64,000 bases of DNA from the NCBI GenBank assembly GCA_017853275.1, contig JAFMJV010000009.1, forward strand, positions 6,787-70,786, written 5' to 3'. This DNA comes from Chloroflexota bacterium (lineage in GTDB: Bacteria; Chloroflexota; Limnocylindria; Limnocylindrales; CSP1-4). The stretch's first letter is position 1. Every line of letters starts with the position of its first letter. Positions 1 through 64,000 of the stretch are shown here, piece by piece. A program made the translations under genes and the position numbers. Below the pieces are notes generated by a model. The model saw only the letters and a program-made list of their open reading frames with translations. It did no database searches and was not told the origin of the DNA.

Positions 1-1187
1 GCGGAGCGGTCGAAGTCCGAGGTGACGTGCCGGGCGCGCGCGTAGGCGAGGGCCTCCTGGCCGCCCATGTACTGGATCCCGGGCGGGATGTAGAGCTTGA
101 TGTGGCCGGAGCCGTCATCGGCCGGGTAGTGGTCGTCGTAGACCGGGTTCTGGACGTCGATGATGACGCCGCCCAGGTCGTTGATCACCGCGCGGAAGGA
201 GCGCAGGTCGACGGCCACGAAGTAGTCGATCTTCGACAGGCCGTAGAGCTCGGCGAGCATCCCCTTCAGGGAGTCGAAGCCCTTGTTCTTCTTGTCCCCG
301 GGGAAGAGCCCCGGCGCGACGCGCGAGGCCCAGGTATAGATCGTGTTCGCCTTGTAGGGATAGAGGCCGCCGTACGCCTGGTAGGCGGGCCAGTCGCGCG
401 GGATCGGGAGGTTCTGCGTGTCGCGAGGAAGGCTGATGAAGGCGACCTGCTTCGTCTTCGTGTCGATCTTGACCAGGATCATCGTGTCCGTGAGGTAGCC
501 GGAGTAGTTGTTCCGGCCGCCGTCCGCCCCGACGAGGAGGATGTTCAGCTCCCCGCCCTCGGTCCAGTCCGGACCCTGCGACGGGGTGGGTCCCGGGGTG
601 GGCGTGGGCTCCGCGGGGACGCCGGGGTCCGCGGTGGGCTCGGGGGCGAAGCTCGGGAGCGGGAAGCTGCCTGCGGGCTCGCCGCCCTTCCCCTGCAGCT
701 CGGCGATCTGCTCCGGGGAGAGCGAGGCCTCCACGTCGATCGTGCCGCTGAGCACCTCCTCGAAGGAGGTACGCACGTCATTGACCGGAACAGCGACCGC
801 GATGTGGGTGGCGACGAGCGCGGCGATCGCCGCGACGAGGCCGAGGCCGGAGAGCGTGGTGGAGCCCGCCGCCGCGCCGGGGGTGCCGGCGAGCCGCCAT
901 GCGTCGAGCATGGAGAGGAGGCGGTAGAGCAGGTCGACCCCGAGGAGGAAGAGGAGGACGAGGAGGATCGACGGGTCGGCGAGCCAGCCTTCCACGGTGA
1001 GCCGTGTCTCGCGATTCACGACCAGACCCGCGACGAGCGCGATGACGAGGACGGGGGCGGCGGCCCACGCGATCCCGCGGAGCCAGCGGCCGGCATAGAC
1101 CTGCCCGAGGCCGGGGAGCAGAAGGGAGAGGAAGGCCGCCGCGAACGCGCTGCGGCGGGGGACGGCCGGCATCGGTTCGCGATCCAT
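1..1187 (-). CDS. LytR-CpsA-Psr (LCP) family cell-envelope phosphotransferase; 3' end runs off the window
   Basis: My own translation of the minus strand from ATG 1187: TM segment (LLPGLGQVYAGRW), Pro/Thr linker, then LCP core NILLVGADGG..TDTMILVKID..ISLPRDT..YARARH. Absent from the ORF track because there is no stop in the window. Preferred over the low-complexity + ORF 27..1202. Confidence 0.8.
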   Translation of the reverse strand, partial: MDREPMPAVPRRSAFAAAFLSLLLPGLGQVYAGRWLRGIAWAAAPVLVIALVAGLVVNRETRLTVEGWLADPSILLVLLFLLGVDLLYRLLSMLDAWRLAGTPGAAAGSTTLSGLGLVAAIAALVATHIAVAVPVNDVRTSFEEVLSGTIDVEASLSPEQIAELQGKGGEPAGSFPLPSFAPEPTADPGVPAEPTPTPGPTPSQGPDWTEGGELNILLVGADGGRNNYSGYLTDTMILVKIDTKTKQVAFISLPRDTQNLPIPRDWPAYQAYGGLYPYKANTIYTWASRVAPGLFPGDKKNKGFDSLKGMLAELYGLSKIDYFVAVDLRSFRAVINDLGGVIIDVQNPVYDDHYPADDGSGHIKLYIPPGIQYMGGQEALAYARARHVTSDFDRS

Positions 1188-1259
1188 CGGGGGAGAGCGT
1201 AGCGCCTCCCGGCATCCGGTGCCGGGGGAGGGGCGGCGGCATCCGAGCCTCCCCTCGGC

Positions 1260-1265
1260 TATCCT
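1260..1265 (+). promoter_or_regulatory. candidate -10 box TATCCT for a (near-)leaderless ileS mRNA
   Basis: Isolated AT-rich hexamer in GC-rich DNA, 8 nt upstream of ATG 1274. No SD and no room for a T-box leader. Confidence 0.4.
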
Positions 1266-1273
1266 TTCCTCTC

Positions 1274-4200
1274 ATGCCCGAGCGCCTCTTCCCGCCCGTC
1301 CCCGCCCAGCCGGACTTCCCGGCCCAGGAGCATCGGATCCTCGCCTGGTGGACGGAGCGCGGGATCTTCGCCCGGCTCCGCGCCCAGAACGCGGGCGGCC
1401 CCACCTTCTCCTTCCTGGACGGGCCGATCACCGCGAACAACCCGATGGGCGTGCACCACGCGTGGGGCCGGACCTACAAGGACCTCTACCAGCGCTTCCA
1501 CGCGATGCTCGGCAAGGACCAGCGCTGGCAGAACGGCTTCGATTGCCAGGGGCTCTGGGTCGAGGTCAACGTGGAGCGCGAGCTCGGCTACACGAGCAAG
1601 CGGGATATCGAGCGTCACGGGATCGCCGAGTTCGTCTCGCTGTGCAAGCAGCGCGTCCTCACCTATGCCGCGGTCCAGACCGAGCAGTCGATCCGGCTCG
1701 GGATGTGGATGGACTGGAACGACCCCGCCGAGCTGCGCCGCCTGCGCGACCTCCTGAAGGAGGACCCCACGCGGATCGTCACCGTGGAGGGCCCGCACGG
1801 CCCCGTGACGGATACCGTGGAGATGGTCGTGGGCCGGCTCGGCATGCCGGAGATCGGTGGCTCCTACTTCACCTTCTCCAACGAGAACAACGACCTCATC
1901 TGGGGCTTCCTCGCCGAGTGCCACCGCCGCGGCTGGCTCTACAAGGGCCTGGACGCGATGCCCTGGTGCGCGCGCTGCGGGACCGGGATGAGCCAGATGG
2001 AGATGAACGAGGGCTACGCGGACCGCGAGGATCCCGGGCTCACCGTCCGCTTCCCGCTCGTCGGCCGGCCCGGCGAGGCGCTCCTCGTCTGGACCACCAC
2101 GCCCTGGACGATGACCTCGAATGTGGCGGCCGCGGTCGGCGCGGAGCTCACCTACGTGCGCGTCCGGCAGGGCGACCAGGAGCTGTGGCTCGGCAAGGGG
2201 ACGCTGAAGAGCGCGCTCCGCGGCCCCTTCCAGGTGCTCGAGGAGCGCCCGGGGCGGGAGCTCGTGGGCTGGGAGTACACGGGGCCCTTCGACGATCTCC
2301 CCGCAGTCCGGGATGCCTTCGCGGCGGGCACGGATGCCGGCGGGGCCGCGCCCTACCGGCACCGCGTCGTGGCCTGGGACGAGGTCGGCGAGGAGGAGGG
2401 GACGGGGATCGTCCATATCGCCCCCGGCTGCGGTGCGGAGGACTTCGCGCTCGGCAAGGCGGAGCGCCTGCCGATCATCGCGCCGCTGGACGAGTCGGGA
2501 CACTACCTCGCCGGCTTCGGCGAGCTCGCCGGCCTGGACGCCGGGGCGGTGGCGCCGCGGATCGTGGAGCGGCTCGAGGCGACCGGCTTCTTCTACCACC
2601 TGGAGCCCTACCGCCACCGCTACCCGCATTGCTGGCGCTGCGGCACGGCGCTCATCTTCCGCGTCGTGGACGAGTGGTACATCTCGATGGGCGAGGTCTA
2701 CGACCAGCCGCGCGAGACGCTCACCGCGGAGCAGAAGGAGCGCAGCCTCCGCTACCAGATCATGGATGTCGTGGACGGGATCCGCTGGATCCCGGGCTTC
2801 GGCTACGAGCGCGAGCTCGACTGGCTGCGCACGATGTCCGACTGGATGATCTCCAAGAAGCGCTACTGGGGCCTGGCCCTCCCGATCTGGGAGTGCCACG
2901 ACTGCGGCGCCTTCGACGTCGTGGGCGGCCGGGAGGAGCTCCGGGAGCGCGCCGTGGCGGGCTGGGAGACGCTGGAGGGCCACACGCCGCACCGGCCGTA
3001 CGTGGACGCCGTGGAGCTCGCCTGCGCGGGGTGTGGCGGGCGGATGCAGCGGATCCTCGACGTGGGGAACCCGTGGCTGGATGCGGGGATCGTCCCCTTC
3101 TCCACGCTCCACTATCGCGAGGACCCGGGCTTCTGGGAGAAGTGGTTCCCCGCCGACTTCATCACCGAATCGTTCCCCGGCCAGTTCCGGAACTGGTTCT
3201 ACTCGCTCCTCGCGATGAGCACCGTCCTCCGGCGCGAGGCCCCCTTCCGCACGATCCTCGGCTACGCCACGCTCTTCGGCGAGGACGGCCGCCCGATGCA
3301 CAAGAGCTGGGGCAACGCGATCGAGTTCAACGAGGCCGCCGAGCGGATGGGCGTGGACGTCATGCGCTGGATGTACGCCCGGCAGCGCCCCGAGGACAAC
3401 ATCCTCTTCGGCTACCACGCCGCGGATGATGTCCGGCGGGAGCTCCTCGTCCTCTGGAACGTCCTCGCCTTCCATGTCACCTACGCCCGCCTTGCCGGCT
3501 GGGCGCCGGACCGCTCCCCGATCGGGCCGGCCGCGGCCGATCCCGCTGCCACCGCCCTCGACCGCTGGATCCTCAGCCGGGTGAGCGGCCTCGCGGCCGA
3601 GGTGCGCGCCGAGCTCGAGGATGTGGACGCACGCGCGGCGACGGGCGCCGTCTCCCGCTTCATCGACGACCTCTCCACCTGGTACCTCCGCCGGAGCCGC
3701 CGCCGCCTCTCCCGTCCGGAGGGGAGCGAGGACCGCGGGGCCGCCTTCGCGAGCCTCCACCTCGCGATCGTCTCCCTCGCACGGATCGTGGCGCCGGTCC
3801 TGCCCTTCCTCTCCGAGGAGATCCACGCGATCCTCGTCCGCCCGATCCACCCGGACGCCCCGGAATCGATCCATCTCACCCGGTGGCCGGACGCCGATCT
3901 CGCTGCCCTGCGCGACCCCGGCCTCGAGGCCGCGATGGCGGACCTGCGGCGCGCCGTGGAGCTCGGCCGGACCCTCCGCGGCCAGGCCGGGATCCGCGTC
4001 CGCCAGCCGCTCGGCCGGCTCTGGCTCGCGCTCCCCGGAGGCCGTCTCGGCGGGGACCCGGACGGGGCCACGCGGGACGAGCTCCTCGCCCTTCTCGCGG
4101 ACGAGCTGAACGTCCGCGACGTCGAGGTGATCGGGGACGAGTCCGACCTCGTGGAGCGGCGCGTGAAGCCGCTCCTGCCGCGGATCGGGAAGAAGCACGG

Positions 4201-4675
4201 CGACCGGATCCCCGCGATCATGGCCGGGTGCCGCTCCGGCGAGGCGCGGATCCTCGCGGACGGGAGCGTCGAGGTGGCCGGTGTCACGCTCGCCCCGGAC
4301 GAGGTCGAGATCCTCGCCACGCCGCTCCCCGGGACCGCGGTCGCGCATGACGAGGGGATCGTCGTCGTCATCGACACGACGCTCACGCCGGAGCTCCGGG
4401 CGGAGGGCGATGCGCGGGAGCTGACGCGCGCGATCCAGGACCTGCGCAAGCAGGCGGAGTGCGCGCTGGACGCACGGATCACGGTCCGCGTGGCCGCGCC
4501 GGCAGCGGTCGCCGCCTCGCTCACCGCCTGGACCGCGGCGATCGCGACGGACACGCTCGCGGACGCGATCGCGATCACCGAGGCCCTCCCGGACGGGACG
4601 GCCGCGGCGGAGGTCGAGCTCGACGCCGGGAGCGTCCGGGTCGCGATCTCCGTCGCCGGCAGCGGGCGGGCGTAG
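1274..4675 (+). CDS. ileS: isoleucyl-tRNA synthetase (type 2, long form)
   Basis: 1133 aa. Class I HIGH-type motif PMGVHHAWGR, KMSKS-type PMHKSWGN, editing domain and type-2 C-terminus. The ATG lies 8 nt after a TATCCT box. Confidence 0.95.
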   Translation: MPERLFPPVPAQPDFPAQEHRILAWWTERGIFARLRAQNAGGPTFSFLDGPITANNPMGVHHAWGRTYKDLYQRFHAMLGKDQRWQNGFDCQGLWVEVNVERELGYTSKRDIERHGIAEFVSLCKQRVLTYAAVQTEQSIRLGMWMDWNDPAELRRLRDLLKEDPTRIVTVEGPHGPVTDTVEMVVGRLGMPEIGGSYFTFSNENNDLIWGFLAECHRRGWLYKGLDAMPWCARCGTGMSQMEMNEGYADREDPGLTVRFPLVGRPGEALLVWTTTPWTMTSNVAAAVGAELTYVRVRQGDQELWLGKGTLKSALRGPFQVLEERPGRELVGWEYTGPFDDLPAVRDAFAAGTDAGGAAPYRHRVVAWDEVGEEEGTGIVHIAPGCGAEDFALGKAERLPIIAPLDESGHYLAGFGELAGLDAGAVAPRIVERLEATGFFYHLEPYRHRYPHCWRCGTALIFRVVDEWYISMGEVYDQPRETLTAEQKERSLRYQIMDVVDGIRWIPGFGYERELDWLRTMSDWMISKKRYWGLALPIWECHDCGAFDVVGGREELRERAVAGWETLEGHTPHRPYVDAVELACAGCGGRMQRILDVGNPWLDAGIVPFSTLHYREDPGFWEKWFPADFITESFPGQFRNWFYSLLAMSTVLRREAPFRTILGYATLFGEDGRPMHKSWGNAIEFNEAAERMGVDVMRWMYARQRPEDNILFGYHAADDVRRELLVLWNVLAFHVTYARLAGWAPDRSPIGPAAADPAATALDRWILSRVSGLAAEVRAELEDVDARAATGAVSRFIDDLSTWYLRRSRRRLSRPEGSEDRGAAFASLHLAIVSLARIVAPVLPFLSEEIHAILVRPIHPDAPESIHLTRWPDADLAALRDPGLEAAMADLRRAVELGRTLRGQAGIRVRQPLGRLWLALPGGRLGGDPDGATRDELLALLADELNVRDVEVIGDESDLVERRVKPLLPRIGKKHGDRIPAIMAGCRSGEARILADGSVEVAGVTLAPDEVEILATPLPGTAVAHDEGIVVVIDTTLTPELRAEGDARELTRAIQDLRKQAECALDARITVRVAAPAAVAASLTAWTAAIATDTLADAIAITEALPDGTAAAEVELDAGSVRVAISVAGSGRA

Positions 4676-4716
4676 CGCCGGTGTCGGCGGTGGCCGGAGG
4701 CGCGGCACGGCCCGCG

Positions 4717-5235
4717 ATGCGTCCCCGCCTCCGTCCGTGGCTCGCGTTCCTTGGCGTCGCCGGCGTGGTCGTCATCCTCGACCAGCTCGTGAAGGCCTGG
4801 GTCGCCCTCTCCTTCGCGTTCGCGAACGCGGGTGCCCCGGCCGGGGATCCTGCCGCCCCGACCCCCGTGATCGGCGATCTCGTGCGCATCGCGAAGAGCG
4901 CGAACGACGGCGGGATCTTCGGGACCTTCGGCGCGTCGGCGCCCCTGCTCGCGCTCGCGAGCGTCGGGGTGATCGTGGCGATCGTCGTCGTCCAGGCGCG
5001 CCGCGGGGTCCATGACCGCCTCCTCGGCCTCGCGCTCGCGCTCCTCCTCGGCGGCGCCCTCGGGAACCTGATCGACCGGGTCCGCCTCGGCTACGTGCTC
5101 GACTTCGTGGATGCCGGGATCGGCGGCTGGCGCTGGTACACCTTCAACGTGGCGGATGCCGCGATCAGCATCGCGGTCGTCCTCCTCGTCGTCCACGCGC
5201 TGCGGCCGGCGCCCGGCGGGAGCGCAGCGGCATGA
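4717..5235 (+). CDS. lspA: lipoprotein signal peptidase II
   Basis: C-terminal 172 aa of ORF 4459..5235: TM helices, LGNLIDR and FNVADAAI motifs. Start ATG 4717; GTG 4681 is possible. Confidence 0.88.
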   Translation: MRPRLRPWLAFLGVAGVVVILDQLVKAWVALSFAFANAGAPAGDPAAPTPVIGDLVRIAKSANDGGIFGTFGASAPLLALASVGVIVAIVVVQARRGVHDRLLGLALALLLGGALGNLIDRVRLGYVLDFVDAGIGGWRWYTFNVADAAISIAVVLLVVHALRPAPGGSAAA

Positions 5236-6185
5236 CCGACCGGCGGCTCACGGTGGAGGTCCCCGCCGGCGCAGCGGGGAGCCGCGCGGACCGGTTCGTG
5301 GCGGATGCCTCCGGGCTCTCGCGCGCCTACGTGCAGCGGCTGATCGCGGAGGGCCGGCTCACCGCGGACGGCAACCCGATGCGCGCACGGGACCCGGTGA
5401 CGCCGGGAGCCCACCTGGAGCTGGAGATCCCCGCGGCGGCGGCCGAGCCGGTCCACCTGCCCGAGCAGATCCCCCTGCGCATCGTCTACGAGGACGCGGA
5501 CCTGGTCATCGTGGACAAGCCCGCGGGGCTCGTCACGCACCCCGCCCCGGGCCATGAGACCGGCACGCTCGTCAACGCGCTCCTCGCGATGGACGCCGAG
5601 GACGGGGGCGGGCTGGGCACGATCGCGGGGGTGGACCGGCCGGGGATCGTCCATCGCCTCGACCGGGACACCTCCGGCCTCCTCATGGTCGCGCGGACGG
5701 ATGCCGCCCAGGTGTCGCTCCAGGCCCAGCTGAAGGCGCGCCGGATCCACAAGCGCTACCTCGCCCTCGTGGCGGGAGCGGTCGCGGCGCAGGTCGGACG
5801 GATCGAGGCGCCGATCGGGCGCGATCCGCGCCACCGGCAGCGGATGGCGGTCACCGCGGACGGCAAGCCGTCCACGACCGGCTACCGGGTCCGGGAGCGC
5901 TTCGCCGGCTGGACCCTCCTGGAGCTGGAGCTGATCACGGGGCGGACCCACCAGATCCGCGTCCACCTCGCCTCGATCGGCCATCCCGTCGCGGGCGACC
6001 CGGTCTACGCCACCGGGCCTGCCCGGCGCGGACCGGACGGCCTGGAGCGGCTCTTCCTCCACGCGTGGCGCCTGGAGCTCGTCTCGCCCTCGGATTCCGG
6101 CCTGATCCGTGCGGAGGCCCCGCTGCCCGACGAGCTGGAGAGCGTCCTCGCGCGACTCCGCAGCGCGCAGGAGGTCCGGGCGTGA
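5232..6185 (+). CDS. rluD: 23S rRNA pseudouridine synthase, RluA family (RluD-like)
   Basis: N-terminal S4 domain, HRLDRDTSGLLMVART catalytic-Asp motif, GRTHQIRVH. ATGA overlap with lspA. Confidence 0.9.
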   Translation: MTDRRLTVEVPAGAAGSRADRFVADASGLSRAYVQRLIAEGRLTADGNPMRARDPVTPGAHLELEIPAAAAEPVHLPEQIPLRIVYEDADLVIVDKPAGLVTHPAPGHETGTLVNALLAMDAEDGGGLGTIAGVDRPGIVHRLDRDTSGLLMVARTDAAQVSLQAQLKARRIHKRYLALVAGAVAAQVGRIEAPIGRDPRHRQRMAVTADGKPSTTGYRVRERFAGWTLLELELITGRTHQIRVHLASIGHPVAGDPVYATGPARRGPDGLERLFLHAWRLELVSPSDSGLIRAEAPLPDELESVLARLRSAQEVRA

Positions 6186-6823
6186 GCGAGCGGCCCGTCA
6201 GCCCGGCCCGTCCCGTCATGGGTGCGCCCGGTGCGCTCGTCGTCATCATCTCGGGGCCTTCCGGGGTGGGGAAGGACACGATCATCGAGGCGATGCGCCG
6301 GCGCGGTGAGCGGCCGGACCGCCACTACGTGATCACCTGCACGACCCGCGCACGGCGGGTCTACGAGGAGGACGGCGTCCACTACCACTTCCGGACGGCG
6401 GAGGAGTTCGCCCGGCTGCGGGTGGAGGACGGCCTCCTCGAGGCGGCGGAGGTCCACGGCAACTGGTACGGCACGCCGCGCGCCCAGGTCGCGGATGCGA
6501 TCGCCGCCGGGCAGGATGCGATCCTGAAGATCGACGTCCAGGGTGCCCGCGCGGTGCGTGACCGGATCCCCGGCGCCCTCCTCATCTTCGTCGTCCCGCC
6601 CTCGATCGAGGAGCTCACCGCCCGGCTCGTGGCACGCAGCACGGAGACGCCCGAGGCGCTCGCCCGGCGGATGCGCAACGCGACGGCGGAGATGGCCCGG
6701 GCGGGGGACTACGACCACGTCGTCGTCAACGAGACCGGCCAGGTCGAGCGGACCGCGGAGGCGATCGAGGAGATCATCGCCGCGGAGAAGGCCCGGTACC
6801 CGTCCCGCCGTCTCACCGTCTGA
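6182..6823 (+). CDS. gmk: guanylate kinase
   Basis: P-loop GPSGVGKDT and guanylate kinase core. Start taken at GTG 6182 (GTGA overlap with the rluD stop). ATG 6218 is an alternative. ORF-track start 6065 overlaps rluD. Confidence 0.88.
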   Translation: MSERPVSPARPVMGAPGALVVIISGPSGVGKDTIIEAMRRRGERPDRHYVITCTTRARRVYEEDGVHYHFRTAEEFARLRVEDGLLEAAEVHGNWYGTPRAQVADAIAAGQDAILKIDVQGARAVRDRIPGALLIFVVPPSIEELTARLVARSTETPEALARRMRNATAEMARAGDYDHVVVNETGQVERTAEAIEEIIAAEKARYPSRRLTV

Positions 6824-6834
6824 GCCGCGCCACG

Positions 6835-9282
6835 ATGACCGCGGGCGAGGGCTTCGCGGAGGTCGCCGTCGATGTCGCCGGGGTCCCCGGCGGGCGGACC
6901 TACAGCTACCGGATCCCCGACGCGCTCGCGGATCTCGCGCCCGGGGACGGCGTCCTCGTCGACTATGGGCGGCGGCCGGCGGTGGGGGTCGTCCTCGCCC
7001 TCGCCGGGGATCCGGGCCGGGAGACGAAGCCGGTCCTCTCCCGGGTCCACGGCGGCGAGTCCATCCTGCCGCCCCTCCAGGCCCGGCTTGCGCTGGAGAT
7101 CGCCCGGGGCTGGCTCGCACCGCCCGGGCTGGTGGTGCGGGCGATGCTCCCGCCCGGCCTCCTCGAGCGGGTCGTCCTCGTGGCCACGCCGGCGCCCGGG
7201 GATCCGGTGATCGTCCCGGAGGGGCCGGCGGCCGAGCTTCTCGCGCGCATCCGGGCGGCCGGTGCGGAAGGGATCGCCGTCCCCGACCTTCCCGCCGAGG
7301 GGAGCCGGGCGACCCTCCTCCGGCGTCTCCGGGAGCTCGAGGGCGCCGGCGCGGTCGCGCTCGCCTGGACGGTCCGGGAAGGCCGCTCGGGTCCGCGCAT
7401 GGAGCGGCGCGCGGCGCTCACCCCGGAGGGCCGCGCGGCTGCCGCCCGGCTGGCGGCCGGAGAGCGCCCGCCGGGTCCGCCGCTCGGACCCCGGCAGCGG
7501 ATCCTCCTTCTCGACCTTGCCGCGCCCGACGCCGCCGATGACGAGAGCGCGGCACGTCTCGCGGACGCCTATGGCCCCTCCGCGGTCGCCGGGCTCGCAC
7601 GACGCGGGCTCCTCACCCTCCATGCGCAGATCGTGGAGCGCTCTCCCACCGCCGGCCGTGCCGCGCCTTCGCGCGGCAGCCTCCCCGCGGGAGGGGAGCG
7701 GAACCCGGGCCAGGAGGGGATCGTCGCGGAGTGCGCGGCGGCCTCCGCGGAGCGCCGCTCCATCGCCTTCCTCCTCGAGGGGCCCACGGCGAGCGGGAAG
7801 ACCGCGGTCTACGCCGGCGCGGTGGCGGCGGCGCTCGCCGCCGGCCGGGGTGCGATCGTCCTCGTCCCCGAGATCCCCCTCGCGCTCCCGCTCCTCGACC
7901 GGCTGCGCCATGACCTCGGCCTCGAGCCGGTCCTCCTCCACAGCGCGCTCACGGATGGGGAGCGGGCGGATGCGTGGCGCCGGATCCGGGCGGAGGCCAC
8001 CCCCGTGGTCGTGGGGACGCGCCTCGCCGTCCTCGCGCCGGTGCGCGACCCGGGGATCGTCATCGTGGACGAGGAGCACGATCCCGCCTACAAGTCGGAC
8101 CGGACGCCGCGGATCCAGGCGCGGGATGTCGCGCTCCTCCTCGGACGGCTCGCCGCCGCGCCCGTCATCCTCGGGAGCGCGACCCCCGAGATCGCCACGA
8201 TCGGCCGTGCGCGGAACGGGGAGCTCCTCCATCGCCGCCTCCCGCGTGCCGCCGGCCGGCCGCCCACGGTGGAGATCATCGACCTGCGCGCGGAGCTGGC
8301 GGCGGGGAACCGGGGGCTGATCTCGGAGCCGCTCGCCGCCGCCCTTGCGGCCCTCGACCCCTCGGTGGGCGACCGGGCGATCCTCGTCCTCAACCGGCGC
8401 GGGAGCGCATCGGTCGTCCTGTGCCGGGACTGCGGCTATCGCCAGGTCTGCCCGGAATGCCTCCGCCCCCTCGTCTTCCACGCCGCCACGATGGGCCTGC
8501 GCTGCCACCACTGCGGCGCCACGGCACCGGTCGCGCGGCGCTGTCCCGCGTGCGCATCGGCGCGGATCCGCTATCTCGGCGGGGGGACCGAGCGCGTGGA
8601 GCGTGAGGTCGCGATCCGGAACCCCGCTCTCCGCGTGGGCCGGCTCGATCGGGATGTGAGCGAGCGGCGGGGGGCCGCCGAGCGGGTCGTGGACGACTTC
8701 ACGGCGGGGCGCATCGATGTCCTCGTGGGGACGAGCCTCGTCACGAAGGGGTTGGATATCCCCGAGGTGACCCTCGTCGGGGTGATCTCCGCCGATGTCG
8801 CGCTCAGCCTGCCGGACGAGCGGGCGGCCGAGCGGACCTGGCAGCTCCTCGTCCAGGCGATCGGACGGGCCGGCCGCGGCGACCGTCCGGGGCGCGCGAT
8901 CATCCAGACCTACCTCCCCGAGCACCCGGTCATCCAGGCGGTCGCGAGCGGCGACCCGACCGAGCTGATCGAGGACGAGCTCGATCGGCGCCGGCGCTTC
9001 GGCGCGCCACCCTACGGCCGGATCGTGAAGCTGACCGTGGCCCACGAGGACCACGCCACGGCGGAGCGACTCGCCCGCGAGCTCGCCGACCGCCTCCGCG
9101 AGCGATCCGTCGTGGAGGCGCGGCGGACCGATGTGCTGGGACCGGTCCCGGCGTACGTGGCGCGGCGGGGAGGCCGCTGGCGGATCCACGTCATCCTCCG
9201 GGGCGCGGACCCCCTCGGGCTCCTCGGTGAGGACCCCGGGCCGCCCTGGAGCGTCGACGTCGACCCCGAGAGCCTTCTCTAG
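6835..9282 (+). CDS. priA: primosomal protein N' (replication restart helicase PriA)
   Basis: Walker A GPTASGKT, DEEH box, Cys-rich zinc region CRDCG..CPEC..CHHCG..CPAC. Confidence 0.93.
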   Translation: MTAGEGFAEVAVDVAGVPGGRTYSYRIPDALADLAPGDGVLVDYGRRPAVGVVLALAGDPGRETKPVLSRVHGGESILPPLQARLALEIARGWLAPPGLVVRAMLPPGLLERVVLVATPAPGDPVIVPEGPAAELLARIRAAGAEGIAVPDLPAEGSRATLLRRLRELEGAGAVALAWTVREGRSGPRMERRAALTPEGRAAAARLAAGERPPGPPLGPRQRILLLDLAAPDAADDESAARLADAYGPSAVAGLARRGLLTLHAQIVERSPTAGRAAPSRGSLPAGGERNPGQEGIVAECAAASAERRSIAFLLEGPTASGKTAVYAGAVAAALAAGRGAIVLVPEIPLALPLLDRLRHDLGLEPVLLHSALTDGERADAWRRIRAEATPVVVGTRLAVLAPVRDPGIVIVDEEHDPAYKSDRTPRIQARDVALLLGRLAAAPVILGSATPEIATIGRARNGELLHRRLPRAAGRPPTVEIIDLRAELAAGNRGLISEPLAAALAALDPSVGDRAILVLNRRGSASVVLCRDCGYRQVCPECLRPLVFHAATMGLRCHHCGATAPVARRCPACASARIRYLGGGTERVEREVAIRNPALRVGRLDRDVSERRGAAERVVDDFTAGRIDVLVGTSLVTKGLDIPEVTLVGVISADVALSLPDERAAERTWQLLVQAIGRAGRGDRPGRAIIQTYLPEHPVIQAVASGDPTELIEDELDRRRRFGAPPYGRIVKLTVAHEDHATAERLARELADRLRERSVVEARRTDVLGPVPAYVARRGGRWRIHVILRGADPLGLLGEDPGPPWSVDVDPESLL

Positions 9283-9291
9283 GGCGCGCCC

Positions 9292-9297
9292 TATACT
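9292..9297 (+). promoter_or_regulatory. candidate -10 box TATACT for a leaderless def mRNA
   Basis: 7 nt upstream of ATG 9305, with no SD between. Confidence 0.4.
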
Positions 9298-9304
9298 TCC
9301 TCCC

Positions 9305-9829
9305 ATGTCCGTTCGCCCGATCGTCACCCTCGGCGACCCGCGTCTCCGGCTCGCCGGAGAGCCGGTCGATCGCTTCGACAAGGCGCTCCACGAGCTCCTC
9401 GACGACCTCACCGAGACGATGCGCGCCGCGCCCGGCCTCGGGCTCGCGGCGCCCCAGCTCGGGGTGTCGCTCCGGGCCTGCGTGGTGGAGCTGGAGGACG
9501 ACCGCGTCCTGGAGCTCGTCAACCCCACGATCGTGCGCGGGGACGGGAACGACCGGGACCTGGAAGGGTGCCTCTCGGTGCCCGGCTACTACGGGTACGT
9601 GGAGCGGCGCGAGAAGGTCTGGGTCGTGGCCCAGGACCGCTTCGGCCGGCGCATCAAGGCGGCCGCGGACGGGATCACCTCGCGCGCCTTCCAGCACGAG
9701 ATCGATCACCTCGAGGGGATCCTCTTCATCGACCACCTCGACTCGCTGGATGACCTCATCCCGGTGAGCCGGATCCGGGCGGAGCAGGGCCTCCCGGAGG
9801 ACGACGAGGCGCTCCCGGCATCCGCGTGA
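9305..9829 (+). CDS. def: peptide deformylase
   Basis: GLAAPQLG, EGCLS and HEIDHL metal-site motifs. ATG 9305 lies inside ORF 9131..9829, 7 nt after a TATACT box. Confidence 0.93.
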   Translation: MSVRPIVTLGDPRLRLAGEPVDRFDKALHELLDDLTETMRAAPGLGLAAPQLGVSLRACVVELEDDRVLELVNPTIVRGDGNDRDLEGCLSVPGYYGYVERREKVWVVAQDRFGRRIKAAADGITSRAFQHEIDHLEGILFIDHLDSLDDLIPVSRIRAEQGLPEDDEALPASA

Positions 9830-10809
9830 CGGACGGGGACGCGTCCGGCCGGCCGGTGCGTACGCTCTTCCTGGGCAGTGGCACCTTCGCGGTCCCGATC
9901 CTCCGTGCCCTCGCGGAGGCCCCCGAGGTCGCGCTCGTCGCCGTCATCACGGCGCCCCCTCGGCCGGCGGGCCGGACCGGAGACCTGCGGCCGACCCCGG
10001 TGGCGGAGGCGGCATCCCTGCTCGGTCTCCCGGTCCTCACCCCGGGCCGCCTCCGCGAGCCCGTGACCCAGGAGGCGATCGCCGCCCTCGCGCCCGGTCT
10101 GATCGTCCTTGCCGACTACGGGCGGATCGTCCCCGGCGCGCTCCTCGACCTGCCGGCCCACGGGGCGCTCAACCTCCACCCCTCGCTCCTCCCCCGGCAT
10201 CGCGGCGCGACGCCGCTCCCGGCCGCCATCCTCGCGGGTGACACGGAGACGGGGGTGACCCTGATGCGCATGGACGAGGGGGTCGATACCGGCCCGATCG
10301 TCGCGGTGCGCCGGCTCGCGCTCCGCGGTGATGAGCGGGCACCTGCCCTGGAGGCGACGCTCGCCGCGCTCGCGGCGGAGCTCCTCCGGGCCTCCCTCGG
10401 TCCGTGGCTCGCGGGCTCGCTCCCTGCGCGGCCACAGCCGGCGGCCGGGGCCAGCCTCACTCGGCCGCTGCGCAAGGAGGACGCACGGCTCGACCCCGGG
10501 CTCGGGGCGGAGCGGCTCGCCCGGGTCGTGCGTGCCTACGACCCGTGGCCCGGCGCCTGGCTCGAGCTCCCGTCCGGACGGCTCATCGTCCACGAGGCCA
10601 CCGCCGTCCCCGGCGCGCCCACACCGGAAGCACCCCCGGGCACGCTCGTGGCGCACGCTGATGGTGTCGCGCTCGTCACCTCCGCAGGCCTCCTCGTCCT
10701 CGGGTCCGTGCAGCCCGCGGGGAAGCGGCGGATGAGCGGTGCGGAGTGGCGTCGCGGACTCCGTGAGCTGCTCGCGGCGCCGGGGGCCGGAAGCGCGGAT
10801 CGCGGGTAA
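9826..10809 (+). CDS. fmt: methionyl-tRNA formyltransferase
   Basis: Formyltransferase N and C domains, HPSLLPRHRG motif. GTGA overlap with def. Confidence 0.93.
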   Translation: MTDGDASGRPVRTLFLGSGTFAVPILRALAEAPEVALVAVITAPPRPAGRTGDLRPTPVAEAASLLGLPVLTPGRLREPVTQEAIAALAPGLIVLADYGRIVPGALLDLPAHGALNLHPSLLPRHRGATPLPAAILAGDTETGVTLMRMDEGVDTGPIVAVRRLALRGDERAPALEATLAALAAELLRASLGPWLAGSLPARPQPAAGASLTRPLRKEDARLDPGLGAERLARVVRAYDPWPGAWLELPSGRLIVHEATAVPGAPTPEAPPGTLVAHADGVALVTSAGLLVLGSVQPAGKRRMSGAEWRRGLRELLAAPGAGSADRG

Positions 10810-10822
10810 CATCGCCATCCCG

Positions 10823-12046
10823 ATGCCCACGCCGCCCCCGATCCCGGTCCTCCCCGCCAGCCCTGCCGCATCCCCGGCCGCCCGTGCGCGCGACCCGCGC
10901 CCCGGGCTCTCCGGTCTGGACACCGGGGCGCTCGCGGCGTGGATCGCGGAGCGCGGAGCCCCGGCCTTCCGTGCGCGCCAGGTCTCGGACCACCTCTGGT
11001 CGGGCCGGCCGGGGGGCGTGGACGCGCTCCGGACCCTGCCCGCGGAGCTGCGTGCCGCGCTCGATGCCTCGTTCCGGGTGGACACGCTCCCGGAGACGCT
11101 CGTCCGCGAGGCGGACGGGGGGCTGACGGAGAAGGCGCTCCACCACCTCGATGACGGACGGACGATCGAGTCCGTCCTCATGCGCTACCCGGCCCGCGGG
11201 CCGCGCCGGGAGCGGGCGACGATCTGCATCTCGAGCCAGGCCGGCTGCGCGGTGGGCTGTCCCTTCTGCGCCACCGGTGAGCTCGGCTTCTGGCGCGACC
11301 TCGAGGTCGCCGAGATCGTGGACCAGGCGCGCTTCTGGCGGGGACGCCTGGCGCCCGAGGGGCGCCGGGTGACGAACATCGTCTTCATGGGGATGGGGGA
11401 GCCCTTCCTGAACACGGAGCGCGTCCTGCAGGCGGCGGCGATCCTCACCGACCCGGCGGCCTTCGGCCTGGGCGCCCGGCACGTGACGATCAGCACGAGC
11501 GGGGTCGTCCCGGGGATCGCCGCGCTCACCGCGTTCGGCTCCCAGGTCACGCTCGCCGTCTCCCTCCATGCGGCGCGGCCGGCGCTCCGCGATCTCCTCG
11601 TCCCGCTCAACCGGCGCTGGCCGGTGGCGGAGGTCGTGGAGGCCGCCACCGGCTACGCGGAGGCGACCGGGCGCCGGGTGACCTACGAGATCGTGATGAT
11701 CGACGGCATCAACGACACCCCCGCGGATGCCGAGGCGACCGCGACGCTCCTCCGGGGCCGGCTCGCGCACGTGAACCTCATCCCGATGAACCCGGTCGCC
11801 CACACGCCCTGGCAGCCGAGCCCCCGCGAGCGGATCGATGCCTTCGCCGAGACGCTCCGCCGGGTGGGGATCGACACGACGATCCGGCGCAACCGGGGGA
11901 TCGAGATCGGCGCCGCCTGCGGCCAGCTCGCCGCGGAGCTCGCCGGCGCGCCCGCACCCGCCGCCGTGGCCCGCCGCCGCGAGCTCCTCGTCCGGGAGAG
12001 CGCCGCGGCGCTCCTGGATGCCGGCAGCACCGGAACGCCGGCGTGA
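10823..12046 (+). CDS. rlmN: 23S rRNA/tRNA adenine-C2 methyltransferase, radical SAM (RlmN)
   Basis: CAVGCPFC radical-SAM cluster motif and RlmN/Cfr family core. ATG 10823 chosen; ORF-track start 10739 overlaps fmt by 70 nt. Confidence 0.9.
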   Translation: MPTPPPIPVLPASPAASPAARARDPRPGLSGLDTGALAAWIAERGAPAFRARQVSDHLWSGRPGGVDALRTLPAELRAALDASFRVDTLPETLVREADGGLTEKALHHLDDGRTIESVLMRYPARGPRRERATICISSQAGCAVGCPFCATGELGFWRDLEVAEIVDQARFWRGRLAPEGRRVTNIVFMGMGEPFLNTERVLQAAAILTDPAAFGLGARHVTISTSGVVPGIAALTAFGSQVTLAVSLHAARPALRDLLVPLNRRWPVAEVVEAATGYAEATGRRVTYEIVMIDGINDTPADAEATATLLRGRLAHVNLIPMNPVAHTPWQPSPRERIDAFAETLRRVGIDTTIRRNRGIEIGAACGQLAAELAGAPAPAAVARRRELLVRESAAALLDAGSTGTPA

Positions 12047-12789
12047 CCACGGAGCGCGGACCGCAGATCGCGGCGAGCATCCTCACCGCGGACTTCGGGC
12101 ACCTCGACCGGGTCGTGCGGAAGCTCGAGCGGGCGGGGGTGGACCGGCTCCATCTCGACGTGATGGACGGGCACTTCGTCCCGAACCTCACCTTCGGGCC
12201 GGACGTGGTGGCCGCCTTCCGGCGCCTCACGGACCTCCCGCTCGACCTCCACCTGATGGTCGATGAGCCGGACCGCTACCTCGGGCGCTTCCTCGCGTCC
12301 GCTCCGGCCACCGTCACCTTCCATATCGAGGCGGGGGGCGGCCCGGACCCGGTCCGTGCCGTCCTCCGGGCGATCCGCGAGGGGGGCGCGGGCGCCGGGC
12401 TCGCCCTCAACCCGGGGACGCCGATCGAGGCCGCCGCGCCCTTCATCGACGATCTCGACCTCGTCATGGTGATGACGGTCGAGCCGGGCTTCGGGGGCCA
12501 GCGCTTCATCTCCGCGGCCGCGCCGAAGATGCGGGCCGCGGCCGAGCTCTTCGCCGCCGCCGGGCGGGCCGGGACGGTCCACGTGGACGGTGGGGTGAAC
12601 CGGGAGACCGCGGAGCTCGCGGGCGCCTGGGGGGCGGAGGTCTGCGTCGTGGGGTCGGCGCTCTTCCAGCGCGGTCGCGACGCCAGCGATGAGGTGGAGA
12701 TCGTGCGGCAGCGTGCCGCCCGGGGCCGGCTTGCGGGGCCGCCGGCCGGCCCGGTGAACGGGAGCGCCCCGGGAAGGGAGCGGCACTGA
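12043..12789 (+). CDS. rpe: ribulose-phosphate 3-epimerase
   Basis: HLDVMDGHFVPN motif, TIM-barrel epimerase core. GTGA overlap with rlmN. Confidence 0.92.
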   Translation: MTTERGPQIAASILTADFGHLDRVVRKLERAGVDRLHLDVMDGHFVPNLTFGPDVVAAFRRLTDLPLDLHLMVDEPDRYLGRFLASAPATVTFHIEAGGGPDPVRAVLRAIREGGAGAGLALNPGTPIEAAAPFIDDLDLVMVMTVEPGFGGQRFISAAAPKMRAAAELFAAAGRAGTVHVDGGVNRETAELAGAWGAEVCVVGSALFQRGRDASDEVEIVRQRAARGRLAGPPAGPVNGSAPGRERH

Positions 12790-13238
12790 TGCGACTTCTC
12801 CTCCAGCGGGTGACGAGCGCGAGCGTCCGGGTGGACGGTGAGGTCGTGGGGGAGATCGGCGCCGGCCTCCTCGTCCTCGTGGGGATCGGGCACGGGGACG
12901 ACGAGGCCACCGTGCGCGCGCTCGCGGACAAGACGTGCGACCTGCGGATCTTCCGCGACGAGGCGGGGCTCACGAACCGCTCCCTCATCGATGTGGGCGG
13001 CGCGGTCCTCGCGATCAGCCAGTTCACCCTCTACGCCGACACCCGGAAGGGCCGGCGTCCGAGCTTCCTCGGTGCGGCGCCGCCCGCGCTCGGGAACGAG
13101 CTCTACGAGCGCTACGCCGCGGCCGTGGAGGCGCGCGGCGTCCGGGTCGCCCGGGGCGTCTTCGGCGCGGAGATGGCGGTCTCGCTCGTCAATGACGGCC
13201 CGATGACGATCTGGCTCGACAGCGCCGCGGCGGGGTGA
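12789..13238 (+). CDS. dtd: D-aminoacyl-tRNA deacylase
   Basis: 149 aa. SQFTLYAD and NDGP-T motifs. 1-nt overlap with the rpe stop. Confidence 0.92.
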   Translation: MRLLLQRVTSASVRVDGEVVGEIGAGLLVLVGIGHGDDEATVRALADKTCDLRIFRDEAGLTNRSLIDVGGAVLAISQFTLYADTRKGRRPSFLGAAPPALGNELYERYAAAVEARGVRVARGVFGAEMAVSLVNDGPMTIWLDSAAAG

Positions 13239-14101
13239 GGCTGCTCGGGAAGGTCCGCAACCGCCTGGAGCGCGCCCGCCGCCATCGCTGGCGGATGGGC
13301 GCCTGGGCGAGCCCGGAGCGGCACGTCATCATCGGCGGCTGCCCGCGCAGCGGGACGACCCTGCTCCGGCGCACCTTCGACCGCCATCCCGGCCTCTGCT
13401 GCGGGCCGGAATCGAGCCTCTTCCTCCCCGCCCGCATCGCGCTCGCGCCGCTCGCCGCGACCCACGGGATGGACGAGGCCGAGGTCCGGGCGCTGCTCCG
13501 GGAGAGCCGCTCCCAGGCCGCCTTCATCGACGCCTTCGCCGCCCGCTACCGCGCTCTCCGCGGACGGCCGCGCTGGGTGGAGAAGACGCCCCTGAACATC
13601 CGCCAGATCGGCTGGATCCTGGAGCGCTTCCCGGAGGCACGCGTGATCCACGTGATCCGCGATGGCCGGGATGTCGTCTGCTCGCTCCGCGACCACCCGG
13701 ATCGGCGCTGGGTGGACGGGGCGTGGGTGAAGGAGCTCAACCCACGGTCGATCGAGGAGCACGCGCGGCGCTGGGTGGCGGACACCGGTGCCGGGATGGC
13801 CTGGCGGGCCGACCCGCGCGTGCTCGAGGTCCGCTACGAGGATCTCGCCCGCGAGCCCGAGCGCACGCTGCGCCGGGTCCTCGCCTTCCTCGGCGAGCCC
13901 TACGACCCCGCGCTCCTTGCGGCCGAGGAGGGGAGGGAAGCCGCCGCAGGCCCCGGGCGGCCGGACGCGGCGGGGCCGATCGTGACGGGCTCGATCGGGC
14001 GATGGCGGAGCGACCTCAGCCCGGCCGAGCAGGAGGTGGTCCGGCGCGTCGCCGGGCAGCGCCTGATGGAGCTCGGCTACGCGGACGACGGTGCCTGGTG
14101 A
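13235..14101 (+). CDS. PAPS-dependent sulfotransferase family protein (acceptor unknown)
   Basis: 5'-phosphosulfate-binding loop GCPRSGTT and 3'-phosphate-binding motif IRDGRDVVCS. GTGA overlap with dtd. Confidence 0.75.
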   Translation: MRLLGKVRNRLERARRHRWRMGAWASPERHVIIGGCPRSGTTLLRRTFDRHPGLCCGPESSLFLPARIALAPLAATHGMDEAEVRALLRESRSQAAFIDAFAARYRALRGRPRWVEKTPLNIRQIGWILERFPEARVIHVIRDGRDVVCSLRDHPDRRWVDGAWVKELNPRSIEEHARRWVADTGAGMAWRADPRVLEVRYEDLAREPERTLRRVLAFLGEPYDPALLAAEEGREAAAGPGRPDAAGPIVTGSIGRWRSDLSPAEQEVVRRVAGQRLMELGYADDGAW

Positions 14102-14107
14102 TCGCGT

Positions 14108-14124
14108 GCCCGCCGAGGGCGGGC
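14108..14124. terminator. hairpin between the convergent sulfotransferase and rpmB genes
   Basis: GCCCGCC-gag-GGCGGGC, followed by a second short GGGCC/GGCCC stem. No U-tract. Confidence 0.3.
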
Positions 14125-14144
14125 GGGGGCCGCGAGGCCCGGGG

Positions 14145-14339
14145 TCAGGCCGACTTGCGGAGCGTGCGGCGGCAGCGCGTGCAGGCCATCACGGTGACCG
14201 TGGAGCCGGCGCGCTCGACCGCGAGCTTCTGGAGGTTGACCCCATAGCGCCGATGGGCGCGGACGCGGTTCATCCCCACGGACTGCGGGTTGAAGCCGGC
14301 CATCGAGGTCTTGCCGCAGAGGGCGCAGGAACGGGCCAT
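14145..14339 (-). CDS. rpmB: 50S ribosomal protein L28
   Basis: 64 aa. MARSCALCGK..NRVRAHRR..CTRC, typical L28 with zinc-ribbon cysteines. Confidence 0.93.
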   Translation of the reverse strand: MARSCALCGKTSMAGFNPQSVGMNRVRAHRRYGVNLQKLAVERAGSTVTVMACTRCRRTLRKSA

Positions 14340-14404
14340 GGCGTGAAGGATCCCCTCGCTGGGTCGGGTCGGATGCGCCCGGAGCCCGGGCGCGCATGGC
14401 CTCG

Positions 14405-14414
14405 TACGATACCA
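14405..14414. promoter_or_regulatory. TACGATACCA element: TACGAT (+, toward yloV) and extended -10 TGGTATCGT (-, toward rpmB)
   Basis: The only AT-rich element in the rpmB/yloV divergent spacer. An identical 10-mer sits at 44156-44165. Confidence 0.4.
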
Positions 14415-14422
14415 TCCCCGCG

Positions 14423-16114
14423 ATGAGCCTGCGCACCTGCGACGGGTCGGTCCTGCGTCGGGCGGTCTCCGGCTCCCTCGGTCTCCTCCTTCGCCACGCG
14501 GCGGAGGTCGATGCCCTGAACGTCTTCCCCGTCCCGGACGGGGATACCGGGCGGAACATGGCGGCGACGCTCCGGGCTGCGGTCGCGGAGACGGAGCGCG
14601 TCACCGCCGACGGCCGCTCGGCCGGCGCCATCGGTGCGGCGCTCGCCCGGGGAGCCCTCCTCGGCTCGCGCGGGAACAGCGGCGTCATCCTCTCCCAGGT
14701 CCTGCGCGGGATGGCGGACGCGGCGCACGGGAAGCGGCGCGTGGACGGCAGGGATCTGGCGGCGGGTCTCCGTGCCGGCTCGCGGCTCGCGGACGCGTCG
14801 ATCGACCGCCCGGTGGAAGGGACGATCCTGAGCGTGGTGCGTGCGGCGGCGGAGGCTGCGGAGGCCGCCGCGCAGCAGGACCCGGCGGTGGAGCGGGTCC
14901 TCGAGGCGGCCGTGGAGGCTGCCGCTGCTGCGGTCGCCCGGACCCCGGAGCAGCTCCGCGTCCTCGCGGAGGCGGGCGTCGTGGATGCCGGTGGCCGGGG
15001 CTTCGAGCTCATCCTGCGCGGAGCGCTGGCGGCCTTCGCCGAGCTCCCCGATGCGCTCCCGCCCGCTCCGCCCGCCCAGCCCGCCGACCTCCACGCGCTC
15101 GCCGGTGAGGGGGAGGGGAGCGCGTACGGCTACGAGACGGCGTACCTCATCGACGCCCGCCCCGGTCTGCCGCTCGATCTCGCGGCTCTCCGGGCGGAGC
15201 TGGGGTCGCTCGGCGATTCCCTCCTCGTCGTGGGTGACCCCGCCGTGGCGCGGATCCATATCCACGGCGACCGGCCGGACCTCGCGCTCGCGGTCGGGCT
15301 GCGCGCCGGGCGGGTGAGCCGGGTGACGATCGAGAACCTGGACGCGCTCGCGGCCGGCGATCGCGAGGAGCGGGTCGGCGAGCTCCTCGGCGCCGGGGCG
15401 CATGCGGGGGTCGGCATCCTGCCGCCCACGGTCCCCGCGCTCCCGGCGGCTGCACCGGCGCTGGCCGTCGTGGCCGTGGCGGACGGGGACGGCTTCGCCC
15501 GGGTGATCGTGGCTGCCGGCGGGAGCGTCGTGCGGGCCACGGCGGGCCACGAACGGCCTTCCACCGGGGAGCTCCTCGCCGGGGTCCGGGCCACCGGTGC
15601 CGGAACGGTCCTCCTCCTCCCGAACGACCGGAACGTGCGCCTCGCAGCGGAGCAGGTGGTCGCGCTCGCCACGGGCGTGCAGGTCACCGTCATCCCCACC
15701 CGGAACGCCGCCGAGGGGATCGCCGCCCTCCTCGCCTTCGATCCCCGCGCGGAACCCGTGGCGACGGCCGAGCGGATGCGGAATGCCGCGGCCGGGGTGC
15801 GCAGCGCCGCGATCGCGGTCGCCGTCCGGGACGCCCGCGTCAGCGGACGCGAAGTGCGCGCCGGGGAGACGATCGCGCTCGATCCGGACGAGGGCCTCAT
15901 CGCGAGCGGGAGCGATCCGGCGGCCGTCATCCTCGCCGCGAGCCGGGCGATCGCGGCCTCCGCGGAGCTCCTCACCGTCCACTACGGCGCATCGGTCGCG
16001 GTCGAGGAGGCGATCGCCGTGGGAGCCGCGCTCGAGGCGGCCCTCCCCGGCGTCGCGATCGAGGTGTCCCCCGGTGGCCAGGCGCACCACAGCTACCTCC
16101 TCGCCGCGGAGTAG
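14423..16114 (+). CDS. yloV: DAK2 domain-containing protein, YloV family
   Basis: DALNVFPVPDGDTGRNM DAK2 motif plus YloV-type C-terminal domain. The N-terminus MSLRT.DG matches family N-termini, so ATG 14423 is preferred to ORF-track 14396. Confidence 0.88.
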   Translation: MSLRTCDGSVLRRAVSGSLGLLLRHAAEVDALNVFPVPDGDTGRNMAATLRAAVAETERVTADGRSAGAIGAALARGALLGSRGNSGVILSQVLRGMADAAHGKRRVDGRDLAAGLRAGSRLADASIDRPVEGTILSVVRAAAEAAEAAAQQDPAVERVLEAAVEAAAAAVARTPEQLRVLAEAGVVDAGGRGFELILRGALAAFAELPDALPPAPPAQPADLHALAGEGEGSAYGYETAYLIDARPGLPLDLAALRAELGSLGDSLLVVGDPAVARIHIHGDRPDLALAVGLRAGRVSRVTIENLDALAAGDREERVGELLGAGAHAGVGILPPTVPALPAAAPALAVVAVADGDGFARVIVAAGGSVVRATAGHERPSTGELLAGVRATGAGTVLLLPNDRNVRLAAEQVVALATGVQVTVIPTRNAAEGIAALLAFDPRAEPVATAERMRNAAAGVRSAAIAVAVRDARVSGREVRAGETIALDPDEGLIASGSDPAAVILAASRAIAASAELLTVHYGASVAVEEAIAVGAALEAALPGVAIEVSPGGQAHHSYLLAAE

Positions 16115-16118
16115 CGGG

Positions 16119-18461
16119 GTGGCCGACGGGAGCGCGGACGCGCCCACGCCGATGCCGCAGGGCGTGGATCCTCTCGCGACGCCGCTCGCCACGAGCGGGC
16201 TGCCGAGCGGTCGGCGGATCGCGCGGCGCGGGGCGCGTCTCGGCCTCGTCACCGTGGGCGACCTGCTCTTCCACCTCCCCCGGGCACACCGCGACCTGCG
16301 ACGGATCTGCACCGTCGCGGAGCTCGCCCTCGTCCCGGAGAAGGAGCTGGCCACGGCCGCGCTCGAGGTCGTCCGGGTCCTCCCTCCGCGCCGCGGTGGC
16401 CGGGGGATCCCGCGCACGGTCGCGACCCTGCGTGACGCGACGGGGACGATCGACCTCACCTGGTTCGGGGCGGGGCGGTTCATCGAGCGACGCCTCCTCG
16501 TGGGCCAGAGCTACCTCGTGGCCGGCCGGGTCCGGAAGCGCGGCTGGCAGGTGACGCTGGAGAACGCCGAGTTCGGGCCGCTCGAGGGGGAGGGCTCCCT
16601 GCATGTCGGCCGGCTCGTCCCCGTCTACCGTCTCACCCGCGGCCTCGGGGCGCGGGAGCTCCGCCAGGGGGTCCGGGAGGCCCTCGACCGGTACGCGCCG
16701 CTCGTGGAGGACTACCTCACGCCCGAGGAACGTGCGGGGCGGATCGGGCTCGCGGCAGCCCTCGAGCAGGCGCACTTCCCGGCGGACGAGGCGGCGCGCG
16801 CTGCCGCCCTCGACCGCCTCGCCTTCGATGAGCTCCTCGCCCTCCAGGTCGGGATGGTCGCCCGGGGACGCGAGCGGGACCGGATCGCCGTTCCACCCCT
16901 CGCCCTCCCCGAGGCCGGCTGGGAGCGCTGCATCGCCGGGGTGGAGGCGGGGCTTGCGGCGGGCCTCCCGCCCGACGAGGACGGCAGCCGGCCGGAGCGC
17001 GCTCCGCTCACCGCCGATCAGGCTGCGGCTGCGGCGGCGATCCGGTCGGACCTCGCGCGCGGCCGGCCGATGATGCGTCTCCTCCAGGGGGATGTCGGCT
17101 CGGGGAAGACGGCCGTCGCGGCGCTCGCGATGGCGCTCGTCGCGGAGACCGGCGGCCAGTCCGCCCTCCTTGCGCCGACCGACCTCCTCGCGCGCCAGCA
17201 CGCTGCCACGCTCGGGCGGCTCCTCGCGCCGCTCGGCCACGACGTCGTCCTCGTGAGCGCGGCGGAGAAGCCCGCGGCACGTCGCGAGGCGGCGAGCCTC
17301 GCCGCGGCCCCGGTGCCGGCAGGGACGGGTGGGACGACCCGCGGGCTCTGCTTCGTGGGGACCCACGCGCTCCTCGGCGAGGCGCTCGCCTTCGCCGACC
17401 TCCGGCTCGCGATCGTGGACGAGCAGCACCGCTTCGGGGTGGAGGACCGGGACGCCCTGGAGGCGAAGGGGCTCCGGCCGCACCTCCTCCTCATGACCGC
17501 CACCCCGATCCCGCGCACCCTGGGGCAGATCCTCCACGCCGACCTCGACGTGTCGGACCTGCGTGCCGCCCCGTCGGGCCGGCAGCGGACGGTGACCGCG
17601 GTCCGCGCCCCGGACGAGCTCGTCCGGCGCCGTGACGGCCAGGCGGGAGCGCTCGTCCACCTCGCGCGCGAGGTCGCCGCGGGCCGCCGCGGCTTCGTCA
17701 TCGCGCCGCTCGTCCACCCTCCGGAGCCGGATCCCGACCTGCCGCCGCCCCCGGGGCCACCCCCGACCGATCTGGGCGCCGCGGTCGCGCTCCTCGAGCG
17801 CTCCTGGCCGGAGGCCTGCCGGCTCGCGGGGGTCGGAGCGCTCCCGCTGCGCCTCGCGGTCGTCCACGGGCAGATGAAGGCGGCGGACCGGGACCGGGAG
17901 ATGGCGCGTTTCCGGGATGGCGAGATCGACATCGTCGCAGGGACGACCGTCCTCGAGGTCGGCGTCGACGTCCCGCTCGCGACGGTGATCGTCATCCTCG
18001 ATGCCGAGCGCTTCGGGATCGCCCAGCTTCACCAGCTGCGCGGCCGGGTCGGGCGTGGCCGTGACCGCGGTGGCTGCGTCCTCGTCTCGGCCGCCTACCC
18101 GGACCCCTCCGCGCGCGACGATGCGCTCGATGCCGCCGCGCTCTCGGTGCGGCGCCGGCTCGATGCCCTCCGGGAGAGCACGGACGGCTTCGCGCTCGCG
18201 GAGCTCGACCTGGAGCTGCGCGGCGAAGGGCGTCTTCTCGGGCTCGAGCAGAGCGGCCTGCCACCGCTGCGCGTGGCGACCCTCGGCGACCCCCGCCACC
18301 GGAAGGCCTCGACCGAGGCCCGCGGGGTCGCGGAGCGGATCGTCGATCCGCACGGGCGGGTCGATGTCGCGCACGCCGGCCTCGCGCGGGCGCTCGCCGG
18401 GGGCTGGCTGCGCCGGGTCGGGGCCGGTGACGTGGTGGCCGGGGAGGAGCTCGATGCCTGA
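16119..18461 (+). CDS. recG: ATP-dependent DNA helicase RecG
   Basis: Wedge/OB N-terminus, GDVGSGKT, DEQHRFG, SF2 helicase C domain. Start GTG 16119 follows the yloV stop directly; ATG 16152 is an alternative. The ORF-track 15597 extension overlaps yloV. Confidence 0.9.
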   Translation: MADGSADAPTPMPQGVDPLATPLATSGLPSGRRIARRGARLGLVTVGDLLFHLPRAHRDLRRICTVAELALVPEKELATAALEVVRVLPPRRGGRGIPRTVATLRDATGTIDLTWFGAGRFIERRLLVGQSYLVAGRVRKRGWQVTLENAEFGPLEGEGSLHVGRLVPVYRLTRGLGARELRQGVREALDRYAPLVEDYLTPEERAGRIGLAAALEQAHFPADEAARAAALDRLAFDELLALQVGMVARGRERDRIAVPPLALPEAGWERCIAGVEAGLAAGLPPDEDGSRPERAPLTADQAAAAAAIRSDLARGRPMMRLLQGDVGSGKTAVAALAMALVAETGGQSALLAPTDLLARQHAATLGRLLAPLGHDVVLVSAAEKPAARREAASLAAAPVPAGTGGTTRGLCFVGTHALLGEALAFADLRLAIVDEQHRFGVEDRDALEAKGLRPHLLLMTATPIPRTLGQILHADLDVSDLRAAPSGRQRTVTAVRAPDELVRRRDGQAGALVHLAREVAAGRRGFVIAPLVHPPEPDPDLPPPPGPPPTDLGAAVALLERSWPEACRLAGVGALPLRLAVVHGQMKAADRDREMARFRDGEIDIVAGTTVLEVGVDVPLATVIVILDAERFGIAQLHQLRGRVGRGRDRGGCVLVSAAYPDPSARDDALDAAALSVRRRLDALRESTDGFALAELDLELRGEGRLLGLEQSGLPPLRVATLGDPRHRKASTEARGVAERIVDPHGRVDVAHAGLARALAGGWLRRVGAGDVVAGEELDA

Positions 18462-19038
18462 GGCCGGCCGGGTGATCACCGGAAGCGCCGGTGGGATCCG
18501 CCTTCTCGCGCCGGGGGAGGGGACCCGTCCCTTCGCGGACCGCGTGAAGCAGGCGCTCTTCGCCTCGCTCGAGGCAGCTGCGGAGGTGCCGTGGTCCACG
18601 CCGGTCCTCGATCTCTTCGCCGGGAGCGGGGCCGCCGGGATCGAGGCGCTCAGCCGCGGGGCGCCGGTGGCGATCTTCGTGGAGGACGACGCGGGAGCGG
18701 CCCGGACGATCGCGGAGAACCTGCGCCGGACGCGACTCGCAGGGGGGCGGGTCGTGCGGCAGGACGCGCTCCGGTTCCTGGACGCGGGGTGTGCGCCGGA
18801 GGGTCCCTTCGGGCTCGCGATCGCCGATCCGCCCTACGCGGAGACCGCGCTCCTGATCGGGTCGCTCGAGCGCCTCGGCGATGCGCGCCTCGGGTGGCTG
18901 CGCGATGATGCGGTCGTGATCGCCAAGCATTTCTGGAAGAGCGAGCCGCCCGAGAGCGCCGGCCGCCTGCGCCGCGTGCGCGTCCGCCGCTTCGGGGAGA
19001 CGGCGCTCAGCGAGTACCGGATCGCGGGGCAGGGATGA
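18454..19038 (+). CDS. rsmD: 16S rRNA (guanine966-N2)-methyltransferase
   Basis: DLFAGSGAAGIEALSRGA SAM motif and DPPY. ATG 18454 overlaps the recG end. Confidence 0.88.
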   Translation: MPEAGRVITGSAGGIRLLAPGEGTRPFADRVKQALFASLEAAAEVPWSTPVLDLFAGSGAAGIEALSRGAPVAIFVEDDAGAARTIAENLRRTRLAGGRVVRQDALRFLDAGCAPEGPFGLAIADPPYAETALLIGSLERLGDARLGWLRDDAVVIAKHFWKSEPPESAGRLRRVRVRRFGETALSEYRIAGQG

Positions 19039-19544
19039 GGATCGCGCTCGTGCCGGGCACCTTCGACCCGGTCACTCTCGGCCACCTCGACCTCATCGTC
19101 CGTGCCGCCGGCCTCTTCGACCGCGTCGTGGTGGGCGTCCTCGTGAACACGCGGAAGACGAGCGGGACCCCCGCGGAGGAGCGGGTCCGGACGATCCGCG
19201 AGGCGCTCGCCGAGGAAGCCCCCGCGATCGCGGGTCGCGTCGAGGTGATCGCGGATCCGGGGCTCACCGTCACGCTCGCCCGGAAGGTCGGGGCGCAGGC
19301 GCTCGTCCGGGGGGTGCGCGGTGCCGTGGAGCTCGAGGCGGAGCAGGCGCTCGCTGCCGTGAATCGCCGGCTCGATCCCGGGATCGAGACCGTCCTCCTC
19401 ATGGCCGCGCCGGAGCACGCGGGGGTCAGCTCCACGCTCGTCCGCGAGGTCGCAGCCCTCGGCGGGGACCTCGCCGGCCTCGTCCCGGCTGCGGCGGCGC
19501 GCCGCCTTCGCGCGTCGGACGGCGAGGGCGGCAGACGCTCCTGA
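19035..19544 (+). CDS. coaD: phosphopantetheine adenylyltransferase
   Basis: GTFDPVTLGH nucleotidyltransferase motif, 169 aa. ATGA overlap with rsmD. Confidence 0.93.
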   Translation: MRIALVPGTFDPVTLGHLDLIVRAAGLFDRVVVGVLVNTRKTSGTPAEERVRTIREALAEEAPAIAGRVEVIADPGLTVTLARKVGAQALVRGVRGAVELEAEQALAAVNRRLDPGIETVLLMAAPEHAGVSSTLVREVAALGGDLAGLVPAAAARRLRASDGEGGRRS

Positions 19545-19685
19545 GGGGCGTTCGGGAGCACGATCCGTCGACGCGGGGCGCCTCCGTCGGCTACCCTACC
19601 CTCTGAGCCCGTCGCGGAGGACACTCCCATCGATATCGTCTTCCTCATCGAGCGCCTTGAGCAGCTCGTCTCCAATGGCCGCCGG

Positions 19686-20159
19686 ATGCCGATGACGAAC
19701 TCCGTCGTCGTGGACCAGGTCGCTGCGCTCGATCTCATCGATCAGCTGCGCGTCGCCGTGCCCGAGGAGGTCCGCCAGGCGAAGCGGATCAACGAGGAGA
19801 CGAGCCGGCTGGTCGAGCGTGCCCAGGAGGAGGCTGACCGGATCGTCGCCCGGGCGCAGGAGCAGGCCGCCTTCCTCATCGAGGAGCGGGAGCTGACGCG
19901 TGCTGCGGAGATCCGCTCCCAGGAGATCATCGCCGCGGGTGAGGCCGAGGCCGAGGAGATCCGGCGCGGCGCCGATTCCTACGCGGCATCCGTCCTCGTG
20001 CGCCTGGAGGGTGATTGCGTGCGGGCGCTGACGAGCATCCGGCGCGGGCTCTCGATGCTCGATGAGCGGTACGTCGGGGAGGGCGGGGACCCTGCCGGCG
20101 ACGCGGACGGCTGGAACGACGACGAGGCGGCGGACCCCCGGGCGCATGCCGCGGGTTAA
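19686..20159 (+). CDS. conserved Glu/Ala/Arg-rich coiled-coil protein of unknown function (probably starts upstream at AUC 19629)
   Basis: 157 aa from the first canonical start. Helical heptad-like composition. The in-frame upstream segment IDIVFLIERLEQLVSNGRR is preceded by GGAGG. See finding. Confidence 0.65.
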   Translation: MPMTNSVVVDQVAALDLIDQLRVAVPEEVRQAKRINEETSRLVERAQEEADRIVARAQEQAAFLIEERELTRAAEIRSQEIIAAGEAEAEEIRRGADSYAASVLVRLEGDCVRALTSIRRGLSMLDERYVGEGGDPAGDADGWNDDEAADPRAHAAG

Positions 20160-20679
20160 CGTCGCGGCGCTCCTCCGCTCCGCCCCCGGGACATCCCGGA
20201 CCGTCCCGATCTCCCTTGCCGACCTCCCGATCGCGGACGACCTTGCCCTTGCCGGGCCGGTGGAAGGGTCCGTCCGCCTCTCGCGGACCGGCCGGAGCAT
20301 CCTCCTCCGCGGGGAGGTCGAGACCTCGCTCCTCATCCCCTGCAGCCGGTGCCTCGTCCCCTCGCCGATGCCCGTCACGGCCGCGATCGACGAGGAGGCG
20401 CTCCCCTCGATCGACATCGACAGCGGTCTTCCGGTCGACGCGAGCGAGGAGCCCGAGGCGTTCCGGATCGACGATCACCACGAGATCGACCTGGACGAGG
20501 TGGTCCGCGAAGCGGTCTCCCTCGCCGAGCCGCTCGTCCCGCTCTGTCGCCCCGGCTGCCGCGGCCTGTGCGCGGAATGCGGGGTGAACCTGAACGACGA
20601 TCCGGAGCACCGGCACGCGGGCGACGGGATCGATCCACGCCTCGCCGCGCTCGCGGACTTGCGCGACCGGCTCGACTAG
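20146..20679 (+). CDS. yceD: YceD/DUF177 family ribosome-maturation-associated protein
   Basis: CSRC ... CRPGCRGLCAECG cysteine pattern, acidic protein, conserved position immediately upstream of rpmF. ATG 20146 inside ORF 20062..20679. Confidence 0.85.
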   Translation: MPRVNVAALLRSAPGTSRTVPISLADLPIADDLALAGPVEGSVRLSRTGRSILLRGEVETSLLIPCSRCLVPSPMPVTAAIDEEALPSIDIDSGLPVDASEEPEAFRIDDHHEIDLDEVVREAVSLAEPLVPLCRPGCRGLCAECGVNLNDDPEHRHAGDGIDPRLAALADLRDRLD

Positions 20680-20741
20680 GCCACCATATCCGGTCGGTGC
20701 CTCGCGCGCCGCCTTCACCCCGGCAAGGAGATCCACAGACG

Positions 20742-20945
20742 ATGGGAGTCCCGAAGCGACGCGTGTCGCATGCCCGCCAGGGCGACCGCCGCGCTCACCA
20801 CGCGCTCACGACGCCGCAGCTCGAAGAGTGCAAGCACTGCAAGGAGCAGAAGCGCGCCCACCATGCCTGCCCCACCTGCGGGTGGTACGGCGGTCGCGAG
20901 GCGATCCGCGTGAAGGCGGCCCGGAGCCGCGAGGCCGGCGCCTGA
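20742..20945 (+). CDS. rpmF: 50S ribosomal protein L32
   Basis: MGVPKRRVSHARQ N-terminus, CKHC..CPTC zinc ribbon. AAGGAG SD at 20725-20730. Confidence 0.93.
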   Translation: MGVPKRRVSHARQGDRRAHHALTTPQLEECKHCKEQKRAHHACPTCGWYGGREAIRVKAARSREAGA

Positions 20946-20992
20946 CAAGGCGGCGGGCCACGGCCTGATCCGGGCGCGCGAGCGCGACGGCG

Positions 20993-22081
20993 ATGGACCT
21001 GGAGACCCTCGAGCGGCACCTCACGGGCATGCCCGTGCGTCGGCCGCGCGTCGCCGTTGACGCGATGGGGGGCGATCACGCCCCGGAAGAGGTCGTCCGG
21101 GGTGCCGTCGCATGGTCGCGCGAGCACCCGGAGACGGACGTCATCCTCGTCGGTGACGAGGAGCGGATCCGGCCCTTCGTGGACGGTCCGCTCCCGGCCC
21201 ACATCACGATCGTCCATGCGGGCGAGTCGGTGGGTATGGACGAGGCCGCGGCGGCTGCCGTCCGTCGCAAGCGGGACGCCTCGATCAACGTCTGCATGCG
21301 CCTCGTGCGGGAGGGACGCGCGGACGCGGTCGTGACCGCGGGCCACACCGGAGCAGGTGTCGCCTCGGCGATCCTCCACCTCGGGCGGCTTCCCGGGGTG
21401 GACCGTCCGGCCCTCGCGATCCAGATGGTCACGGAGCGCGGCCCGTTCGTCCTCCTCGATATCGGCGCCACGACCGACTCCACCGGCCGCAACCTCGCCC
21501 AGTACGCGACGATGGCCGCCCTCTACGCCCAGAGCGTCCTCGGTATCGCGGATCCCAGCGTCGCCCTCCTCTCGCTCGGCGAGGAGAAGGGGAAGGGGGA
21601 TGCCCGGGTCCAGGAGGCCACCGTCCTGCTGGACGCCGCTCCACTCCGCTTCATCGGGAACGTGGAGGGACGCGATCTGCCGCACCATCCCGCGGACATC
21701 ATCGTCTGCGACGCGATGGTCGGGAACGTCGTGATGAAGTTCTTCGAGGGGATCACGAGCGCGATGTTCGGGATGCTCCGGGCGGAGTTCAAGCGTCCGC
21801 CGTGGGGCCCGCTCGGGTACCTCTTCATGCGCCCCGGGATCGCCCGCATCCGCCGTCGCTTCGACTACGAGCGGCTCGGCGGGTCGCCGCTCCTCGGCGT
21901 GGACGGGACCGTCCTCATCACCCACGGCAGCGCGAAGCGGCGGATGATCGGCTACGCCGTGGAGGTGGGTGCCGCGGCGGCGCGGGCTCGCATCCCGGAC
22001 CGGATCGCGGAGGCCTTCGCGGACGATGCGGGGGCACGCGCCCGAAGGGAGCGCGTCCCCGCGGACGCGCCCACCGCGTGA
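20993..22081 (+). CDS. plsX: phosphate acyltransferase PlsX
   Basis: VAVDAMGGDHAPEE N-terminal motif, PlsX core. ATG 21029 is an alternative start. Confidence 0.92.
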   Translation: MDLETLERHLTGMPVRRPRVAVDAMGGDHAPEEVVRGAVAWSREHPETDVILVGDEERIRPFVDGPLPAHITIVHAGESVGMDEAAAAAVRRKRDASINVCMRLVREGRADAVVTAGHTGAGVASAILHLGRLPGVDRPALAIQMVTERGPFVLLDIGATTDSTGRNLAQYATMAALYAQSVLGIADPSVALLSLGEEKGKGDARVQEATVLLDAAPLRFIGNVEGRDLPHHPADIIVCDAMVGNVVMKFFEGITSAMFGMLRAEFKRPPWGPLGYLFMRPGIARIRRRFDYERLGGSPLLGVDGTVLITHGSAKRRMIGYAVEVGAAAARARIPDRIAEAFADDAGARARRERVPADAPTA

Positions 22082-22593
22082 GCGGCGAGCGCGCCACCCC
22101 GCGGCGTGCGTCGGGCGAGGACCGGAACACCGCCCGGAAGGAAGGACGCCGGCTCGCGCTGGGCGCCGTCTTCGAGGCGGAGTTCGGCCTGCGGACCGCG
22201 CCGCGGATCCTGGAGCGGCGCCTCACGGAGGAAGGTGCGGTCGCCGAGACGAGCGCCCACGCCCGGGAGATCGTGGAGGCCGTCGTGCGTGACCGCGAGG
22301 GCCTGGACGCGGCGATCGGGCGCCATGCGCCGCGCTACCCGGTCGTCCAGCTGGCACGGATCGACCGTGCGCTCCTGCGTTGCGCGCTGGGTGAACTGGT
22401 ACACTGCCCCGCGACGCCGACAAGGGTCGCGATCGCCGAGTGGGTGGAGATGGCTCGCCTGTACAGCGGTGAGCCGGCGCGGCGTCTGATGAACGGCATC
22501 CTCGGTCGTGTCGCCGACGAGTCTCGCGCAGGCGGGGCAGAGCAGCACGGGATCGGGGAAGCGGCCGGCGAGAAGCCCGGCGCCCACGCATGA
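22078..22593 (+). CDS. nusB: transcription antitermination factor NusB
   Basis: All-helical NusB core: [13 protein letters not shown] ... [13 protein letters not shown] ... [21 protein letters not shown] 22078 in a GTGA overlap with the plsX stop. Confidence 0.82.
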
Positions 22594-22621
22594 AGACGAC
22601 CACGCAGGAGGGAAGAGACCC

Positions 22622-22864
22622 GTGACGGCATCGACCTACGAGCGCCTCAAGAAGATCATCGTCGAGCAGCTCGGTGTCGAGGAGAGCGAGATCAAGCCGG
22701 AGGCGTCGTTCGTGGACGACCTGAACGCGGATTCCCTCGACCTGGTCGAGCTGATCATGAGCCTCGAAGAGGAGTTCGGGACCGAGATCTCGGACGAGGA
22801 CGCGGAGGGGATCCGCACCGTCCAGGATGCGGTCGACTACATCGACGAGCACGTCGGCCAGTAG
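22622..22864 (+). CDS. acpP: acyl carrier protein
   Basis: 80 aa. [14 protein letters not shown] phosphopantetheinyl-Ser motif. GTG 22622 preceded by GGAGGGAAG. Confidence 0.93.
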
Positions 22865-23612
22865 CGGCGACGCCGCCGGCCGCGAGGCCGGTGCCCTCGC
22901 CCGGCTCGCCGCGGAGCTCGGCCTCCACTTCTCGGACGAGCGCCTCCTCGAGCAGGCGCTGACCCACGGGAGCTTCGTCCACGAGCACCCGGATCCCGCG
23001 CCGCCCTCGAACGAGCGGCTCGAGTTCCTCGGGGATGCGGTGCTCTCGCTCCTCGTCGCCGAGGCGCTCTGGGAGGCCCATCCGGACGAGCCGGAAGGCG
23101 TCCTCACCGCGCGCCGTGCGGCGATCGTCTCGGACCGTGCCCTCGCCCGGGTGGCGGAGGGGATCGGGATCGGGGCAGCCCTGCGGCTCGGACAGGGCGC
23201 GGAGCGTGCCGGCGAGCGAAGCCGGGGGTCCGTCATCGCCTCCGCCCTGGAGGCGCTCATCGCTGCCGTCTACCTCGACCAGGGGCTGATCGCCGCCCGT
23301 GGGCTCGTCCGGCGCCTGGCCGCGGCCGAGCTCTCCGGCGACCTCCCGTCGGCTGCCCTCCAGCCCGCCAAGGTGCGTCTCCAGGTCGCGCTCGCCGCGG
23401 CCGGGCTCCCGGCGGCCGTCTACCACGTCGTGGAGGTGGGCGGTCCCGATCACGCCCGGACCTACCAGGTGGAGGCGCGGGTGGACGGCCGGGTGATGGG
23501 GCGCGGGATGGCCGGCAGCCGGCGCGCCGCGGAGGGTGCGGCCGCCGAGGAGGCGCTCCTCGCGCTCTCCGCCGGCGGCGCGGGCGAGCCCGCTCCGGAG
23601 CCGGAAGGGTGA
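22827..23612 (+). CDS. rnc: ribonuclease III
   Basis: [11 protein letters not shown] signature, C-terminal dsRBD. The only canonical start is ATG 22827 (38-nt overlap with acpP). Confidence 0.9.
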
Positions 23613-26600
23613 GCCGCGCACGCCTGAAGGCGTTGCGGATGACCGGCTTCAAGTCGTTCGCGGAGAAGACCCTCGTCGAGTTCGGGCCGGGGATCAGCGC
23701 GATCATCGGGCCGAACGGCTCCGGGAAGAGCAACCTCGCGGACGCGCTCCGGTGGTCGCTCGGGGAGCAGGGGCGGACGCTCCGCACGCGCCGCGCCGAG
23801 GACCTGATCTTCGCGGGCTCCTCCACGCGCAAGGCGCAGGGGATGGCGGACGTCACGCTCGTCATCGACAACGCGGACCGCCTCCTGCCCGTCGATTTCG
23901 CGGAGCTCGAGCTCGGCCGGCGCCTCTTCCGGTCCGGCGAGAACGAGTACCTCCTCAACCGCCAGCGGATCCGGCTGCGCGACCTCGTCGACCTGCTCGA
24001 CGAGGCGAACCTCGCGGACAACGCGTTCCTCTTCATCGGCCAGGGGATGGTCGACCAGGCGCTCGCCCTGCGCCCCGAGGAGCGCCGCCCGCTCTTCGAG
24101 GAGGCGGCGGGGATCCGCAAGCACGAGCGCCGCCGGCGTGCGGCCGAGGCCGAGCTCGCGGAGGCCGAGGGAAACCTCGAGCGCGTCCGCGATCTCCTCG
24201 GGGAGCTCCGCCCCCAGGCGAAGCGCCTCGCTGCCCAGGCGGAGCAGCAGGCCCGTCGCCGGGACGCGGCACGCGAGCTCGCGGATGCGCTCGTCGCCGT
24301 GGCCCGGGAGCGGCTCGGCGGTGCCGAACGGGAGATCGGTGCCCTCGATGGGCGGCTCACCGAGGCACGCGCGGCCACGGATGCCGCGCTCGCTTCGCTC
24401 CGCGCCGCGGAGGAGGAAGCCGAGGCGATCGCCCGCGCCCTCGCGGAGCGGGCGGAGGCGGAGCGCGCCGCGCGCGCCACCCTGGACGCCGCCCGCGGAC
24501 GGCTCGTGGACGAGCGGCTGGCAGGCTCCCGGCTGGCAGGGGACGGAGAGGCCCTGGAGCGCGAGCGCGAGCGGCTCCTCGGGGAGCAGCGGGCGGTCGC
24601 GGCACGCCTCGAGGCGGCGGGACGCGATCTCGCGCTGCCGCTCTCCGCTGCGGACGAAGCGGCCGAGGAGGCGCTGCGGGAGGTGGAGGCCGCGATCGCG
24701 GAGGTCCGCCGCTCGATCGCGGAGCTGCGCGAGGCCGGCCGGGATGACGCGGAGCGGCTCCGGATGGCGCGCGTGGAGCGCGAGGGGCGGCGTGCGGCAG
24801 CCGTCCAGGCAGCGCGGCGCGCATCGGAGGCCGCCGGCCGCGCGACGGACGCCACCGCGACCGCGGGGACGGCCGCCCAGCGTGCCGAGGCGGCAGCCGC
24901 ACGGCGGACGGAGACCGAGCGGGCGGCGTCGGAGGCCGTCGGGGAGGAGGAGCGCGCGGAGCGAGCGGCCGAGGCGGCGCGCGAGGCGCTCACGACCGCG
25001 GAGGCCGCCCTGCGTGACGCGCGGACGCGGGAGGCCGAGGCCCGTGCGGCACTTGCTGCTCTCGATGCCCGTCGTGGTGCGCTGGACGCGCTGATCGGTG
25101 CCGGCCGCAGCGATGGTGCGGTGACGCGGATCCGCTCCGCGGGTGGGCGGGCGTTGATGACCGGCCTGGAGGTGGATCCGCCGCTCCGCCGGGCCGTGGA
25201 GGCGATCCTCGGGGACCTCCTGCGCTCCCATGTCGTGGCCAGCGCGGCGGTCCCCGCGCTCGCGGATCTCGGCGGCTCGCTCGTCCTTGCCGAGGCGCCC
25301 GGGAGCCGCGCGGCGCGCGATGGGAGCGGCGCCGGGCGATCCGCATCACGGATCGCGGCGCTCGCGGCGGAATCGGGCGGTGGCCTCCTCGCGAGCGCCC
25401 TCCGGCGCGATCCGGACGGGCTGGGAGCGCGCCTCCTCGCGACCGCCGCATGGGTCCCGGAGCTGTCGGACGCCCTCGCCCTCCATGCGGCCGGCGAGAT
25501 CCCCACCGGATGGCGGGTCGCGACGCGGGATGGCGGGCTCGTCACGGACGACGGCGTCGTCCGCCTCCCCGCGGAGAGCTCGCTTCTCGAGCGGCGGGCG
25601 GAACGTGCGGAGCTGGACGGGCGCCGCGAGGCGGCGGAGGCGGCGGTCGTGGCCGGCACCGCCGCGGTGGCGGACGGCGGTCGTGCGGTCGAGGCCGCGC
25701 GCCGTGCGGCGGAGGCGGCCCGGACCACCCTGGAGGGTGCCCGCCGCGCGCGCCGGGTGGCGGACGAGGCGGATCGGTCGGCGGCCCGGCAGGCGGAGAC
25801 GACCGCCCGCGAGAGCGCCTGGGCGGCGCGGGAGCTGGAGCGGCTGGCGGCCCTCGCGGAGAGCACGCTCGCCGAGCGCGATGCGCTCGACGCGGAGGTG
25901 CAGCGGCTCGATGCGGCGGACCAGCCGGACGGGACGGAGAGCGGATCCCGCGTGGCGGCCGAGATCGCCGCGCGCGAGGCGGGGCTGCGCGCGCAGGAGG
26001 AGGAGCGGGATCGCCGCCGGGAGGCGGTCCGGCGTTCGCGCGAGCGGGTCGAGGCGGACCGTGAGCGCCGCCGCCGGGCGGAGCTCGTCACCGCCCTGGA
26101 CGGCGCGCGGAGCGCGGAGATCGACCGGGAGCTCGGACGCCTCGTCGGGGCGGAGGCCGACCTCGCGGTCCGGCGGGAGAGCCACGCGAGCGCCATCGCC
26201 GCCGGGCGGGCGGAGGAGGAGCGGGCAGCTGCCGCGCTCGCGGCGATCGAGGCGACCGGCGTGGATGACCGGACGCGGCTGCTCGGCGTCGAGCGGCGCG
26301 CCGGCGAGGCGCGCGAGGAGCTGCGCGTCGCGGAGGGCCGGGCCCGGAGCGCCGAGGTCCGCCTGCTCGAGCTGCGCGTCCAGCTCGATGCTGCGCGGGA
26401 GGGGCTCCTCGTGGAGCTCGCGGCGATCGGGCCGGATGGGGTGGCGGCCCTTCGCGCGGTGGCCCCGGCCGCCCCGGAGGCCGATGCCGCTGCGGCGCCG
26501 GCCTCGGACGAGGACCGGGTGGCTGCGCTCGAGGAGGCCCTCGCTGCGGCGCTCGCGGCGTGGCGGGACGGGGAAGGCGCCTACGCCGAGCCCGCCCCGA

Positions 26601-27286
26601 GCCCCGGCCGGCTGGCAGCGCTCCGGCGGCGGTACCACGAGCTCGGCGCCGGGAACCCCTATGCAGCCGAGGAGCTCGCCGAGCTCGGGACGCGGCTCGA
26701 TGCCCTGGACGCGCAGCGGGAGGACCTCGAGGAGGCGATGCGCGGGACACGCGAGCTGATCGCGCGCCTCGAGACCCTCATCTCGGAGCAGTTCCGGACG
26801 ACCTTCAGCGCGCTGGAAGGCGCCTTCGCCCGGCGCTTCGAGCAGCTCTTCGATGGCGGCGAGGCGCGCCTCTCCCTCACCCAGCCGGAAGACCTCGGCG
26901 CCACCGGCGTGGAGATCGTGGCGCGTCCGCCCGGCAAGCGCCGCCAGCCGCTCGCGATGCTCTCCGGCGGAGAGCGGGCGCTCACCGCGGTCGCGCTCCT
27001 CCTCGCGATGCTCGAGGTCCGCCCCGTTCCCTTCTGCGTCCTGGACGAGGTGGACGCCGCGCTGGACGAGGCGAACGTCGGTCGCTTCTCCTCGGCGCTC
27101 CGGACCCTGAGCGAGGAGATCCAGTTCGTCGTCATCACCCACAACCGGGGCACGATCGAAGCGGCGGACGCCCTCTACGGCGTCACGGTCGGCGACGATG
27201 CGGTGAGCCGGGTCATCTCGCTCCGCCTCGGTGACCGGGCGGCGAGCGCGGCAGAGGTCGCCCAGGCGCTCGAGGAGGCCACGTGA
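23609..27286 (+). CDS. smc: chromosome segregation protein SMC
   Basis: 1225 aa. GPNGSGKSN Walker A, two long Ala/Glu/Arg coiled coils, hinge, LSGGE signature and Walker B (FCVLDEVDAALD). Confidence 0.95.
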   Translation: MSRARLKALRMTGFKSFAEKTLVEFGPGISAIIGPNGSGKSNLADALRWSLGEQGRTLRTRRAEDLIFAGSSTRKAQGMADVTLVIDNADRLLPVDFAELELGRRLFRSGENEYLLNRQRIRLRDLVDLLDEANLADNAFLFIGQGMVDQALALRPEERRPLFEEAAGIRKHERRRRAAEAELAEAEGNLERVRDLLGELRPQAKRLAAQAEQQARRRDAARELADALVAVARERLGGAEREIGALDGRLTEARAATDAALASLRAAEEEAEAIARALAERAEAERAARATLDAARGRLVDERLAGSRLAGDGEALERERERLLGEQRAVAARLEAAGRDLALPLSAADEAAEEALREVEAAIAEVRRSIAELREAGRDDAERLRMARVEREGRRAAAVQAARRASEAAGRATDATATAGTAAQRAEAAAARRTETERAASEAVGEEERAERAAEAAREALTTAEAALRDARTREAEARAALAALDARRGALDALIGAGRSDGAVTRIRSAGGRALMTGLEVDPPLRRAVEAILGDLLRSHVVASAAVPALADLGGSLVLAEAPGSRAARDGSGAGRSASRIAALAAESGGGLLASALRRDPDGLGARLLATAAWVPELSDALALHAAGEIPTGWRVATRDGGLVTDDGVVRLPAESSLLERRAERAELDGRREAAEAAVVAGTAAVADGGRAVEAARRAAEAARTTLEGARRARRVADEADRSAARQAETTARESAWAARELERLAALAESTLAERDALDAEVQRLDAADQPDGTESGSRVAAEIAAREAGLRAQEEERDRRREAVRRSRERVEADRERRRRAELVTALDGARSAEIDRELGRLVGAEADLAVRRESHASAIAAGRAEEERAAAALAAIEATGVDDRTRLLGVERRAGEAREELRVAEGRARSAEVRLLELRVQLDAAREGLLVELAAIGPDGVAALRAVAPAAPEADAAAAPASDEDRVAALEEALAAALAAWRDGEGAYAEPAPSPGRLAALRRRYHELGAGNPYAAEELAELGTRLDALDAQREDLEEAMRGTRELIARLETLISEQFRTTFSALEGAFARRFEQLFDGGEARLSLTQPEDLGATGVEIVARPPGKRRQPLAMLSGGERALTAVALLLAMLEVRPVPFCVLDEVDAALDEANVGRFSSALRTLSEEIQFVVITHNRGTIEAADALYGVTVGDDAVSRVISLRLGDRAASAAEVAQALEEAT

Positions 27287-28182
27287 GCGAGGAGACGACC
27301 GCAGGGCTGGCGGCGGGGACGGAGCGCAGCCGGCGCGGCTTCATCGGGCGGATCCGCGATCTGCTCCGGGGCGGTGGCGACGACGCGACGTGGGAGGAGG
27401 TCGAGGAGGCGCTCATCGGTGCGGACCTGGGGGCGGACCTGACCCTCGAGGTCGTCGAGCGTGCGCGCGCGCGCCGCGATCTGGCACCGGAGATGGCGCT
27501 CCAGGGCGAGCTCGTCGGCCTCTTCGCGCCACGCGACCCGGTCCCCTGGCCGCGCAAGCCGTCCGCCACGACCCCCGCGGTCATCCTCGTCGTGGGCGTC
27601 AACGGGACGGGGAAGACGACGACGATCGGGAAGCTCGCGTGGCGCTTCCGCTCGCGGGGCGCCCGGGTCCTCCTCGCGGCGGGGGACACCTTCCGGGCGG
27701 CGGCGATCGAGCAGCTCGGCATCTGGGCGGAGCGGGCGGGGGTCCCGATCATCGCCCACGCGGCCGGCGCGGATCCCTCGGCCGTCGTCTGGGACGCCCT
27801 CGATGCCGCGGCGGCGCGGGGCGCGGACGTCGTCATCGTGGACACCGCCGGGCGGCTCCACACGAAGAGCAACCTGATGGACGAGCTGGCGAAGATCCGG
27901 CGCACGATCGCCAAGCGCCTGCCGGATGCGACGCCCGAGGTCCTCTTCGTCCTGGACGCAACGACCGGCCAGAACGGCCTTGCCCAGGCGAAGGCCTTCC
28001 ACGAGGCCGCGGGCCTCACCGCGATCGCCCTCACCAAGCTCGACTCCACCGCGAAGGGCGGGATCGCCTTCGCCATCGAGCGCTCCCTCGGCGTCCCCGT
28101 CCTCTTCGTCGGGGTGGGGGAGGGGATGGACGCGCTCCTCGACTTCGACCCCAACGCCTTCGCGCGGGCCCTCTTCGCCTGA
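27283..28182 (+). CDS. ftsY: signal recognition particle receptor FtsY (NG domain only)
   Basis: GVNGTGKTTT, DTAGR, TKLD GTPase motifs. GTGA overlap with smc. Confidence 0.93.
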   Translation: MSEETTAGLAAGTERSRRGFIGRIRDLLRGGGDDATWEEVEEALIGADLGADLTLEVVERARARRDLAPEMALQGELVGLFAPRDPVPWPRKPSATTPAVILVVGVNGTGKTTTIGKLAWRFRSRGARVLLAAGDTFRAAAIEQLGIWAERAGVPIIAHAAGADPSAVVWDALDAAAARGADVVIVDTAGRLHTKSNLMDELAKIRRTIAKRLPDATPEVLFVLDATTGQNGLAQAKAFHEAAGLTAIALTKLDSTAKGGIAFAIERSLGVPVLFVGVGEGMDALLDFDPNAFARALFA

Positions 28183-28202
28183 GGCCCGCGGGCCCACGGC
28201 GC

Positions 28203-28208
28203 TAGACT
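28203..28208 (+). promoter_or_regulatory. candidate -10 box TAGACT for a leaderless ffh mRNA
   Basis: 8 nt upstream of ATG 28217. Confidence 0.4.
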
Positions 28209-28216
28209 CCACCGCG

Positions 28217-29554
28217 ATGTTCGATTCCCTCTCCGATCGCCTGCGCGGTGTCCTCGGCTCCCTGACCGGTCGCGGCCGGATCACGCCGGAGGATGTGGAC
28301 GCGGCGATGCGCGAGGTCCGCCTCGCCCTCCTCGAAGCCGACGTCAACTTCCGCGTCGTCAAGGAGTTCGTCGCCCGCGTGAAGGAGCGCGCGGTCGGCG
28401 TCGAGGTGATCGAGAACGTCAACGCCGGCCAGATGGTCGTGAAGATCGTCCACGAGGAGCTGACGGCGATCCTCGGGGCCGGGGACCGGACCTTCCGGCT
28501 CACCGGCTCGCCCGCCGTGATCATGCTCGTCGGCCTCCAGGGCTCGGGCAAGACGACCTCCGCCGCCAAGCTCGCCCGGCAGATCGTCCGGATGGGCCGC
28601 CAGCCGCTCCTCGTCGCCGCCGACCCCTACCGGCCTGCCGCCGTGGACCAGCTGATCACCCTCGGGCGCTCGATCGAGATCCCCGTCCACAGCGCGCCCG
28701 CCGGCACGCCGGTCGTGGAGATCGCACGGGGCGGGATCGCGGAGGCGCGCCGGACCGGCCGGGACGTGGTCATCCTGGACACCGCCGGCCGGCTCCAGGT
28801 GGACGAGGCGCTGATGGCGGAGATCCGCGGCGTCTCGGAGGTCGTGGCGCCGTGCGAGGTCCTCCTCGTCGTGGACGCGATGGTCGGCCAGGAGGCGGTC
28901 CCGGTCGCGGAGGCCTTCCGGGACGCGGTCGGTGTGACGGGGCTCATCCTCACCAAGGTGGACGGCGACGCGCGCGGTGGCGCCGCGCTCTCGATCAGCG
29001 CCGTCACCGGCGTCCCGGTGAAGTTCATCGGCGTCGGCGAGCGGACGGACGCCCTCGAGGTCTTCCACCCCGACCGGCTCGCCGGGCGCATCCTCGGGAT
29101 GGGCGATGTCCTCACGCTCGTGGAGAAGGCGCAGGAAGCCTTCGACGAGAAGCAGGCCGAGAAGATGGCGGAGAAGCTGCGCAAGAACAGCTTCACGCTG
29201 GAAGACTTCCTCGATCAGATGCAGCAGCTGAAGAAGATGGGCCCGATCGGCTCGCTCCTCTCCATGGTCCCGGGGATGGGCGGCGCCGCCAAGGAGGCCC
29301 AGGCCGCGGTCGATCGCGGCGAGCTGAAGCGGACGGAGGCGATCATCCGCGCGATGACGCCCGCCGAGCGGCGCGATCCCGGGATCCTCAACGCATCGCG
29401 CCGGCGCCGGATCGCGAACGGCTCGGGGACCTCCCTGCAGGAGGTGAACCGGCTCGTGAAGCAGTTCGGCGAGATGCAGAAGCTGATGCGCCAGCTCTCC
29501 GGCGGTGGCGGCAAGCGGCCGGGGATCCCCGGTCTCCCCATGGGCCGCCGCTGA
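28217..29554 (+). CDS. ffh: signal recognition particle protein Ffh
   Basis: MFDSLSDRL N-terminus, GLQGSGKTT, DTAGR, Met-rich M domain. ATG 28217 lies 8 nt after a TAGACT box. Confidence 0.95.
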   Translation: MFDSLSDRLRGVLGSLTGRGRITPEDVDAAMREVRLALLEADVNFRVVKEFVARVKERAVGVEVIENVNAGQMVVKIVHEELTAILGAGDRTFRLTGSPAVIMLVGLQGSGKTTSAAKLARQIVRMGRQPLLVAADPYRPAAVDQLITLGRSIEIPVHSAPAGTPVVEIARGGIAEARRTGRDVVILDTAGRLQVDEALMAEIRGVSEVVAPCEVLLVVDAMVGQEAVPVAEAFRDAVGVTGLILTKVDGDARGGAALSISAVTGVPVKFIGVGERTDALEVFHPDRLAGRILGMGDVLTLVEKAQEAFDEKQAEKMAEKLRKNSFTLEDFLDQMQQLKKMGPIGSLLSMVPGMGGAAKEAQAAVDRGELKRTEAIIRAMTPAERRDPGILNASRRRRIANGSGTSLQEVNRLVKQFGEMQKLMRQLSGGGGKRPGIPGLPMGRR

Positions 29555-29636
29555 TCCCTCTCCCGGTGCGGGGAGGCGACGCCGGTGGATCCGCCGGGTG
29601 CGCCCCGCACGGCAGGCTCTTGCGCCCCGTGCGAAG

Positions 29637-31367
29637 ATGCGGTCCATGAGCAAGACGCACCTCCTCCGCACCCGCCGTGCGATCGCCGTCACGGCGTCGG
29701 TCGCGCTCTCCCTCTCCCTCGTCGCGATCCCCGCGGCACCCGTCCTCGCGGCGCCCGGCGACGGCCCGGTCTTCCTGCCGGAGGATTCGGTCGCCTTCGC
29801 CGAGCTGCGCCTCGACCTCCCGGGTGACCAGCAGGAGAACGCGATCGCCTTCCTCGGCCGGATCCCCGGCTTCCCGGCGGATGGCGGCATCGAGGGGGTC
29901 GCCGGCCTGATCCGCGACGCCTTCGCGGCCGGCGGGGACGAGGAGACCCCGATGGGCGCGGGCAGCTGGGACTGGGTGGACGGCTCCCTGATGATCGGCC
30001 TCCCGGAGCTCCCGCCGCTCGACACCCTGATGGCGGCCACGGAAGGCGAGATGGAGGCTGCCGCCGGGATCGAGCGGCCCTACGCGATCGCCGCGATCGG
30101 GATCGCCGACCGCGCCGCCTTCGATGCCGAATGGCCCGCCATCTGGGACGGGATCGGCGAGGCGGACGCCTCCGAGGAGTACGCGGGAACCACGATCTGG
30201 ACGACCGAGGACGAGGGCGAGACGACGGTCGCGGCCGTCGCCGGCGACCTCCTCCTCCTGGGCATGGACCGGGACCGGGTCGCGGCGGCGATCGACCGCG
30301 TGGCGGCCGGTGGCCCCTCCCTTGCGACGTCGGCGGCCTACGCGGATGCGGTCGCGGGTCTCCCGGCCGATCGCGTCGGGACGCTCTACATCAACACCGG
30401 CCGCCTGCGCGACGAGCTCGGCGCCCAGGTGACCGAGATGCTCGCCCAGGGGCTCGAGGTCGGCGATCAGGCCGCCCAGCTCCAGGATCAGCTCGCCGCG
30501 CTCCCCGCCTCGGTCGTGGGGGCCATCCGGCTCGATCCGGACCACATCACGGCGGCGCTCTCGGGGTCGATCGCGGAGTCGCCGATGACCGCGCCGGTCG
30601 GGACCTCGGACCTCGCGACCCGGATGCCCGCCGATACCATCCTCTATCTCGAGTCGCGCGATCTCGGGACGATCCTGAAGGAGGGCCTCGCGCAGGCGCG
30701 GCCGCTCCTCGCCGCGGACGAGGAGACGGAGGCGAGCCTCCAGCAGATCGAGGCGCTCCTCGGGGCGAACCTCGAGGATCTCCTCTCCTGGGCGGGTGAT
30801 CTCGCCCTCGGCGTGACGGTCGGCGAGGCAGGCCCCTCCTTCGGCCTCGTGGCCGACGTCACGGACGAGGCCGCCGCGGACGAGCGGATCAACGGGCTTC
30901 TCGCGCTCATCCGGATGTTCGCGGCCGGCGGCGAGGACTCGCCGATCACCGTGGACCAGGAGGTCGTGGGGGAGATCACGGTCACCACGCTCGCGCTCAC
31001 CGATGCCTCCGGGATGACGGAGGGCCTCCCGGTGGAGGCGAGCATCTCCGTGGCCCTCGGTGGCGGGCACTTCTACCTCGGCCTCGGCGACTTCGCCCGC
31101 GGTGCCCTGGAGCAGGACCCGGCCACCTCGCTCGCCGCGAGCCCGGCGTTCGCGCAGGCGATCGACCCGCTCGGTGAGAACGGCGGGTTCCTGTGGACCG
31201 ACCTCGCGTCCGCGATCGGGCTCGCAGCGCTCACGATGGACCCCGCGGAGGCCGCGGACTTCGAAGCGCAGGCGGGCATCCTCGCGGACGTCCTCGGGCC
31301 CCTCGTCGCCTATCTCGACGCCGAGGATGGCGTGGGCACCGCGGCGATCCAGATCTACCTGCGCTGA
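29637..31367 (+). CDS. secreted acidic protein of unknown function (DUF3352-like)
   Basis: Sec-type signal peptide (RRAIAVTASVALSLSLVAIPAAPVLA/AP). About 575 aa, Asp/Glu/Ala-rich. Length and N-terminal pattern recall DUF3352, from memory and not searched. ATG 29637 or 29646. Confidence 0.6.
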   Translation: MRSMSKTHLLRTRRAIAVTASVALSLSLVAIPAAPVLAAPGDGPVFLPEDSVAFAELRLDLPGDQQENAIAFLGRIPGFPADGGIEGVAGLIRDAFAAGGDEETPMGAGSWDWVDGSLMIGLPELPPLDTLMAATEGEMEAAAGIERPYAIAAIGIADRAAFDAEWPAIWDGIGEADASEEYAGTTIWTTEDEGETTVAAVAGDLLLLGMDRDRVAAAIDRVAAGGPSLATSAAYADAVAGLPADRVGTLYINTGRLRDELGAQVTEMLAQGLEVGDQAAQLQDQLAALPASVVGAIRLDPDHITAALSGSIAESPMTAPVGTSDLATRMPADTILYLESRDLGTILKEGLAQARPLLAADEETEASLQQIEALLGANLEDLLSWAGDLALGVTVGEAGPSFGLVADVTDEAAADERINGLLALIRMFAAGGEDSPITVDQEVVGEITVTTLALTDASGMTEGLPVEASISVALGGGHFYLGLGDFARGALEQDPATSLAASPAFAQAIDPLGENGGFLWTDLASAIGLAALTMDPAEAADFEAQAGILADVLGPLVAYLDAEDGVGTAAIQIYLR

Positions 31368-31370
31368 CCG

Positions 31371-31379
31371 TGGTACCGT
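31371..31379 (+). promoter_or_regulatory. candidate extended -10 TGGTACCGT upstream of rpsP
   Basis: Fits the TGnTAnnnT pattern seen elsewhere in the window. About 100-nt leader to GTG 31485. Confidence 0.3.
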
Positions 31380-31484
31380 TCGCCTGACCAGAGACCCGGC
31401 ATGGGCCGGGGACCGCATGCTCTGCGTGTCGCGTCCCCGGCCTGCCTGACCATCACCGAACCCGACCTGGAGGATCCTTCGCCC

Positions 31485-31739
31485 GTGGCAGTCCGCATCC
31501 GTCTCACCCGCATGGGGGCGACGAAGCAGCCCTCGTACCGGTTCGTCGTCGCCGACAGCCGCAACGCACGGGACGGCCGCTCGCTCGACATCCTCGGCCA
31601 CTACGACCCGCGCAAGGATCCGGTCGAGATCAACGTCGACGCCGAGAAGGCGACGCGCTGGATGCAGCAGGGCGCCAAGCCCTCGGCCACCGTCGAGCGC
31701 CTCTTCCGTCGCGTCGGCATCCTGCCGGACCTCGGCTGA
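31485..31739 (+). CDS. rpsP: 30S ribosomal protein S16
   Basis: VAVRIRLTRMGATKQPSYRFVVADSRNARDG. GTG 31485 after the GGAGGA SD (31469-31474). Confidence 0.93.
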   Translation: MAVRIRLTRMGATKQPSYRFVVADSRNARDGRSLDILGHYDPRKDPVEINVDAEKATRWMQQGAKPSATVERLFRRVGILPDLG

Positions 31740-31741
31740 CG

Positions 31742-31975
31742 ATGGCCGCGGCAGAGCTCGTCGCCTACGTCGCCCGCTCCCTCGTCGACGACCCGGACGC
31801 GGTCGCCGTCTCCGTCGTCCGTGACGGTGATGTGCAGGTCATCGAGCTGCACGTCGCCGAGGACGACATGGGGAAGGTGATCGGCCGCAACGGCAGCGTC
31901 GCCAAGGCGATGCGCACCCTGCTCAAGGTCGTCTCCGCCCGCGAGGGGGAGCCGATCTCGCTGGAGATCGTCTAG
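31742..31975 (+). CDS. khpA: KH domain RNA-binding protein (UPF0109 / KhpA)
   Basis: 77 aa. GKVIGRNGSVAKAMRTLL KH GXXG motif. Conserved position after rpsP. Confidence 0.88.
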   Translation: MAAAELVAYVARSLVDDPDAVAVSVVRDGDVQVIELHVAEDDMGKVIGRNGSVAKAMRTLLKVVSAREGEPISLEIV

Positions 31976-31980
31976 CCCTC

Positions 31981-32607
31981 GTGGCCGCTGCTCGCGCAGA
32001 GCGTCTCGTCGTCGCCCTCGTCCGCGGCCTCCACGGCCTGCGCGGGGCCGTCCGGCTCGAGATCCTCAGCGACGACCCGGACCGCTTCCGGCCGGGATCC
32101 GTCCTCCATCCGGAGGGCGCTTCCAGCCCCCTGACGATCGAATGGGCCCACCGCGACGGGCCCGGTCTTCTCGTGCGCTTCGCGGAGATCCCGTCGCGCG
32201 AAGCGGCGGAGCAGCTGCGCGACCGCTACCTCGAGATCGACGCCACGGGTGAGTCCCTTCCGGAGGGTGCCTGGTACTGGCATGAGGTCGAGGGTGCCCG
32301 CGTGACCACGACGGATGGGCGCGAGCTGGGGACGGTCCACGAGGTCTTCCGTGCCGGCGAGAACGAGGTCTTCGTCGTCCGCGGCGGGAAGTCCGGCGAG
32401 GTCCTCATCCCCGCGGTGCGCGCCGTGATCGTCGAGATGGCACCGCGGGAGGGCCGGATCGTCGTGGATGCGGACGCGCTCGCCCTGGACGAGCCGGACG
32501 AGCAGCCACGACCGAGAGGCCGCCGGAGCGTCAACGCCGCGCGCCGGGGGAGACCGCTCACGAGCGCGCCGGAGCCGGAAGGCGGATCGGACGCCCCGGG
32601 GTCGTGA
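31981..32607 (+). CDS. rimM: 16S rRNA processing protein RimM
   Basis: [19 protein letters not shown]-terminal barrel, PRC barrel C domain, basic C-terminal tail. Confidence 0.9.
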
Positions 32608-33314
32608 CCCTCCGGATCGACGTCATCACGATCTTCCCGGCGCTCTTCCCCGGACCGCTCGGGGATTCGATCCCGGGCCGGGCGCTCGCCCGCGGCCTCG
32701 CGGAGCTCCACGTCCACGACCTGCGGGACTGGGGGATCGGGCGGCATCGGAGCGTGGACGACTATCCCTATGGCGGGGGAGCGGGGATGGTGATGCGCCC
32801 GGAGCCGATCGCCGCAGCCCTGGACCACGTGGCGCCTCCGGCCGAGGGGACCCGGCGGATCCTCCTCGATCCCGGTGGACGCCCCTTCGACCAGGCGCTC
32901 GCGCGCGAGCTCGCGGGGCTCTCCCGGCTCGTCTTCGTCTGCCCCCGCTACGAGGGCGTGGACGACCGGGTGCGCTCCCTCGTCGACCTGGAGCTCTCGA
33001 TCGGGGACTACGTGCTCTCGGGCGGCGAGCTCGGCGCGCTCGTCGTGGCGGATGCGGTCATCCGGCTCCTCCCGGGCGCGATCGATGCCGCCTCCCCCGT
33101 GGAGGAATCGTTCAGCGAGGGGCTCCTCGAATACCCCCAGTACACGCGGCCGGCGGAGTTCCGCGGCATGCAGGTCCCGGAGATCCTCCTCTCCGGGAAC
33201 CATGGCGAGGTCGCGCGCTGGCGGGCAGCCCGGGCGCTCGAGCGGACACGTCGGGTCCGGCCGGACCTGCTCCCGGATGAGGGTGCGGGAGGGGAGGAGA
33301 CAGCGCCGCGCTAA
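32604..33314 (+). CDS. trmD: tRNA (guanine37-N1)-methyltransferase
   Basis: ITIFPALF..., [18 protein letters not shown] knot motifs. GTGA overlap with rimM. Confidence 0.94.
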
Positions 33315-33316
33315 GG

Positions 33317-33325
33317 TGCTATCCT
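33317..33325 (+). promoter_or_regulatory. candidate extended -10 TGCTATCCT (rplS promoter)
   Basis: Lies immediately after the trmD stop. GAGACA sits 17 nt upstream. The same 9-mer occurs at 34991 and 52411. Confidence 0.45.
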
Positions 33326-33408
33326 CCGCCATCGACCAGCGACCGGAGCGCACTGCGCTCGCGTGCGCCCCGCGTTCCGGGGCCCAGATCATCCGGAGAG
33401 AGACCGAC

Positions 33409-33753
33409 GTGACCCTGCTCCAAGAGCTCGTGGCCCATCAGATCCGAACCGACCTTCCCGAGCTGGCCACCGGTGACACCGTCCGCGTCTCCGTGAAGGT
33501 CATCGAGGGGAACCGGGAGCGTGTCCAGGTCTTCGAGGGCACGATCCTTCGCCAGACCGGCAGCGGGATCACCCGCTCGATCACCGTGCGCGCCCTGCGC
33601 AGCGGCGTCGGCGTGGAGCGGACCTTCAAGGTGAACTCCCCGCGCATCGAGAAGATCGAGGTCGTTCGGCACGGCGTCGTGCGCCGCGCCCGCCTCTACT
33701 TCCTCCGTGACCGCGTCGGCAAGGCCGCCACGCTTCGCGAGCGCCGCGCCTGA
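33409..33753 (+). CDS. rplS: 50S ribosomal protein L19
   Basis: GDTVRVSVKVIEGNRERVQVFEGTIL.. typical L19. GTG 33409 inside ORF 32875..33753. Confidence 0.93.
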   Translation: MTLLQELVAHQIRTDLPELATGDTVRVSVKVIEGNRERVQVFEGTILRQTGSGITRSITVRALRSGVGVERTFKVNSPRIEKIEVVRHGVVRRARLYFLRDRVGKAATLRERRA

Positions 33754-33792
33754 CCGTCGCCCGCCGGCATCCGGGCGGGCAGGGATCGTTCC

Positions 33793-34488
33793 GTGGTCCG
33801 CGATCCGGACCGCACCGCCGAGGCCGTGCTCTGGGAGCGCGGCCTTTCGCGTGTCGTGGGGATCGATGAGGCGGGGATGGGTGCGCTCGCCGGTGCCGTC
33901 GTCGCCGCGGCCGTCCTGACCCGCCCGGGGGAGCCGGCGATCCCCGGTGTCCGTGATTCCAAGATGCTCTCCGCCGCCCGGCGCGTCCTGCTCGCGGAAC
34001 GGATCCACCGGGAGGCGGCCGCGGTCGGGATCGGCGCGGCATCACCCGCGGAGATCGGCAGGCTCGGGATCCGCCACGCGACCCACCTCGCGATGCGCCG
34101 TGCGATCGGGCGGATCCCCGCACCCGACCATGTCCTGGTGGACGGCCTGCCCGCGCCGGAGCTGGGGGCGATCCTCGGACCCTTCACGGCGATCGTCCGC
34201 GGGGATGCCTCGTCCTATCCGATCGCCTGCGCCTCGATCGTGGCCAAGGTGACCCGGGATGCCCTGATGGACCGGTTGTCCCTTCGCTATCCCGGCTACG
34301 GCTGGGATCGGAACGCGGGCTACGGGACCGCGGACCACCTCGCGGCGCTCGCGCGGCTCGGGCCGACCGTCGTCCACCGGGCCGGCTTCGCGCCCGTCCG
34401 TGCCGCGGCCGCCGGCTCTCCGGAGCAGCTCGGGCTCGACCTGGAGAGCCCGGCCGCGTCCGCTCCTCCGTCATCCACCGGCCGGTAA
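33793..34488 (+). CDS. rnhB: ribonuclease HII
   Basis: VVGIDEAGMGALAGAVVAAAV catalytic DE motif, DSKMLS, RNase HII core. Confidence 0.92.
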   Translation: MVRDPDRTAEAVLWERGLSRVVGIDEAGMGALAGAVVAAAVLTRPGEPAIPGVRDSKMLSAARRVLLAERIHREAAAVGIGAASPAEIGRLGIRHATHLAMRRAIGRIPAPDHVLVDGLPAPELGAILGPFTAIVRGDASSYPIACASIVAKVTRDALMDRLSLRYPGYGWDRNAGYGTADHLAALARLGPTVVHRAGFAPVRAAAAGSPEQLGLDLESPAASAPPSSTGR

Positions 34489-34524
34489 GGGAAGAAGAAG
34501 GGCCCGGCTCCATCCTCCATCCGG

Positions 34525-34986
34525 ATGGACGCACGATCGAACGAGCCCCCGCGGACCCTCCGTCAGCGGCGGGGCGCCGCCGCGGAGGCGCTGGTGGCGG
34601 AGATGCTGGCAGCAGCAGGCTGGAGGCTCCTCGGCCGTGGTGTCCGGGTCGGGCGCGGCGAGCTCGATCTCGTGGGCGTCGATCCCGGACCGCCCGCGAT
34701 GCTCGTCTTCGTGGAGGTCCGGTCCGTCGCCACGGGACGCTTCGGGTCGCCCCTCGAGTCCGTGACGCGGGGGAAGCTGGAGCGGACGTGGCTCGCCGCC
34801 GGCGGACTGCTCTCGCGTGGCATCCTCCCGGATGGGTCGCCCCTCCCCGGGCTGCCCTGGCGGGTCGATCTCGTGGGCGTGGAGACGGGGGCGCGCGGGG
34901 ATCACCTTCCTTCCGGCCCGCGGATCACCCATCACCGTGCGCTCGCTCCGGAGGGGTCCCACGGTCGGGGGTGGCGCCGCCGCTGA
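34525..34986 (+). CDS. yraN: YraN family (UPF0102) endonuclease-like protein
   Basis: GELDLVGVD...LVFVEVRS restriction-endonuclease-like core. Conserved position after rnhB. Confidence 0.82.
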   Translation: MDARSNEPPRTLRQRRGAAAEALVAEMLAAAGWRLLGRGVRVGRGELDLVGVDPGPPAMLVFVEVRSVATGRFGSPLESVTRGKLERTWLAAGGLLSRGILPDGSPLPGLPWRVDLVGVETGARGDHLPSGPRITHHRALAPEGSHGRGWRRR

Positions 34987-34990
34987 CGCG

Positions 34991-34999
34991 TGCTATCCT
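34991..34999 (+). promoter_or_regulatory. candidate extended -10 TGCTATCCT (rpsB promoter)
   Basis: Identical 9-mer just after the yraN stop. About 150-nt leader to ATG 35158. Confidence 0.45.
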
Positions 35000-35157
35000 T
35001 TCGCGCGGCCCGCCACCGGGCCGTCGACCGTGCCCATCCGGGCATGGATCACACACACGCGCCGCTCCCCGCGGGGGTGCCGGAGGCTGCCGGATGCAGC
35101 GCCGGTCCGTGGATCACGAGGCGCGTGGCGGAAGAACCGACCAGGAGGCTTCGTCCC

Positions 35158-36033
35158 ATGCCGCAGATCTCGATGCGCCAGCTCCTCGAGGCCGGTGTCC
35201 ACTTCGGACACCAGACCCGCCGCTGGAACCCCCGGATGCGCCCGTACATCTACGCGGAGCGCAACGGCATCCACATCATCGACCTCGCCCAGACGGTCAA
35301 GGGCCTGGAGACCGCGCTCGCGTTCGTCTCCGAGACGGTCGCCGCCGGCGAGAGCATCCTCTTCGTGGGCACGAAGAAGCAGGCCCAGGAGCCGGTGATG
35401 GAGGAGGCGGTCCGCGCCGGGATGCCCTGGGTCAACCAGCGCTGGCTCGGCGGGATGCTCACGAACTTCGTCACGATCCGGAAGCGGATCGGCCTCCTCG
35501 ACCAGCTCGAGGCGCGCCAGGCGGCGGGTGACTTCGACCGCCTCACGAAGAAGGAAGCCTCGCTCCTCACGGACGAGATGACCCGCCTCCAGATCAAGCT
35601 CGGCGGCATGCGCAAGATGCGCCGGGTGCCGGGGGCGATCTTCGTCATCGACCCGCACCGCGAGCACATCGCGGTCACCGAGGCCCGCAAGCTGGAGATC
35701 CCGGTGATCGGGACGGGTGACACGAACGTGGACCCGGACCAGCTCGACTTCGTGATCCCCGCCAACGACGACGCGATCCGCGCGATCCGGCTCCTCTGCC
35801 GGCTCGTCGCCGATGCCGCCATCGAGGGCGCTGCGCAGCGCGCGGTCCGGGTGGCTGCCGAGCCGGTCGCCGAGCCCGAGGTCACGGAGGACGAGGAGGC
35901 GAGCGACGAGCTCGTCGCCGCGCTTGCGGCCGGTGGCACCTTCAGCTTCGCCCCGGATGCGGATGACGACCTCCTGCCCGGCCTCCCCGCCGAGGCTGCC
36001 GAGGAGCCCGCGCCGCCGGCCCAGCCCGCCTGA
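35158..36033 (+). CDS. rpsB: 30S ribosomal protein S2
   Basis: [33 protein letters not shown] 35143-35148. Acidic C-terminal extension. ORF-track start 34990 rejected. Confidence 0.94.
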
Positions 36034-36077
36034 CGCACGACCCACCCAGCGGATCCAGCGAGGAACGAGGACCCGAG

Positions 36078-36674
36078 ATGGCGATCACATCAGAGCTCGT
36101 CAAGGAGCTGCGCGAGCGCACCGGCGCCGGCTTCATGGACTGCAAGCGTGCGCTCGAGGAGACGAACGGCGACCTCGAGACCGCGGTGACGAACCTGCGC
36201 GAGCGTGGCGTCGCCGCGGCCGCGAAGAAGGCCGGACGCGATGCCCGCGAGGGCGTCGTCTCCAGCTACATCCATGCCGGTGGCCGGCTGGGTGTCCTCC
36301 TCGAGGTGAACTGCGAGACCGACTTCGTCGCCCGGAACGAGGACTTCCAGAAGCTCGTCCGTGACATCGGGATGCAGATCGCGGGGCTCGCCCCGCTCTA
36401 CACCACGATCGAGGCGATCCCGGCCGCGGACCTGGAAGCGAAGAAGCGCGAGCTCCTCGAGGACGAGGCGCTGGCGAAGAAGCCGGAGAACATCCGGGAG
36501 CAGATCGTCCAGGGCCAGCTGAAGAAGTGGTTCGGCCAGGTCGTCCTCTACGAGCAGCCCTTCCGGGACTCGGAGATGACGGTCGGCCAGCTGGTCACGG
36601 AGTCGATCGCGAAGATCGGCGAGAACATCCGCGTCCGCCGCTTCGTCCGCTACCAGCTCGGGGAGGAGATGTGA
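36078..36674 (+). CDS. tsf: elongation factor Ts (short form)
   Basis: UBA-like N-terminus [21 protein letters not shown], 198 aa. Confidence 0.94.
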
Positions 36675-37441
36675 CCGACCCCGCTTCGGCGGCGGGGCGT
36701 CCCGGAGGCCCCGGGCGTCGCGGCCGCTACGAGCGGATCCTCCTCAAGATCTCGGGCGAGGCGCTCCTCGGGGATCGGGCCTACGGGGTCGATCCCGACG
36801 TCTGCACCTTCATCGCCCGCCAGGTCGGTGCGCTGCGCGCCGAGGGGGTCGAGGTCGCCATCGTCGTGGGTGGCGGGAACATCTTCCGTGGGCTTGCGGC
36901 CGCAGCCCGCGGGATGGACCGGGCCACCGGAGACTACATGGGGATGCTCGCCACGGTGATGAACGCGCTCGCGCTCCAGGACGCCCTGGAGAAGGAGTCG
37001 GTGGACACCCGGGTGATGAGCGCGATCGCGATGAACGAGGTCGCCGAGCCCTACATCCGGCGGCGCGCGATGCGCCACCTGGAGAAGGGGAGGGTCGTCA
37101 TCCTCGCCGCGGGGACCGGCAACCCGTACTTCACCACGGATACCGCCGCCGCCCTCCGCGCCGTGGAGATCGGCGCGCAGGTCATGTTCAAGGCCACCAA
37201 GGTGGACGGCGTCTACACGGCGGATCCCACGAAGGATCCGACCGCCCGCCGGCACGACATCCTGACCTACGGCCAGGTCCTGACGGACCGGCTCGAGGTC
37301 CTCGATCTCACGGCGGTCACGCTCTGCCAGGAGAACGACCTGCCGATCGTCGTCTTCGACATGAACCGGCCGGACAATATCCGCCGTGCCGCCATGGGCG
37401 AGCCGGTGGGCACCCTGATCCACGGAGGTGAGCCCCGATGA
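36671..37441 (+). CDS. pyrH: UMP kinase
   Basis: [21 protein letters not shown] amino-acid-kinase motifs. GTG 36671 in a GTGA overlap with tsf. Confidence 0.93.
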
Positions 37442-37995
37442 GCGGTAGCGCGCGCCAGGAGATCGACGCCCGGATGGAACGGGCCGTCGAGGCGATGGAC
37501 CACGACTTCAACGCGGTGCGCACGGGCCGGGCCTCGACCTCGCTCGTGGAGCACATCCACGTGGAGGCCTACGGGGCGATCACGCCGCTCAACCAGCTGG
37601 CGGGGATCAGCGTCCCGGAGGCGCACCAGATCGTCATCCAGCCGTGGGACCGGAGCGTCCTCCAGGCGATCGAGAAGGCGATCATGAAGAGCGAGATCGG
37701 CCTCGTCCCCAACGTGGACGGCATGGTCATCCGCCTGAACATCCCGCCCCTCACCGGTGAGCGCCGCAAGGAGCTCGTCAAGGTCATCCACAAGCGGATG
37801 GAAGAGGCCAAGGTCGAGATCCGCAACCACCGCCGGGATGCCACGGATGAGCTGCGCAAGGCGGAGCGTGACGGCGAGATCGGCTCGGACGAGGCGCGCC
37901 GCGAGCAGGAGCGGATCGAGAAGGTCACCCATCGCTGGACCGACGAGGTCGACCGGGTCGGGAAGGCGAAGGAGCAGGAGATCCTGGAGGTCTAG
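37438..37995 (+). CDS. frr: ribosome recycling factor
   Basis: 185 aa, typical RRF. ATGA overlap with pyrH. Confidence 0.94.
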
Positions 37996-38729
37996 TGGAC
38001 CCCGCCGCGGCGATGGGGTCGGGCGGCGCCGGTCCGGCGGCCGATGCCGTCGTCCCGCGCCACGTCGCCATCATCATGGATGGCAACCGGCGCTGGGCGC
38101 GGGAACGCGGCCTGCCGGATGGTCGTGGCCATTCCGCGGGCGTGGAGGCGATCCGTCCGATCGTCGAGCACTCGGTCGAGATCGGCGTCGAGATCCTCAC
38201 GATCTATGCCTTCAGCCGGGAGAACTGGTCGCGCACGAGCGACGAGGTGAGCCTCCTCATGGGCCTCCTCGAATCCGCGATCCGCGACGAGACGCCGCGT
38301 CTCGCGAAGCAGGGTGTCCGCGTCCGGGTCCTCGGCCGGATCGACGAGCTCTCCGAGGGGACCCGCACGGCGATCGACGACGGGATCCGTGCCACGGCGC
38401 ACGGGGCGCGGATGACGCTGAACGTGGCCTTCAACTACTCCTCGCGCACGGAGATCGTGGATGCCGTGCGCGGCCTCATCGCCGAAGGTGCGGATCCTGC
38501 GGCGGTGACGGAGGAGGCGGTCACGGCACGGCTCTACACCGCCGGCCTGCCGGACCCCGACCTCCTCATCCGGACGGGTGGAGACCAGCGGATCAGCAAC
38601 TTCCTCCTCTGGCAGGCGGCCTACGCGGAGCTCTACTTCTGCGACCGTTTCTGGCCGGACTTCGATCGCGCCGCGTACGCGGAGGCCCTCGCGGACTTCG
38701 CCCAGCGCGCCCGGCGCTTCGGCCGGTAG
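37995..38729 (+). CDS. uppS: isoprenyl transferase (undecaprenyl diphosphate synthase type)
   Basis: HVAIIMDGNRRWA, RTGGDQRISNFLLWQ cis-prenyltransferase motifs. Confidence 0.93.
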   Translation: MDPAAAMGSGGAGPAADAVVPRHVAIIMDGNRRWARERGLPDGRGHSAGVEAIRPIVEHSVEIGVEILTIYAFSRENWSRTSDEVSLLMGLLESAIRDETPRLAKQGVRVRVLGRIDELSEGTRTAIDDGIRATAHGARMTLNVAFNYSSRTEIVDAVRGLIAEGADPAAVTEEAVTARLYTAGLPDPDLLIRTGGDQRISNFLLWQAAYAELYFCDRFWPDFDRAAYAEALADFAQRARRFGR

Positions 38730-38735
38730 GGCAGC

Positions 38736-39584
38736 GTGCGGGAGCGGGTCCTTTCCGCCTTCCTCCTCGTCCCGGTCGTCGCCGGGGTCTTCCTCGCCGG
38801 GATGCCCTGGCTCGCGCTGGGGGTCGCGATCCTCGCCGCGCTCGCGGGGATCGAGCTCGTCCGTCTCGTCCGCGCGGCCGGGCTGGACGCGCCGGGCTGG
38901 ACCGGGACGGTCGTTCCGCCGCTCGTCGTGCTCGCCGTCGCCTTCCTGCCCCAGGTCGCGATCGCCCCCTTCCTCATCCTCGCCGCGGGCACGATCGCGG
39001 GGGCCCTCGCCGCCTTCCGCCACCCCGATCCCCGTGACGGCTGGCTCGCCTTCGCGGGTGGCATCGTGACGATGAGCTACGCGAGCCTGCTCGCGGCGCT
39101 CGCCGGGATCCTCGTCGCCGCACCGGCCGTTCCGGAGGGCGCACCGCTCCATGCGGTCCTCGACCCCGGGAGGGCGTGGCTCCTCGCGCTCGTCCTCGTC
39201 GTGTGGGGCTTCGACACCTTCGCCTACCTCGTCGGCCGGACGGTGGGACGCGGCCGCTTCCTCAACCACATCTCCCCGAAGAAGACCTGGAGCGGGGTGA
39301 TCGGCGGCGCGGTCGCGGCGGTCGTCATCGGGGCGGCGCTCGGCTGGGCGATCGGCGCGGGTCCCCTCGCCGGCGCGGTCGCGGGCCTCGTCATCGGGGT
39401 CACCGCGCAGGCCGGGGACGTCGCGGAATCGCTCGTCAAGCGCGCCGCGGGGGCGAAGGATTCCGGGACCCTCATCCCCGGGCACGGGGGGATCCTCGAC
39501 CGCGTGGATTCGTTCCTCTTCGCGGCCCCTGCGCTGTGGATCCTCCTCGTCCTCCAGGGCGCGCCCTGGCCGGTGGCGGGATGA
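38736..39584 (+). CDS. cdsA: phosphatidate cytidylyltransferase
   Basis: Multi-TM protein. SPKKTWSG and KDSGTLIPGHGGILDRVDS signature. Confidence 0.92.
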   Translation: MRERVLSAFLLVPVVAGVFLAGMPWLALGVAILAALAGIELVRLVRAAGLDAPGWTGTVVPPLVVLAVAFLPQVAIAPFLILAAGTIAGALAAFRHPDPRDGWLAFAGGIVTMSYASLLAALAGILVAAPAVPEGAPLHAVLDPGRAWLLALVLVVWGFDTFAYLVGRTVGRGRFLNHISPKKTWSGVIGGAVAAVVIGAALGWAIGAGPLAGAVAGLVIGVTAQAGDVAESLVKRAAGAKDSGTLIPGHGGILDRVDSFLFAAPALWILLVLQGAPWPVAG

Positions 39585-40801
39585 GCGGGGGCGCGCTGCG
39601 GATCGCGCTCCTCGGATCGACCGGGTCGATCGGCCGCCAGACGCTGGACGTGGTCGAGGAGGCCGGGCCCGATCGGTTCCGGGTCGTCTCCCTCGCGGCG
39701 GGCCGGGATGCCGCCACGCTCTCCGCTCAGGTCGCGCGCCATCGGCCGGCGGCGGTCGCCCTCGCGGATCGATCGGCGCGCTCGCAGCTCGACCTGCCGC
39801 CGGGGACGCGCCACGAGGAGGGGCCGGATGCGCTCGTCGCCCTCGCCACGGATCCCGCGGTGGATCTCGTCGTCGTGGCGACCGGTGGGACGGTCAGCCT
39901 GCGGCCGGTCCTCGCCGCCCTGACCGCGGGGAAGGTCGTGGCGATGGCGAACAAGGAGACGCTCGTCTGCGGGGGCCACCTCGTCATGCCGCTCGCCGTC
40001 CGGCGGGCCGCGGAGGTCGCTGCGCGGGACCGCTCCGACCCGATGGCGAGCCCGCTCGCCTGGGTGCGGCCGATCGACTCGGAGCACTCGGCCATCTGGC
40101 AGTGCCTCGCGGGCGAACGGATGGCAGAGGTCGCGCGCCTGATCCTCACCGCCTCCGGCGGCCCGTTCCGCGAGCGTCCGGTCGAGACGATGGACCGGAT
40201 CACCGTGGCGGAGGCGCTCGGCCACCCGACCTGGTCGATGGGCGCGAAGATCACGGTGGACTCGGCGACGATGATGAACAAGGGGCTGGAAGTGATCGAG
40301 GCGAGCCGGCTCTACGCGCTCCCGCTCGATGCCGTGGACGTCCTCATCCATCCCCAGAGCATCGTCCACTCGCTCGTCGAGTTCGTGGATGGATCCGTGA
40401 AGGCCCAGCTCGGCCTCCCGGATATGCGCATCCCGATCCAGTACTCGCTCACCTGGCCGCATCGCACCCCCGGCCCCGCCCCCCGGCTCGACCTCGCGGA
40501 GCGGAACAGCCTCACCTTCGCCGTCCCGGACGACGCCCGATTCCCGCTCCTCCCGATCGCGCGAGCGGCGGGAGCCGCCGGGCCACGGGCCTCCACCGCG
40601 CTCATCGCCGCGGACGAGGTCGCCGTGGAGCGCTTCCTCGCGGGTGCCCTCCGCTACCCGGGGATCGCGCGCCTCGTGGGGTCGGCGGTGGAGCGGTTCG
40701 GATCCGGCGGCGACCCGTCGCTGGAGGAAGTGATGGCGCTCGATGACGCGGTCCGTGCCTGGGCCGCGGGAGCGGATGAGAACGGGAGGGTCGCGGCATG
40801 A
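39581..40801 (+). CDS. dxr: 1-deoxy-D-xylulose 5-phosphate reductoisomerase
   Basis: LLGSTGSIGRQTL NADPH motif, NKETLV, DSEHSAI. ATGA overlap with cdsA. ORF-track start 39176 rejected. Confidence 0.94.
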   Translation: MSGGALRIALLGSTGSIGRQTLDVVEEAGPDRFRVVSLAAGRDAATLSAQVARHRPAAVALADRSARSQLDLPPGTRHEEGPDALVALATDPAVDLVVVATGGTVSLRPVLAALTAGKVVAMANKETLVCGGHLVMPLAVRRAAEVAARDRSDPMASPLAWVRPIDSEHSAIWQCLAGERMAEVARLILTASGGPFRERPVETMDRITVAEALGHPTWSMGAKITVDSATMMNKGLEVIEASRLYALPLDAVDVLIHPQSIVHSLVEFVDGSVKAQLGLPDMRIPIQYSLTWPHRTPGPAPRLDLAERNSLTFAVPDDARFPLLPIARAAGAAGPRASTALIAADEVAVERFLAGALRYPGIARLVGSAVERFGSGGDPSLEEVMALDDAVRAWAAGADENGRVAA

Positions 40802-41925
40802 TCGACGGGCTGATCAGCATCGTCATCCTCCTCGCGATCCTCGTCGCGCTCGTCGTCATCCACGAGCTCGGTCACTTCGTCGCCGCGCGCCGGGCCGGTG
40901 TCCGGGTCCACGAGTTCGGGATCGGCTTCCCGCCCCGCGCCTTCATCTTCCACCGGGGGAAGGAGACCCTCTGGACGCTGAACTGGCTGCCGATCGGCGG
41001 CTTCGTGCGTCTCGAATCGGAGGAAGGGGAGTCGGCGGACCCCCGGGCCTTCGTGAACGCCCGGCTCCGGACGCGGATCCTCATCCTCCTCGCCGGTGTG
41101 GCGATGAACGCGATCCTTGCGTGGCTCATCTTCACCGCGATCGCCTGGTTCGGCGACCCGATCGTGGAGGCGCGGATCCGGAGCGTCGGGGAGGGATCGC
41201 CCGCGGCCGTGGCGGGGATCGTGGGCGACCGGGTGACCGGGACGGACGCGGAAGGGGAGCCGGTCTACGACGAGAGCGGGGACACGATCGTCGCGATCGA
41301 CGGCATGCGCTTCCCCTTCTTCGACCACCTCGAGACGCTCGCCGGGAGCACGCCCCAGGGGGCCGCGCTCCGCGCGAAGGCGGGCGAGACGGTCGTGCTC
41401 ACCCTCCGGCGCGCGGACGGGTCGCTCACGGAGGTGAGCGCCACCCTGCGCCCACCCGATCAGCTCGAGAAGGGCGCGCTCGGGGTGACCTTCGCTGCGC
41501 TCCCGCTCGGGGACGACCTCCAGCGCGGCCCGCTCGAGGCGGCGGCGGTCGGACTGGAACGGACGCTCGATGCCGCGACCCTCATCCTCCGTGGCGTGGG
41601 TGAGCTGATCGGGAACCTCGGGGACCCGCAGGTCGCCGGCCCGGTCGGGATGGTCGCCTCGGTCGGCGCCCTCCGGGCGGAGTGGCCGCCGGTCTTCCTC
41701 CTCTGGTTCATCGGCCTCCTCTCCGCGAACCTGGCGGTCATCAACCTGCTCCCGTTCCCGCCCATGGACGGGGGCCGGATCGCGATGGCGCTGGCGATCC
41801 GCGCGGCGGGCGGCCGGATCACCCCCGCGCTGGAGCGGGGCGTCTACCTGACCGGCTTCCTCATCCTCATGGGGCTGCTCGTCTGGATCACGATCTTCGA
41901 TGTCAGGAGGCTCGGCGGCGGATGA
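40798..41925 (+). CDS. rseP: RIP site-2 metalloprotease (M50, RseP-like)
   Basis: HELGHF zinc motif, PDZ segment, C-terminal LPFPPMDGG. Confidence 0.92.
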
Positions 41926-43166
41926 GCGACGGAGGGAAGCCCGTGCGCCGGCGCACGGCCACGGTGACGGTGGGGGACGTGCGGATCGGGTCGGACCATC
42001 CGGTCGTCGTCCAGTCGATGACGAACACGGATACCGCCGACCCGCACGGGACGGCGCTCCAGGTCGCGCGCCTCGCCCACGCGGGGAGCGAGCTCGTCCG
42101 GATCACCGTGAACAACGACCGGGCGGCGGCGGCCGTCCCGGAGATCCGGCGCCGGCTGGACGATCTCGGCGTCCCGGTCCCGCTCATCGGCGACTTCCAC
42201 TACAACGGCCACCAGCTCCTCGTGGAGTACCCGGAGATGGCCCGGGCCCTCGCCAAGTACCGGATCAACCCGGGCAACGTGGGCGCCAAGCGCCACGACG
42301 AGAACTTCCAGACGATCGTGCGCGTCGCGGTGGAGAACGGGAAGCCGGTGCGCATCGGGGTGAACTGGGGCTCGCTCGACCAGGCCCTCCTCACCGAGCT
42401 GATGGACGCGAACGCGCGCGCGGCGAAGCCGGTCGATGCCCGCTCCGTGATGATCGAGGCGATGCTCCAGTCCGCGCTCCGCTCCGCGGAGATGGCCGAG
42501 GCGACCGGCCTCGCCCACGACCGGATCATCATCAGCGCGAAGGTCTCCCAGGTCCGCGACCTCGTCGATGTCTACCGGCTCCTCGCCGCCCGCTGCGACC
42601 ACCCGCTCCACCTCGGCCTGACGGAGGCGGGGATGGGGATGAAGGGGATCGTCGCCTCGGCGGCGGGCCTCTCGATCCTCCTCGACGAGGGGATCGGAGA
42701 CACGATCCGCGTCTCGCTCACGCCGCAGCCCGGCGGGGACCGGAGCGAGGAGGTCCTCGTCGCGCAGCAGGTCCTCCAGTCGCTCGGGCTCCGCTCTTTC
42801 CTGCCCCAGGTCTCCGCCTGCCCCGGCTGCGGCCGGACCACGAGCACCTTCTTCCAGGAGATGGCGGAGCGGATCCAGGGATACCTCCGCGACCAGATGC
42901 CGATCTGGGCGGAGCGCTATCCGGGCGTGGAGGAGATGCGCGTCGCCGTCATGGGCTGTGTCGTCAACGGCCCGGGGGAGTCGAAGCACGCCGATATCGG
43001 GATCAGCCTCCCCGGCACCTTCGAGGAGCCGGTCGCCCCGGTCTTCGTGGATGGTGCGCTGCGCACGACGCTCCGCGGCGAGGGGCTCGTGGACGACTTC
43101 ATCACGATCCTGGACGACTACGTCGCGCGGCGCTACGGGAGCGGAGCACCCGCGGCAGCGGTCTGA
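41922..43166 (+). CDS. ispG: 4-hydroxy-3-methylbut-2-en-1-yl diphosphate synthase
   Basis: [12 protein letters not shown]-terminal SCPGCGRT and GCVVNGPGE Fe-S cysteines. ATGA overlap with rseP. Confidence 0.94.
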
Positions 43167-43176
43167 GGGCGGCCGC

Positions 43177-44151
43177 TCAGGGCCAGTCCGGGACGGATCC
43201 CAGCCAGCGCGCGAGCCCTGCGTACGTGGGGCGGTAGAAGGCCCGCACGCGCTCGATCGTCGCGGGGTCGATCGGCTCGCCGCGCAGCGCGCGCCGGTTC
43301 CGGTGCGCCTCCGTCACCACGGGTGCCGGCGCCAGGCCGAGATGCGCCCAGACGCGGGCGAGCTCGCTCGCCGGGTCCGCGAAGAGCCGCTCGCTCTGGA
43401 GGACGAGGAGCCGGCCGGCAGGGAGGGCGGCCTCCCAGCGGAGGAGCTGGCGCTCGTAGAGGCCGCGGACCAGGTAGGAGCCGTGGCGCTGGGCCTCCCC
43501 GGGCGCGCGCCTGCCGGAGCCACCGGACCCCTCCGGCTCGTCCTCGTCATCGAAGGACTCCTCCCGGAAGGCCTCCAGCTCGTCCGCCCGACCGGCTTCC
43601 AGGAGCGCGAGCTCGGCTGCCGCCACCACATCGAAGGGTCGCTCCTCCGCGCCGCGCCGGCGCCGGATGTTCCAGTGGCTGATCGCGCGCGCCGCGGGGT
43701 CGCGCAGGAGGGCGATGCAGCGGACGTCCGGCAGGTCGGCGGCGACCCGCGCGGGCGTCTCGGGGTCGGCGAGGTAGAAGGGGCTCTTCTCGCCGGCGAG
43801 GGCGGGGCCCCGGCCGGCGGCGATCGCCGCGCGGCGGTCGGCGGCGGTGGGCATCTGGAGCCGGTACCAGCCGAGCCCGAGCGCGTGGCGCGGTCCATCG
43901 AAGAAGTGCACCTCACGGCGCGGGAAGCCGAGGACGCCCGGATGCCCGGCGAGGTGCTCCACGAGGGTCGTGGTCCCCGCGCGCGCCGCGCCGATGATGA
44001 GGAAGTCGGGAAGGACGTGGCGACCCCCGAAGAGGAGCCCCTCGATCCGGCCGCGCCGGCCTCCCGGCGTGAGCGGCCGCTTGCGTGCCATCCGGCTGCT
44101 GCGCCCTCGCGTTCGGCGTCGCAGGGACCCGGCGGGCGCGCCCGGACGCAT
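43177..44151 (-). CDS. PAPS-dependent sulfotransferase (Sulfotransfer_1-like, acceptor unknown)
   Basis: PDFLIIGAARAGTTTL 5'-PSB loop, EVHFFD, LLRDPAARAISHW 3'-PB motif. Lone minus-strand gene. ATG 44151 favoured by the promoter position; ATG 44091 is an alternative. Confidence 0.8.
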   Translation of the reverse strand: MRPGAPAGSLRRRTRGRSSRMARKRPLTPGGRRGRIEGLLFGGRHVLPDFLIIGAARAGTTTLVEHLAGHPGVLGFPRREVHFFDGPRHALGLGWYRLQMPTAADRRAAIAAGRGPALAGEKSPFYLADPETPARVAADLPDVRCIALLRDPAARAISHWNIRRRRGAEERPFDVVAAAELALLEAGRADELEAFREESFDDEDEPEGSGGSGRRAPGEAQRHGSYLVRGLYERQLLRWEAALPAGRLLVLQSERLFADPASELARVWAHLGLAPAPVVTEAHRNRRALRGEPIDPATIERVRAFYRPTYAGLARWLGSVPDWP

Positions 44152-44155
44152 CGGC

Positions 44156-44165
44156 TACGATACCA
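44156..44165. promoter_or_regulatory. TACGATACCA element: extended -10 TGGTATCGT on the minus strand 5 nt from the sulfotransferase ATG 44151; TACGAT on the plus strand toward proS
   Basis: Minus strand reads TGGTATCGT-AGCCG-ATG. Plus strand reads TACGAT, then a 33-nt leader with GGAGG before GTG 44195. Confidence 0.4.
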
Positions 44166-44194
44166 GCCGTCCTTGCAGCCCCCGCGGAGGCCCC

Positions 44195-45655
44195 GTGTCC
44201 CAGAGCGGTTTCGTCAGCAGCATCACCCGCCAGTCCGAGGACTTCCCCGGCTGGTACAACGACGTCGTCCTCAAGGCGGAGCTCGCGTCGTACTCCCCGG
44301 TCCGGGGCTGCATGATCATCCGCCCCTACGGGTACGCGATCTGGGAGTCGATGCGCGATGAGCTCGACCGCCACATCAAGCGGACCGGGCACTCGAACGT
44401 CTACTTCCCCCTCTTCGTGCCGCGCTCCCTCCTGGAGAAGGAGGCCGAGCACGTCGAGGGCTTCAACCCCCAGGTGGCATGGGTCACCCACGCGGGCGGC
44501 AAGGAGCTCGACGAGTGGCTGGCGATCCGGCCCACGAGCGAGACGATCATCGCGGACTCGGTGAAGGACTGGATCCAGTCCTACCGCGACCTGCCGCTCC
44601 TCCTCAACCTGTGGAACAACGTCGTCCGCTGGGAGCTGCGCACGCGGCTCTTCCTGCGCACCGCGGAGTTCCTGTGGCAGGAGGCGCACACCTTCCACGC
44701 CACGGAGGAGGAGGCGGCCGAGGAGGTCGCCACCGGCCTCGCGGCCTACGTGTCGGTGGCGGAGGACTGGCTGGCGATCCCCGTCCTCCAGGGGGTGAAG
44801 AGCCCTGCGGAGACCTTCCCCGGCGCGGTCTACACCCACGCGATCGAGGCGATGATGCGCGATCGCAAGGCGCTCCAGGCGGGCACCAGCCACATGCTCG
44901 GCCAGAACTTCGCGAAGGCCGCGGGGATCGAGTTCCTCGACCGCGACAACATCCGGAAGCATCCGTGGGGGACCTCCTGGGGCTTCTCGACCCGGATGGT
45001 CGGCGCGACGATCATGGCCCACGGCGACGACTCCGGGCTCGTCCTGCCCCCGAACGTGGCGCCGCTCCAGCTCGTCATCGTCCCGATCTTCCGGACCGAG
45101 GAGGACCGGCGCGCGGTGGCGGGCGCGATCGAGACGCTCGAGGCCTCCCTGCGCGACGTCCAGACCGTCTCCGGGCCGCTCCGCTTCAAGGTGGACTGGC
45201 GGGAGGAGTCCCCGGGCTTCAAGTACAACCACTGGGAGCTCCGCGGCGTCCCGCTCCGCCTCGAGGTCGGGCCGCGGGACGTGGCGAGCGGCCAGGGTGT
45301 CCTCGTCCGGCGCGTCGATCGCGTGAAGGAGCCGATCCCGCTCGCCGGGCTCGCCGCCGAGCTCCCCGGCCGGCTCGCCGGCTACCAGCGGGACCTCCTC
45401 GACCGGGCGCGCTCGTTCCGTGACGCGGCCACCTTCCGCGTCGATACGCTCGGCGAGATGTCCGAGATCCTGGACGGGGAGGGGGGCTTCCTCCTCGCCC
45501 CCTGGTGCGGATCGGCGGAGTGCGAGAAGGAGGTCTCCGCGAAGACGGGCGCCACCACGCGCGTCATCCCCTTCGACGCTCCGGACGAGGGCGGTGCGTG
45601 CGTCATCGACGGCCGTCCCTCCACCCGGCGGGTCGTCTTCGCGCGCGCCTACTGA
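44195..45655 (+). CDS. proS: prolyl-tRNA synthetase (archaeal/eukaryote-like short type)
   Basis: 486 aa. Class II motifs, no INS editing insertion, C-terminal Cys-rich domain ending ..ARAY. GTG 44195 after GGAGG 44186-44190. Confidence 0.92.
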   Translation: MSQSGFVSSITRQSEDFPGWYNDVVLKAELASYSPVRGCMIIRPYGYAIWESMRDELDRHIKRTGHSNVYFPLFVPRSLLEKEAEHVEGFNPQVAWVTHAGGKELDEWLAIRPTSETIIADSVKDWIQSYRDLPLLLNLWNNVVRWELRTRLFLRTAEFLWQEAHTFHATEEEAAEEVATGLAAYVSVAEDWLAIPVLQGVKSPAETFPGAVYTHAIEAMMRDRKALQAGTSHMLGQNFAKAAGIEFLDRDNIRKHPWGTSWGFSTRMVGATIMAHGDDSGLVLPPNVAPLQLVIVPIFRTEEDRRAVAGAIETLEASLRDVQTVSGPLRFKVDWREESPGFKYNHWELRGVPLRLEVGPRDVASGQGVLVRRVDRVKEPIPLAGLAAELPGRLAGYQRDLLDRARSFRDAATFRVDTLGEMSEILDGEGGFLLAPWCGSAECEKEVSAKTGATTRVIPFDAPDEGGACVIDGRPSTRRVVFARAY

Positions 45656-45722
45656 GCCCCGCCCGCGGGCCCCGGCCGGGCGCCGCGCGGGCGGCCCGGA
45701 CCCGGCGGGAGCCTCCCGCCTG

Positions 45723-45731
45723 TGGTAACCT
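45723..45731 (+). promoter_or_regulatory. candidate extended -10 TGGTAACCT (nusA promoter)
   Basis: TGnTAnnnT pattern in the proS-nusA spacer. Confidence 0.35.
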
Positions 45732-45757
45732 TGCGGTTCTTCGAGACCGGCCGCCTG

Positions 45758-45780
45758 AGACGTGGGTGACCCCCACGTCT
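45758..45780 (+). terminator. terminator/attenuator-like hairpin in the nusA leader
   Basis: AGACGTGGG-tgacc-CCCACGTCT, a 9-bp stem followed by TT, between the candidate promoter and the nusA SD. Confidence 0.35.
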
Positions 45781-45829
45781 TTCCATGCCGGGGCTCCATG
45801 GTCCGGGTCCGATCGGGAGGTGCCGCAAC

Positions 45830-47071
45830 GTGAATCGCGACTTCATCGGCGCCCTCCTCCAGCTGAACGCAGAGAAGGGCGTCCCGCGCGAGCAGCTCGT
45901 GCGGACCGTCGAGGACGCCATCCAGTCCGCCTACCGGCGGGTGGCGCCGGGCTATGAGGACGTCTTCGTCTCCCTGGATATCGAGACCGGGAAGATCCGC
46001 GTCTACCGCGCCCACCGGGTCGTGCTCGAGGTGGAGGACCCCTTCACCGAGTGGACCCTGGACGAGGCGCAGGCCCATCGGCCGGATGCGCAGGTCGGGG
46101 ATCTCATCGAGACCGAAGAGCTCGATCCGGATCATTTCGGCCGCGTCGGCGCCCAGGTCGCCGGCCAGGTCATCCGCCAGCGCCTTCGCGAGGCGGAGCG
46201 GGACACCGTCTTCGAGGAGTTCGCGCATCGCGAGGGCGATGTGATCACCGGTGCGGTGACGCGCGTCGAGCGCCACGGCGTGATCCTCAACCTCGGCAAG
46301 GCGGACGCGATCCTCCCGGCCACGGACCAGTCGGCCACGGAGCACTACCGGATCGGCCAGCACGTGAAGGCCTACGTGATGGAGGTCCGCCGCACGCCGC
46401 GGGGCCCGCTCATCACCGTCAGCCGGACGCACCGCAACTTCCTGCGCCGGATCTTCGAGCTGGAGGTGCCGGAGATCGGCTCCGGCGTCGTGGAGATCAA
46501 GGCGATCGCCCGTGAGGCGGGGAGCCGGAGCAAGGTCGCCGTCCACAGCCGCCAGGAGGGCCTGGACCCGGTCGGCGCCACGGTCGGGCAGCGCGGTGCG
46601 CGCGTCCAGGCGGTCGTCGCGGAGCTCGGCGGCGAGAAGATCGACGTCATCCCCTGGAGCGAGGACCCGGCCGCCTTCGTGGCCAACGCCCTCTCGCCCG
46701 CCCAGGTCGTGGGCGTGGAGATCCACGAGGAGGAGCGTGTCGCGACCGTCACGGTCCCCGAGCGGATGCTCTCGCTCGCCATCGGCCGCGAAGGCCAGAA
46801 CGCCCGCCTTGCCGCCAAGCTGACCGGCTGGCGGATCGATATCCGTTCCGACCAGGCGCCGCGCCCGGAGGCCGCGCCGGCCGAGGCCGACGCAGACGCC
46901 GCGGTGGCGGCTGCCGTCGTGGAGGAAGCGCCTGCCGCGGAGGCGGCGGCGCCGGCGAGCCCCGTCGCAGAGCCCGTGCCGGCCGAGGCGCCCGCCGCCG
47001 AGGCTGCGCCGGCCAAGCCCCGCCGCCGGACCACGAAGAAGGCCGAGACGGAGCCGGAGGTGGCGTCGTAG
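45830..47071 (+). CDS. nusA: transcription termination/antitermination factor NusA
   Basis: N-terminus VNRDFIGALLQLNAEKGVPRE, S1, two KH domains (IGREGQNARLA), Ala/Pro/Glu tail. GTG 45830 lies 9 nt after GGGAGG. Confidence 0.92.
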   Translation: MNRDFIGALLQLNAEKGVPREQLVRTVEDAIQSAYRRVAPGYEDVFVSLDIETGKIRVYRAHRVVLEVEDPFTEWTLDEAQAHRPDAQVGDLIETEELDPDHFGRVGAQVAGQVIRQRLREAERDTVFEEFAHREGDVITGAVTRVERHGVILNLGKADAILPATDQSATEHYRIGQHVKAYVMEVRRTPRGPLITVSRTHRNFLRRIFELEVPEIGSGVVEIKAIAREAGSRSKVAVHSRQEGLDPVGATVGQRGARVQAVVAELGGEKIDVIPWSEDPAAFVANALSPAQVVGVEIHEEERVATVTVPERMLSLAIGREGQNARLAAKLTGWRIDIRSDQAPRPEAAPAEADADAAVAAAVVEEAPAAEAAAPASPVAEPVPAEAPAAEAAPAKPRRRTTKKAETEPEVAS

Positions 47072-47124
47072 CCGCCCTCATCGCGGCGGAGGCGCCGCGC
47101 CCCCGAACCCCCGCCCGCACCTGC

Positions 47125-47382
47125 GTGGCCTGCCGGACCGAGCGCGCGAAGGGCACGCTCGTCCGCGTGGTCCGGACCCCTGCGGGCATCATCACCCTCG
47201 ATCCCACCGGCCGGATGCCCGGGCGCGGCGCCTATCTGTGCGCCGACGACGCCTGCATCCGGCTCGCCCTGCGCCGGTCCGCCCTCGAGCGGGCGCTCGG
47301 TGCAGCCCTCTCCCCCGAGCTGCGGAGCCGGCTCGAGCAGGGGGTCTCCGCCGTGCTCCAGGGAGGTCGCGATGGCGCGTAG
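47125..47382 (+). CDS. ylxR: YlxR/DUF448 family RNA-binding protein
   Basis: C-ACRTERAKGTLVRVVRTPAG..GRGAYLC motif. The first canonical start is GTG 47125, but the conserved RTC lies upstream. See finding. Confidence 0.8.
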   Translation: MACRTERAKGTLVRVVRTPAGIITLDPTGRMPGRGAYLCADDACIRLALRRSALERALGAALSPELRSRLEQGVSAVLQGGRDGA

Positions 47383-49270
47383 CAGAAGCGGGACCCGGAA
47401 CACGCGCGGACCCCGGAGGCCGATGCGGCGTGGGCCGAACGAGTCGGGCTCCTTCCATCCGGTCGATCCGGCGCAGCGGGGCGCGATCGAGATCCCCGCG
47501 TCGATCACCGTCAAGGAGCTCGCGGAGCTCGTCGGGGTCAACCCGGCGGACATCATCCGGGAGCTGATCAAGAGCGGGATCTTCGCGACCATCAACCAGG
47601 CGATCGACCGCGACACGGCGAGCCTCGTCACCACGGACCTCGGATACGAGGTCTCCGAGACGGTGGCGGACTCCCAGGCCGCGGAGGGCGGGGGAGAGGT
47701 CCCGCAGGAGCCGACCGGGCGCGAGGAGATCATGGAGGGGGACGATCCCACCCGGGTCGTCACGCGCGCTCCGATCGTCACCGTGATGGGTCACGTGGAC
47801 CACGGCAAGACGAGCCTCCTCGACGCGATCCGCAAGACCTCGGTCGCGGCGGGCGAGAAGGGCGGCATCACCCAGGGGATCGGCGCGAGCGAGGTCGAGC
47901 ACAACGGCCGCCCGCTCGTCTTCCTCGACACGCCGGGCCACGAGGCCTTCACGGCGATGCGTGCGCGCGGCGCGAAGGTGACGGATATCGCCGTCCTCGT
48001 CGTGGCGGCGGATGACGGGGTCATGCCCCAGACCGCAGAGGCGATCGACCATGCGCGCGCGGCGCGGGTCCCGATCGTCGTCGCCCTGAACAAGATGGAC
48101 AAGCCGGACGCGAACCCGGACCGCGTGAAGACGGAGCTCTCGGAGCACGGCGTCTACATCGAGGAGTACGGCGGTGAGACGCCGCTCGTCGCGGTGAGCG
48201 CGAAGTCCGGCATGGGCATCGACGACCTGCTCGAGACGATCCTCATCACCTCGGACGCGCTCGTCGACCCCAAGGCCGACCCCAAGCGCGACGCGGTCGG
48301 GACGATCATCGAGGCGGAGCTGGACAAGGGCCGCGGCGCGGTCGCCTCCGTCCTCGTCCAGACCGGCACCCTGCGCGTCGGGGACGTCGTCGTCGTGGGC
48401 GAGACCTTCGGCAAGGTCCGCGCTCTCGAGGACAGCCACGGCAAGCGGCTCCCCAAGGCGGGTCCCTCGTCCGCGGTGATCCTGCTCGGCCTCTCCGAGG
48501 TCCCGGCGGCGGGGGACATCCTGCGCGTCGTGGCGGACGAGAAGGCAGCCCGGGCGATCGTCGAGGAGCGGAAGCTCAAGGCGGCCGGGCGGAGCGAGGG
48601 GACCGGGCGTGCCACGCTCGAGGACCTCTACCGCCAGATCCAGGCCGGCCAGACGAAGGAGCTGCGGGTCATCCTCAAGGCGGATGTCCAGGGTTCGCTC
48701 GGCGCCGTCACCCATGCGCTCGATCAGATCCAGACGGACGGGGTCCGGATCAACGTCCTCCACCAGGGGACGGGCGACATCACGGACAACGACATCAACC
48801 TCGCGTCCGCCTCGGACGCGGTCGTCGTCGGCTTCAACACGAAGCTCGTGGGGACGGCCCGGCGCTCGGCGGAGGCCGAGGGCGTCGAGGTCCGCCTCTA
48901 CGACATCATCTACAAGCTGAGCGAGGAGATGGAGGCCGCCCTCCGCGGCATGCTCGAGCCGGAGGAGGTCGAGGTCGTCGAGGGCCGCGCGGAGGTCCGC
49001 CAGGTCTTCCGCGTCGGGAAGAGCACGGCGATCGCCGGCTCGTACGTCACGGACGGCCGGATCGTCCGCGGCGGTGCCCGCGTCTACCGCAACGGCAAGC
49101 TGATCGCCACGGACCGGATCGACTCCGTGCGCCGCTTCCGGGATGACGTGCGCGAGGTCGCCACCGGGTTCGAGTGCGGGATCGGCCTCTCCGGCTTCCA
49201 CGCGCTCGAGGAGGGCGACATCATCGAGTGCTTCACGACGCAGATGGTCGCCCGCGCCGCGAGGTCCTGA
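47372..49270 (+). CDS. infB: translation initiation factor IF-2
   Basis: [13 protein letters not shown]-domain, short N-terminal region. ATG 47372 after GGGAGG 47361-47366. Confidence 0.94.
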
Positions 49271-49273
49271 CGC

Positions 49274-49771
49274 GTGAGCGAGCGGACGGAGCGTCTCGAC
49301 CAGCTCTTCGCGGAGGAGATCTCCGCGATCATCGCGCGGGAGATCGCCGATCCCCGGATCGGCTTCGTCACCGTCACGAAGGTCGATGTCGCCCCGGACC
49401 TCCGCCACGCCACGGTCTGGGTCTCCATCATCGGCGACGAGGCAGCCCAGACCGCCTCGCTCCGGGCGCTCGGACGGGCGATGCCCTTCGTCCGCGCCCG
49501 GCTCGGGCGGCTCCATCTCAAGCGGATCCCGGAGCTCCACCTGCGCCACGACGATTCGGTCGAGCGGGGGACGCGCGTCCTCCGTCTCATCGAGGAGATC
49601 GAGGATGGTGCGGCAGTGGAGAGCGTCCCCGACCTTGCGGCGCTCCCGGCCCCGGTGACCGCTCGCGGGGTCCCCACGCCCCGCCCCGAGCGCCGGCGTC
49701 GATCGACCGCCACCCCCGGGGACGGGAAGAGCGCGCCGCGCCGCCGGGCGGGAGGTCGTGATGCGCGCTGA
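49274..49771 (+). CDS. rbfA: ribosome-binding factor A
   Basis: RTERLDQLFAEEISAIIAREIADPRIGFVTVTKVDVAPDLRHATVWVS, with a basic C-terminal extension. Confidence 0.9.
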   Translation: MSERTERLDQLFAEEISAIIAREIADPRIGFVTVTKVDVAPDLRHATVWVSIIGDEAAQTASLRALGRAMPFVRARLGRLHLKRIPELHLRHDDSVERGTRVLRLIEEIEDGAAVESVPDLAALPAPVTARGVPTPRPERRRRSTATPGDGKSAPRRRAGGRDAR

Positions 49772-50819
49772 GGCCGCGCGTCCCGCACCCGGCCTCCACG
49801 CCCTCACCGAGGCGGACCTCGCGTCCGTGCCCGCGGCGGTCGTGGAACGGCTGCGCTCGGCGCACCGGATCCTGACCGTCTGTCACCGCGATCCCGAGGC
49901 GGATGCGCTCGGATCGGCGCTCGGCCTTGCGCTCGCGCTCGAGGAGATGGGGAAGCTCGCCACCCCGGTCTGCACGGACCCGGTGCCGGCGATGTACGAC
50001 TTCATGCCCGAGATCGGCCGCTTCCGCCGGGATCCGGATCCCTCCGTCGATTACGACCTCATCGTCGTGGGCGATTGCGGCGAGCTCGACCGGGTCGGGG
50101 CCGTCCGCGAGCGGCACGCGGAGCTCTTCGGGCGCGTCCCGATCGTGGATATCGACCACCACGGATCGAATACCGGGTTCGGGGTGGTGGACTGGATCGA
50201 CCCCCAGGCGGCCGCCACCTGCGAGATGGTCACCCTTCTCCTGCCGCACCTCGGTCTCCCGGTGGATGCGCGTGGCGGGACGATCGCCGAGGACCTCCTC
50301 GCGGGAGTCGTCATCGATACCGCGACCTTCCAGCACCCGAACACGACGCCGCGGACCCTGCGGGTCGGAGCGGAGCTGCGCGCCGCCGGGGCGCCGCTGG
50401 CGGAGATCTCGCGCCGGATCTACCGCACGAAGCCGACGGCGCAGCTGCGGCTCTTCGGGATCGTCCTCGGCCGTCTCGAGACGGCGATGGAGGGACGTCT
50501 CGTCTGGTCGGTCCTCGCGGACGATGACTTCCGCGTGGCTGAGGCCGTGCCGGAGATGTCCGAGGGCCTCATCGACCTCCTCGCGCAGGCCGACCGGGGA
50601 GCGGTCGCGATCCTCTTCAAGGACCAGGGGAGCCGGACGCGGATCAGCGTGCGCACCAAGGACGGCGGGGTGGATGCGATCGCGCTCACCGGCCGCTTCG
50701 GCGGCGGCGGTCATTCCCGGGCCGCGGGGGCCACGATCGACGAGCCCCTCTCCATCGCGCGCCCGCTCGTCCTCGCGCAGGCGGAGCGATTGATCGCCGA
50801 GCTCGGGGAGACGCGATGA
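49761..50819 (+). CDS. nrnA: DHH/DHHA1 phosphoesterase (NrnA-like oligoribonuclease / pAp phosphatase)
   Basis: HRDPEADALGS, DIDHHGSN, GGGGHSRAAGA motifs. ATG 49761 lies 5 nt after GGAGG (ORF-track GTG 49758). Confidence 0.85.
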   Translation: MRAEAARPAPGLHALTEADLASVPAAVVERLRSAHRILTVCHRDPEADALGSALGLALALEEMGKLATPVCTDPVPAMYDFMPEIGRFRRDPDPSVDYDLIVVGDCGELDRVGAVRERHAELFGRVPIVDIDHHGSNTGFGVVDWIDPQAAATCEMVTLLLPHLGLPVDARGGTIAEDLLAGVVIDTATFQHPNTTPRTLRVGAELRAAGAPLAEISRRIYRTKPTAQLRLFGIVLGRLETAMEGRLVWSVLADDDFRVAEAVPEMSEGLIDLLAQADRGAVAILFKDQGSRTRISVRTKDGGVDAIALTGRFGGGGHSRAAGATIDEPLSIARPLVLAQAERLIAELGETR

Positions 50820-51817
50820 GCGAGACCGAAGAGCGCCCGGAGGGCCGGGGCCCGCGCGATGGCGCGCGTCCGCCCTTCCGCCGGGAGCCGCGCCCGATCG
50901 TCCGGATGGACGGGATCATCGTGGTGGGGAAGCCCGCCGGGCCCACCTCCCATGATGTGGTCGCGATCGTCCGCCGGCTGACGAGCGTCCGTCGTGTCGG
51001 TCATGGCGGGACCCTCGACCCCTTCGCCTCCGGCGTCCTTCCCGTCTTCCTCGGCGGCGCGACGCGGATGGTGGAGTACCACCTCTCGGACGAGAAGGCC
51101 TACCGCGCGGTCATCGTCCTCGGTGCGGCGAGCACGACGGACGACCGGGATGGCGAGCTGACACGCTCCGAGGCGCCGCTGCCGGACCGCGCCGCGGTGG
51201 AGGACGCCCTCGGTGCCTTCCGTGGCCGGATCTCCCAGGTCCCGCCGGATCACAGCGCGGTCCATGTGGGAGGGCGGCGCGCCTACGAGCTGGCGCGGGG
51301 CGGCGGGAAGCCGGAGCTGACGCCACGCGAGGTGACGATCCATGAGCTGAGCGTCCGGGACTGGGACGTGCGCGATCCGGAGCGGCCGGCCGTGACCGTG
51401 GATGTGCGCTGCTCGGCGGGCACGTATATCCGGGCGATCGCCCGGGACCTCGGCGCCGCGCTCGGGTGTGGCGGCTACCTCGGCGCGCTCACGCGCACCG
51501 CAAGCGGGCCCTTCCGGCTCGAGGACGCCTATCCCCTGGAGACGGTGCGCGAGCGGCTCGCGACCGGACGGGTGCGGGAGATCCTCCTCCCGGCGGATAC
51601 CGGGCTCGATGCGTGGCCGCGCGTCGCGCCGGGTGCGGAGGACCTGACGGCCCTGCTCCGCGGCCAGGTCGTCCGGCTCCGCGGTGCGAACCTCCCCGAG
51701 CCGGGACCCGGCGGTCTCGTGCGGGTCGTGGACCCCGCGGGGATCTGCGTGGCGATGGCGCGCGTGGACGCGGGCCGCCTCCATCCCGAGAAGGTCCTCG
51801 GCGTCCCGGGCGAGTGA
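50816..51817 (+). CDS. truB: tRNA pseudouridine(55) synthase
   Basis: GIIVVGKPAGPTSHDVV, GHGGTLDPFASGVL catalytic Asp, PUA-like C-terminus. Confidence 0.93.
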   Translation: MSETEERPEGRGPRDGARPPFRREPRPIVRMDGIIVVGKPAGPTSHDVVAIVRRLTSVRRVGHGGTLDPFASGVLPVFLGGATRMVEYHLSDEKAYRAVIVLGAASTTDDRDGELTRSEAPLPDRAAVEDALGAFRGRISQVPPDHSAVHVGGRRAYELARGGGKPELTPREVTIHELSVRDWDVRDPERPAVTVDVRCSAGTYIRAIARDLGAALGCGGYLGALTRTASGPFRLEDAYPLETVRERLATGRVREILLPADTGLDAWPRVAPGAEDLTALLRGQVVRLRGANLPEPGPGGLVRVVDPAGICVAMARVDAGRLHPEKVLGVPGE

Positions 51818-52383
51818 TGCGGGTCGTTCCGGGGATCGCAGCGCTCGAGGCGGGGATCCCGTTCGTTGCCGCGATCGGTGTCTTCGACGGCGTCCATCTC
51901 GGTCACCGGGGCCTGATCGGGCGGCTCGTGGCCACGGCACGCGAGGTGGGCGCCACGCCCCTCGTCGTCACCTTCGACCCGCACCCCCAGCTCCTCCTCT
52001 CCGGGCGCACCCCGGAGCTCCTGTGCAGCGTGGAGGAGCGCGTCCGGCGCCTCGGCGCGCTCGGGGTGGAGATCGTCGTCGTGGAGCCGTTCACGACGGA
52101 GCTGCGCATGCTGAGCGCGGATGCCTTCCTCGACCGGCTCGCGGCGGGCCGGGATCTGCGCGGGCTCGTCCTCTCGCCGGAGTCCGGCTTCGGCCACGAC
52201 CGGGGTGGCACCCTCACCGGGCTCGCTCCGCGGGCGGCCCGTGACGATTGGCGCCTGGAGGCAGCACCGCTCGTGGAGGTGGATGGCACGCGGGTCTCGA
52301 GCCGGCGGATCCGGGCGCTCCTGGATGCCGGTGACCGGGCCGCGGCCGAGGCGCTTCTGGGTGGGACTCCGAGGGAGACCTGA
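51817..52383 (+). CDS. ribF: FMN adenylyltransferase (FAD synthetase) domain protein; RibF lacking the riboflavin kinase half
   Basis: GVFDGVHLGH and VSSRRIR motifs of the RibF N-terminal domain. Only about 189 aa. The stop at 52383 is followed 78 nt later by rpsO. GTG 51814 or ATG 51817. Confidence 0.8.
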   Translation: MRVVPGIAALEAGIPFVAAIGVFDGVHLGHRGLIGRLVATAREVGATPLVVTFDPHPQLLLSGRTPELLCSVEERVRRLGALGVEIVVVEPFTTELRMLSADAFLDRLAAGRDLRGLVLSPESGFGHDRGGTLTGLAPRAARDDWRLEAAPLVEVDGTRVSSRRIRALLDAGDRAAAEALLGGTPRET

Positions 52384-52391
52384 GGCCTCGC

Positions 52392-52419
52392 TGGACAAAC
52401 AGGACGCGTGTGCTATCCT
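52392..52419 (+). promoter_or_regulatory. candidate sigma70-type rpsO promoter: TGGACA-N16-TATCCT with extended TG
   Basis: TGGACA at 52392-52397, TGCTATCCT at 52411-52419. About 35-nt leader to GTG 52461. Confidence 0.55.
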
Positions 52420-52460
52420 CCTCGGGTTAGACCACAGGAAATGGATGGTTGGAGGACCAG

Positions 52461-52730
52461 GTGCCGCTGACGCGGGAGACGAAGGACAAGGTCATCACGG
52501 ACTATGCGACCGTCGAGGGTGACACCGGGTCGCCCGAGGTCCAGATCGCGCTTCTCACGGAGCGGATCACCGGACTCACGGAGCATCTCCGGGCCTTCCC
52601 CAAGGATCACCACTCGCGCCGCGGACTCCTCAAGCTCGTGGGCCAGCGCCGCCGGCTCCTCGCGTATCTCATGCGCAAGGACAACGACCGGTATCGCACG
52701 GTCATCGCACGGCTCGGTCTGCGCCGCTAG
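52461..52730 (+). CDS. rpsO: 30S ribosomal protein S15
   Basis: [33 protein letters not shown] 52461 after GGAGGA 52451-52456. Confidence 0.94.
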
Positions 52731-52742
52731 CTGACGCGGCAC

Positions 52743-52783
52743 GCGGCCGCCCGGAGCGGCCGCCAGGACCCGATCCGGGTCCT
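52743..52783 (+). terminator. tandem GC-rich hairpins after rpsO (partial terminator / processing site ahead of pnp)
   Basis: GCGGCCGC-ccgga-GCGGCCGC (52743-52763) and AGGACCCG-atc-CGGGTCCT (52765-52783). No clear U-tract. Confidence 0.4.
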
Positions 52784-52826
52784 CTCGGGCGTCCGCCCGG
52801 GATGACCGACGGGCAAGGTCCGTCCT

Positions 52827-52842
52827 TCCTCCGCATGGAGGA
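52827..52842 (+). promoter_or_regulatory. hairpin pairing an anti-SD (TCCTCC) with the pnp SD (GGAGGA)
   Basis: TCCTCC-gcat-GGAGGA; the SD ends 3 nt before ATG 52846. Confidence 0.4.
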
Positions 52843-52845
52843 CAG

Positions 52846-55434
52846 ATGACGGTCACCACTCTCACGACCGAGTTCGGCGGTCGCACCCTCACGATCGAGA
52901 CGGGACGCATGGCGCGTCTCGCCGGCGGATCGGTGATGGTCCGCTATGGCGACACGGTCGTCCTCGGCGCGGCGAACCGCTCGGACCCGCGGCCCGGGCT
53001 TGACTTCTTCCCGCTCACCGTCGACTTCGAGGAGCGGATGTACGCCGCGGGCAAGATCCCCGGCGGCTTCATCAAGCGCGAGGGACGTGCCTCGGAGGCG
53101 GCGATCCTCGCAGCCCGCCTGACGGATCGCCCGATCCGCCCGCTCTTCCCCGAGGGCTACAAGGACGACGTGCAGATCGTCCTCACCGTCCTCTCCACGG
53201 ACCAGGAGAACGACCCGGACATCATCGGGACGATCGCCGCGTCCGCCGCGCTCACGATCAGCGAGATCCCCTTCCTCGGCCCGATCGGCGCCGTGCGGGT
53301 CGGCCGGATCGACGGTGAGCTCGTCCTCAACCCCACCTGGAGCCAGCTCGCCGAGTCGGAGCTCGACCTCGTCGTCTCCGGCACGCGGGACGCGATCATG
53401 ATGGTCGAGGCCGGGGCGAAGATCCTCCCCGAGGCCGTCATGGCCGAGGCGATCATCTTCGGTCACCGCTCCCTCGCGGCGATCATCGATCTCCAGGAGG
53501 AGCTGCGCGCCAAGGTCGGCAAGCCGAAGCGCACCCCCTACATCGAGCCCTCGACCGACTCGGTCGTCGATCTTCTCGATGCGCTCGCCGCCAAGCGCGA
53601 GCTCGTCGTCTTCGACGTCGAGACCACCTCCCGGGACGTGAAGCTCGGCGAGCTCGTCGAGATCGGCGCCGTGCGCATCAAGGGCGGCAAGGTCGCCGAC
53701 CGCTGGAGCACGCTCGTCAAGCCCGCGCGCGGGATCGTCGGAGCGCAGCTCCACGGCCTCACGGAGAAGGACGTCGCCAAGGCGCCGTCTCCGGCCGAGG
53801 CGGCCCGCACCTTCATGGACTGGGCCGGGGACGCGATCCTCGTCGGGCACAACGTCGGCTTCGACATCTCCTTCATCGAGGCGGCGCTCGCGGACGGCAC
53901 CCGGATCGGGCAGGGCCGGTATCTCGATACGCTCGTCCTGTCGCGGGAGGTCTACCCGGACCAGGACGCCTACAAGCTCGGTGACCTGATCCGCTTCTTC
54001 GGCCTCACGCCGGAGCCGAACCATCGCGCCCTCCCGGACGCGGAGGCCACGGCGGCGCTCCTCCTCCGGATGGCCGGGGAGCTCCCCGCGCGGGCCAAGG
54101 CCTACACGGACGCGGTCGCGGGCTCGATCCGCTCCCGCGCCAAGGGTGGGGATGGCTCGGCCGCGGACAAGGCGCTCGACGCCGCCAAGGTGGCCTCGGG
54201 CTTCTCGAAGAACCTCGCCACGCTCCTCCACAAGAAGGTCGTGCGCGAGCTCGTCCTCTCCGAGGGCGTCCGGATGGACGGCCGGGACACGGCGACGATC
54301 CGGCCGATCTCGATCGAGACGGGTCTCCTCCCGCGCGCCCACGGGTCCGCGCTCTTCACCCGCGGGCAGACCCAGGCGCTCACGGTCGCAACGCTCGGCC
54401 CGTCCTCGGACGTCCAGCGGATCGACACGATCAGCCCCCGGGACAGCAAGCGCTACCTCCACCACTACAACATGCCCCCGTACAGCACCGGCGAGAACAA
54501 GCCGATGCGCGGTCCGGGCCGGCGCGAGATCGGGCACGGTGCGCTCGCGGAGCGCGCCCTCATCCCGGTCCTCCCGACCCAGGAGGAGTTCCCGTACGTC
54601 ATCCGCCTCGTCTCGGAGTGCGTGACGTCGAACGGCTCCACCTCGATGGCCTCGACCTGTGGCTCCACCCTCGCGCTCATGGATGCCGGTGTGCCGATCA
54701 AGGCACCGGTCGCGGGCGCGGCGATGGGGCTCGTCACGGACGGCGATCGCTTCGAGGTCCTCACGGACATCCTCGGCAAGGAGGATGCCTTCGGTGACAT
54801 GGACTTCAAGGTGACCGGCACCGCGGAGGGGATCACCGCCCTCCAGATGGACATCAAGGTCCTGGGCATCAACGAGGCGATCATCCGCGACGGGCTGGAG
54901 AAGGCGCGCGTGGCGCGGCTCTTCATCCTCGACCGGATGCTGGACACCCTGCCGGAGGCGCGCACGGAGATGAGCGCCTACGCCCCGCGGATCATCACGA
55001 TCAAGATCAACCCCGAGCGGATCCGGGACATCATCGGCAAGGGTGGCGCGATGATCCGCAAGATCCAGGAGGAGACCGGAACGGAGATCAACGTCGAGGA
55101 CGACGGCAGCGTCGAGATCGCGGCGGTGAACTCCGAGAACTCCCGGAAGGCGATCCAGTGGATCGAGAGCCTGACCCGGGACGTCGAGGTCGGCTCGCTC
55201 TACCTGGGCAAGGTGACCCGGATCATGGGCTTCGGCGCCTTCGTCGAGATCCTCCCCGGCAAGGAAGGGCTCGTGCGCATCGGCGAGCTCGCCGACTACC
55301 ACGTCCCGACCGTCGAGGATGTCGTCTCGGTGGGTGACGAGATCATGGTCGTCGTCATGGAGATCGACCGCCAGGGTCGTGTCAACCTCTCGCGCAAGGC
55401 CGCGATGCAGCGGCACCTCGCGAAGGGGAGCTGA
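52846..55434 (+). CDS. pnp: polynucleotide phosphorylase with an inserted DEDDh exonuclease domain
   Basis: 862 aa. RNase PH1, split alpha-helical linker, RNase PH2 (SNGSTSMASTCG, GDMDFKVTGT, LQMDIK), KH (GKGGAMIRKI), S1 (GFGAFVEILPGKEGLV). An extra ~160 aa sits between the PH domains. Confidence 0.95.
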   Translation: MTVTTLTTEFGGRTLTIETGRMARLAGGSVMVRYGDTVVLGAANRSDPRPGLDFFPLTVDFEERMYAAGKIPGGFIKREGRASEAAILAARLTDRPIRPLFPEGYKDDVQIVLTVLSTDQENDPDIIGTIAASAALTISEIPFLGPIGAVRVGRIDGELVLNPTWSQLAESELDLVVSGTRDAIMMVEAGAKILPEAVMAEAIIFGHRSLAAIIDLQEELRAKVGKPKRTPYIEPSTDSVVDLLDALAAKRELVVFDVETTSRDVKLGELVEIGAVRIKGGKVADRWSTLVKPARGIVGAQLHGLTEKDVAKAPSPAEAARTFMDWAGDAILVGHNVGFDISFIEAALADGTRIGQGRYLDTLVLSREVYPDQDAYKLGDLIRFFGLTPEPNHRALPDAEATAALLLRMAGELPARAKAYTDAVAGSIRSRAKGGDGSAADKALDAAKVASGFSKNLATLLHKKVVRELVLSEGVRMDGRDTATIRPISIETGLLPRAHGSALFTRGQTQALTVATLGPSSDVQRIDTISPRDSKRYLHHYNMPPYSTGENKPMRGPGRREIGHGALAERALIPVLPTQEEFPYVIRLVSECVTSNGSTSMASTCGSTLALMDAGVPIKAPVAGAAMGLVTDGDRFEVLTDILGKEDAFGDMDFKVTGTAEGITALQMDIKVLGINEAIIRDGLEKARVARLFILDRMLDTLPEARTEMSAYAPRIITIKINPERIRDIIGKGGAMIRKIQEETGTEINVEDDGSVEIAAVNSENSRKAIQWIESLTRDVEVGSLYLGKVTRIMGFGAFVEILPGKEGLVRIGELADYHVPTVEDVVSVGDEIMVVVMEIDRQGRVNLSRKAAMQRHLAKGS
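53593..54081 (+). other. DnaQ/epsilon-like DEDDh 3'-5' exonuclease domain nested in PNPase (residues ~250-412)
   Basis: Exo I VVFDVETT (D257 nt 53614, E259 nt 53620). Exo II GHNVGFDISF (D340 nt 53863). Exo III HRALPDAEA (H393 nt 54022, D398 nt 54037). Same reading frame as pnp on both sides. Confidence 0.85.
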
Positions 55435-55460
55435 CCGGCTCTCTCCCAGCGTCAAGGTGA

Positions 55461-55495
55461 CGAACGCCCCGCCGGCCGGCGGGGCGTTCGGCTTT
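55461..55495 (+). terminator. intrinsic terminator after pnp
   Basis: 13-bp perfect stem CGAACGCCCCGCC-ggcc-GGCGGGGCGTTCG followed by GCTTT. Confidence 0.6.
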
Positions 55496-55518
55496 CCGGG
55501 CGGGACGGGGTGCCGGTG

Positions 55519-55524
55519 TATCAT
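55519..55524 (+). promoter_or_regulatory. candidate -10 box TATCAT for a leaderless asd mRNA
   Basis: 9 nt upstream of ATG 55534, downstream of the pnp terminator. Confidence 0.4.
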
Positions 55525-55533
55525 CCGCCGCGT

Positions 55534-56616
55534 ATGGAGCCCTCCCGAAACCCTGCTGCGGCCCTCGGCCGCCCCCTCACCGTCGCCGTCGTCGGCGCCA
55601 CCGGACTCGTGGGACGGACGATGATCTCCGTCCTCGAGGAGCGTTCCTTCCCGGTCGGGACGCTCGTCCCCCTCGCCTCGCGGGCGGACGGACGGACGCT
55701 GCGCTTCGCCGGCCGCGAGTGGCCGGTGCGGGAGGCGACCCCGGATGCCTTCGCCGGGGTGGATATCGCCCTCTTCTCCGCCGGCGGCTCGGTCTCCCGG
55801 GACCTGGCACCGGAGGCGGCGAAGCGCGGTGCGGTCGTGGTGGACAACTCCTCGCAGTGGCGGATGGACCCCGGGGTCCCGCTCGTCGTGGCCGGCGTCA
55901 ACGATGAGGACGCTGCGCTCCACGAGGGGATCATCGCCAACCCGAACTGCTCCACGATGCAGCTGATGCCGCTCCTCATGGCCCTCCGCGACGCGGTGGG
56001 CATCGAGCGCGTCGTGGTGGACACCTACCAGGCGGTGAGCGGGACCGGCCAGAAGGCGGTCGCGGAGCTCGAGGGCCAGATCGCCGCGCACGCGGCGGGG
56101 ACGCCCAAGGAGGTCCGGGTCTACCCGCACGCGATCGGCTTCAACGCGCTCCCCCACATCGACGTCTTCCGCGAGGATGGCTACACGAAGGAGGAGTGGA
56201 AGGTCATCGTGGAGTCGCGGAAGATCCTTCATCTGCCGGACCTCCGCGTCTCCTGCACCGCGGTGCGTGTCCCCGTGCTCGCCTCCCATTCCGAGGCGGT
56301 CCACGTGGAGACGCGCGATCCGATCGACGCGGCGCGCGCACGAGCGCTCTTCGCGGCGACGGCCGGCGTCATCGTCGTGGACGACCCGGCGCAGAACCGC
56401 TACCCGCTCGCCACGGATGCGGCGGGGACGGATGAGGTCTACGTGGGCCGGATCCGGAGCGACGTCTCCGTGCCGGACGGCCGAGGCATCGCCTTCTGGG
56501 TCGTGGCGGACAACCTGCGCAAGGGCGCGGCCACGAACGCCGTCCAGGTCGCCGAGCTCGTCGCATCCCGGGGCTGGCTCGTGCCGGCCTCGCGCCGGGG
56601 CAGCCGCCCCGCGTGA
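55534..56616 (+). CDS. asd: aspartate-semialdehyde dehydrogenase
   Basis: VAVVGATGLVG, NPNCSTMQLM active-site Cys. ATG 55534 lies 9 nt after a TATCAT box. Confidence 0.93.
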   Translation: MEPSRNPAAALGRPLTVAVVGATGLVGRTMISVLEERSFPVGTLVPLASRADGRTLRFAGREWPVREATPDAFAGVDIALFSAGGSVSRDLAPEAAKRGAVVVDNSSQWRMDPGVPLVVAGVNDEDAALHEGIIANPNCSTMQLMPLLMALRDAVGIERVVVDTYQAVSGTGQKAVAELEGQIAAHAAGTPKEVRVYPHAIGFNALPHIDVFREDGYTKEEWKVIVESRKILHLPDLRVSCTAVRVPVLASHSEAVHVETRDPIDAARARALFAATAGVIVVDDPAQNRYPLATDAAGTDEVYVGRIRSDVSVPDGRGIAFWVVADNLRKGAATNAVQVAELVASRGWLVPASRRGSRPA

Positions 56617-57269
56617 CGCCGGACGAGCGGCGGGCAGCGCTCGACGCGGTCGCCACGGAGGTCCGTGACTGCCGCCGCTGCCGCCTCGCCGGTGGCCGGA
56701 CGCAGGCGGTCCCCGGGGAAGGTGACCCGGAGACCGAGGTCGTCCTCGTGGGGGAGGGGCCCGGCCAGAACGAGGACCTCCAGGGCCGCCCCTTCGTGGG
56801 TGCCGCGGGAGGCTTCCTTGGAGAGCTTCTCTCGGTCATCGGCTGGCGGCGCGAGGAGGTCTTCATCACGAACGTCGTGAAGTGCCGGCCGCCCGGGAAC
56901 CGCGACCCGGAGCCCGACGAGATCGCGGCCTGCGCGCCATTCCTCCGGCGCCAGCTGGAGATCCTCGACCCGGCGCTCGTCGTGACCCTGGGTCGCTACT
57001 CCATGAACACGTTCCTGCCCGGCGCACGGATCGGGCAGGCGCACGGAACGGACCACCCGGCGCCCCCGGAGACGGGCGCACGGGACGCGCGGGTCTGCGC
57101 GATGTATCACCCGGCGGCAGCGTTCCGCCAGGGCGGTCTCCGTCAGACGATGAAGGTGGACATGCTCGCGGTCCCGGCGGCGCTCGCCCGGTCGCGACGA
57201 GAGCGCGCGGAGCGGTCGGCGGGAGCCGCGCCGGTCTCCGTGCCGGAGAGGGGATGGGAAGCGGGATGA
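56613..57269 (+). CDS. uracil-DNA glycosylase, family 4 (Fe-S type)
   Basis: CRRCRL, GEGPGQNED motif A, NVVKCRPPGNR, HPAAA motif B, four Cys for a 4Fe-4S cluster. GTGA overlap with asd. Confidence 0.88.
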   Translation: MTPDERRAALDAVATEVRDCRRCRLAGGRTQAVPGEGDPETEVVLVGEGPGQNEDLQGRPFVGAAGGFLGELLSVIGWRREEVFITNVVKCRPPGNRDPEPDEIAACAPFLRRQLEILDPALVVTLGRYSMNTFLPGARIGQAHGTDHPAPPETGARDARVCAMYHPAAAFRQGGLRQTMKVDMLAVPAALARSRRERAERSAGAAPVSVPERGWEAG

Positions 57270-58948
57270 CCTTCGGACGGAGCGAGAGCAGCTCGGCGCC
57301 GCCGCTACGGATCCTGCCGCTCGGCGGGCTTGGTGAGGTCGGCAAGAACCTGATGGTCATCGAGCTCGGTGACGAGATCGTGGTCATCGACTGCGGCCTG
57401 ATGTTCCCGGACGAGGAGATGTTCGGCATCGACCTCGTGGTCCCGGATGTCTCGTACATCGTGGAGCGGCGCGAGAAGGTGAAGGCCTTCCTCATCACCC
57501 ACGCGCACGAGGACCACGTGGGGGCGCTGCCGTACGTGCTGCCGCGCTTCCCCGGCGTCCCGGTCTACGCCTCCACGCTCGCCCGCGGCCTGCTGGGCAA
57601 CAAGATCCGCGAGCACCGATTGAAGGACAACCCGCTCCTCGCCTTCGATCCGGGGGAGACGATCAAGGTGGGCTCGATGGAGGCGACCGCCTTCCGGGTC
57701 GGCCACTCGATCCCGGACGCGATGGGGATCTGCCTGCGCACGCCGTACGGGAACATCATCCACACCGGCGACTTCAAGATCGACCAGACCCCCGTGGATG
57801 GGAAGGGGACGGACTTCCACCGGCTCGCGGAGTTCGGCAAGGAAGGCGTCCTGTGCCTGATGTCCGATTCCACGCGTGCGGAGTTCCCCGGCTTCACGCC
57901 CTCGGAGCGGACGGTCGGGGAGGCCTTCCGGGAGATCATGGAGGGCCTCGAGGGGCGCGTCATCGTGGCCACCTTCGCGAGCAACATCGCGCGGGTCCAG
58001 CAGGTCTTCGATGCCGCCGGGACCTTCGGCCGCAAGGTCGCGGTCATCGGTCGCTCGATGGAGCAGAACACCCGGATCGCCTCGGACCTGGGCTACCTGC
58101 GCTGGGGTCCGGACCAGCTGATCCCCAAGGACCGGATCCGGGAGATCCCGGACAACGAGCTGTGCATCGCCACCACCGGCGCCCAGGGCGAGCCGATGGC
58201 CGGCCTTGCCCGGATGGCGAACCGGGACCATCGTTTCGTGGAGATCGGCCCCGGGGACACGGTGATCGTGAGCGCCAGCCCGATCCCCGGCAACGAGGAA
58301 TCGGTCGCCCGCACGATCGACAACCTCTTCAAGAACGGCGCGAACGTCTACTACCATGCGAACAAGCGCGCCCACGTCTCCGGGCACGCGAGCCAGGAGG
58401 AGCTGAAGCTGATGCTCAACCTGACCCGCCCCCGCCATTTCATCCCCATCCACGGGGAGTTCCGGATGCTCGTCCAGCACGGCCGGCTCGCGGCCGAGGT
58501 CGGCGTGGCCCCGGAGAACATCTACATCATCGAGAACGGCCAGCCGATCGACTTCGCCGCGGACGGGAGCGCCCGCCGGGGGACGCGGGTCGAGGCGGGC
58601 CGGGTCTTCGTGGACGGGCTCTCGGTGGGCGAGGTCGGGGATGTCGTCCTCCGTGACCGGCGGGCGCTGGCGAACGACGGGATGTTCCTCGTCGTCGTGG
58701 CGGTGGACAAGCAGACCGGCGAGATGGTGGGCCGCCCCGAGATCGTCACGCGCGGCTTCGTCGCCGAGCCGGACGATCGTCTTCTCGAGGGGGCAGCGGA
58801 GCGGATCGCGAGGGCGATCGAGAACCCCGGCGACCACACGAGCGAGATCGCCCTCCTGAAGGCGCAGATCAAGGACGGGCTCTCCCAGTACCTCTACGAG
58901 CGGACGAAGCGCCGCCCGCTCGTCTTCCCCGTCGTCGTCGAGGTGTAG
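57266..58948 (+). CDS. rnj: ribonuclease J
   Basis: Beta-CASP metallo-beta-lactamase: LGGLGEVGKN, HAHEDHVGALP, C-terminal domain. ATGA overlap with udg. Confidence 0.93.
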   Translation: MTFGRSESSSAPPLRILPLGGLGEVGKNLMVIELGDEIVVIDCGLMFPDEEMFGIDLVVPDVSYIVERREKVKAFLITHAHEDHVGALPYVLPRFPGVPVYASTLARGLLGNKIREHRLKDNPLLAFDPGETIKVGSMEATAFRVGHSIPDAMGICLRTPYGNIIHTGDFKIDQTPVDGKGTDFHRLAEFGKEGVLCLMSDSTRAEFPGFTPSERTVGEAFREIMEGLEGRVIVATFASNIARVQQVFDAAGTFGRKVAVIGRSMEQNTRIASDLGYLRWGPDQLIPKDRIREIPDNELCIATTGAQGEPMAGLARMANRDHRFVEIGPGDTVIVSASPIPGNEESVARTIDNLFKNGANVYYHANKRAHVSGHASQEELKLMLNLTRPRHFIPIHGEFRMLVQHGRLAAEVGVAPENIYIIENGQPIDFAADGSARRGTRVEAGRVFVDGLSVGEVGDVVLRDRRALANDGMFLVVVAVDKQTGEMVGRPEIVTRGFVAEPDDRLLEGAAERIARAIENPGDHTSEIALLKAQIKDGLSQYLYERTKRRPLVFPVVVEV

Positions 58949-58951
58949 CGG

Positions 58952-61330
58952 ATGGCGAGCGGATCCCGGCGGTCCACCTCCCGGTCGCGGAGCACGGGCA
59001 GCTCGCGGCGGAAGAGCGCGCCCGCGCGCCCGGCGATCTCGCCGGCCACGGTCCGCTCGATCCTCGGCATCGTCCTCATCGTCGCCGGGGCGGTCATCCT
59101 TGCTGCGCTCCTCCTCCCCACGGACGGGATCCTCGCGGGGCTCGCCGACGGGATCCTCGACCCGCTCTTCGGAGAGGGGGCCTGGCTCCTCGGCGTCCTC
59201 CTCGTCGTGGGGGGAGTGATGGTGGAGCGGACCCCGGAGATGGAGCCGGCGTGGATCCTCTCCGCGGCGGGCGCGCTTCTCATCTTCCTCGGGGGCGAGG
59301 GGCTCATCCACCTTCTCTCCGGGGGAGGCGGGTCGGAGCAGGCGCTCGCGGACGGCGGCGGCGCGGTCGGGGCCGGGATCTCCGGCTTCCTCTCCGGGAT
59401 CATCAGCTCCATCGGTGCCTTCATCGTCCTCGTGGGGATCGTCCTGGGCGGCTTCGTCCTCCTCTTCGATCTCACGCTCGGCCAGATCGCGACCCCGGTC
59501 GTGGTCGCCGGCCGGCTCGGCGCCGCAGGCGTGGCGCTCACCGCGGAGGCGGTGGGGAGCGCGCGGGCGGATCGGGCCGCCCGTCGGACCGGGGCCACGC
59601 CTGCGCTCCCCGTGCGCCGTACGCCGTCGCCCCGTCCCACGGCAGCAACCGCCGCCGCGGGCCTCACGGAGAGCGTGCCGGAGCTCCCTCGCCCCGTGCC
59701 CAGCCCTGCACCGATCAGCCAGACCGTCTGGGCCGGCGGTGGTGAGACGGCGCGGCCCGCGCCGATCCCTGCGCCGGCCGGAACCCCCGTCACTGCGGCC
59801 CCTGGGGCGTCGAGCGGGACCGCGGCGCCCGGCGCCGATCCGGAGGCACCCACCTCGTGGCGTGTGCCACGCGAGTGGAGCCTGCCGCCGGTGGAGCTCC
59901 TCGTCCGGGCGGCCGCGCCCACGCTGACCGGCCGGCCGGATCACGAGCGGAACATCCGGATCATCGAGGAGAAGCTGCGCAGCTTCCAGATCCCCGCCGA
60001 GGTGGTGGCCACGAACAGCGGCCCGGTCGTCACGCAGTACGAGGTCAAGCCGGACGTCCGGATCAAGCTCTCCCGGATCGAGGGGCTCGCGGACGACCTT
60101 GCGATGGCGCTTGCCGCGCGCTCGATCCGCATCGAAGCGCCGATCCCGGGCAAGGACGTCGTGGGCATCGAGATCCCGAACCACACCTCGGACGTGGTGG
60201 GCCTGCGCGATCTCTATGACGACGCGCGGATGGGGGAGGCCACGAGCAAGCTCACCTTCGCGCTCGGGCGGGACGTGAGCGGCCGTGCCTACGCGGTGGA
60301 CCTGGGCCGGATGCCGCACCTGCTCATCGCAGGGGCCACCGGCTCCGGCAAGAGCGTCTGCGTCAACGCGCTCATCACGAGCATCATCATGCGTGCCACT
60401 CCGGACGAGGTGAGCCTCGTCCTCGTGGACCTGAAGCGTGTCGAGCTCGCCCCGTACCAGGGGATCCCGCACCTCCGCACGGAGGTGATCATGGAGCCGA
60501 ACGAGGCGCGCGCGGCGCTCGCCTGGGCGGTCGGCCAGATGGAGGACCGCTACAAGCTTCTCGCGGGGAAGGGCGAGCGGAATATCGCCGCCTACAACGC
60601 GAGCGACCGGGTCGCGCCGGAGGACCGGCTCCCGTACATCGTCCTCGTCATCGACGAGCTCGCGGACCTCATGATGCGCGAGGGGCGGAAGGTCGAGGAG
60701 CCGATCGTCAAGCTCGCCCAAAAGGCGCGTGCGGTCGGGATGCACCTCGTCCTTGCGACGCAGCGGCCGAGCGTGAACGTGGTGACCGGTCTCATCAAGG
60801 CGAACGTGCCCAGCCGGATCGCCTTCGCGATGGCCTCGAACGTGGATAGCCGGACCGTCCTCGACCAGCCGGGCGCGGAGGACCTCATCGGGCGCGGCGA
60901 CATGCTCTACCAGCCGGCCGACCTGCCGCGCCCCGTCCGGCTCCAGGGGGTCTTCGTCTCCGATGCCGAGGTCCGCGCGATCGCCGATCACTGGCGGGCG
61001 CAGGAGCCGGAGCCGCGCTACGACCCCGCGGTCCTCGCGGGCAGCGACGAGGAGTCGGGCGAGAGCGGCGAGTTCGCGTGGCTGGCGAAGCTCGCCGAGG
61101 ACGAGATGACCCCGCGTGCCGCGGAGCTCGTGCTCGCGACCGGCAAGGCGAGCACCTCGATGATGCAGACGAAGCTGAAGGTCGGCTTCAACCGCGCCAG
61201 CCGGCTGATCGAGGAGCTGGAGAAGTTCGGCATCGTGGGGCCCCAGGACCCGCGCAATCCCGCCACGCCGCGTGCCGTCTACGGACCGGAGAACTGGGTC
61301 CGCGGCGCTGCGGACATGGACGACCTCTAG
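58952..61330 (+). CDS. ftsK: DNA translocase FtsK/SpoIIIE
   Basis: N-terminal TM helices, Pro/Ala linker, AGATGSGKSV Walker A, motor domain, gamma winged-helix (MMQTKLKVGFNRASRLIEELE). Confidence 0.94.
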   Translation: MASGSRRSTSRSRSTGSSRRKSAPARPAISPATVRSILGIVLIVAGAVILAALLLPTDGILAGLADGILDPLFGEGAWLLGVLLVVGGVMVERTPEMEPAWILSAAGALLIFLGGEGLIHLLSGGGGSEQALADGGGAVGAGISGFLSGIISSIGAFIVLVGIVLGGFVLLFDLTLGQIATPVVVAGRLGAAGVALTAEAVGSARADRAARRTGATPALPVRRTPSPRPTAATAAAGLTESVPELPRPVPSPAPISQTVWAGGGETARPAPIPAPAGTPVTAAPGASSGTAAPGADPEAPTSWRVPREWSLPPVELLVRAAAPTLTGRPDHERNIRIIEEKLRSFQIPAEVVATNSGPVVTQYEVKPDVRIKLSRIEGLADDLAMALAARSIRIEAPIPGKDVVGIEIPNHTSDVVGLRDLYDDARMGEATSKLTFALGRDVSGRAYAVDLGRMPHLLIAGATGSGKSVCVNALITSIIMRATPDEVSLVLVDLKRVELAPYQGIPHLRTEVIMEPNEARAALAWAVGQMEDRYKLLAGKGERNIAAYNASDRVAPEDRLPYIVLVIDELADLMMREGRKVEEPIVKLAQKARAVGMHLVLATQRPSVNVVTGLIKANVPSRIAFAMASNVDSRTVLDQPGAEDLIGRGDMLYQPADLPRPVRLQGVFVSDAEVRAIADHWRAQEPEPRYDPAVLAGSDEESGESGEFAWLAKLAEDEMTPRAAELVLATGKASTSMMQTKLKVGFNRASRLIEELEKFGIVGPQDPRNPATPRAVYGPENWVRGAADMDDL

Positions 61331-61367
61331 GCGGGGACCCGGACGGCATGGGGCCGGTGGGGGAGGG

Positions 61368-61919
61368 GTGACGCAGCTGCGCGTGGAGATCATCCCCTGT
61401 GCGCAGATGACGGCCGAGGACGAGCGTGCCATCGCGCGGCTCTGCGCCGCCGCCTGGCCCGACCCGGCCGACCCGTTCAGCGCGGACGATCTGGCGCATG
61501 CGCACGGCGGCACGCACCTCGTGGTCCGTGATGCGCGGGGCGCGATCCGTTCCCACGCCGCGATCGTCCCTCGCCGGATCTGGGTCGGGGAGGTCCCTCT
61601 CCGGGCGGGCTACCTGGAGGCCGTGGCGACCGATCCCGTGCACCGGGGTCGCGGGTATGCGTCCGCGATCCTCGCTCGTGCCGGCGAGCGCATCCGTACC
61701 GGGGACGATCTCGGCCTTCTCTCCGGGGAGGGCCGCTCCCTCTACCGGCGCCACGGGTGGGAGCCCTGGACCGGCCCCTCGCTCGTCCGCGGCCCCGGCG
61801 GGGTGCGCCCGACCCCCGGCGAGGATGGCGGGATCCAGCTCCTGCGCACGGACCGGGTGCGCTGGGTGCGCGGGGATGAGCCGATCGCGTGCGAGGAGCG
61901 AGCGGGGGATCCGTGGTAG
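61368..61919 (+). CDS. GNAT N-acetyltransferase resembling aminoglycoside 2'-N-acetyltransferase AAC(2')-I
   Basis: Recalled similarity to mycobacterial AAC(2')-Ic along the whole length: HAAIVPRRIWVG..LRAGYLEAVAT, LYRRHGWEPWTGP..VRPTPGEDG, C-terminal CEERAGDPW versus CDWRAGDVW. Start GTG 61368. Confidence 0.72.
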   Translation: MTQLRVEIIPCAQMTAEDERAIARLCAAAWPDPADPFSADDLAHAHGGTHLVVRDARGAIRSHAAIVPRRIWVGEVPLRAGYLEAVATDPVHRGRGYASAILARAGERIRTGDDLGLLSGEGRSLYRRHGWEPWTGPSLVRGPGGVRPTPGEDGGIQLLRTDRVRWVRGDEPIACEERAGDPW

Positions 61920-61969
61920 CCCACAGAGGTGCCGGGGGGCACCGGGTCTCGTCCGGGCGTAGACTGCGG

Positions 61970-61975
61970 AGGCCG
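61970..61975 (+). promoter_or_regulatory. candidate -10 box TAGACT upstream of the rodZ-like gene
   Basis: Isolated AT-rich hexamer in the spacer, 17 nt before ATG 61993. Confidence 0.3.
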
Positions 61976-61992
61976 CGCACGCACCCCGTTGG

Positions 61993-63420
61993 ATGTGCGC
62001 TGACCCGGGAGACGAGCACGATCCCATGACCTTCCGCCAGACCCCTCCCGCGCCGCGGGATGGAAGGCCGGGGCCCTCCACCGGGCCCGCCGCGGGTGCC
62101 GCGCGCACGGTCGGTGACCAGCTGCGCCGGGCGCGCGAGGAGCGGGGGATCGACCTCTACCGCGCCGAGCGGGACACGAAGATCCGGGCGCGCCACCTTG
62201 CCGCGCTCGAGGATGGCGATGACGCGAACCTTCCCGGGGCGGTCTACGCGCGCGGGTTCCTCCGGAACTACGCCCTCTACCTGGGCCTCGATCCGGACGA
62301 GGCGGTGAGCCGTTGGCGGATGGAGCGTGACAGCACGCCCGGCGAGGAGGCGGGCGGGCCGGTCGTCGTCCCGCCGCAGCCGATCGCGACCCCGACCGGT
62401 GGGATCACCTTCACTCCCTCCCTCGTCATCGGGATCATCCTCGCGACGATCGTCGTCCTCTTCGCGGGGTATATCGGCCTGCAGCTCGTCCGCTTCAGCC
62501 AGGTCCCGGCGGTCCGCCTGGACGGGGCCGCGGTGGTCGAGCTGGAACCGGATGCCACCACCGTCGTCGTGCGCGGGAGCGCCGGGCCGCGCGCGGTCAT
62601 CGAGGTGCGTGGGGTGACGGGAGAGCTCCTCACCACGTCGACCGCAGCGGAGGATGGGCGCTGGGTCGTGGAGCTCGGTGTGGGCAAGGGAAGGAACGAC
62701 TTCTCGCTCACCGCGAAGGACGCGGAGACGGGCCGGATCTCCGACGCGGTCCCGCTCACCGTGACGGTCCCGGTCCCGGGGATCACCGGACCCACGGCCG
62801 CACCGACGCGCGGGCCGGAGCGGGATCGCACCGGGGCGGGGCAGGTCTTCCTCGAGCTGAACGCGCCCGGAGACCGGCGCCAGATCGACAACGACGTCGT
62901 GAACGTGCGCGGGCGGACCGACGCGGACGAGGTGACGGTCTCCGTGAGCTGGCTCGGGCCGGCCGGAGGCGGCGACCCCGGGCTCCTCGCCGAGGTCCCG
63001 GAGATCCCGGACCCGGTGACGGCCCTGGTCGTCGAGGACGCCTTCGATCTGCCCCTTCCGCTTGCGGAGGGCCGTTGGGAGCTCACGGTGAGCGTTCCCG
63101 GCACCGGCTTCCTCGCGGGCGGTGAGCTGGTGCGCACCGTGGACGTGCGGCTCGGCGGCGTGGTGGCGGTGGTGGAGGCATCCGGAGCCGACCCCACGAT
63201 CGCGGTCTGGAGCGACGGCGAGGTGGCCGTTCCGTCCCTCGCCCTCCAGGATGGAGAGCGCGCGGTCTTCCGGGCGCGGCGGACGATCGTCATCCGGACG
63301 AGCGACGGGCTCTCGACCCTGATCATCATGAACGGCTCGGCCGCGGCACCGGCAGGGAAGAACACCGGGCCGGCTGCCGTCATCCTCGAGCGGGGCAAGG
63401 AGCCCCGGCCCTTCGAATAG
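61993..63420 (+). CDS. rodZ: RodZ-like membrane protein (XRE-type HTH, TM helix, beta-rich repeats, DUF4115-like C-terminus)
   Basis: HTH LRRAREERGIDLYRAERDTKIRARHLAALE..GFLRNYALYLGLD, single TM helix, C-terminal RAVFRARRTIVIRTSDG. ATG 61993 or 62026. Confidence 0.7.
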   Translation: MCADPGDEHDPMTFRQTPPAPRDGRPGPSTGPAAGAARTVGDQLRRAREERGIDLYRAERDTKIRARHLAALEDGDDANLPGAVYARGFLRNYALYLGLDPDEAVSRWRMERDSTPGEEAGGPVVVPPQPIATPTGGITFTPSLVIGIILATIVVLFAGYIGLQLVRFSQVPAVRLDGAAVVELEPDATTVVVRGSAGPRAVIEVRGVTGELLTTSTAAEDGRWVVELGVGKGRNDFSLTAKDAETGRISDAVPLTVTVPVPGITGPTAAPTRGPERDRTGAGQVFLELNAPGDRRQIDNDVVNVRGRTDADEVTVSVSWLGPAGGGDPGLLAEVPEIPDPVTALVVEDAFDLPLPLAEGRWELTVSVPGTGFLAGGELVRTVDVRLGGVVAVVEASGADPTIAVWSDGEVAVPSLALQDGERAVFRARRTIVIRTSDGLSTLIIMNGSAAAPAGKNTGPAAVILERGKEPRPFE

Positions 63421-63924
63421 ATGTCCGTCTCCACCGGCCCCGATCCCGTCCCCGCGCTCCTCGAACGCCTCGCCACCGTGTGCGTGGAGCGTGGGCTGCG
63501 CGTCGCCACCGCCGAATCCTGCACCGGTGGGCTGATCGGCCACCTCATCACCGGGATCCCCGGCGCGAGCACCTGGTACCTCGGGGGCGTGGTCGCCTAC
63601 GCGAACGAGGTCAAGGCGGGGCTCCTCGGCGTCCCCGGGAGCCTCTTCGTGGAGCATGGCGCCGTGAGCGAGCCGGTCGCCCGCGCGATGGCCGAGGGTG
63701 TCCGCTCCGCGCTCGGGGTCGATCTCGGGGTCTCGGTCACCGGGATCGCGGGTCCGGGCGGGGCGACCCCGGCCAAGCCCGTCGGGCTGACGTGGGTCGC
63801 GGTCGCCGGGCGCGCAGGGACGGAGGCACGGCGCTCCGTCGGCCCGGGCGGGCGCGACGAGAACAAGCGGGCGGCGGCGATCGCCGCGCTCGAGCTGCTC
63901 ATCCAGGTCGCGGAGGCCGCGTGA
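63421..63924 (+). CDS. pncC: CinA C-terminal domain protein (nicotinamide-nucleotide amidohydrolase PncC type)
   Basis: [44 protein letters not shown] motifs. 167 aa, no MoCF N-terminal domain. Confidence 0.88.
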
Positions 63925-64000
63925 CCCGGAGCGCAGAAGAGGTGGGTGCCGGGCTCGCGCCGGTGCGCGCGCCGCGTCCGATCCGCGCCGGCGAGCGGAT
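63921..64000 (+). CDS. 5' end of an unidentified ORF (GTGA overlap with pncC), runs off the window
   Basis: GTG 63921 opens a frame [27 protein letters not shown]. Too short to identify; not a RecA N-terminus. Confidence 0.25.

Follow-up and report, generated by a model that had tools for sequence, protein, structure and literature searches.

A DEDDh exonuclease domain lies within the helical linker of polynucleotide phosphorylase in a lineage of Chloroflexota

Results

The gene order proS-nusA-infB-rbfA-DHH-truB-ribF-rpsO-pnp-asd-rnj-ftsK was found in the window (the whole stretch of 64,000 nucleotides analysed here), and the same synteny, including the Ribosomal_S15 gene and the DHH gene, is present on a 2.0-Mb contig of a relative (L014). 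rpsO is the canonical partner of pnp, and the position of the locus fits a housekeeping polynucleotide phosphorylase (PNPase). The RNA of the rpsO-pnp leader is predicted to fold into 4-5 G+C-rich hairpins (-69 kcal/mol; z-score -2.98 against shuffled sequences). The DHH gene of this order is an NrnA-like DHH/DHHA1 gene in the operon of pnp, though its score falls under the NrnA equivalog cut-off.

The pnp open reading frame begins with ATG and encodes 862 aa in an unbroken frame, and the N-terminus of its product, MTVTTLTTEFGGRTL, agrees with those of its homologues. The NCBIfam PNPase equivalog TIGR03591 scored 947.8 bits (cut-off 525) and NF008805 scored 946.4 bits (cut-off 471), each as two matching stretches on either side of an insert. 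Pfam recognised two RNase_PH domains, RNase_PH_C, PF00929, KH_1 and S1 in the 862-aa protein; of PF03726, the PNPase helical domain, just the last third of the model was matched (profile positions 56-81 at residues 456-481). Together with the AlphaFold2 helices that flank the insert, these matches give the domain order PH1, helical domain (interrupted), PH2, KH and S1. The PH2 motifs RREIGHG (in GRREIGHGALAERA), SNGSTSMASTCG and GDMDFKVTGT all occur here and are kept in relatives, and LQMDIK is likewise found in the PNPase part. We take the RNA-binding arginines of RREIGHG, the S/T-rich phosphate loop and the metal-binding aspartates of GDMDFK to be the PH2 active site of PNPase. We conclude that the product is the housekeeping PNPase of a Limnocylindria-type Chloroflexota bacterium, and that its PNPase parts are intact beside the insert. 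An earlier sequence-only reading of this DNA had described an uninterrupted 862-aa pnp whose PNPase parts look intact; the frame and identity were borne out by the ORF listing, TIGR03591 and Pfam, and the PH2 motifs, KH and S1 were all recovered.

Table 1. Features of the pnp locus, with positions in the window and the evidence for each
Feature	Position	Strand	Evidence
rpsO (ribosomal protein S15), directly upstream of pnp	52449..52730	+	ORF translation; order repeated in L014
rpsO-pnp intergenic leader, strongly structured, GGAGG ribosome-binding site before ATG	52731..52845	+	RNA fold
pnp ORF, PNPase with inserted DEDDh exonuclease domain	52846..55434	+	ORF listing, TIGR03591, Pfam domain set
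PH1 (RNase PH-like core domain with RNase_PH_C), residues 1-210	52846..53475	+	Pfam RNase_PH and RNase_PH_C (145-208); aligns to 5yjj 21-225
Helical domain, N-terminal half, residues 211-250 (end of long helix 196-224 and helix 238-248)	53476..53595	+	AlphaFold2; 5yjj alignment to residue 250
DnaQ/PolC-type DEDDh 3'-5' exonuclease domain, 162 aa, residues 251-412	53596..54081	+	PF00929, NF005906, TIGR00573, PDB 2p1j, AlphaFold2/Foldseek
Exo I, VVFDVETT (D257, E259)	53605..53628	+	D257 and E259 invariant in 132/132 and 13 metagenome loci
Exo II, VGHNVGFD (D340)	53842..53865	+	D340 invariant in 132/132; V333, G334, H335 and F339 nearly invariant
Exo III, epsilon-type, HRALPDAEA (H393, D398)	54022..54048	+	H393 and D398 invariant in 132/132; start of helix 395-432
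Helical domain, C-terminal half, residues 413-480 (helices to 432, 437-451, 455-473)	54082..54285	+	AlphaFold2; PF03726 at 456-481
PH2 with phosphorolytic site motifs RREIGHG, SNGSTSMASTCG, GDMDFKVTGT	54286..54960	+	Pfam RNase_PH 485-617; alignment to 5yjj, 8zaw
KH domain, residues 717-774	54994..55167	+	Pfam KH_1, E 1.2e-11
S1 domain, residues 780-851	55183..55398	+	Pfam S1, E 4.5e-16

The insert carries the DEDDh residues in order, as the DxE of Exo I, the D of Exo II and the H-x4-D of Exo III. PF00929 (RNase_T) matched residues 254-406 with 89.7-93.4 bits (gathering score 24; E 4e-25) across the entire profile (1-164 of 164). The N-terminal DEDD domain of NF005906 scored 146.6 bits against the isolated insert, and the TIGR00573 'dnaq' domain model gave 73.3 bits for the isolated insert (cut-off 71.5) and 69.6 in a scan of the full-length protein. 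The E-values behind this domain assignment are far beyond chance. A DEDDh insert at 53593-54081, with D257, E259, D340, H393 and D398 as its catalytic residues, was proposed in the sequence-only reading. Those coordinates translate exactly to residues 250-412, and the 132 full-length relatives agree on all five positions; the expected hmmscan series (RNase_PH, a PNPase helical model, RNase_T, RNase_PH, KH and S1) was likewise recovered, the helical model by its last third.

An intein or other mobile insertion was considered and rejected: there is no intein, HNH or LAGLIDADG Pfam match, the repeats found at the insert boundaries are at chance level, and the insert co-diverges with its host gene. 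G+C content is uniform (0.68-0.72 along the gene), with no compositional break at the insert.

Alignment with the solved PNPase 5yjj pairs query residues 7-250 with chain residues 21-264, and 461-854 with 316-709. There are 210 query residues in place of 51, and therefore a net gain of ~159 aa, in line with the earlier estimate of ~160 surplus residues that lie between the PH domains and split the linker. The insertion point falls between helices 2 and 3 of the inter-PH helical domain. AlphaFold2 modelled the insert with pLDDT ~90-98, and the insert plus helical domain with 88-95; the Exo III helix runs unbroken (residues 395-432) into the helical domain. The model of the full-length monomer has a mean pLDDT of 69.7, with stretches of low quality in the PH, KH and S1 regions. 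Foldseek aligned the modelled insert with the PolC exonuclease (9qpc) at rmsd 2.5 Å over 171 columns and 32% identity, and with epsilon at a target-normalised TM-score of 0.80; the modelled fold is RNase H-like alpha/beta, of the DnaQ type. The HMM matches, the alignment to solved PNPases and the AlphaFold2 models together establish that the helical linker of this PNPase, whose other parts are intact, is split by a DEDDh domain that is complete and in frame.

Judged by sequence and by modelled fold, the insert belongs to the PolC/DinG/Pol III epsilon clade, and not with Orn or RNase T. Its best NCBIfam matches are NF005906 (DEDD-GIY-YIG), DinG, PolC and the dnaq domain model. The best PDB sequence matches are PolC (2p1j exonuclease domain, E 3.6e-25), DinG, Cas2-DEDDh and epsilon, and these proteins also head the fold search. 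The nearest relatives outside PNPase (40-46% identity) carry GIY-YIG, a DinG-type helicase, PHP/Pol III alpha or BRCT as fusion partners.

Other members of the superfamily were weighed and set aside. No Orn chain was found among the PDB sequence matches at E<=1e-3, an Orn model is absent among the 25 of 28 NCBIfam matches listed, and Foldseek ranks Orn from 45 onwards, behind PolC, DinG, epsilon, Cas2-DEDDh, RNase T and ExoX. RNase T also has no chain at E<=1e-3 by sequence, and by fold it enters at rank 15 with 22-24% identity and rmsd 3.5-5.6 Å. The Pfam name 'RNase_T' spans the entire DEDDh superfamily. As for DnaQ proper, TIGR01406 (dnaQ_proteo) reached 69.5 bits where 222.7 are required, and the C-terminal tail that binds alpha and the clamp is absent, because the insert is followed at once by the PNPase helical domain. 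The name used by JGI, 'DNA polymerase III epsilon subunit family exonuclease', thus describes the domain only.

We found the PNPase-DEDDh architecture in 132 full-length database proteins, in 7 species-representative genomes (4 complete uninterrupted frames and 3 cut by contig ends) and on 18 metagenome contigs, with every carrier labelled Chloroflexota, Limnocylindrales or Ca. Limnocylindrus. Each of the 18 metagenome loci is one tblastn segment in a single frame, and the 13 that were translated contain no stop codon. The best 120 matches of the full-length search all combine PF00929 with PNPase domains and are 859-870 aa long. A search for pnp orthologues of similar length had been suggested from the sequence, and at least 150 related sequences share the arrangement. 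The fused form is the standard pnp of the whole lineage, and not a rare variant. That the architecture is real and conserved is, in our judgement, virtually certain.

Many of the database relatives were first met as pieces no longer than 508 aa, under the name 'exonuclease domain-containing protein, partial', several of which finish in out-of-frame sequence, as might be seen if the gene were a chimeric assembly or a pseudogene arising from a stray insertion. These fragments, however, derive from the same fused gene, by frameshift or by truncation at a contig end, and the identical architecture in the proteins, genomes and metagenome loci above, without a compositional break or meaningful boundary repeats, makes an artefact of this kind vanishingly improbable. 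Chimeric assembly, a concern from the outset, is excluded because the arrangement recurs in independent assemblies (at least 150 sequences).

Among relatives the insert measures 160-165 aa and evolves 2-4 times faster than the PNPase core (dN/dS 0.18-0.49 versus 0.08-0.17; column conservation 0.75 versus 0.9). Its five catalytic residues are nevertheless invariant (132/132 and the 13 translated metagenome loci), despite exonuclease-domain identity down to 43%. Divergence of the exonuclease domain and of the core co-vary (Mantel r 0.81, with 0 of 999 permutations as high), which fits a single old insertion followed by vertical inheritance.

Discussion

The strict retention of the catalytic residues makes it very likely that the insert is an active enzyme, which would be an Mg2+/Mn2+-dependent hydrolytic 3'-5' exonuclease. 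The protein would then probably cut nucleic-acid 3' ends by two chemistries. We favour, with moderate confidence, a dual-chemistry 3' exonuclease in which an active hydrolytic insert would work with phosphorolysis on RNA 3' ends; that RNA is the main substrate seems to us slightly the better supposition. Because the helical domain of solved PNPases sits opposite KH/S1 and lines a side pore, a trimer would carry three hydrolytic sites on its 'exit' face, beside the pore that leads to the phosphorolytic site. Since the Exo III helix extends as one helix into the helical domain, these sites would be held fairly rigid. The helical domain has been described as bordering a pore to the PNPase active site, a possible exit for small products, and as dynamic and affecting activity (PMC2723993). 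In such a position the insert could hydrolyse substrates that are poor for phosphorolysis, either short limit oligonucleotides or 3' ends at which PH2 would stall, and also, at low phosphate, when the reversible PNPase reaction turns toward synthesis, RNA of any kind. The single polypeptide would be a counterpart of PH-ring exosomes that recruit hydrolytic nucleases.

A stronger version of this proposal, which we advance tentatively, is a self-contained bacterial exosome counterpart with two coupled routes. RNA threaded through the PH ring, entering by way of KH/S1, would either undergo phosphorolysis at PH2 or reach the exit-face DEDDh sites, so that 3'-5' decay could be phosphate-independent and proceed down to mononucleotides. 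The Pi/NDP ratio or the structure of the RNA might decide between an energy-conserving (NDP) and an irreversible (NMP) route.

Two observations weigh against the favoured reading: the nearest relatives of the insert, by sequence and by fold, all act in DNA metabolism, and the NrnA-like DHH/DHHA1 gene could already handle nanoRNA turnover. The insert might instead have kept an ancestral DNA specificity and trim single-stranded DNA 3'-5' in recombination or repair, adding to the ssDNA activities already known for PNPase, as its matches to NF005906, DinG, PolC, epsilon and Cas2-DEDDh and the fusion partners of its nearest free relatives would suggest. Enzymes of this DEDDh clade often do not discriminate between ribose and deoxyribose, however, so ancestry does not fix the substrate; S. 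aureus DinG reportedly degrades both ssDNA and ssRNA. The PNPase of B. subtilis is reported to degrade and extend ssDNA ends and to have a role in double-strand-break repair (PMC3241651). Here, the RNA-handling KH, S1 and PH2 site are retained under strong constraint and the gene lies in an rpsO-pnp RNA-metabolism operon, and we regard DNA-end processing as improbable.

Equally improbable, in our assessment, is a dedicated nanoRNase, a built-in Orn substitute that digests just the 2-5-nt limit products from PH2. This is a narrower form of the reading we favour, and the role put first in the sequence-only reading. Orn and REXO2 are themselves DEDDh enzymes, but they and the insert part company within the superfamily: no Orn chain was matched at E<=1e-3 and Orn by fold ranks 45 or lower. 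The substrate site of Orn and RNase T is a composite one, formed in a homodimer, whereas the PolC/DinG/epsilon clade is monomeric. The analogy with Orn drawn in the sequence-only reading is weakened by the clade of the insert and by the NrnA-like gene, which shares the operon with pnp in both the window and L014. In favour of a nanoRNase, small products could conceivably exit through the pore bordered by the helical domain (PMC2723993), and REXO2 is reported to control short mitochondrial RNAs from the processing and decay machinery (PMC7261184, PMC6521605). Far less likely still is a non-catalytic module, be it a structural or regulatory plug that gates the side pore, a site for binding a nucleotide or partner, or a merely tolerated passenger. 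The faster evolution of the insert (dN/dS ~0.2-0.5 versus ~0.1 for the core) and a helical domain that is reported as dynamic and activity-influencing (PMC2723993) would be compatible with such a module, but the five residues and the Exo I, II and III motifs do not vary among the 132 proteins and 13 metagenome loci. Inactivated DEDD domains normally lose their catalytic residues.

To our knowledge, PNPase is among the most conserved and best-studied enzymes of RNA decay, and the arrangement of its domains is regarded as constant, from bacteria up to the mitochondria of humans. In a lineage of abundant soil and freshwater Chloroflexota, each protomer is predicted to hold a second exonuclease with its catalytic residues strictly kept. 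Full-text literature searches found no published description of the PNPase-DEDDh architecture. The view that no such PNPase had been described stands as far as these searches reach; databases already annotate the proteins automatically, with PF00929 precomputed. The database names are inconsistent ('polyribonucleotide nucleotidyltransferase' or the epsilon-family name above), and frameshifted copies carry the 'partial' label.

If active, the fused enzyme would be a natural single-polypeptide pairing of phosphorolytic and hydrolytic 3'-5' degradation. It would offer a simple system for asking why cells pair PH rings with hydrolytic nucleases (exosome-Rrp6/Rrp44, PNPase-Orn/REXO2), and a test bed for the poorly understood role of the helical domain and side pore and for how decay is sustained under phosphate limitation. 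Should the more tentative exosome-like proposal hold, no earlier PNPase would have coupled two catalytic chemistries, and the pairing of a PH ring with a hydrolytic nuclease would have been reinvented here independently and in covalent form.

Canonical PNPases (E. coli Pnp; S. antibioticus GPSI, 1E3H; S. epidermidis, 5yjj) share the domain order, the PH2 motifs and the rpsO-pnp locus with this protein but lack the 162-aa DEDDh insert inside the helical domain. No solved PNPase with an extra domain was found among the sequence-matched chains (546-784 residues), and the fold search gave the same result. Rrp6 is a DEDDy enzyme on the cap side of the exosome, RNase D is also DEDDy, and Orn/REXO2 form another, dimeric, DEDDh subfamily. 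The RNA exosome with Rrp6 and Rrp44 resembles the fused enzyme in combining an RNase PH-type ring with hydrolytic 3'-5' sites, and the plant complex reportedly uses phosphorolytic and hydrolytic activity together (PMC5735172). In the exosome, however, the nucleases are separate, non-covalent subunits, whereas here the DEDDh domain is covalently within the ring protomer and is predicted to lie opposite KH/S1. Phosphorolytic and DEDD hydrolytic enzymes also share a pathway or complex in human mitochondria, where the PNPase-SUV3 degradosome reportedly works alongside REXO2, an oligoribonuclease homologue (PMC7261184), and in Caulobacter, where RNase D is reported in the degradosome with PNPase (PMC4245959); both are pairings of separate polypeptides.

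PolC-type Pol III offers a parallel of another kind, in that a domain of the same DEDDh clade is inserted in frame in another nucleic-acid enzyme, within the PHP domain; the termini of the DEDDh domain are thus compatible with insertion. In PolC the domain serves DNA proofreading inside a polymerase that copies a template, whereas the host here is a template-independent RNA phosphorylase/polymerase. The same promiscuous module occurs as the N-terminal exonuclease of DinG, in Cas2-DEDDh and in the DEDD-GIY-YIG proteins (NF005906); those are terminal fusions to DNA-metabolism partners, in contrast to the internal insertion in an RNA-decay enzyme described here.

Domain architecture of the pnp product

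Pfam searches of the 862-residue protein identified two RNase_PH domains, RNase_PH_C, KH_1 and S1, and placed an RNase_T/DEDD exonuclease between the two PH domains (residues 254-406; 89.7 bits, E 4e-25). This match was full-length, covering profile positions 1-164 of 164. The model for the PNPase helical domain, the all-alpha linker between PH1 and PH2, was matched by its last third alone (residues 456-481). The protein scored 947.8 bits with the NCBIfam PNPase equivalog TIGR03591, against a cut-off of 525, and this match fell in two stretches. Searched in isolation against NCBIfam, the insert matched NF005906 and the DinG and PolC DEDD domains (E 1e-43 to 1e-30), and narrowly passed the TIGR00573 'dnaq' domain model (73.3 bits versus 71.5). 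Alignment to the solved PNPase 5yjj paired query residues 7-250 with chain residues 21-264 and residues 461-854 with 316-709, such that 210 residues stand in place of 51 in an ordinary PNPase. The PH2 motifs are intact, and G+C content is uniform along the whole gene.

The sequence-only reading had proposed that a complete DEDDh exonuclease lies in frame inside PNPase, and that the PNPase parts are undamaged. Pfam, NCBIfam and the alignment to solved PNPases confirm both points, and D257, E259, D340, H393 and D398 occupy the positions first assigned to them. We conclude that the gene encodes an intact PNPase, and that the DEDDh domain within it is likewise intact, is conserved and occupies a defined place in the structure.

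The claim that this layout was undescribed also stood. We found no description of a PNPase-DEDDh architecture in the openly accessible full-text literature, and none of the solved PNPase structures matched by sequence alignment or Foldseek has an inserted exonuclease domain. At least 150 examples of the fused protein are present in databases, with domains computed automatically. The fused PNPase is real and conserved, an undescribed variant of a known enzyme whose function is predicted from sequence.

Features of the pnp locus and its surroundings
Feature	Coordinates	Strand	Description
DHH/DHHA1 gene	49758-50819	+	between rbfA and truB, in the pnp operon; GGGH motif
ribF ORF	51466-52383	+	FAD_syn (FMN adenylyltransferase) domain only
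rpsO-pnp intergenic region	52731-52845	+	four to five G+C-rich hairpins; -69 kcal/mol, z-score -2.98 versus shuffles
pnp ORF	52846-55434	+	ATG start, 862 aa; N-terminus agrees with those of relatives
Exonuclease insert in pnp	53593-54081	+	residues 250-412
RNase J gene	56726-58945	+	second gene after pnp; ftsK comes next

Occurrence of the fused protein

A first homologue search with residues 201-490 returned only fragments of at most 508 aa, many of them named 'exonuclease domain-containing protein, partial'. These fragments raised the possibility of a naturally split gene, which is ruled out by their out-of-frame tails and contig-end truncations, which mark them as broken copies of that fused gene, and by the intact proteins found with the full-length query. 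Fused proteins filled the list of matches from that second search: at least 120 were listed, 859-870 aa long and 79-85% identical, every one with PF00929 and PNPase domains. Their annotated name is 'polyribonucleotide nucleotidyltransferase' in some cases and 'DNA polymerase III epsilon subunit family exonuclease' in the others, and their organism labels (NCBI names, where given) are mostly Chloroflexota or Ca. Limnocylindrales. A more distant cluster of 864-aa proteins, from Ca. Limnocylindrus, shares just 53% identity in the exonuclease domain.

The fusion is encoded in seven Chloroflexota species-representative genomes, recovered by a single genome-collection scan with window-specific peptides that reaches close relatives only, and the four loci not cut off by a contig end encode it without interruption. 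Metagenomes contributed 18 contigs with the fusion, each matched as one tblastn segment (64-79% overall identity; G+C 0.59-0.68). The remaining 62 of the 80 best metagenome loci are non-PNPase and matched the exonuclease domain alone, as did the non-PNPase entries of the representative library. In the 50%-identity clustered library (150 best representatives) and the metagenomes (80 best loci) we see one fused family; neither set contains an independent PNPase-DEDDh fusion from another lineage. Fused orthologues, a check on the architecture proposed earlier, were found in the protein, genome and metagenome sets alike; the fused architecture is neither an artefact nor rare.

Many copies on long contigs of metagenome-assembled genomes are frameshifted, some repeatedly (database proteins P0001, P0010, P0029, P0056, P0083, P0097, P0099 and P0101), and carry the same 'partial' label. 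The frameshifts are probably indel errors of high-G+C assemblies, and because of them the gene seems split and more divergent than it is. An apparent second lineage at ~40% identity (P0083, P0097, P0099, P0101, P0108) proved to be copies with multiple frameshifts, and a candidate insert-free allele (P0258, 711 aa; 90% cluster of P0121) was an N-terminally truncated copy in which the insert is still present. In the full-length search, matches labelled Sulfotelmatobacter (P0335) and Anaerolineae (P0369) shared ~80% identity with the window protein; from the first search, fragments labelled Polarisedimenticolia (P0021), Patescibacteria (P0053) and Deferrimicrobiaceae (P0064) were 58-71% identical to residues 201-490. 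All five probably stem from Limnocylindria contigs assigned to the wrong bin, not from genuine carriers in the labelled phyla.

Selection on the insert and its inheritance

The five catalytic residues are invariant in 132 full-length proteins and 13 metagenome loci, across exonuclease-domain pairwise identities down to 43% and with the insert length constant at 160-165 aa. Mean column conservation is 0.75 in the insert, ~0.9 in PH1 and PH2, and 0.68 in the two helical halves, and dN/dS (Nei-Gojobori) is 0.18-0.49 in the insert versus 0.08-0.17 in the PNPase core outside it. These values indicate that the insert is under purifying selection that is more relaxed, like that on its host helical domain. 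Exonuclease and core divergence covary (Mantel r 0.81, reached by 0/999 permutations), and this co-divergence fits a single old insertion followed by vertical inheritance. A mobile-element or intein origin was rejected, as the insert boundaries show no repeats, intein motifs or compositional break.

Affinity of the exonuclease domain

In sequence comparison with the PDB, the insert matched 2p1j best (E 3.6e-25), the exonuclease domain of T. maritima PolC; PolC, S. aureus DinG, Cas2-DEDDh, DnaQ domains, epsilon and ExoX came next, and Orn and RNase T chains gave no match at E<=1e-3. Fold comparison with an AlphaFold2 model of residues 196-480 (pLDDT 87.8, pTM 0.81) gave an agreeing ranking. PolC led the list (32% identity and an rmsd of 2.5 A across 171 columns), ahead of DinG, epsilon and Cas2-DEDDh; the first RNase T structure ranked 15th and the first Orn 45th. 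In the closest free relatives of the insert (40-46% identity), the exonuclease is joined to a GIY-YIG, DinG-type helicase, PHP/Pol III alpha or BRCT domain. Sequence ranking, fold ranking and free relatives together place the origin of the insert in a promiscuous DnaQ-like clade tied to DNA metabolism. The PolC exonuclease domain is likewise an internal insertion in its own host.

Structural context of the insertion

The model of the full-length protein had a mean pLDDT of 69.7, with values of 85-95 across residues 150-480. On the N-terminal side of the insert, modeled helices 196-224 and 238-248 are joined by a four-residue link to strand 1 (253-260), which bears Exo I. On the C-terminal side, the Exo III helix runs unbroken from 395 to 432, where it forms the next helix of the helical domain, and is followed by helices 437-451 and 455-473. 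The model thus suggests that the helical domain is complete despite the insert, and that the nuclease would be attached to it by a single rigid helix. Foldseek with the whole model returned only PNPases, none of which has the extra domain. In E. coli PNPase, the helical domain is dynamic, lies on the ring face opposite S1/KH, and forms part of a pore proposed as a second route to the active site for NDP and phosphate exchange (PMC2723993). By analogy with this position, a trimer would carry three DEDDh sites on the face opposite S1/KH.

Genomic neighborhood of pnp

The gene order in the window is proS, nusA, infB, rbfA, the DHH/DHHA1 gene, truB, ribF, rpsO, pnp, asd, RNase J and ftsK, and this order recurs on a 2.0-Mb contig of a relative (L014). 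From this canonical position we identify the fused gene as the housekeeping pnp orthologue rather than an accessory paralogue. With RNase J alongside nusA, infB, rbfA, truB and rpsO, the neighborhood is rich in RNA metabolism. The best NCBIfam match of the DHH/DHHA1 protein was NrnA, at 69.9 bits far under the cut-off of 350, which leaves its own role uncertain; a nanoRNase or a pAp phosphatase is possible. The relative has a DHHA1 gene in the equivalent position, between rbfA and truB. The folded rpsO-pnp intergenic region may combine the rpsO terminator with a pnp leader of the E. coli autoregulatory kind.

RNase J scored 670.9 bits with the RNase J1 model, and exceeded the cut-off of the RNase J family subfamily model. 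Numbered along the stop-to-stop frame, its HMM match does not begin until residue 195, which probably puts the real start codon well 3' of 56726. The window ribF ends 66 nt upstream of rpsO, leaving no space for a flavokinase domain; the homologue in the relative (7788-8717 of L014) has both FAD_syn and Flavokinase. The window ribF is either monofunctional or truncated.

Predicted role of the inserted nuclease

We infer that the insert is an active hydrolytic 3'-5' exonuclease, since it would otherwise be hard to explain why every catalytic residue stays strictly conserved when domain identity drops to 43%. The interpretation we prefer is that it co-operates with PNPase in RNA decay. The DEDDh domain would hydrolyze what the phosphorolytic site is unable to complete, namely limit oligonucleotides or 3' ends, and would supply an irreversible, phosphate-independent decay route. 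Reported precedents are the PNPase-SUV3 degradosome of human mitochondria, which is paired with the oligoribonuclease homologue REXO2 (PMC7261184), the Caulobacter degradosome, which includes RNase D (PMC4245959), and the plant exosome, in which both chemistries operate (PMC5735172).

The sequence-only reading had first suggested a narrower version of this role, with the domain as a built-in Orn. Two findings weaken it: the domain is not Orn-like in its affinities, and the pnp operon contains an NrnA-like gene, itself of uncertain role. The main rival to RNA decay is a function at DNA ends, favored by the ancestry of the domain in a DNA-metabolism clade and by reports that B. subtilis PNPase acts on ssDNA (PMC3241651). 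The sequence is compatible with both RNA decay and a DNA-end function.

Overlapping ORFs elsewhere in the window

Two long minus-strand ORFs occupy 23462-27340 (-), with lengths of 627 and 664 aa from stop to stop (589 and 598 aa if translation begins at the first start codon), and neither has a Pfam match. A 1225-aa plus-strand ORF, 23609-27286 (+), lies antisense to both, and the minus-strand ORFs are probably shadow ORFs of a high-G+C gene.
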